Part shown: one piece after another, positions 1 to 36,047 of the stretch
Numbering within the stretch: the stretch's first letter is position 1
Layout of the letters: the number at the start of each line of letters is the position of its first letter
Source: Atractiella rhizophila
Lineage: Eukaryota
DNA length: 36,047 nt
Assembly (NCBI GenBank): GCA_021432655.1
Contig: MU271643.1
Coordinates: 1-36,047, forward strand
Reading direction: 5' to 3'
Translations under genes and position numbers: made by a program
Notes under the pieces: model-generated
The model's database searches: none
The model's input: the letters and a program-made list of their open reading frames with translations, nothing else
What the model was told of the DNA's origin: nothing

Positions 1-2
1 CT

Positions 3-2793
3 GTCTATCAGACCTCAGGTTCAGTTCCGTACGGCTACGAACCTCCTTTGGCGCCACTTCAGAATTTCAGTCAACCTTGGAATTACCAGCCGACAACTCC
101 AGCTCTTAATCCACCTTTCTACTACACGAGCATCTCCTATCCGTTTCAACAGCAATATCATCAGAGAAAGTCGAGTCCCCACGGTGCCAACCAGAATCTC
201 ATTTCCCACGGAAAGCGACGACAATCGGCATCGAACAAACCCTCTCCAGCTCCACCTAGACAAACCATACAACGTCCTGATTCTGCTTCAACTTTATCTT
301 CCGCACCACCCAAACCAATCCCACGCTCCCGTCGTTTCCATCAACAACCCTACGGTCTAACAGAATCAACCCAAGCGAGGACCACACAGACATCAGCCGC
401 GTCCGAGCAATTTGAAGAAGAAGTTACACGTGAGGAAGTAGCCAAACCTTTTGAGGATATGAGCTCTTTGAATGGAATTCCGAGCGGGAGCGGAAGTGGA
501 AGGACTGGTTCGACGACGTCCCCTTTACGGGGATACGACCAGCTCAATGTAAGTCGATTCCTTATTTCATTCATTTCACTGGTTGTTGATGGGAGATGAA
601 GAATATTCTTATTGAGCTCGGGGACCTCAAAGTCGATCAATTGAAGCAAGCTATTCGAATGATCAACAGTAGTCCAGACTGTCATGGGCGGATGAACCTT
701 TCGGGAAGGAAGGACGAGCTGCATCATCGCATCAAGATGGCTCTCAGTAATGCGCAGACCACCAATTCTCCTCAGGCGTTCCACAGCATCGCTCAAATCA
801 TTACAGACGTTGCGAACGACCGGTGAGTTGGCTTTCATTAGTCCAATCGGTATTGAAATTGTGACGGCAAGGATACCAAATGGCAACGGTAGATCCCCCA
901 GTCTCTCCTCTCCAGCTGTCGAATACAGGCCCAACTACCATGCGCAGCCTCCCCCACCGCCAAAATTTGCTCCTCTCGCTCCCTCATCCTCTATGGCCAA
1001 ACCGTATGAGTCGAAATATAGCTCAGGTGCGGGAGCTGGAAGTTGGACAAAGAATCCTTACAACAATCTTCCGGGAACAAGTCAAGGTGTCTTCCGTCCA
1101 TCAGTTGGAGGGCTGGCGACAGTCAATGGTAAATGCATACTAGTCTCTCGTGTGGCGCTGGCTGATGGATGACTAAAGCGCAACAAAGTGGGAACCTACC
1201 TATGAATTTTCGTACTTCACCGTTCTATCGACCCATCGCAGCGGTTAGCGATATTGTCACGCTTAACAGTAAGTGCTTTTCGCTATCCATCTCAAGACTC
1301 TGACGAAGAGAGTAGAGGCGGGCCAAAACGATCGAAGAACTGTAGTAGCCAGCATTAATCTGACGGAGTGGCAACGATCGCTGCTCACTGAGTCTCGGTA
1401 GGCTGCTTTTTCTTCTTGAAGAGAACGGTTAGACTCATGTTGCATGTAGGACCAATCCAGATCCAGACAAGATCCAGCATCAATTGCGTGTATTCTGCGC
1501 GTCGGAAGATTATTATATCGTCCCTCCACCCCATCGCACCTCAAATTACACGACCCATCCTAAAGGCCTCATACCTATGGAATTCCCGGTACAGTGCGAG
1601 CTGAAGCTCAACGGGTCTATGGTCAGCGGGAATCTGAGGGGAATCAAGAAGGTCCCTGGCACAGCTGCTCCTCCAAATCTAGGGGTACCGAAGAAGGACA
1701 ATGGGGAGCCTGTTCTTGAGCTTCGACCTGGCGCTTTTAATCGCGCAGAGCTTAGCTATGCTAACATCGAAAAGGTAGCTCAAAACATTTTAGAAGCGTC
1801 GTGGTCGTTGACTTCGTTTGCAGAGACATTTCATGCAGGTTTACCTGTGCGAAGTTACGTCAGTGAAACAGCTCATGGATAAATTGAAGAAGGGGAAGTT
1901 TAGGTCGAAGGAGGAGGTACTCAAGAAAAGTGCGTTCTTCTCACTTGCAGTCTATCCTCTTCTCACCAAGTTACAGTCAAAGAAAAGGCGGCAGACGAAG
2001 ATGTAGTCATGGAGGCTTCCGAACTATCACTTAAATGCCCAGTATGGCCTTTTTCCTAATTCGCTTTCTAACCATGGCTTATGAACTGTAGGTATCGTTC
2101 GTGCGTATGACAACACCTTGTCGGTCGTGGCAGTGTAGCCATCTTCAATGCTTCGAAGCTATGAGCTTTTTGAGCATGATGGAGATGACACCGACTTGGC
2201 TCTGTCCCGTTTGTAACAAGAAGATTACCACTGAGGATCTCGCCAGAGATGGGTTCGTCCCACACCGCACATATTATTTCTTTGTTACTGACGAATAAGG
2301 TAGATATACGGAGGACATCATGGCTCAGGTCCCAGAATCGGTAGAAGCTGTTCTGGTCGAAGCGGACGGCACATGGCGCTCGACAGACAACACCTATGGG
2401 AACGCAAAGGATGTTGGCAAGCCAAAAGAGCCATCGGAGCGTCCAGCTCCTCAAAAGAGAGATTCTACGTCTTCCCTCCGACTGTCTGCACCCGAATCCC
2501 AGAAACCAAAAAGCGACGTAATCATCATGGATGATTCGGACGAGGACGGCGTCTCATATGGCGGATCCAACAACCCCTCCTCAAGTAGAACAGATATCAC
2601 TGCTCCTTCTTCAACCCATAATGGTCTCAGCCTGCCGAGTACAACCCCTGCAGTGATCGACCTTACCCTGTCAGAGGATGACGAACCAGTTGTTCCCCCT
2701 CCTCGACCTAGCAAGCGTAGAGCGCCTGACGATTGGGATGATGATCGTGGGAATGTCCGGCCTAGAATAAGCGAGAGGACGGTGTGGAATTGA
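3..2793 (+). CDS. SIZ1: Siz/PIAS-family SUMO E3 ligase (SAP, PINIT, SP-RING/zf-MIZ, SIM), multi-exon; the 5' end may lie outside the window
   Basis: Spliced translation (introns 549-595, 823-871, 1129-1178 and further ones) gives a SAP-like helix (LKVDQLKQAIRMIN), the PINIT start (FRTSPFYRPI), an SP-RING (LSLKCP/VSFVRMTTPCRSWQCSHLQCFEA...WLCPVCNK) and acidic SIMs (VIIMDDSDED, VIDLTLSEDDE). Stop at 2791-2793. The frame is open from position 3; the first in-window ATG is at 459. Confidence 0.9.
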
Positions 2794-3027
2794 GAATGTA
2801 GGGATCTATGGTTGTTCTATTCGCCTTTCGTGATCATTTCCGTCTGTTTTCCACTGATTTTTCCTTCAAAGCATGTTCTAGCAATGCATACATCGTAAAC
2901 AGTTTATACTCTATTGCCACAGTACGAAGGAAGCAGAACGATGATGAAGTCAGATTTTATTGTGACTGATACGAATATCTGACCCATAAAGCTCGATCAA
3001 AAGGGAAAGCCTGGGGCAAGTCTCTCG

Positions 3028-3038
3028 CCCCCCCCCCC
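3028..3038. repeat. C11 homopolymer in the intergenic region upstream of the ADP/ATP carrier gene
   Basis: Eleven consecutive C, followed by GGCCCCAAT. Confidence 0.8.
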
Positions 3039-3381
3039 GGCCCCAATCCTTCCGGTTCTCGTCCGTAAAAGTACCAATGTCTCTCACCTCCCGATGCAAG
3101 ATGGCAGAATGAAATGTGAATATGTCGACGTGGCATGTGAGAAGCCCGGTATCCTCCGGGACGGCTGACAAGGTTCCGAGACGGCCAGGCCTTCAAAACC
3201 GCGTGCAGAAATTTTCTTTTCTCCAAAAAACGACCACACCGTCACCTCTCAATTTCTTATTTGGGTCTATCCCTAGGTCAGTCTCTCCATAAAAGGGTCC
3301 TACCCTCCAGAAAAGTTTCTCACAACTTTCTCCAATCTTTTCACACAGGTTCAACCTCTCGGTCAATTTTATTTCGTCATA

Positions 3382-4788
3382 ATGTCTTCGAAAAAAGGAA
3401 AAACTCCAGCGGAGTTCTTCAGTACGCTGTTTCTTCTCATAGTCTTGGGGCGAGGTCGTTGATTACTCCTGTGCTCGTTTTTTTCGCTCGCTTGAACAGC
3501 CGACTTCATGATGGGTGGAGTGTCGGCTGCTGTTGCTAAGACTGCCGCTGCCCCTATCGAGAGGATCAAGCGTGAGTCCAAGTCTTTTCTGTCCAGAAGT
3601 CGAAATACTGATATACATTCAAACAGTTTTGGTTCAGAACCAAGGTATTTATGGGGTTCATTTTCGTCGTGGAGCCTTCTCCTAAAAGCTTTCATCTACT
3701 AGGTGAAATGATCAAGGCTGGCCGTCTTGATACCCCTTACAAAGGTATCATCGACTGCGCTCGCAGGACTTACGCCTCTGAGGGTCTCGTTGCCTGTGGG
3801 TGAATCTCCCTTCCCTGTTGGTCTGCGTTGACGTAGAACGACAGTCTGGCGAGGAAACACCGCCAACGTCATCCGTTACTTCCCTACCCAGGCTCTTAAC
3901 TTCGCCTTCAAGGATTACTACAAGTCCCTCTTCAACTACAAGAAGGATAAAGACGGTTACGCTCTCTGGATCACTGGTAACGTCGCTTCCGGTGGTGCCG
4001 CCGGAGCTACTTCTCTCCTTTTCGTCTACTCCTTGGACTATGCGAGGACGAGGTTGGCCAACGACAACAAGAGCGCCAAGAAGGGTGGCGAGAGGCAGTT
4101 CACCGGTCTCGTTGATGTCTACAGGAAGACCCTTGCTTCCGATGGTATCGCTGGTCTTTACAGAGGTTTCGTTCCCTCAGTTGTCGGTATCATCGGTGGG
4201 TTCCCTGAATTTCTTTCCAGCAAATAAGTGTTATGTTGCTCACCTGATCCCCAGTCTACCGAGGTGCCTACTTCGGAGCCTATGACTCTCTTAAGCCCAT
4301 CGTCCTTGTCGGTTCCCTCCAAGGCAGCTTCGGTGCCTCCTTCGCTCTCGGATGGGGAGTTACCACTGCTGCTGGTATCATCTCTTACCCCTTGGATACT
4401 ATCCGAAGGAGAATGATGATGACGTCTGGTGGAGGTGTTCACTACAAGTCCGTTTCCCCCGTGGTCCCATTGTTCCTGGAGGCTGATGGAGTATGTGACA
4501 GGAACATGTTGGATTGCGGTATCCAAGTCGTCAAGGCTGAAGGTGTTGGATCGCTCTTCAAGGGAGCAGGTGCCAATATCCTTCGTGGTGTTGCTGGAGC
4601 CGGAGTGTTGTCCATGTATGACAAACTACAGTGCGTATCCTTACTGCATGTTCTAGACTTTCTCTGATGACAACTCGATTATTTAGGGAAATCATGTTCG
4701 GAAAGGTTTACTCCGGGTACGCATTCTTTCTTTCTGACTAAAGAATAAGGACTCATTGTCGTCGTGATGTTGCAGTGGATCCGGCTAA
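3382..4788 (+). CDS. AAC: Mitochondrial ADP/ATP carrier (adenine nucleotide translocator), multi-exon
   Basis: ATG at 3382. Spliced product has [66 protein letters not shown] and the ANT signature [12 protein letters not shown], and ends KVYSGGSG* at 4788. Includes an 18-nt micro-exon (3627-3644). Confidence 0.97.
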
Positions 4789-5288
4789 ATTCTCGTCTCG
4801 TCCACCTTTGACTGTTAACGACATGCAGTCCGACCACTGACCTTCCTTACGCATCGTTCCCTTCTTCGTGAACGCGACGTCCTGTGCCTCTGGATCCTGA
4901 TCGATTTTTTACTAGCCCCAAAAGTAATTGTCTATTATTCTGTTTCGTTCCTGCGTAGATTTGCATTGGAGTAATGGAGTTATAGACACTACACATAATC
5001 TTAGCCTAGTGCAAGAACCTATAAGTAGCGGAAGGCAGCAAATTGCGTTGTCACAATTCAGGCGAATCACATAGTCATGTGACCGCCATCCTGAAGAGTT
5101 GCTTCATACCAAAACTTTTGTACAGTCTTCATTGTAAAATCTCAAGCTTCCCAAGCCTCCCTCATCAATGCATTAGTGTTGATCATCTCAGTCTGATCCC
5201 CTAAGACGCGGTAAAACCCAGTGCAGAACCTGATCACTCGGGATCGTCAATATTGAGAGTAACAACCACCAACTATCATCTAAACCAA

Positions 5289-6204
5289 ATGTCGGACAGT
5301 GGAAGTGAAGGACCAGTTCCTGAGACAGCAACTGAGAAAGCAGCGCGAGAGAAAGAGGCCGCTGAACAAGCAGGTTCGTATCCATCTTGATTGCTTCAGG
5401 TTTCTATTGACGAGTCTCCTTTGTTGGGTTTAGCTCTTCCATACCGCTGGACACAAACTTTAGACGATGTCAACGTTTCTGTACCGGTGCCTCCTGGGAC
5501 TAGGTCGAAGATGTTGGCGGTGACGATCGGGAAGAAGAAGCTGAGCGTTGGGTTGAAGGGAAAGGAACAGGTGATGGGTGGAGAATTGTATGCGGATGTG
5601 AAACTGGATGATAGCACTTGGCATATCGGTACGGCCCCTCTTCAGCTACAAATCCGGTGAGGCGACTAATGGATGTATGAAGAGGACGAGAAATTGGTCG
5701 TCATCACGCTTGAGAAGGTGAAAAAACAAACTTGGTGGCCACACGTCTTGACGCACGATCCTAAAATGTACACTTTCTTGCTACGTCCATTTCACTGCTG
5801 TAAACTGAGCTAGGATGACTTTCTAGTGACACGACGAAGATTGTGCCCGAGAATTCGAAGCTCGGAGATCTCGATGGTGAGACGAGAGGGATGGTGGAGA
5901 AGATGATGGTTCGTTTGTCGATTTCTTCTTCAGACTCATATCGCTGATGTGGATTATCTTTAACAAACGCAGTACGATAATGCGCAAAAGGCAGGCTCCA
6001 CTTTATTCAATAAACCGTCATCTGAATTTGTTGTTTGTAGCAAATGGGGAAACCGACATCTGATGAGCAAAAGAAGCTTGACATGCTCAAGAAATTCCAA
6101 GAGGCTAACCCTCAGCTGGACTTCTCCAACGTGCGTCACTTATCTTCCGTTATGAGCTGACCTGTAATCTCTGTTGCGAATGAGAATAGGCAAAAATCAA
6201 TTGA
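5289..6204 (+). CDS. nudC: NudC-family nuclear movement protein / Hsp90 co-chaperone (CS/p23 domain plus NudC C-terminus)
   Basis: ATG at 5289. Contains [78 protein letters not shown] and [16 protein letters not shown]. Requires micro-exon 5973-5990 and a GC-AG intron at 5991-6040. Confidence 0.95.
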
Positions 6205-6547
6205 GCGTTCCCTACCACCTTTTAGACGCTTTTACTGGAAAAATCAATCAAATGAATGTAGCATCATCATCGCAATCGTGCCTGGTATAGCGTTCCTGAG
6301 TGGAGCCTTTGAATAGCTTGAATACTCGAGGTCGGAGGACATGATTTGTTGCAATCTTGATCCACCAGCACCAGCACGTCGATCGGAGGCAATAGCAGAG
6401 CAAAGGAGCAGGCAACCATTGCCCAAGATTCGCACTTTATTTACTGGAAGTTCCCTGAGGTCACGTCCATAGGAAAAAGCTATCAACATTGAGATGACTG
6501 TAACCAAACAACTCATAACCATACACGATACATCGAGACGGCATCAT

Positions 6548-7195
6548 TCAATAGCTGTCTCCCTCACCACCCTCGCTTGAGAAACCACAACGCTCATAAA
6601 GAGTCTTTTCCTTTTCTTTCCTCTGCTCAGCCAACGCTCGCTGTTCGGTAGAATGTATCGATTGGAGCTTCTTGTAATCTTTCTCTTCCACTTTTGTCAG
6701 CGTCGACAAACACGGATCCTCGTTATCCAAATCCTGTGTCCGTGGATGAGGATGTACAGTAAGGTTTCAAGGACGAAGGAAACTTGCAATCTCGCCTAAG
6801 AGGACTACGTTCTCCCCTCGCACTAAATAGACCCCTCGGTGGACTTCACCGTAATATCGACCGTGGTGGATCCTTTCTAAGGTATCCTGCAGGACGAGGT
6901 TTGCTTTTCATCCATCCCAAAGCATTTCAAAAACCCATTCTTGACGTAAAGAATGAGTAGAGCGTACCATATTGATCGTAGCTCCTCAGCACGCCAATAA
7001 GCTTCCTGCCGTCCCTTAGAAGTACAATTATTTTCTCTTTTCGGTTCAGAAGCGATTTTAAGGAGCAAAAGCTAGTTCTCAGGTTACAACATCCTCTTTT
7101 TACGAGGAGGAGAACTCACTATCTACACTGTCGACGAGCGCGCCGGAAGTTGTGAATGGCGCGTTAGCGAGAGGATCCTGGTTCACGGATTGCAT
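6548..7195 (-). CDS. LSM1: Sm-like protein Lsm1 (cytoplasmic Lsm1-7 decapping activator), 4 exons
   Basis: ATG at 7195. Spliced: MQSVNQDPLANAPFTTSGALVDSVDKKIIVLLRDGRKLIGVLRSYDQYANLVLQDTLERIHHGRYYGEVHRGVYLVRGENVVLLGEIDLDNED...GFSSEGGEGDSY*. Sm1 and Sm2 motifs plus the Lsm1-type C-terminal helix. The last intron (6734-6787) is GC-AG. Confidence 0.95.
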
Positions 7196-7542
7196 TCTGA
7201 TGCTGCACTAGGCCGCCCAGGGTTGTTAACGTTGATCAAGTTAGCTTGATTCTCTTGTGTTAGTGTGTTAGTTGTCAGAGGTTGAAAGTGTTGTGAAACT
7301 CGGAATTGAGCGGAAGTGCCACTAATCCAGGAAGGACAGCATCACGACCATCATCCTGCATCCTGACTTCCTCCCCAACAGAGGCCATCCCAGCCTGGCC
7401 GTGGCATAGTTTTGCCAGTATCCCTACCTTACAGACATATACTTTACACTACCAACGGTCTTTCCTCGTTTCAAGCCAGCGTCGAGCACAAACGTTCACA
7501 CGCTAATTTACTGTACCAGAGGTACCCTCATCCATTCGTGTT

Positions 7543-10500
7543 ATGTCACAGGCAAGGTCTGCGACTATGACCGCTAACCAAGACGTCAACAGAGGGGTGG
7601 TGGGTCTGGGAATACATTTCGGAAAGGAAAAAGGGGGCGAGAAGAAAGATTCAGCCAAGGGAAAAGATGGTCATTGCGTCGGTATGTTCTCTTCCTTCCT
7701 GTGATTTGTGATTGGATGTGAACTCTTTCTTTTCTTTTCCTTTCCTCTAAAAATACCTATGTACCTTTTTTCGTTGGGCATAAGGCAGACGCGATTTCGG
7801 TTAGCTTTCTATTGTTGTGCAGTGGACATCCGATTATTGTGGCGGTCATTTTCAGCCTCACAAAGACCGTGTTCCCAGGTATTGATTAATGACTTGAGAA
7901 TCTCGCGGGCTTCTCACTCTGATTGACGAAGAGGTGTTCCGTCTGCCAACACATTGTGTCAAACCGTGCAAGGCGTAGAGAACGTCTCGGCACTTCCCGC
8001 TATGGTCCGAATATCTATGTTCGGGTTAAGATGCCTAACAACCCTGCGTTTGGATAAGATGCTCACCTTCTAATTTTTGCTTCAAAACGTTGGGAGCGGA
8101 GTCGCGGAGCTATCACCATTAGGGATCTACGGCCTTGCACAAGCTGAGACACTACCAGATAGACCATATAACAGATATCAAGTTGGCAGACACTGATCAC
8201 CTTCCCTCTTGAATTTGCAGTGACAGCAGACTTGATGTCGACCTCAACATCAGTATCAGTACCACAATCGTTGAAACCAGCCTCCGCGGCATCGTCACCA
8301 ACGAAATACATGAACGCAAGCGTATCTGTGCCAGTGCCAACATCAGTGCCGGTCACAAATATTTACAACGACAATATCATTCCAACGCCTATTCTTTCAC
8401 CTTCCACACTCCTCACTCCACGACCTTCAAGACGGAATCTGAAAGAACTTGAGGCTACAACGGTCGTCATATCGGATTCACCCTCTCCACCGCCTTCTCC
8501 TGGCCCGTCGTCATCGGTGTTACCGGTGACGGAGAACAAGCACTCTTACCCCACTCCGACACCATCACGACCCAATTCTCTGCCAGTACCTGGTATGGTT
8601 GGAGTTCCACTTCCTCCATCGCCAACACGGGCAGTCAGTCTTATGATCACAGACGATGACGACCGTACATCCCTCCAACCTCCTCCATCTCCCTCATTTT
8701 GGCAATCGGCGTCCCCAAAACGGCTTCGATATCCCTCTCCTCCATCATCCGTCCCTCCGTCTCCCGAAATTTTACCAGCGTCTCCGTATGTCAACACCTC
8801 ATTTTTTCAGCTCGCCTCCTCATCTGGCACTTCACCCCTCCCTTCGCCGGTAACGACGAGCACCCCCTCAGTCACGTCTCGATTTTTCGAACCTCGTCTT
8901 ACAACCTCTCCAGTCCTTTCCCGTTCTGCGTCACCCACACCGATATCGACCCTCCCCGCCTCTCGACCCATGCTTTGGGCCGGTGGGAGTTCGAGTTCTG
9001 CTGTCTCCCATGCAATGGGGGCGACAGCGCGACGGAAGGGAAAAGGGAAAGAGAGAGTGCTCGACCACACAAGGAATTTGAGTTTGACGACAGTCATGGC
9101 TCGCAGTGAGAGCTGGGGCACTTATGGACGATATAAGAATCGCAAGAGGTGGAAGTTGGGACTCCGGTTGTTGATGCTCATCGGATTCGGAAGCTTCGTC
9201 ATTCTTTGCTTCTCAATCTTTGGACGACGGACGGAACAGGGATGGGATAAGCGCCATTGGTTCTCAATCGCTAGTTCGGGATCGTCGGCGGGCTCTGAAG
9301 GGTGGTGGTTTGCTTTTGGTTTGTTGGGAAGCGGTTTGAAGGCGAAGAAGGATCAATTTCAATTCGCTGATGTGGGACGAGAAGAGTTCAAGCATGGACA
9401 TCTGCTCAACAATTCAGGGTTGGAGAGTCCTCAGCGCGATACCCTCGTCGTCTATAGGATCCTTGGCAACGACCTTCCACCGCGTCACATGCCAGGTCAG
9501 ACTCTCCGCAACCTTCGATTTTTGTTGGAGGAAGAGAAGAACTGGTCGTTTGGACCGGAACTGTTTAGGGAGCGGAAGGATGACATTTCTCAGTATGCGC
9601 CGATCCGAAGAGTCGAAAAGTATTACGTCCTCAATAGGATCTCTTCGACTGCTGCTCGAGACGAAATCATGGCTTTACTTCATCGGCATGGTGTGACAGA
9701 GAGCCATATTATTGAGATTAAGTTTGATTGGGAGGAGTATGGGAGGCTGGGTTTAAACTGGGGCGGTGGTGTGGCTGAGGAGGGCAGTCGGATTTGGGGG
9801 ATCGGTAAAGCGGGGAGCAAGCACAGAGGGAATGAGAGCGATATGGAGGAGTTATTGGGAAACAAGAAGTGGAGGGAAGGGATGGAGAGACTGAAGGCTT
9901 TGGATTTCACGTACGAGAAGAAGAATATTTACGCCATCAACAACGTATGCTCTACACTCTCCTTTGCTCATTTCCGGCTGACCCGTGACGTAGAATGGTG
10001 GTCGCAATGTCGCTCTGAATCACGGTCGTTCCCTTTCGCACGCCCGTTGGATCCTTCCTCTCGATGGCAACTGCTTCTTCACTCCAGCTGCCATGTATTC
10101 TCTCGTGCGATCGCTCGCAGCGAAAGGAGAAGGCCGCCTAAAGAAGAAGTACACCATTATCCCCATGTCTCGCCTCACGGACAACGGTGAGGTTGTGGCC
10201 AACAACACCGTCGAGCTCCCTCACCTTCTTTCTTACGGCGAACGAACAAATACCGATCTGAACGAGGTCCTCCAACTTGTGGCCCCAGCGACTCCAGAAG
10301 AACCACAAATCGGTTTCCGTTATGATTCTGATCAGTCGTACGAGGAGTCTATGCGATATGGCCACCGCAGTAAGCTTGAGTTGCTGTGGCGATTGGGTGC
10401 CATTCCTTACAATCGTGGTCTCGACAAACGAATCGCTCCATGGGAGGTCAACGACAAGAAGCATTTAACTGCAGACACGTGGGGATCGATCAAGCCAGAC

Positions 10501-11778
10501 AAGAAGATGCATCCTGAAGATACAGACGCATGGGTCCAAGGTGGTTGGGTATTTCGTCTCTTCAGCGGAAGTCGAGAGCAAGAGCTGCATTCCACAGAAG
10601 CGAACGTCCTTCGGAACATTAACCGAATGAAAGCTATTGCCGGATTTCTTGAACGACTAGACGAGCAGTTGGCAAAGGGTAGAACGCATAAGGGAGAGAT
10701 CGACGAAGACGACTGCGGCTTCAGCAAAGATCATTTGTGGAGCTGGGACGAGGTATCCGTCTTGGGATTCAAGCGCAGAATTAACGAGTCCGCGCGCCGC
10801 TTTGAACGGAACGTCCTCGTCAAGATTGCAGCTGAAGTTGCTCATGCTTGCCGTCTACTACTTCAAGAACACCAACACGCAGAACTTCTGTCTACAGATC
10901 CTAAAGAAGTCTCGATGAAAGCGACGATCCTCGCGCTCTCCGGCTTCCTGTTGGAAGATTCATCCTTAACATCCCTTAGTGCTGAATTGATAACCGCACG
11001 ATTCCTGCCCGCTCACATCGTCCCTTACTTCTCGCAGACACGATACCTGCCGCATAAACGGCCAGAGCGTAACTTTACCGAAACCCTCAGTTCCTTGTCA
11101 GAAGAAGAAAGCGGCTATGCCTTCCTGGAACCAACATGGGAACCAGAGCACACGGACTGCTGGGCTCTTCACAAACCAGTCACAGCTAACAACGGCGAAT
11201 ACAAGGCCAAGTTTGCTTTTGATCCCCTTGAATTTGACCCTACTCTTCTCCTCGATGCCGTGCGACTTGTATCACCGCCGTTTGCTGATGCTGCCTATTC
11301 GTCGAGTTTGCCGCGACCTGTCTTCCGAAACATGATCGAGGCTCACCTTTCGTTTCTCTTGTTTGACGAGACTGCTGTCCGGATATCTCGCTATCCTCCG
11401 GACGTGGATTCCAGTCTGCGCTACGACTGCAAAGTTGCTGCTCTGGCGGCTTGGACGGGAAACGCAATTCTTTTAAACCGAAGTAAGTGTCTTATGTTCT
11501 TGGCCCCTGGAGCACAAGCTCATCATTTTGTCATAGTCGTGAATCGAGCACGGCTTCGCTTCGATTACCCGCCTGACTTCCTATCCGATCCTACCTACTT
11601 TCAGACCCATAAAAAAATCCTCAGTGGCTTGAAGAATGTCAAGTTTCATCCTTTCGCTCACATCGATGACTACGAAGAAGACTTCGGAGCCATCGACTTG
11701 GATGGTCAATGGGAGACTATTCCTTCTTTCCCAGATGAGCATCTTGCCACTGACTTTTGGGATGAACTCCTTCGCTAA
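7543..11778 (+). CDS. Large type II membrane protein: Pro/Ser-rich N-terminus, one TM helix, GT-A-like domain, degenerate alginate-lyase-like helical C-terminal domain
   Basis: Exon 7543-7681 splices in frame to 8221 (539-nt intron 7682-8220; alternative start ATG 8235). Intron 9945-9993 joins the two long ORFs; a probable in-frame 54-nt intron lies at 11483-11536. TM segment LLMLIGFGSFVILCFSIF follows a basic stretch. Conserved-looking blocks: DTLVVYRILGNDLPPRH, YAINNNGGRNVAL..GR...RWILPLDGNCFFT, EEPQIGFR, YGHRSKLELLWRLG, GWVFRLFSG, LLDAVRLV, YDCKVAALAAW. Gene existence is firm; function is inferred. Confidence 0.8.
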
Positions 11779-12058
11779 TTTGATTTCTTGCTGACTGCCT
11801 AGACTTATCTTGAAGGGACAATAGATTTATCCGTTTTACTCACACAGCTGGCCACTATTGTTCTGTATACATCCGTTTTCTTCTTGAGGGTCGGTCATTA
11901 AACTGCAATTGCTTTGTCCTTTCGTTTCAGTCCCAACCCCATCATTGTCCTAGTGCAGCACGCCTTCATTCTTTCAAAGCACTGTCACAAACAGCAAGTA
12001 TTGTGTATATATGGCGAATTACTAGTTAATAATTCCAATCACATGGATATGGCGTTCT

Positions 12059-14805
12059 TTAGGGCTTCATGAATACTGCCTCCATTTTTTGCTGAACGGA
12101 ATGCAAAGTAACACAGAAGAGGATAATCGGATAATCGACATGCAACTTTTGAGATTCCTTGAGATCGACGAGAAACTTCAACAGAACTACAGCTTGCAGC
12201 TTCAACTGGACAGAAAGACTAAGTGGACCTATGGCTCCGGGGCTCGCACATCCTCCAAGGGGAACAGCGTTCTTGAGTAATGTGTTAGGTCAGGAGGAAT
12301 CTCTGCCAATTTCGGTGGTTCGGGTTTTTTCTCTTCGATATAACTGAGGAGTTCGACAGAGAGGTACGAGAAATTGACATCGAAATAAGCAGCCGGCTTG
12401 AAACTTTCAGACAGCCTTGATAAGTAAACCATTCACTCATCAGCTTCGTGTTGCAAGAGGGGGATGGGGGAAGCCGCACCAGAATACGACGTCACGTCTG
12501 TCTACGCCGTTACGACTTGGTGCGTTGACATAACGTTTGATGAACGCTTTAAAGCCGCGAAGGTGGGAGAAAGTCCAACATAATGATTTATGTCGATGCG
12601 CTTTTGGACTGTCGGGAGTCATCGGTGTGCCCTTCATAAATATCAAGATCAGCGCTGTCGGAAGTCACACTGGATCTAAGTTCGCGAAAAAGCTTACAAG
12701 AAGATTCCTCTTCAATTTTTCTAAAACCTGTTCAATCGTCCGCTCCACCAACATTTCGTAAGCCAAAGAAACGCGTGCGAGTTCGGGATGAACTCCTTCG
12801 TCTCCTTCGAGCTTGTCCAGGTATTCTCGAAGGTGAGAATAGCCTGAAAATACCAGTATGGGAAACTCTGTCTCTTCATTGAATATCCACACTGATCCTG
12901 CATCCCGCGAGAATCATCTCAACAAATGTAACTTCTACTAGGTGGAAGCGAGAAGTAAACTTACGTTCCAGTCCGAGCATGCACCGTTTTTCCTCTCCCT
13001 TCACGTAACCCATATGTTCCTGGCGTTCATGAGTCCATTTACATGGTTATTCAGGTATCAAAATACTAACCTCAACCCATCTCTTCCTCCAACCGACCCA
13101 ACCAAGGGCAGTTTCGAATAGAGGAGCTGCTTCTCCCTGATCTTTCGTGTTGAGAGCCTTCTGTAACAGGGTGGTGTGGGATCGCAGGAATGTAAGTCCC
13201 CCGACGACGGCGATTTCCTGCCAATGTGGCGATTCGAACGAGGGAGGAGTATGCATGATCCCGTCCGCGCTCACGGTGAAGCGAGGGGTGAGTGTGGGGT
13301 CGATGGAGGTTATGGCATACTGGATATCGTCCTCAGTCCTGTCCCATCATTTCTCAGCGGTTCAGACCGGATAGGATATCAGAAAAATGGTACAGAAGTT
13401 GAGGATTCCTCAGATTTCGAGAGAGAGTAGAATCTGCGACGAGCACGGCGAAGGAGATGTGTCGGAGGAGCAGACGCTCGGTTAACGAGGATGGTTCGAC
13501 ATTGGACGGTTTCTCCTTTTGCAGTTTCCGAAAGTGCGTTATGGCGGTTTTGTGAAGTTGGGCGGCTTGTTTCTGCTTGCCCGAACCTACAACAGTCTTC
13601 AGTTAGTTGGCGTCGATATCACAAGACGTTCTTAGCCAGCGCTTACGTTGCATGAGTGTTAAGACTTCTAGTAGGACTACCAACGTCTCATAATCGCTAT
13701 CTTTGGTTAGGACGCCGGATTCTTCAAACAGCCTATTGCAGAATGCATCAAAAATCATCGATGGGAAGGAAAAAATGGGTCGGGATACTCACCTCCCTGC
13801 TCGTTCCTCGAGGTATTTACAGCTCTGCTTTCTAGCTATCGAGTAGATGACCATATCTCCTACAAGGTTAGGAGTTGACGGCGCCGACATTCGAAGGATG
13901 GATGGATGTCTGGTAGACCATCAAGTTTGAATGGAGGATCAGATGAGAAAACGAACCCAGAAGATTTGGCGCCACCAGCCAAAAGGGTAGCAATCAATAC
14001 CTATCCTCCCAGCGCAGTCATGCCCTCACACTCTCTCAGAGGGCTAAATAATCCTCACCTCCCCATATTTTCCCATCAACTTAGCCTCCCTCCCTCTCCT
14101 CTCCCACGTCCCGATCAATTGTCCATCGAACAATGTGCTGCTCAACCTCATCGGATGCTGCTTGAAAGCTTCTTCGAGGAGATGTGATGTGATGGAACCT
14201 TCGATCTCCAGACGAGAAAGCTTGTCTTCAGCCGGGATGATGAGGGTGTTGTAGGTTGGAGGGGAGGACGAGGAACAAGAGGAGCCGTCTTCCCTCGTCG
14301 TCCCACCTGAGGCGGAGACGTATTTGGTACGGAAGGTAGTCCCTTTCTCGTTCTTTCGTCGACTGAACACGCATCTGCATTTCGGATATAAAGGGTCAGT
14401 AGTAATAACCGGAGAGAGAGGACGCACTCCACCCCACGGGATTGACAAAGAGTGCAAATGGGTGGCTCGAGGTTCTCCACTTTGATGCATCTGTTCCAAT
14501 GGATCAGCATCACTCATGCGACGTACAGAGGCTCGACATGAGAGCTCACTTTCTTTTGAGAGAACGGCAGTATTCGCCTAGCACGTCACATAAATACGAT
14601 ACAGTCAGCATGGCCCAGGAGGCAGGAGATCTGCCATACAGGCATAGGTGATTGGCGTCGCCTCCTTCCTGCTCTTCCGCTTCTTCTTCACAGGAGCTGA
14701 CGACGACGCTGACGGTCCATCATCGACCGAAAATGATGGCTCCGGAGTTTGGAGGACATTGTGGAGTCGATATGGACCTGCCTCACTGGAGGATGGGTCG
14801 CTCAT
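12059..14805 (-). CDS. Zn(II)2Cys6 (GAL4-type) fungal transcription factor, multi-exon; 3' end uncertain (12059 or 12229)
   Basis: ATG at 14805 and an NLS-like KKKRKSRK. Splicing four short exons reconstitutes CEYCRSLKRKCIKVENLEPPICTLCQSRGVEC (C-x2-C-x6-C-x10-C-x2-C-x6-C). The downstream exons I checked (to about 13390) splice in frame without stops. Confidence 0.85.
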
Positions 14806-15438
14806 GCTAACTTTTGTCGTGTCGACTTCTACAGATCTAGCGTTTAAACTTGAAAAGCGGTTTCACTGGCTGGAAGGTCATCAGCTTTCGAGGGATATGG
14901 ACTGAAAGTGGTACGGAGGCGAGCTTACCGGCTTCTCCAGGTCCTAATGTTAGTACCTTCGGTTTGTTTCGTTTTAATATATCTCCCCTTCAAAGTTGAC
15001 TGTTAGAGCATGAATATATCCAACCAAAACATCCTTACTGTACAAATGACAAGATAAGTCGCCTTCTGAGCTCTCTTGTATGATTTTAGGATGGGTACTG
15101 TCTGAACTAAGTAACGGCCTGATTTCTATATGTAGCTTCAGCGCTTCAGCTTGCGATGACGGCGAGCAAACTCACACGAATGATGGCAATGTTCGATGGT
15201 CTGGATGATGCTTGAGGTTAGTTAATATATTACAACTATGACTGTCTGTGACCACAATTCCAGGTCAAGCGCACATCGGGCAGCTGTCTATCCCAGCTCC
15301 CTCATGAACGAGTTCGACCTCGGCAGTCGCGGTGCTTAGGTGTTGTTCAGCGTTTGGATACGTCGTTGTGAGCTTGAAGACGCGTTCCTTCGCAAGTTGG
15401 TTCGCGATGGAAATGTTCAAGTCGCGAGCTGTATTCAT
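14806..15438 (-). other. Multiply spliced 5' leader of the Zn2Cys6 gene with a uORF, or a separate small spliced transcript
   Basis: Four consecutive canonical-looking minus-strand introns: 15211-15274 (GTGCGC..CTAAC..AAG), 15126-15175 (GTGAGT..TAG), 14988-15038 (GTAAGG..CTAAC..AAG), 14870-14928 (GTAAGC..CTGAT..CAG). An in-frame TGA lies upstream of the TF ATG in the last leader exon. Confidence 0.55.
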
Positions 15439-15663
15439 CACTCGGTGTATATTTTCGGGTATTCGTGGTTTTTCAATTTTGTTGCTATATCGTTGTACGT
15501 TTGACAACAGGAAGAGTCATGATGTTTCTCATGTTATTTCCACGGATTTCCATTTGAGAACACGTCCAAAGATCACACATAACAGGATTAAAAACAAAAT
15601 ATTACCAAGTCGTTTATCAATCTTTCCTTTGTCTGCCAGCCAATACCATTATATAATCTGTCC

Positions 15664-16767
15664 ATGGACAATGTCGCCCTCCTGCTTTCCGTTCTCGCCG
15701 CAGTACCACTCATTGTCTGTCCTACGTGTCATTCTGTCTCCAATCTGACCGTCCATCCAGGCCTATGTCCTCCTTACCGTCTTCTCCCCATCCCCAAGGG
15801 ACCCCTTCCCCTCAGAGCTGACCTACATCACTTCCACCTCCTCCACCGCCCAAACCCCTGCCCTCACTCTTCGACAAGCCCTCGATCGAGCTCTCCATCA
15901 TCGTTCCCGCCTACAACGAAGTCTCTCGTCTCCCGCACATGTTGCGCGACGCACTCTCCTACCTCACCTCGTCCTCCTGTCCCATCAAGAGCTACGAGTT
16001 CCTCTTAGTCGACGACGGGTCGTCCGATGGAACCGCAGCTTTAGCCTTGGAACTAGCGACGCAGTTGGGGATCGGAGAACACATGCGGGTGGTCAAGTTG
16101 GAGAAGAATAGAGGGAAGGGAGGCGCGGTCAGACATGGCATGATGCATGCTCGTGGAGAGTATGCTCTGTTTGTGGATGCGGATGGTGCGACGGCTTTTG
16201 GGGACCTTCAGAAGCTGTGGGAGGTTATGATGGAGCATCAGTCTAGCGCAAAAGGAGAAAAGGAAGAGCAGCCCGCGGTGGTGATTGGCTCCAGAGCACA
16301 TCTAGTCAACACAGAGGCGGTGGTCAAGGTCTGTCCTCTGCCTCTTACTTATCTACATTTTCATACCCTGTTGTTAACAACACTATGAAATGATGCAGAG
16401 ATCGGTTCTGCGCAACCTGCTCATGCGTCTCTTCCACCTCTACCTCCTCCTCCTCGGCCTCTCCCACATCCGCGACACCCAATGCGGCTTCAAGCTCTTC
16501 TCCCGCTCCTCCGCCCTCCTCATCTTCCCTTACATGCACACCGAACGTTGGATCTTCGACTGCGAGATCCTCATCCTCGCTTCCCTCAACCGCATACCCG
16601 TGTCTGAGGTCGGCGTCAGGTGGAAAGAGATAGCCGGGTCAAAGGTCGATGTCGTTTGGGATAGCTTGGTTATGGCGAGAGATTTGGCGGTTATTAGAGC
16701 TAACTATTTACTTGGGAGGTGGGGACAGAAGACTTGGAAAGTGCCTACTGTACCTAAGAAGGAGTAA
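15664..16767 (+). CDS. ALG5: Dolichyl-phosphate beta-glucosyltransferase (GT2)
   Basis: Introns 15715-15760 and 16329-16398. N-terminal signal anchor, then ELSIIVPAYNE, LVDDGSSDGT, NRGKGGAVRHGM, FVDADGAT, IGSRAHL, IRDTQCGFKLFSR, RWIFDCEIL and V.WKEIAGSK, the typical Alg5 blocks. Confidence 0.95.
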
Positions 16768-17501
16768 TAGATGACAGTTGGCTCTAACTTCGTATTTTGT
16801 TTGGCGTGATGGTCCTCGATCCGAGTTGCCATACCAATAAAATGAGGAATCGAGGTTTAGTAGAATGAGTAGAGGCCACCTTACGCCTGATTCCAGGTTG
16901 GTATACTGTAGTGTCATGACGAATCCACGACTTGGAACGATATCACTTTCAATAGGATTCATAGGACTAACTTCAAACTCTGCTGGTTATGATTGAGCCA
17001 GAGAAAGCCCATTGACAAATCGAAGCGGTTGGGCACTCTGCTGTTTGTTCACACTTGATATTCTCAGGCTATGAATCGGTACAGACGAGGGCTGAGTACT
17101 GATGGAGGATAAGATCACCACGCCTTCGATTTTGAAATGCCCAATCTATCATGATGTTCAACCAAGTGAAGTCTACGATATACACTCAGGAGGTCTGCAG
17201 AATTGCTCGGCGGCGCCAATGAATGATATTCTGCAACACATGGCAAATTCGTAAGGTGGATACAAATAAGGTACTTCAAGCTGGAAGCTGGAACGATTCC
17301 AAGTGACCAAATAGAGAAAGAAGAGGATTGAGAACAAGGGTCATGTGCACATAGTAGCATAACGAGTTATCGTGACAAAAGAGTAAAGCGAAACTTCGAC
17401 TATTCAACAATGCAAAAATACCAACACAAACATCTTAAACGAATTCGTTTCACCGACACAATCATCATAGACCAATCACTTGTAGGAACACAACAAATAA
17501 C

Positions 17502-17966
17502 TCACAACCCCATCTTGGTGAACTCAAAGTCCAAAAACTGATCATACTCAATCATCGCTTCCTTCGCGACCTCCTCAAATTCCCTCTTAATCCTATCCCG
17601 CTTCTCATCCTCCGTCTCCCTCACCACGACCACCTCGAAGTTTACCGGGGGAAGCATGTCCACTGGCGCGCCGACACCGACGGCCGGTGAGTAGCAAGGG
17701 AGAGACTCGTCGGAGGCACAGGAGTCGAGGGAAACCCTGGAGCAGTAGACTGGGCCGGAAACGTCGATCAAGGAGCCATTGAGCCCGCTGATGACGGGAG
17801 AAGGCGGACGAGAGGATTCGGCTTCCGGAGGAGGGGGAGTGGCGGAAATTATCCAGGAGAGAGCGGATGAGAAGGCAGAAGGAGGCTCGGTGGCTGATCC
17901 ATTGTAATCAGATATTGTCGCAGTGCTTGGACAAGACTCACGTTCAGCCATTTTGTCACGATTCAC
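17502..17966 (-). CDS. Small hypothetical protein (Ser/Pro-rich with a charged helical C-terminus), single exon
   Basis: 154-codon ORF with GC-rich third positions. C-terminus EDEKRDRIKREFEEVAKEAMIEYDQFLDFEFTKMGL reads like real protein. No family recognised. The start may be the second Met (MAERES). Confidence 0.6.
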   Translation of the reverse strand: MNRDKMAERESCPSTATISDYNGSATEPPSAFSSALSWIISATPPPPEAESSRPPSPVISGLNGSLIDVSGPVYCSRVSLDSCASDESLPCYSPAVGVGAPVDMLPPVNFEVVVVRETEDEKRDRIKREFEEVAKEAMIEYDQFLDFEFTKMGL

Positions 17967-18312
17967 GATAGTTGTTTAGGGAAAACGGTGAAATATTTGG
18001 TAGCAAGGATAGGAAGGCTTTTATAGCCTTGCAAAGGGCAAGATGCGAGGGCAATCGCAAAGAAACCAAAAGAAAACAAGGGCTTCGTCGTTGTCCTTGT
18101 TCCTTAACTTTGATTTGTTGACGTTTGTTTACCGCTATTTTGTGCTCCAAAAGCTCGATCAGATCAAGGAACTCACAGAAGCTTCGGCCCTTTCAGGAGT
18201 CAACCCCACATTCCACTTCCCTTCATTCTTTCATTCTGTCACTCCATTTTCAAGAGTTTCAGCTAAGCAGCTTGTTTTCGCCAACGCCAACGACGAGGAA
18301 AGGATTGGGAAC

Positions 18313-21300
18313 ATGTCCTGCCTTAACATATCCCCCAACGCTACATGTTCCGCAGGGTCCTGCCTTGGCCCATTCACTGGGGACAACTGCTCGACGCTCA
18401 CTTGCTCCAACGCCATTTTACCGCCACAGGGGAGAAACTTGAGCACAAACGGCGCATGTGCGAGCTGCGATGAAGGATGGGGTGGGATTGGGTGTAATGG
18501 TGCGCTATCTTTTGCTTCGTTTGCTATTGGAGAGCAGTATCAGCGTTTCAGGATGTTGGGAACGTTTGTTTTCATGCTTGCTGGAGCTGACCAGCTTCAG
18601 CATCATGGAACTGAGAAATCTTTCTATTATCAAGAACCTTTATGCGGACTTGGGATGAGAATTGGTTATCCTTTCCGCTTGAATAGAACACACGCGGGAC
18701 AATTTCATGGGCAGTTTGGGAGCACATTATTTGCGCGTCTTGCATTCAGCTCTAAAGGCGAGAAAGCCTCAGAATAAAATTGTGCTGAGGAAGGATTGCA
18801 GAGCACTCCCTCACTTCTCAGTTGCCGTCTACTTGCTCGGTCAGTCTCAGGCTGTTCATTTCTCAAAATAATTGGCTATATCATTGGGCTATGCCCGCCG
18901 GTCCGGGTCCAATTGACAGTTTTGATTTTGAGGGAGACTACCTTAAACTCGCATAATGGTGCACAATGCAGAGAGTATTGGCAAAGTATATGTCTCTTAC
19001 TCTGTGGCCTTGCAGTGTGCACCAGCAACCAAGCATGTCAAAATGCCGTCTCAGCCAACTCCTCAGCCTCTGGCAACATCCCAACGTCCGGTACTCTCCC
19101 AGGGGGAGAATCACTTTCTACTGTAGTATGTAATACAGCACCTAGGGTGTATACAAGCGTTCGTACACCACCGCCTCCCTCATTCATGAGCTGACGCCGA
19201 GGATACAGGGCTCCATGACCTGCGACGTCGACAATCCGACTGTCAAAGCCGTTTTCTCAGGAACCGCCGTCCTCGCCATCCAAAAGACTGTCGGATCCTC
19301 TTCCTCATCACTCTCGTATCCGTATACGTCAGGTATAAGCGGTGCTTCCGCTCAACTTTGGTATACGCCATCCTCTTCAACAACTAAGGTTCCAATAGAG
19401 CAGTTTTATTGCGCTGCTTCGACCTGTTCTCAAACCACGAACACGAAAAAGCAGCTTAATTCCTTTGTTTGCAAAGAGCTAAGTTGCCGCTGTATCGTTG
19501 GAACGGACTTTTGTGGTGGCGGAGGATTGGATTTGACGAATATCATCAACGGTTTGAATGGAGAGCTGACCATCGACTGCTCGACCTCTTCTTCCAACTC
19601 TACCTGTGCATTCAAGCAAGAGGCACTGCAAAGCCTCTTCGGACCGAATGGACTCACACTCAGCGGATGTGGCTTTGGCGAGTGTGTTTTCCAAAGCGTT
19701 ATCGAGAGTGCGGCGAGCGACGAGGCGGCTGCGCACAAGAAGGAGCTCAGCCCTGGAGTCATCGTTGGGTTGGCGATTGTAGGAGTGCTCATCGGAGCTG
19801 CTCTCCTCTTCATACTCCTCGGATGGATAGCACAACGAAAGGCTCGACGCGCTCCCATTACTGAGAAAGAGGCGAGCTCTGTTGGGGTGAGGTGGGAGAA
19901 CATTTCCTATTCCATACCGACTCGGTCTTCCTTCCTTGCCCTTTTGGAACCTACCACGACGTCAAGGCGGAGGAGGAGAAATAATATAAACGCCAAACCG
20001 GAAATGTTCGTCGCAGAGAAGAAAGGGACGGAAACCAGCTTCACAGGAGGCGTCTTTCCTGCCAACGAAGACGAGATTCCACTCCGTGGACAAGAAAAGG
20101 GTGAAAAGCAAATCCTCTCGAACGTCAGCGGATACGTGCCTCCTGGCCAGATGCTCGCAATTTTGGGGGCTTCTGGGACTGGTAAGCGCCTTTCATCATT
20201 CCAAATGTCCAAGTTTGACACGCACAATCAGGTAAATCGACTCTATTGGACATCTTGTCATGCAAACGAAAGGCAGGTCGGCTATCTGGTGACGTCTACC
20301 TTCTTCCTTCCTCGGACTCCTCCTCTTCGTCCCATCCTACAATCGCATTTGTGGATCAAAACGACGTCCTTCCATCCCACCTCACAGTCCGAGAGGCTTT
20401 AGCTTTCGCGGCGAATCTGAAGCTCCCAGACAACACGCCACGGACTGTTCAAGATACAACGGTTTGGGAGATATTAGAGCAGCTTGGATTGAAGAGAATC
20501 GCGGAGAGCAAGATTGGCGATGGAGAGCGTAGAGGTATTTCTGGAGGTGAGAGGAGGCGGTTGAGCATTGGAATGGAGCTGTTGTCGAAGCCCAATGTCT
20601 TGTTCTTGGATGAGTTCGTACTTTTTCCTGCATTCCACACGGCGGCATAATTGATGTGTGACAGGCCCAAGTCCGGTCTCGATTCTGCCGGAGCTGCTAA
20701 CGTTGTGCATGTATTGCGTACTCTGGCAAAAGAAAACGGCACGACTATCATCGCGAGCATTGTGAGATTTACCTCCATATCCCTCCATTTGAAGCTCAGT
20801 CTGCGATAGCACCAACCGAGCTCTCAGATCTTCCACGCTTTTGACAGAACCCTGCTTCTTGGGTATGGAAAACCGCTCTATTGTGGGCCGACTGAATCGG
20901 CCATGGACCATTTTGCAGCCCATGGCTACTCACTCCCCCCAAATTACAATCCCGCGGACTACCTCCTTGAAATCTCATGCGGTCCGAATCCTCCTGCAGT
21001 CGATATGGTAGAGGACGCTCCGGTCACCACTGAAAAACGCTTATCACTATATTCCCTCACTGGGAAAAACAACAAGCCAGTAACGACAATGCTGACCCAG
21101 TTTGAAACCATCGGAGCAAGAGAAATATACAACCTGCGAAGGGACTGGTCCTTGATCGTCATGCATAATGTCCTGGCTGTAAGTTAGACGCTCTGCATGT
21201 TGTTTCTCAGTTAAAGTCTACACAGATTATCATCGGAGTTTTTGTTGGGGGGCTCTTCTATCAAGTGAATGATTCCATCAGCGGTTTCCAGAATCGCGTA

Positions 21301-22166
21301 GGCAGTCTATTCTTCCTTGGTAGGCTCATCGCTGCAGATATCTGATCCATTCTGAGCATGACTGCTGTAGGATCCTTGATTGCATTCTCTTCGCTGTCTG
21401 CGCTCTCTAACTTCGTAAGCGTTCGCGAGTTATTCCTCAAGGAGCGATCAGCAGCCTACTATTCCCCCATTTCCTGGTTGCTTTCCCGGATCGTCTTTGA
21501 CATTGTACCGTTACGAGTGATCCCGACTATCTTACTCGCCATCATTGTTTATTTCATGGTTGGTTTGGCGAAGGGCGTGGCATCCTTCTTCAAATACCTC
21601 CTTGTGCTTGTCCTCTTCAATATCGTCATCACATTCTTTGCCTTGACTTTGGCAGCGACCATCCGTAACGGGGGAACAGCGATACTCGTAGCTGGAGTGT
21701 GAGTATTCTTTGTTCTCACCGTGATACCAACGGCTGACTGTGTTACAGGCTGACTCTCTTCCAAATGGCATATGCGGGTATGCTGTCTCTTCTTCCACCG
21801 GTGAGGATCCTGACAGCCTGTTAGGCTTCTTTATCAACATTGCCTCGATCACTCCGGTCCTTCGCTGGCTGCAATACATTAGTCCGCTACGATATGCTCT
21901 TGAAGCCCTGACGGTAAATGAAGTTGGAACCGGGCTTCAAATTAAAGATACTCTTCAGGTATGTCTCGCTGCCTTCATAACCTTCCGTTGAATCAAGATC
22001 GCAGGGAGTTGATGTCAATATATCCGGCGTTCTAATCATGCGAACACTATTTGGCTTCGACACGTCCAGCTATGCGAGAAACGTTGTTGTCCTTTTCGCA
22101 TGGATTGTCCTCTTCGCTATCTGTCTCACCATCTCTGTGCTATTCAAGCTGAGGGAACTGCGTTGA
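18313..22166 (+). CDS. ADP1: Adp1-type ABCG half transporter with a Cys-rich EGF-like N-terminal ectodomain
   Basis: Cys-rich CLGPFTGDNC and CDEGWGGIGCN/VCTSNQAC across a 516-nt intron (18500-19015); TM helix GVIVGLAIVGVLIGAALLFILLGWI; Walker A GASGTG/KST; signature ISGGERRR; Walker B LFLDE; H-loop SI/HQPS; NPADYLLE; ABC2 membrane domain; stop at 22164-22166. An in-frame upstream ATG at 18043 is an alternative start. Confidence 0.92.
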
Positions 22167-22379
22167 ATACGACCAAGATTGGTACAGAATATGGTTTTGT
22201 TTTCAGGACTTTTGAGCTCCTCTTTGCTTCGGAACTGTACTTTTCGGCAGACGTCTCTCATAGCATCAAATTACAATCCCTACTAATGCACTGTACATCT
22301 CCCTCTGCGCTGTTCCCCAGACCCTCATACAATAAAGGGTATCAACACACTGAAAGAACGACGAATGGAACGCCAGAGC

Positions 22380-24328
22380 TTAAATCTGGACGAGGAGGTG
22401 CTGTTGGGGAGAAGGAGTTGTTGACACTGTGGTCGTCGTGAAAGCGCGAGGGACCTTCTTTCGAACTGGGATCCGCGACCTTGACTTAACAGAAATGTTC
22501 GAAACAGTCGATTTGACGGACAGGTCTGAGAGTCTGGACTTTGTCGAAATGCCAGACGATCCAGAGCACATGGAAGGGGCCGGAGCTGCGGGGATCATGA
22601 GATTGATGGGCGGTTGCTCGTCGTTACAGAAAGCGATGAGCTCGAGAACTGGAATGTAGCTGTCGTCTGGATCTATCTCCTGCGTTTCCATCTCCCGGCA
22701 AGGACTCTGAAATTGTTCTTTGACGGCTGAGAGGTAGGAGAGCGAAGTACAAGCTTCGCTCATTTCGTGTTCGGTCCTCAGATTCTGAAATATTGAGCCT
22801 GTCGAATCTTCCCTACTCCTCGCAAAGCTCCCGTCTATGCTTCGACACAAGCTGTCTTTCCTTGAGCTACTCAACCTTTTGCTGATACTTCCATTCCTAC
22901 TCCTGACGCTAACGCTTCCTTTCGTGTTCTTGCTAATTCCAGAGGCCGTAGTCTGGGAGCTGCTTTTCCTGCTCAGGCTCCCCTGCTTCCCATACATGCT
23001 ACTTTGTCTCTTGACGCGGCGCGAGCTGGAAGGGACCAAACTCGACTGGACAGATTTAATTGACGCCTGCGGCCGTTGAATCCTCGAGTGGCAAGGTGAG
23101 AGATTGTCCTCATCCGAAAAACATCTTGCCATGCCTAACTCGTCCTCGAGTTCTCTCCAGAGATTCTTTGCCTCCTGTCGGATCGTGGGCGTAGAAACGA
23201 CTCTTTGGCGCGACCTGTGACCAGAAAGTCGCGCCGAGAAAGGCAAAGAGGAGGGGGAAGGCACTGATCTCCGCAAAAGGGACCGGGGGGACACCACAGG
23301 AGAAACCCTATCCGCGCTTGGAAGGGATTGACGCGATGAAGCTTCGGAAAATGATGTGGGAGTTAAAAAGCATTTGACTGGCGTTTTAGGACTTCGGAAA
23401 GGATCAAGATCAGGAGAACAGCCTCTGACCGAATGAGCAACGGAGGGTCTTTTGTCTGTGGAATAAACAGAAGAAGAAACGGACATCCTCCTTGCGAGCG
23501 AAGGTGATAGTTGTACGCCTTCCATCGCTCTCCCTGCCCCACCTCCAAGAGCCAGCTGAAGGTGACCGGGTATCAGAGATGGAGGGTGAACTGGAACGAG
23601 ATCGTCAAAGAAATATGGTCGCGAATCAAACACTGGTTGCTGCGGAAGTTGCGCCGTGGGAGGGCAGGAGCATTGAGCTGGAGGAACGATTGGGGTGGCT
23701 GGGACGCTACGGGGGCGGAGGATATGTCTACTGTGTTTGACGAACGGATCGTCATCTGGCTGATGAAACGCGGTGCGAACGTCTGGTCGCGGGAGCGGCG
23801 GAGGACGAGCGGGCCGTTTGTGTGACTTCGGGAGGATGTTTGAATATTCGCTCGAGGTGGAAGGGCATGTGGTCGTTCTCGATCGTGAGCGGAGGCTGCT
23901 GACCGTGGACGAGGTAGCAGTTGTTGTTCGTGATGAAAGGGACATGTTGGGGAATTCGCGAGATGGTACATGGACAGTGTGATATTGTGGCATCGAAGGA
24001 GACGTCTGAGGAAACGACGGAGAGATGGTGCCGAGGTTTGGAGATGGACCTTGAATTTGCAGCCTGGGGACCGGAGGTACTTGCTATCCATATGTCAGGC
24101 CCAATTTGCTCTGTGATATTTGATAATACATACTTCATTCTTCGAAACGTCATTACCACTGATGATCCTCTTCAGTTCTTCAGACATGCTATTATGCGAC
24201 CTCAATTTCTTCACCTCCTTCTCCTTTCTCCCCTTCTTCTCCCCTCCGACAGACTTTGCTTTGGACAGAAACGGGAGAAATGATTTCTTAGGTTTCATGC
24301 TCGTGCTGGGAGTCGATTTCGCAGGCAT
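22380..24328 (-). CDS. Hypothetical Ser/Pro/Arg-rich, largely low-complexity protein (about 630 aa), 2 exons
   Basis: Exon 1 (24328-24134, MPAKSTPSTSMKPKKSFLPFLSK...) joins the 537-aa ORF in frame through a 50-nt GTATGT..TAG intron at 24084-24133. No recognisable domain. Confidence 0.75.
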
Positions 24329-24881
24329 GTTGAAAGGTAATCGAAGCACAGAATCAAGTAAACGGTAAATATCAAGCAGGGCACGGGCACGAAACGTGAA
24401 AGAGGTGGTGGTTGTTTGATGGAAAATAATGCGGTAGAGCAAGAGAGGCGGGAGGTGGGAAAGGGGTCACTCACATCCGGCCGTGAGTGAGACTATTGTG
24501 ACCCTTCCCGTTATTGGTCCGGTGGTGTCAGCTGTGGTGCAAACGGTGATCATGGAATGTCCTATGTCTCTTGATGGTCTAATATGGCCAGTCTGGAAGT
24601 AGAAAACCGAGAAATATCGTTGAAATAGATGACGACGCAACGTGATGTGTCAATGTAGATGTTTATGCAACCCTCACTTCTAGAAGGATGGCGAAGCCCC
24701 ATTCCAGTGGCACAGCTTAGATAAGGCGTGAATGATCATCACAAAGATGTCAATGGCATTTTAAGAGCCACAATAATGTGGATATAATGTACAACGTCCG
24801 ACTGGGATAAATAATACAAGATCGAAACACAAAGAGGAGCATCGAAAGCAAGGTGGACATGCTCACAGGTAATCAATCAAC

Positions 24882-26232
24882 TCAACAGATAGTGCATTCG
24901 CTCGCTGTCTCTTCCTCTCCCTCTCCCACCTCGAAGATCTCCAGATCCCCATTCGCCGTTCTCACGTTGACCGTGTCGCCCGACACGAGGTATTCAGTCC
25001 CATACCTATTCGGGGTCGAGGCAGGTGGTGGATTTTCTTCTACAGCCTCCGCAATCGTCTCCTCCGAGAGGTGGATCGGCGGTTTCTCCACAGTGGAGGC
25101 AGTGAAGGAGGGGAATAGGAATGCGCTGTTTGGAGCCGCGCCGGTGAGGGTGTCAAGGAGGGCAGAGAAGGAGGACTGGGAGCGTCGATGCGGTTGGATT
25201 TGCGTAGCCAACGAAGAGAGCGGAGGGCTCGCTGGGGTAGTTGGGAGGGGAGAACCGGCGCCGGATGGAGGAGGAGAAGGGCGGTCGAGTGCCTCGTCGA
25301 TAGACGATATCTTTCCTACTCCCCCTTTCGTCTCGTGGTGATAGATAGTCACGCGCTCCTTCATCTTTGGAGATACTTTGAGCGTTCCTTGATTGATGCG
25401 GAAGGAGAGAGAGGCGGAGAAGTCGGTTGGGATGCGGAGTTGCACTTTGCCTAGTTTATGAAACATTTAAGTTGGACGTTGACAGAGCATTGGAGTAGAC
25501 AGTGGACGCACCGTTCCATGTCCTGATATGAAGATCTACCTTCTGTCTAGGGTCGCGCTTTGCCTTTCATCACGTAACAAGCGTAAGAACATATTACAGA
25601 AGAGTGGAAGGAAGTAACGCACGATGGTCACCTGACATTGATGATTTGAGCTCACATTCAAGAGCGTCCGACCAGCATCCCTTCCTCTCTCCCCTTTCAA
25701 CCAGAAGCAGGCTTCGACTGATCCCCAGGCGGAATAGATATAGGCTGAAGAATTGTACCCTTTTCCTACACGTCACCATCCACGTATGAGCATCACATGG
25801 GACATGAGGAGCTAGCATTGGACGGCAGACCTTTAGGTGGAAAAGCCTGTCCGCTGAGTGGTCCAGCACTCATCTCTTCCGGTATTTCTGAATCCCAGAC
25901 AAAGTCAACGCTTTGGGTATTAGAATAAGGAAAAACGCACTGATATTAGCCGGCGGCTTGACAGACGGATCGAGGATGATGTTGGTCTTGATGAGATTGG
26001 AATCTCTAGAGATATAACAAAACCTGTTTATGGCGGCCTGAGAAGGTTCGAACGGTGCAGCTTCCGCTTCCTGTATCTCGTCCCTCGTCTGGGGAAGTGC
26101 CAGCTGGACTGCCGAGGGAGGTCTGGGGACATCATAATGGATGGCAGGCGACGGTGCGGCTGGAGCTGGGAGTGGAAGGGAGTTGGAGTACGGAGGAGGA
26201 GAGGCGGAAGACATGGCGCTGGGATCTATCAT
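24882..26232 (-). CDS. Hypothetical protein with an N-terminal PPxY motif, beta-strand repeats (adhesin/DUF4097/DUF7330-like) and a C-terminal CaaX box
   Basis: Five exons splice in frame: SPPPYS near the N-terminus; FCYISRDSNLIKTNIILDP; repeats AYIYSAWGSVEACF, LHIRTWNGKVQLRIP, FRINQGTLKVSP, VNVRTANGDLEIF; ends ECTIC* (TGA at 24882-24884). The DUF assignment is from memory only. Confidence 0.75.
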
Positions 26233-26627
26233 CGTGAAAGTCTTGCTCGTTTTTTGAGCGGCCCTTTTGAGGGAGAAGTATCGGAAAGCGAGTCAGACTG
26301 TCCCTGGTCGAAAATTCGGGGTTTTAGTTCTGTCACAAAACACACTTTCTCCTGTGTTTTTTTTTTATGTGATCGACTACAAGCCGTACTTTGATAGCCT
26401 GTAGGGGCAGAGAAAGCGACTTATACACAGTTGCTGCCTGCAATAAGTATGGCTTGTAATGAGGCCCGGAAGCCGCGGCTGAACTGACTCTCCACATACA
26501 CATTGCTTTCTCTTGTTCTTCATTTCAAATTAAGTGGAAAAAGGGATCTGAAATTTGGCTTGATCCAGCCTGCGATAACTGTTCCACTTGCACATCTCCT
26601 TTGTATCTACTAGAACGATCCAACAAA

Positions 26628-28252
26628 ATGAGCAGCATCCCCTCCGACACAGACGATCTGAAGTGGGCTCGCTTTCTTTTCTCCTGTGCGCTTCTCCCAC
26701 TGAACAGACGACGTAAACAGCAAAGTAAAGCTCTTCATCGAGTCCTATTACCGCGCACTAGACGCGTCCTCAGCCACCACCACTCCTGGGGAACAAGAAG
26801 TGGGCAAATTTTATGGCGAAAAGTCCAAGGTTGCCATCTCCTTGCCTTCCTTCATTGGATTCCACCTAATCTTCTGCTTGATGAGTGCAGATCGTATGGA
26901 ACGGTACTGCGTTCGATACCCCAGCCGCGTTTGAACAGATGCTTCAGGTGTGTCTCTTTATCTTCTCACAATACCTGGAAAGGAAGGAGAGTAATGCGTC
27001 GATGATTGTTTCATTGGGAAGAAACTGGCAAAGAGTCAACATAGCGTGGAGAGCTATAACTGCCATACCGTGCCTGGTGAGTCCTCTCTCTGGCCAATTT
27101 GCTTAAAGATGAGATCGGGAATGGATGATGTGCTGCTTTATTTCGTTTTGGAGCCGAGAAATCAAGGCATGTCATGTTAGACATTGGACGATCTGAGGTG
27201 TCTACCTGACTTATTGCACGGAGACATTACATATGCATGTGCTTCCTGAAACGCCTCAGTTGGGAGCTAAATTATAAGATCGATGAGAACCAGATGCCTC
27301 CTGTCGAAGTCGACGCTCCAATGTTGAGCCTAACCTCAAACGATCATTGCGTTTGCATGCATTTCCTATGTTGACTTCTGCATCCACACGGACGCGCGGA
27401 GCGCTAGCTCCTTCCAGAAGGAAGAGAGCAGCCGCGTGTTTGCCCTTTAATCTCACTGACGACGATTCGATCATGACGAGCTGAAAGATGGAGAGAGCCT
27501 TGCATCTTCTCGCTAGCATAAATGGCCTTTGCGTACTCCCTCTTCTGATAACCTTCCTGCCTGTCATCCCGATTGACTTGTCAATGTATTTCAGAGGTGC
27601 AGAGGTTTCACGTTCTTTTAGCAAATCAAAAGCTTGTGCTGGCTTCTGAACTGAAAGAATGAAATTACAAATGCCTTCTGCCGGCCCTCACACTCGAACT
27701 GTTCAACGTTCAACGTTCAACGTTCATCAATCGTACGACTCCCCTCTTGTGCGGACATTTGTCCTCAGAAAGCAGGCAGGACGATTATTATTTTCTCTTG
27801 TCACGCGATGATTGTTCTCTCTCGTCACAAGTTCGTAAAAGAAGGGCACGCTGACATTTTCGTAAATTTGAAGGCCCTCACTTCGGAAGAGGTGACACTT
27901 TTTCTAACTTAGCTCAATCTTGAATCAGCTGACAAGGAATCACGTATTAATCACGTTTTGTCGTTCCATTCAACCCACATGTGTTATCTTTCCAAACGTT
28001 ACTTGATATGTACCTTCTACGCTCGCAGCAGCGGCTGACACTGTTTGATGCATGTGAACAGGTGTCGGCTCCTCCTCCGCACTCGCCATCATCGTCTCAG
28101 GGCAAGTGACGCACACCTCCACACCGAAGGATAACACGACGAGACCGTTCTCTCAATCCTTCCTTCTCGCCAAGACTCCAGCGGTCAAAGCACCCTTTCC
28201 AGGGTATGGCATTGTGGCAGATTCGTATCGTTTTGTGGGTGCGATCCATTGA
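26628..28252 (+). CDS. NXT1: NTF2-related export protein Nxt1/p15 (partner of the Mex67/NXF1 mRNA exporter), 5 exons with a 985-nt fourth intron
   Basis: Exons 26628-26662, 26721-26829, 26891-26947, 27022-27076 and 28062-28252 give ...KVKLFIESYYRALD...GKFYGEKSKIVWNGT...SQHSVESYNCHTVPG...LAIIVSGQVTH...RPFSQSFLL...YGIVADSYRFVG, the NTF2-fold pattern of Nxt1. A further short intron near the 3' end is possible. Confidence 0.85.
27389..27442 (+). other. Extended RNA hairpin inside nxt1 intron 4
   Basis: 27389-27399 pairs with 27432-27442 (11 bp, 3 G-U). Inner stem CT-A-GCTC-CTTCC / GGAAG-A-GAGC-AG closes an AGAA loop at 27416-27419. Confidence 0.55.
27701..27726. repeat. Tandem heptamer (GTTCAAC)3 plus GTTCA inside nxt1 intron 4
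   Basis: Read directly: gttcaac gttcaac gttcaac gttca. Confidence 0.9.
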
Positions 28253-28786
28253 AGTAACGCGCTCGGCTGCTGAGATTGAGGACAATGGCTTTGAGGCTTT
28301 GATGGATGACAAACGACGATCATGGAACATGTGTTCATTCGGTCTGCATTATGCGCCCAACTTTGCTTTTTGGCGCATCTTTATCGTTGGACCGCGGGTG
28401 TAACGGACGGTGCTGGAATAGTTGAACAATGAGACAAAAGAGCCGTGGAGGCGAAGGGGAACCGGAGTTGTGCAGGTTGATGAAATTTCGATGGACCTTG
28501 TCTTGAGAAACGTTTAGAGAGCCATGGATTGAAATTTCACTGATTTATTACGAACTTGAACAGCATTGATGAAAAATAGAACTGAGATTGAGATCACCCA
28601 AAAGTGAAAGAAGCAGGCGAGTCAGCAATTTGAGTTTGTAGCCCGAATCGGAAGCGCCAAACGGGACGCTTTTGAGAAAAAAGACGACCACCTCGCAACA
28701 ACATCTCCCTGCCCGTAACAAAACCTCGACCCCAACCACCATCACCCACCCTCCCTCCGGATCCTCTCATCCATCACCCAACAAGA

Positions 28787-30694
28787 ATGTCTTCCGAAGC
28801 CTCCCCCGCTGTCCCTGCCGCCGCCGTCGCTGCCCCGCCACAAATCGACACCAACGTCTCGAATGGAGTCGCTGGACCTCCCACCGCGACCTCTGAGATG
28901 GTCACTTCCCCGGCTTTCGATCCCGCCAACTCCACCCTAACCCTCAGGGCGCTCGTCTCCACCAAAGAGGCAGGCGTCATCATTGGGAAGGGGGGAAAGA
29001 ACGTCGCGGACCTCAGGGAGGCGACCGGCGTCAAGGCCGGCGTCAGTAAGGTCGTGGCTGGAGTTACGGATAGGGTTTTGACTGTAACTGGCAAGTTGGA
29101 GAGCGTTTCGAAGGTATGTGTCACTCTTTTGGATAGTAAGAAATTGTTTGGGAAGGAAGATTATTGTTGCCGTCATGGGAGAGGCATTATTTATTCCCTT
29201 TGGAAAGAGGAGCATATGAGAGAAGCTATATCGTCAATCTTTTTTTGTTGACTTATTTTTGCTAAGGCGATATCTTTGTTGCGATGGAGAGGGAAGAAGT
29301 CGGAGCAGACTGTTCAGCTGCCAGGATCAAATTTCACGCGTAATCGCACTACTGAGGACTCCGATTGAAGAACGGAAATTGCATTCAATGTCCTTTCTCT
29401 CTTTCGTTGAATCAAACCGACTTTTCTTACATTAGTTCATGTTCAGCTTCACCTTACTTGTTCATTTGGAGCAAATGAAAATTTTGGGGTCTAAAATCCC
29501 AATTACAGCGGTCGAGTTTGTGAAATCGAGCCGCTGTCCGACTCAATGGAGCTATCTATTTGGCGCAGAGGGTTCTATCAAATGGATCGAAACCTTGTTT
29601 CCCCATTTGCTCCTCAGCCTCAGCCTCAGATTGATTGGGTTCTCCGTCCCTCGCGGACGTCGTTTTGGTGAGAAAGAGCATGTTGACGTTCGCCTTTTTG
29701 GACGTGTTTCAACCTTGGAAATCACCCTTCGTGAGATGACACCCTATTTACGTGATTCGACTTTCGCCCGAGACGCCGTTCGGGCATTGTTCCGTCCAGA
29801 ACTGATACTGACACGGCACGATGACGAGAACAGGCCTACTCTCTCGTCGCGCAGACTATCCTCGAAAATCCCATCTCTGTCTCTCCGCCGACCACTCCTG
29901 TCACCTCTCCCACCAGCTCTACGTCCACCATCCGACTCCTCATCTCCCACAACTTGATGGGTTCCATCATCGGCAAGCAAGGACTTAAAATCAAGCAGAT
30001 CCAAGACGCCTCTGGAACTCGCATGATTGCTGGAAAAGAAATGCTTCCTCAATCTACCGAACGAATTGTCGAACTCCACGGAACGACGGAGGGAATCCGA
30101 GTTGCTGTTTGGGAGATCGGGAAATGCTTGTTGGAGGACTGGGAGAGGGGACAAGGCACGGTGCTCTACCACCCTGGAGCTGTTGGACCGGAAGGAGCGG
30201 CTTCGACGTACCCTGGAGGCGTGTTGGGCAGCGGGTCTTCTTACACTTCTCCCATGAGGAAGCCGTCTGGAGGACCGAGAAGGAACGGGAGTGGGAGCGG
30301 GAGCCCCACCGCTGAAAGGCGGAATACAAACGGGAACGGCGCCGTTGCCTCCCCTACGGATCCCAATATGAGGACTCAGAACATCTCCATCCCCGCCGAC
30401 ATGGTTGGATGCATCATTGGCAAGGGCGGAAGCAAGATTAATGAGATTAGAAGGTTGAGTGGGAGCAAAATTTCGATCGCTAAAGACGCTCATGACGAGT
30501 CTATGGAGAGGATGTTCACGATCACCGGCGTATGTCTCCCTTCCTTCCCATTGCTGTGGTATTGGTGCTGACAGATGACGTGTGTGCGGACGTAGACGGC
30601 GGAGGCGAACGAGAAAGCGCTCTTTTTGCTTTACAACCAGCTGGAGACGGAGAAGGAGAGGAGGATGCAGAGCGTTCAGGAGCAATCCGAATAA
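28787..30694 (+). CDS. rnc1: Triple-KH-domain RNA-binding protein of the Rnc1/Pbp2/PCBP type, 3 exons with a 720-nt first intron
   Basis: Introns 29114-29833 and 30530-30595. Three KH GxxG loops (AGVIIGKGG, MGSIIGKQG, VGCIIGKGG) and the C-terminus NEKALFLLYNQLETEKERR, closely resembling S. pombe Rnc1. Confidence 0.93.
29461..29613 (+). other. Candidate multi-stem structured RNA element in rnc1 intron 1
   Basis: A perfect 10-bp closing stem GGAGCAAATG (29468-29477) / CATTTGCTCC (29604-29613) encloses three hairpins: 29484-29502, 29505-29537 and 29554-29587. Confidence 0.55.
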
Positions 30695-31813
30695 ATCAAC
30701 AAACACTTTTCGCACAGCGCCATTGATATCGCAAATGAACAGGACCGGCCGTATTCTCGATTCTCCTTTTCCGAGTCGATTTACGAAGCGACCAACAATA
30801 AAGAACTGCAATAACTCATCAAGAAAGAAGAAAAGTAGCACGTAGTCTGTGCCCTTGTATTCGATCAAAATCCTCCTCCGTCTCCTAACCCAATACAATC
30901 GAAAGCCAGTCGTCTCCTCGTCCGTCTCGTCTTGATCTTCTTCCTCTCTTACCGATACCCATACTATCGAATTCTCACTATCCGGTCTCGTGTCCCCTAT
31001 CAACTTTCTCGAATCAAAACAAGATTTTAGCCCAAAAATACTCTTATCCGTTCCGAATTCCGTTCCGTCGATCCCTTCTCCCTTACGTTCCCCCCTTTAT
31101 CCCTAATCAGCTCCGGAAGAAGAGCAGCTGGACAAATTTTCGGCACCGCTGCACTTCTTTCCGTCTCGTCCACCCAATCCAAATCCTATCTCCAGTCTGC
31201 TATCTCTCTCCTCTATAGTCTGCGCTCGGCCCGCTTTTCCCCTTTCACCTCTCTGTCCAGTCTCTTTTCTTCTCTCTCTCCTCCCGCCCTTCCGCCCGAA
31301 CGAACCAAGAAGACAATCGAGACCTCTTTCGCCCTCGAGCCTCCGTCGTCCGTCCGCCACAATGATCCTGTCTGTCAAATCGAGGATGGTGAAAATGGAA
31401 TGTCTCCGCCTCTTTAGCAGCCAGCAACTGTTATGCGGCATCGCATTCCAATCTTGGTGGATCAAGACCTTATGATTCACCCATTTCTGCATTCTCGACA
31501 GGCAGTTTGTCGCAATGTGCATGTTCTCATTTGCTTATGCTAGTCTTTTTCGTTCTTTGGCTGTTGTTGCCTATGTCTTTTTTGGGAGAGGGTGAGAATT
31601 GTTATGTCACATGCTGGTGCAGTATTGATTACTACTCTTTGGAATGAATGCATCATGCCCCTATTTCTCAGACGAGGATGGAGCCTAGTACGCGATCAAC
31701 GTGTGGGAGAAATAAATTGACACCAGGTAACATTTAGCAGCATCTTTGTTCAGGTAGAGAACTTGAAAGGTCATCTTATTTCATTCTTTTGTTTGATGCA
31801 TGGTATATATATC

Positions 31814-34800
31814 TTATTCTTTGAGGTATCCATTCTTGATAAGCCATTGCTCCACGTCCTTCTCATCGCTTGCAAGCCAGTTCGCCCGTTGCTTCACGAT
31901 TTCCAAACCCTACAGAATTCATTCATGTCAGTGACATGCAGAGCAACACAAGAAAACATTGTACCTCAGTCAACCGAGAAGCATATGACGAGGTGCTACG
32001 AATCCTGTATGAGCAAATTACACGGGAGGGAGAGAGGCTTACTCCTTGTTCGCGAAAAACTTCTGGACATCTTCATAATCAGACATCTTGGTTAACCTTG
32101 ACAATTCGCTGTCAGAACGACGGTGGTTGCAGAAAGACATCACTCACGCATTGAACGAATAGATGACAAAATGAGCGAATGAGTAATTGCCCTTGTAACG
32201 TTCTGCAATCACATTGAAATGATCCTACAACCTGACGTGAGCAATGCAAGTTTTGGAAACACGGCGACTCGCGTCTTCGCTAAACCAGTTCCAGAACTTC
32301 CGTCGCGAGGTGCCCACTCCTCCCAAGTTTCCAGAGAATCGCATCAGCTCCTAATAGGACGTCAACACAGGAGTCATGGGTGCGAGTGAGATATCCACAT
32401 TGTCCTTAATTTCAGCGGGATCAAGGAGCTACAGAGAGGTTGAGTGTTGCTACTGACAAATAGCTTATTCTTACCATCTTAAATAAGCGGTCCAAAACTT
32501 TCTCGTCTGTGGTCCTGCATAGACCTCTGACAGCCGCCAGGCGTTCGTCTGGGGAGCTAGGGTCCTTGAAGATCTTGAGGACAGCTTCGAACTCTGCAAC
32601 GCCTCCATTCTTGACAGCTGCGCCGAATGCCGCCGTTCGAATGTCACCTGGAATCAGAGAGCGGTCGTTGTTTTCCAAGACTGGCGCGAATCGTCGTTGG
32701 ATTTCCTTGACCGTGCTGACAAAAGGGTCATTTTATCACGCATCCGCCAACATCCCACTTACGCTTCATCTCCAGTTAGAGCAGCGTGTTCAATAGCAAG
32801 AGCACGGAGTTCATGGATTGCGGGCTTCTCTTTCGGGTCGAATTCGAAGCCTAACCTCTGAACGAGAGGAGCAGCTAAGGATCTCCTGACTGCTTGTAAC
32901 GCCTCGACGACTTCAGGACGGCTTTCAAACCAAGTGCTATGGGTCTGACCCAAACAGCCTACGTTATGGGGTCAGCACGGCGAACAGATGTTAGGGCACG
33001 CGAACTCAGCATCTCGTTCCATACCAAGTGCGATTCCTCATTAGACATTTTGGCAACGAGGTCCAGCACAGCAGACGTCTTTCCGTAACCAGCAGTTGCG
33101 AGTGCCATAGCATCTTGGATCAGACCCATCCTGCAAGTAATTAGAAAGCAGTAGTGGGAGAAATCCATGCTTACCTGTCAGCAACCGAGGTGAAGCCGTT
33201 TGGTTTCGCCATCTCCTCGCCCAACTTGGCAGAGCGCTCCGGCGGGTATAGCACACGATCTAGTCAGAAGCAGTGAGCAATGAGGTTCTTTGTTAAGCCG
33301 AGGACGCACAAACGCCGTTAGTGTCTGCGTTAAGTTTATAGGTCAGGTTCTTGACATCCTTCAAAGGGATGATCTTTTCGCGAGAGTCCAGAAGCAGCTT
33401 TGAGTCAACGGAGACCTTGCCATCGGCATCCACTGTCTTAAGGAAGAGTGGCACTTGCCAGATTGTTTCGTCCTCCTCAGGCTGTAGAACATTTCAGACC
33501 CAAAAATACGAACCAAGAACAACCCAACCGTGGAACGCCAAAACCCGAATTCCTTTGTCAGTCATTTACTCCCAAATCAAATCATAAACGCACTCAAGAA
33601 CCTATTTTGCCTAACCTTCAATCCCTCCTCTGTCTCTTCCACAGTGATGACAGGGAATCCCGTTTTCTTCGTCCAGTTATTCATCATGCTAGCCACGTCG
33701 AATCCACTCGCTTCCGAGATGGCGTTCCAAAGATCGGTCGTCTCTGAATTAGAGTAGATGAATCGTTTCAGATATATAGACCTATGTAGATACCTCAGCT
33801 GGTTCGAGTGAGAATGAAAGACTTACACGCCATTCAAGAATGGCTTCTCCCCAATGAAACGCATGAGCATCCTCAGCACGGATCCACCCTCTACGCCACA
33901 TTAAACAGCATAAAAAAAGGTTTAAAAGAAGGCATACTCTCGTAAGAAATGGAGTCGAATATCTGCCTCTTTGATCAGCGCTATCACTCTGAGGAAGGGC
34001 ATTCATACCTGGTTCACGCGATTGCTGTCTTGACATTCCACTTCAATGGGATGAGAAGATCTGGTAGCGTCCAGAGACAAAGCACGCTTCAAAGCTGAAG
34101 TGATGAAGTCGTCCCATACACTCCACTCTGGTCGTATCCTGTCAAGCACGACATACTCTCCAACCTAGTTGCATCGGATCAGGAGAGCAGAGATCAGCGA
34201 AGGATTCCTACCAAAGTAGCGAAGGCTTCATTGAGCCACAATCCTTCCCACCAGCTCATGGTCACGATGTTGCCAAACTTGGATTAAGTAAGCGATTGTG
34301 GATATTGCTTTGGATTGGGAAATGACACACCCACATGTGAGCCACTTCGTGAGACTGTACAGAAGTGATTTGTCGATTGGCGGCCAGCGATGGATTCTCC
34401 TCGTCATAAAGCTGTGCCTCTATTCACAGTCTGGTTAGCAAAACTTCATGAGATATGTGAATAAACATGCCAGTTCGACCGGTGATTAATCCCCATCCTT
34501 CCCTATAAATCCTGTCAGCAGAATGAAGAGGAAGAGGAAAAAGTTGTGTACATGGCACCCATATCGAAATCGTGAGCGCTGAGAGTATCGAGTTTCGGGA
34601 GCGGGTACGGAATGTCGAAGATCTCCTCAAAGTGAGGCAAAACTTCGGCCGTGACATCGATACACCTTTGTCCCTGCTTCACGATGTCCTTGGTCGCATA
34701 ATGTCTAAGAGGGAGCCTTCCTTTCGAGAGCTCCACGGACTTCTCGAGGCATCTATGATCAACTAGATGAACCGGTTCTGCTTCTGTCAACAAATGGAAG

Positions 34801-35701
34801 CAGGACGCACTCGAATGGTCCCACCGCGTAAGTGACGAGATAAGTCGACACCTTCGGGCTCTTCTCGAACTCAGTAAGCGTCCACTCTCCCTCCTTCGCA
34901 TCAGCGGCCTTGAGTATTTGCTCATTGAGAGACTTGAGGCTGTCCTCGTTGAGGAGTTCACTCGGCTCGAAGGTAGGTCCTGAGATCTTGGTGGATTTGG
35001 ACGGCATGTTTGCGAGGGCAACGTATTCGGAACGTGCGAGGAGAGACATGCTGTAAGTCGCCTTGAAGTTAGGCTCGTCCCAGCAGGGGAAAGCCTGAAA
35101 TTACTTTCTCATCAGATCACAGAGATTGATGGAGTGAGAGAGCAAACCTGGCGTGCGGCCGTGGGTTCGAACTGGGTCAGAGCGTAGGATACCGTTTTGT
35201 CGCTACCGGAAGGTTTATAAGAAGAGTTGTAGAAGCCTACAACATCAAGGATCAATTTGTTATGTAGAATCAAACAGAAGAAGACCAACCCATCAAGGAT
35301 TTTCCAAGTTGGGCAGAGAATGCCAATCCCAACTTGACCTTTCCAGGCGAGATGATTCTCTTCTGATCGGGAGCGCCGAAGGTGACAGTGAGTCTTTCAT
35401 CTTCTCCCTCAGCCCTCTGGATATGGCCACCTTTCCAAACCTCTCCGATCACCTTGCCACTGTCATCCAACTTCGCGAGCGCCACGGAGTCCTCAAAGAC
35501 GTTAAGAGTCTTCGCAGCATGAAGAACGAGCTTGTCCGTGTCCTTGGGGACGTCTAGAGAGATTTCAACCAGTCCAGAAAAGGTGAGAGAGGATAGATCA
35601 GTCTGGATCTTTAAGTCATAATGGGTTGGAGCTGGACCACCAGCGTCGAGAGACGCGATGCGATAGGGATTGGAGGGGTCAACAAGATCTGGGAGGGACA
35701 T
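31814..35701 (-). CDS. M1-family zinc aminopeptidase (Ape2/Aap1/puromycin-sensitive type), many exons
   Basis: ATG at 35701 (PTHYDLKI); TQFEPTAAR/AFPCWDEP; STYLVTYAVGPF; YPLPKLDTL; GAM/EGWGLITGRT; HEVAHMW...WLNEAFAT (HEXXH-x18-E); FDSISYEKGGSVLRML; ERAP1-like C-terminal region; stop at 31814-31816. One GC-AG intron at 34420-34470. Confidence 0.95.
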
Positions 35702-36047
35702 CGTTTGCTTTTGTTTCTGTGTGAAGGCCCAAGATCTACTGGAAATTGTGTATGGTGACAGTGACAGAGCTCGATGTAGCTTTGATGTAGCGACGAGATG
35801 GGTGGTGGAAAGCTGTAGATCAGTTCAATCAGCCTCTGAGTTCTCGTGGTTCATTTGTCAATGTGTGCGCCTATATATATATCACAATCTAGCGACCTTT
35901 GCTCGCTTCAGGAATGAGTCGATTAGCGGTCTGCCGTGGACTTTGGACACGAGCCAACGTTGACAGTTGGGTGTTGAACCGAGACATCATGCCAGCACCA
36001 AGTGAGGGGTGGAATAACTTCAGCACGCACCTTTCTACTTGATCTTG

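Follow-up and report, generated by a model that had tools for sequence, protein, structure and literature searches.

A type II membrane protein of the fungus Atractiella rhizophila predicted to join a GT-A-like domain to a decayed PL38-type lyase domain

Introduction

The stretch of DNA analysed here, called the window, comprises 36,047 nucleotides of Atractiella rhizophila (assembly GCA_021432655.1, contig MU271643.1, positions 1 to 36,047 of the forward strand). One gene in it raises the question of what a fungus does with a polypeptide in which a glycosyltransferase-like domain is followed by what looks like a broken uronate lyase. The best explanation, to which we give a probability of about 0.6 as a joint reading, is a type II transferase of GT-A fold that carries a catalytically dead, PL38-derived appendage. 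PL38 lyases and the GT-A fold are known; what is new is a widespread domain family that has no Pfam or NCBIfam model.

Gene structure and membrane topology

The gene lies on the plus strand at about 8235-11778, has two short introns and codes for a protein of about 1146 amino acids, its spliced frame running through 1146 codons without a stop. P0003, a hypothetical protein of Atractiella rhizophila, is identical to residues 246-1106 of the window protein at 859 of 861 positions, with two mismatches. Exon 1 (8235..9944, +) was placed by its reading frame and the spliced model, and its 5' start is uncertain: the frame is open from 8172, the ATG at 8235 gives an exon of 570 codons, and an alternative ATG lies at 9096. 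Four relatives from the same clade (P0006, P0008, P0031 and P0046) likewise have 175-390 residues ahead of the conserved domain.

Exon 1 includes YRILGNDLPPRH and ends in YAINN, and it is separated by intron 1 (9945..9993, +; 49 nt, phase 0, GTATGC...CTGAC...TAG) from exon 2, which starts with NGGRNVALNHGRSLSHARWILPLDGNCFF. Excision of this intron restores the invariant NNNGGRN block as it is found in P0003; since the block spans the exon junction, the string is present only once the 49 nt are removed. Exon 2 also includes EEPQIGFR, YGHRSKLELLWRLG, GWVFRLFSG, ILALSGFLLEDSSLTSLSAELITARFL, LLDAVRL, DVDSSLR and YDCKVAALAAW, and all the motif strings quoted in the original prediction were found in exons 1 and 2. 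Intron 2 (11483..11536, +; 54 nt, GTAAGT...TAG) is in frame and free of stop codons, so that it is read through silently; its 18 residues are missing from P0003 and from the Mucor alignment. Exon 3 (11537..11778, +) codes for the last helices and an acidic tail and closes with the stop codon at 11776-11778.

The original prediction had the gene run from 9436 to 11778. The latter position is indeed the last base of the stop codon, but the former marks the start of the conserved domain (codon at 9435) rather than that of the gene. The gene had also been described as having few introns compared with its neighbours, which agrees with a crude check by open-stretch length within the window: its two open stretches (672 and 594 aa) are the longest, those of 567, 450 and 418 aa come next, and the pieces of neighbouring genes mostly measure 110-250 aa.

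The N-terminal part of the protein (8235..9149, +) is a Ser/Pro/Thr-rich and probably cytosolic tail, in which these three residues make up 47% of the first 300 positions. Its composition suggests disorder, and pLDDT is below 50 in the part of it that was modelled (AlphaFold, residues 1-55 of P0003). The sole strongly hydrophobic segment of the protein follows at 9150..9224 (+), with a best Kyte-Doolittle 19-residue window of 2.41, and is modelled as a helix (residues 56-84 of P0003). It is flanked by 7 K/R and 0 D/E on the N side and by 4 K/R and 2 D/E on the C side; by hydropathy calculation only, this is a single N-proximal transmembrane segment with positive charge on its N side. Hydropathy and flanking charges point to a signal-anchor, and we infer a single-pass type II protein, whose Ser/Pro-rich tail would face the cytosol and whose two globular domains would lie in the lumen of the secretory pathway or at the cell surface. 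The type II topology proposed earlier is consistent with the one membrane segment and with the 7 to 4 ratio of K/R; the anchor itself, however, lies upstream of the interval in which the gene had been placed.

A conserved GT-A-like domain

Domain 1 is split by intron 1. Its first part (9429..9944, +), delimited by our N-domain HMM, the strands and helices of the AlphaFold model and conserved columns, contains beta-1, the GNDLPPRH loop, LNRI and lineage-specific inserts, and its second part (9994..10680, +) contains NGGRN, the WILPLDGN strand, PMSR, EEPQ, YGHRSKLELLWRLG and GWVFRLFSG. The N-domain HMM built here matches the window protein with E values of 6e-53 and 1e-15. No Pfam or NCBIfam model matched domain 1 (9429-10680), no Pfam model matched the window exons, and 25 standalone members of the family matched no Pfam GT model even at E<=1. 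The sole Pfam signal is a weak GT2 match in P0003 (E 0.07), which falls exactly over the NGGRN...DGN stretch and whose 13.5 bits for Glycos_transf_2 (PF00535) lie below the curated gathering cut-off of 23.3. The view that the domain is undescribed is thus upheld: it was assigned to no Pfam or NCBIfam family and to no characterised CAZy family with an intact catalytic site.

The structural models are more informative. In the AlphaFold model of P0003, pLDDT is 75.4 overall and about 90 over most of the domain cores. Compared as a whole with the PDB by Foldseek, this model had no match at E<=1e-3, and all 47 matches listed (E>=4.4e-3) were GT-A glycosyltransferases. The model of P0133, a bacterial single-domain homologue of 369 aa (pLDDT 89.4), gave 28 PDB matches at E<=1e-3, with probabilities of 0.87-1.00 and 7-12% identity, and those listed at this threshold were only GT-A transferases: GlcAT-P, SpsA, AvpGT, GalS1, B3GalT6, K4CP, BcsA, TarP, LARGE1, and hyaluronan and heparosan synthases. 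Known GT-A enzymes resemble domain 1 only distantly, with Foldseek E values of about 1e-4 and TM scores by query of 0.3-0.4. A viral structure library gave the same GT-A picture, together with a true relative from Megaviridae (E 2.8e-15, 29% identity). These models argue for a GT-A fold, the best support coming from the bacterial homologue rather than from the window protein's own model. A GT-A-like fold had been expected at about 9436-10680; every listed Foldseek match agrees, and we place the extent at 9429-10680.

Enzymes of this general fold do not all transfer sugars, and domain 1 could instead be a nucleotidyltransferase, or a phospho-sugar/phospho-alcohol transferase that decorates a polymer. 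Its Gly-Asn-Asp-x-Pro-Pro-Arg-His loop, which we take to resemble the signature of sugar nucleotidyltransferases, would then act as a Gly-rich, Arg-containing NTP-binding loop. Directly after beta-1, R172 and H173 hardly vary in the fungal and bacterial alignments, and an invariant Arg-His at this place is unusual for GT-A enzymes; the canonical DxD is missing; and IspD cytidylyltransferases, which have the same fold, occur among the Foldseek matches of P0133 (4kt7 at 1.5e-3, 5ddv at 2.0e-3). These nevertheless rank below the 28 matches at E<=1e-3, which are glycosyltransferases without exception, while the Atlas structural neighbours that bear family names are GT2 clusters and the Pfam signal is likewise GT2. 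We consider this alternative unlikely.

Neither DxD nor DxH was found at the expected place in domain 1; across the family, the equivalent strand ends in D-G-N (10063..10071, +). It is the strand order in the models of P0003 and P0133 that would put D-G-N in the DxD position. D349, G350 and N351 are nearly invariant among 60 fungal sequences, and the 25 standalone bacterial proteins show no variation at D208 and G209 and at least 90% conservation at N210. DGN had been noted earlier in the place of DxD and is indeed present; because it is conserved in bacteria and fungi alike, however, it is the family's own motif rather than a degenerate DxD. DxD is missing from some GT-A families, so its absence leaves activity possible.

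E-E-P-Q (10297..10308, +) may, judging by its conservation, correspond to the 'xED' motif that holds the catalytic base in GT-A enzymes: E428, P429 and Q430 are invariant in the fungal alignment, and E259 is invariant in bacteria. Among the 87 columns conserved in at least 90% of 80 bacterial N-domains, the window protein keeps 73 and differs in 14, the Mucor protein keeps the same number, and the columns kept include all invariant charged and polar residues.

An apparently truncated lyase remnant

Domain 2 extends over 10741-11775. Its first part (10741..11482, +) was assigned by hhalign and AlphaFold to an all-helical C-terminal domain, an apparently truncated PL38/PF05426-like remnant, and residues 578 to 855 of the P0003 model form helices only. 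PF05426 matched neither the window exons nor P0003 at E<=1, and an HMM of bacterial lyase domains also failed to match P0003, so the homology is visible at the profile-profile level only. There, a window-type profile aligned with 57 bacterial lyase domains at 98.5% probability (E 1.7e-15, template positions 93-256 of 361) and with Mucoromycota at 99.7% (E 3e-27), and the fungal family profile matched PDB 3nfv at 6e-24 and BoPL38 (8bdq) at 3.5e-13. The core aligned by hhalign (10876-11568) coincides well with the lyase-derived helical domain that had been anticipated at about 10860-11560. Lyase structures were absent from the listed Foldseek matches of the whole P0003 model, and the toroid shape of the remnant is predicted from sequence homology only.

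In the excerpted text of a preprint (bioRxiv 10.1101/2024.12.11.627697), the catalytic and accessory residues of BoPL38 are Y91, Q173, N242, H243 and Y298. Their equivalents in the window protein are none, P, D, S and none, respectively, and in the hhalign alignment and column table V-D-S (11404..11412, +) stands against the catalytic N-N-H of PL38 lyases. When a conserved column is defined by at least 90% conservation in the 57 bacterial lyase domains (67 columns), the window protein keeps 8, differs in 26 and has no counterpart for 33. With its (alpha/alpha)7 barrel apparently cut at both ends and its catalytic residues gone, domain 2 cannot act like its ancestors. The earlier suggestion of a dead lyase was right about the loss of NNH but understated the damage, which appears to go beyond mutation to truncation. 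In Mucoromycota, the barrel is nearly full-length (hhalign 100%, E 1.2e-41 over 316 columns) and 25 of the 67 conserved columns are kept; D-H-R replaces N-N-H, the H-Y pair is retained, and a His stands one residue ahead of its usual place. The lyase site was thus already decaying before the lineage of the window protein arose.

Domain 2 might still be catalytic through other residues and act on the polymer made by domain 1, whether as a uronate C5-epimerase or as a lyase with a new specificity. According to the same preprint text, BoPL38 can, as a secondary activity, epimerise with the same Tyr/His pair, and the H-Y pair and displaced His of Mucoromycota would fit such a role. In the window protein, however, nothing corresponds to the catalytic-Tyr segment, the PYWWP loop or the final third of the barrel, and the D and S that replace N242 and H243 are not conserved even within its own clade, which makes this reading very improbable.

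Distribution and origin

The domain 1 family comprises at least 1482 sequence clusters and is spread over many bacterial phyla, giant viruses and several fungal lineages. Relatives are encoded in 214 of 254 candidate stretches of bacterial and archaeal genomes, and the lyase domain is also present in 65 of 84 N-domain ORFs (76 loci kept), as expected from the original prediction, which placed these blocks in uncharacterised proteins, mostly bacterial, with only a C-terminal lyase domain to name them. Of the 66 lyase segments in fused bacterial ORFs, 50 retain NNHG and 45 retain HY..FN. The bacterial fused genes sit in polysaccharide-assembly loci: the seven scanned contain GT2 genes, Wzy_C, Bac_transf, ManC, pyruvyl transferase and CysNC, with no sign of alginate synthase genes (alg8/alg44-type). 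Single bacterial polypeptides add GT2, GT1/4, sulfotransferase, methyltransferase or rhamnosyltransferase domains.

The 25 eukaryote-type sequences in our tree (17 from early-diverging fungi, 4 from Pucciniomycotina and 4 others) form one clade (SH-aLRT 100), whose internal order roughly tracks fungal phyla. This clade is nested among bacterial sequences, which supports the bacterial ancestry suggested earlier. The predominance of bacteria in the family, and an intron number that seems low next to the neighbouring genes, might suggest that the gene entered this genome recently from a bacterium or that the assembly is contaminated with bacterial DNA. We find either hardly credible, since the gene has two spliceosomal introns with fungal consensus signals, a GC content of 0.48-0.52 like the remainder of the window, other Pucciniomycotina as its closest named relatives, and a place in that single, phylum-ordered clade.

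The stem leading to the Pucciniomycotina clade is long (0.72 changes per column). Together with the loss of the ancestral catalytic residues in domain 2, this could be taken to mean that no part of the protein is catalytic any longer and that it is a relic, a pseudo-enzyme serving only to bind or scaffold glycans or other enzymes. The 73 of 87 columns kept in domain 1, as in Mucor, would be unexpected if catalysis had been abandoned, and we regard a relic as improbable.

Proposed function

Domain 1 keeps essentially all family-wide conserved residues and is therefore taken as an active transferase that would use a nucleotide sugar as donor and a glycan as acceptor. D-G-N would sit where DxD normally binds diphosphate or metal, and E-E-P-Q where inverting GT-A enzymes have their catalytic base. 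Domain 2 is descended from a uronate lyase of PL38 type with an (alpha/alpha)-barrel, which bacteria carry fused directly after the transferase domain; its most likely present role is that of a structural or glycan-holding appendage. The acceptor of this candidate transferase, and any link to a uronic-acid polymer, are what we infer beyond that. For Atractiella, the gene is predicted to mark an unstudied glycan-building step in the secretory pathway, and its product is a clear case of one fusion domain kept while the other decays.

Our literature search found no paper on the domain 1 family. Its constant partner is a PL38-type uronate lyase, and in the excerpts at hand known substrates of such lyases are alginate and beta-1,4-glucuronan (PMC11890756), the bacterial genes for glucuronan synthesis are described as unknown (PMC10180729), and a membrane-bound glucuronosyl transferase that builds the wall polyuronides of Mucor is treated in a review only as a biochemical activity (PMC6433966). 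These two published gaps converge on the domain 1 family, which, as a set of candidate genes, opens both to direct testing. As a speculative extension, which we think will probably prove wrong, the 'GNDLPPRH-DGN-EEPQ' domain would found a new GT family making beta-1,4-polyuronides, and would supply the glucuronan/mucoran glucuronosyltransferase that is missing in Mucoromycota and in glucuronan-producing bacteria. The ancestral synthase would have edited its own product, its fused PL38 lyase/epimerase trimming, capping or epimerising the nascent chain. The transferase would have been retained in fungi and the editor left to decay, in part among Mucoromycota and nearly to completion among Pucciniomycotina such as Atractiella.

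Comparison with known systems

The strand and helix order of domain 1 is that of GT-A enzymes such as human GlcAT-P (1v83, presumably GT43), B. subtilis SpsA (1qg8, presumably GT2), E. coli K4 chondroitin polymerase (2z86) and LARGE1. In both, an acidic residue ends the DxD strand and an N-x-G-x-x-x-(A/G)-R-N-like helix start precedes it, whereas the GNDLPPRH, EEPQ, YGxRxKxELLWRLG and GWVxRLxSG blocks of domain 1 are found in no curated model. Domain 2 is homologous to the PL38 lyases (BoPL38 of Bacteroides ovatus, 8bdq, 9fh*/9fi*; the 'alginate lyase' structures 3nfv and 3nnb; PF05426) and has a helical repeat architecture in common with them, but these are secreted degradative enzymes, while the window protein is membrane-anchored and carries the domain behind a transferase-like one.

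AlgL, the PL5 lyase of the alginate biosynthesis operon, is a separate periplasmic protein and, unlike the window protein, is not fused to a transferase. It is a uronate lyase within a biosynthetic rather than a catabolic system, according to excerpts of PMC10180729 and PMC11890756, and provides a precedent in that respect.

True homologues over both domains are the bacterial 'alginate lyase family protein' ORFs, for example those of Peribacillus (L035), Kushneria (L026) and Fulvimarina pelagi (L040), which have the same domain order, a linker of about 50 residues and all N-domain motifs in common with the window protein. They differ from it in being mostly anchorless (77 of 84 have no Kyte-Doolittle 19-residue window >=1.6), in that most keep the lyase catalytic motifs, and in often being fused to further GTs or modifying enzymes. 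The Mucoromycota proteins annotated as 'alginate lyase domain-containing' have the family, architecture and clade of the window protein as well as a TM-like N-terminus. The domain 1 family may also include 'agl', a gene flanking the sex locus of Mucorales that is mentioned in an excerpt of PMC7928374.

Gene structure and membrane topology

We read the protein, with a probability of about 0.9, as a type II membrane anchor followed by a GT-A-like domain (domain 1) and a lyase-derived remnant (domain 2). On the forward strand, two open frames (8172-10190 and 9994-11778) are joined by a phase-0 intron of 49 nt at 9945-9993, which begins with GTATGC, has a CTGAC branch site and closes with TAG. Exon 1 ends in ...YAINN and exon 2 starts with NGGRNVALNHG..., so the string NNNGGRN exists only in the spliced product; the motifs quoted in the original prediction are all present in exons 1 and 2. 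The second intron, also on the forward strand (11483-11536, 54 nt, GTAAGT...TAG), keeps the frame and contains no stop codon, and is therefore read through unnoticed; its sequence is missing from the near-identical Atractiella rhizophila database protein P0003 (a hypothetical protein of 861 aa, marked partial) and from the homologous stretch of Mucor. A transcript retaining 11483-11536 would still give the full protein, with 18 more residues within the helical domain.

Splicing of 8235-9944, 9994-11482 and 11537-11775 gives 1146 stop-free codons, of which residues 246-1106 correspond to P0003 with 2 differences, so that the DNA would come from A. rhizophila itself or from a closely related strain. 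An identity of 96% to this database protein was an artefact of a query in which intron 2 had been read through, the spliced identity being 859/861. Candidate start codons are the ATGs at 8235 and 9096, and we favour the upstream one on sequence grounds, because it opens a long N-terminal stretch in which Ser, Pro and Thr make up 47% and because relatives in the same clade also have long N-termini. The annotated N-terminus of P0003 is probably too short, since that protein begins at residue 246 of our model and is marked partial.

About 290 Ser/Pro/Thr-rich open codons (8235-9095) lie ahead of the single strongly hydrophobic segment, at residues ~306-330 (9150-9224; Kyte-Doolittle 19-residue mean 2.41). 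Of the 15 residues on its N-terminal side, 7 are Lys/Arg and none is acidic; of the 15 on its C-terminal side, 4 are Lys/Arg and 2 are acidic. Because these flanking charges fit the positive-inside rule, the segment is predicted, from hydropathy and that rule and not from a dedicated predictor, to be a type II signal anchor that would leave both globular domains lumenal or external. The anchor proposed in the original prediction lies upstream of the interval in which it had been placed.

A GT-A-like domain remote from the characterised families

Domain 1 (9429-10680, + strand) belongs to a family without a Pfam or NCBIfam model, and its fusion to a lyase is likewise absent from both. Pfam gave no match to either exon at E<=1, and NCBIfam none to P0003, to the 369-aa bacterial single-domain homologue P0133 or to the protein P0077. 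The Pfam GT2 model reached P0003 below threshold (E 0.07; 13.5 bits, where 23.3 are required), exactly over NGGRN...DGN, and a phmmer search of PDB sequences with exon 2 gave chance-level matches only (E>1).

Relatives are nevertheless numerous. With exon 2 as the query and 8000 candidates scored, 134 proteins were found at E<=1e-3; the named ones come from Pucciniomycotina (Puccinia, Phakopsora, Cronartium), one Orbilia, and many Mucoromycota, Glomeromycota, Mortierellomycota and Basidiobolus, those of the last four groups being annotated as "alginate lyase domain-containing". A search for shorter proteins that carry domain 1 alone returned 66, among them stand-alone forms of 270-390 aa in which all motifs are present. 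A profile of 25 stand-alone proteins retrieved 1482 representative clusters from 1.84 billion proteins at E<=1e-3, 874 of them at E<=1e-30. With one genome per bacterial or archaeal species, relatives are encoded in 214 of 254 candidate stretches; the best 80 of the 214 were kept, giving 76 loci from Alpha- and Gammaproteobacteria (many Halomonadaceae), Spirochaetota, Bacillota, Verrucomicrobiota, Desulfobacterota, Cyanobacteriota, Actinomycetota and others.

The AlphaFold model of P0003, built with a 60-sequence alignment (mean pLDDT 75.4), shows domain 1 as an alpha/beta sandwich. A Foldseek search of the PDB with the whole 861-aa model gave nothing at E<=1e-3; the matches listed were all GT-A glycosyltransferases (among them chitin synthases, LARGE1, SpsA, RmlT, LH3, GlcAT-S and K4CP), with no lyase. 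We therefore modelled P0133 in place of the window's own domain 1 (mean pLDDT 89.4), which gave 28 PDB matches at E<=1e-3, all GT-A transferases, with human GlcAT-P the best (1.6e-4), followed by AvpGT, SpsA, GalS1, B3GalT6, K4 chondroitin polymerase, BcsA, TarP, LARGE1, and hyaluronan and heparosan synthases. Identities to these structures were 7-12% and TM scores by query 0.2-0.4. In the viral structure library, the matches were GT-A-type glycosyltransferases apart from one Megaviridae relative. This environmental-sample protein (BFVD A0A5J6VJ98_2), a multi-domain "GT2" protein, contains a true domain-1 member (Foldseek E 2.8e-15, 29% identity). In the ESM Atlas, the window's domain 1 lies beside "alginate lyase family" clusters from bacteria (TM 0.65) and a hypothetical-protein cluster that is mostly viral, with GT2 clusters (TM ~0.4) next; mostly viral clusters also rank nearest there when features are compared.

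Taken as models, these structures place domain 1 in the GT-A fold, in a family remote from every characterised GT-A family. Another kind of nucleotide-dependent transferase on a GT-A-like fold is an unlikely reading: nucleotidyltransferases (IspD) do appear for the P0133 model, at 1.5e-3 to 2e-3, and rank below its GT-A matches.

D-G-N (10063-10071, + strand) closes the strand on which GT-A enzymes have DxD. All 25 stand-alone proteins share D and G, N is conserved to at least 90% among them, and all three residues are nearly invariant in 60 fungal sequences. Because of this conservation across stand-alone and fungal members, D-G-N is the family's own motif, probably at the DxD position, and no sign of decay in the Atractiella gene. 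A later strand opens with E-E-P-Q (10297-10308, + strand), near the position of the xED base in inverting GT-A enzymes, and this is a candidate xED-type base. The window protein matches 73 of the 87 columns that are at least 90% conserved in 80 bacterial domain-1 sequences, and the Mucor protein matches equally many. We conclude that domain 1 is as constrained as its relatives in bacteria. On balance, domain 1 is probably an active nucleotide-sugar transferase, with any particular sugar graded lower.

A decayed lyase domain

Domain 2 (10741-11775, + strand), modelled as purely helical by AlphaFold, is lyase-derived. The window sequence has no match to PF05426 (Alginate_lyase) in Pfam, and an HMM of bacterial lyase domains missed domain 2 of the window type. 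Profile comparison by hhalign relates 27 window-type C-terminal regions to 57 bacterial lyase domains (98.5%, E 1.7e-15) and to the Mucoromycota regions (99.7%, E 3e-27), and the latter to bacterial lyase domains over their full length (100%, E 1.2e-41). Against the PDB, the fungal family profile matched 3nfv ("alginate lyase", 6e-24) and 8bdq (3.5e-13), and the Peribacillus fused protein matched the same two structures (2.8e-61 and 4.1e-45).

We identify 8bdq as BoPL38, the PL38 lyase of Bacteroides ovatus, because its residue numbering places Y91, Q173, N242/H243 and Y298 exactly on PYWWP, YAQ, NNH and HY, and because one variant entry has HF for HY; passages of the preprint do not name the PDB code. 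Those passages describe Y298 and H243 as the catalytic base/acid pair and N242 as holding the carboxylate, with Q173 and Y91 also needed, and report a minor epimerase activity (bioRxiv 10.1101/2024.12.11.627697).

The window protein has a counterpart for template positions 93-256 of 361 only. Y91, the conserved Arg of the lyases and the H-Y containing Y298 have no equivalent; Q173 is replaced by P, N242 by D and H243 by S, so that V-D-S (11404-11412, + strand) is aligned with N-N-H. Of 67 lyase columns that bacteria conserve to at least 90%, 8 are unchanged in the window protein, 26 are changed and 33 are missing. The corresponding numbers for Mucor are 25, 30 and 12, with D-H-R in place of N-N-H and H-Y retained. 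Because key residues are replaced or absent and few conserved columns are kept, the lyase site is gone in the window protein. The decay is graded: most bacteria have the site intact, Mucoromycota have lost it in part, and the window clade has lost it almost wholly. Domain 2 is thus a truncated remnant that is catalytically dead and most likely serves as a structural part or holds the glycan. A re-tooled, still catalytic domain 2 is very improbable. A fully non-catalytic protein, in which domain 1 would also be inert, is improbable too; the bacterially conserved columns of domain 1 are largely kept.

Descent

A quick IQ-TREE analysis (130 domain-1 sequences, 309 columns), with SH-aLRT support and a midpoint root only, gathers all 25 eukaryote-type rows (17 early-diverging fungi, 4 Pucciniomycotina, 4 others) in one clade with support 100. 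It adjoins a cyanobacterial MAG, a Micromonosporaceae MAG and a EukProt transcript with an intact lyase site, and this group (support 97) is nested within bacterial diversity. Among the fungi, Basidiobolus comes first, then Mortierellomycotina, Glomeromycotina and Mucoromycotina, and a Pucciniomycotina-type clade (support 100, stem 0.72) stands beside Mucoromycotina. This topology fits a single old acquisition from bacteria, after which either most Dikarya would have lost the gene or it would later have passed from one fungus to another. Recent gene transfer or assembly contamination is ruled out by the two spliceosomal introns and the ordinary GC content, and we regard it as extremely improbable.

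The EukProt transcript (P0118, 1017 aa) keeps a full lyase domain (HMM E 8e-101) with NNH and HY intact, so the intact two-domain form exists in some eukaryote too. The Micromonosporaceae protein (locus L056, 5767-8403), among the closest bacterial rows to the fungi, has a strong N-terminal hydrophobic segment (19-residue Kyte-Doolittle mean 2.71 at residue 37), which is like the fungal anchor and unlike most bacterial copies.

Possible substrates, novelty and genomic neighbours

A tie of the fungal and bacterial family to uronic-acid polymers, as a polyuronide-making transferase, is doubtful. It draws on the substrates of PL38, given as alginate and beta-1,4-glucuronan in passages of one paper (PMC11890756), on Mucoromycota walls, described in part of a review as rich in glucuronic acid (PMC6433966), with the domain-1 family in every named Mucoromycota genus returned, and on glucuronyltransferases, whose prominence among the structural neighbours of the P0133 model may be chance. 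UDP-GlcA supply does not help to choose among the readings, since Basidiomycota as a whole are predicted to produce UDP-GlcA, according to passages of another paper (PMC8092308). The family could fill two stated gaps: the genes for bacterial glucuronan synthesis, called unknown in the passage concerned (PMC10180729), and the Mucor polyuronide glucuronosyl transferase, discussed as a membrane activity only in the relevant part of the review (PMC6433966).

The GT-A fold and the lyase family are known; in the open-access literature searched, we found no account of the domain-1 family and its motifs, or of the domain-1/lyase fusion and the way it has decayed in fungi. One paper describes an "alginate lyase (agl)" gene as conserved beside the sex locus of Mucorales (PMC7928374), and this gene may be a member of the family.

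Pfam matches elsewhere in the window gave no functional clue to the gene. In short exon pieces, they comprise a PINIT (SUMO-ligase type) domain (1433-1879), a mitochondrial carrier (4248-4664), an ABC ATPase (20219-20647), a multi-KH-domain protein (28676-30568) and an M1 aminopeptidase (34518-35824, - strand). An exon-sized Glycos_transf_2 piece (15822-16385, + strand; E 4.7e-27), ~4 kb downstream, probably belongs to a housekeeping GT2, for example a dolichyl-phosphate sugar synthase.

Bacterial relatives in polysaccharide assembly

The 76 bacterial loci hold 84 ORFs with domain 1, of which 65 also have the lyase domain, some of the other 19 being cut by contig ends. In nearly all 65 the lyase domain lies directly C-terminal of domain 1, after a linker of ~50 residues. 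Of 66 lyase segments in fused ORFs, 50 keep NNHG, 45 HY..FN and 32 PYWW. Most bacterial proteins are probably soluble, since 77 of 84 ORFs lack any 19-residue window reaching a hydropathy of 1.6.

Two or more paralogous domain-1/lyase proteins stand side by side in several loci (L026, Kushneria, 9755-14297; L038, 7014-19392; L046, L050, L018, L019 and L011). Because such paralogues scatter across different parts of the domain-1 tree, their sequences suggest old duplicates with distinct roles. One Bacillota MAG protein (L022, 9770-14476; 1569 aa) has two transferase-like domains around one lyase domain.

A Pfam scan of 59 ORFs from seven loci of cultured strains found adjacent paralogues, GT2 genes, Wzy_C, an initiating sugar transferase, ManC, pyruvyl transferase, CysNC, ABC ATPase and ATP-grasp enzymes. 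Among 20 long ORFs scanned, the module is joined with GT2, GT1/GT4, sulfotransferase, methyltransferase and rhamnosyltransferase domains in single polypeptides of up to 2913 aa, some with coiled-coil-like stretches. The bacterial domain-1/lyase proteins are polysaccharide-assembly proteins and not catabolic ones, and their fusions may be comparable to the multi-domain polymerase/terminator proteins of ABC-transporter-dependent O-antigen systems.
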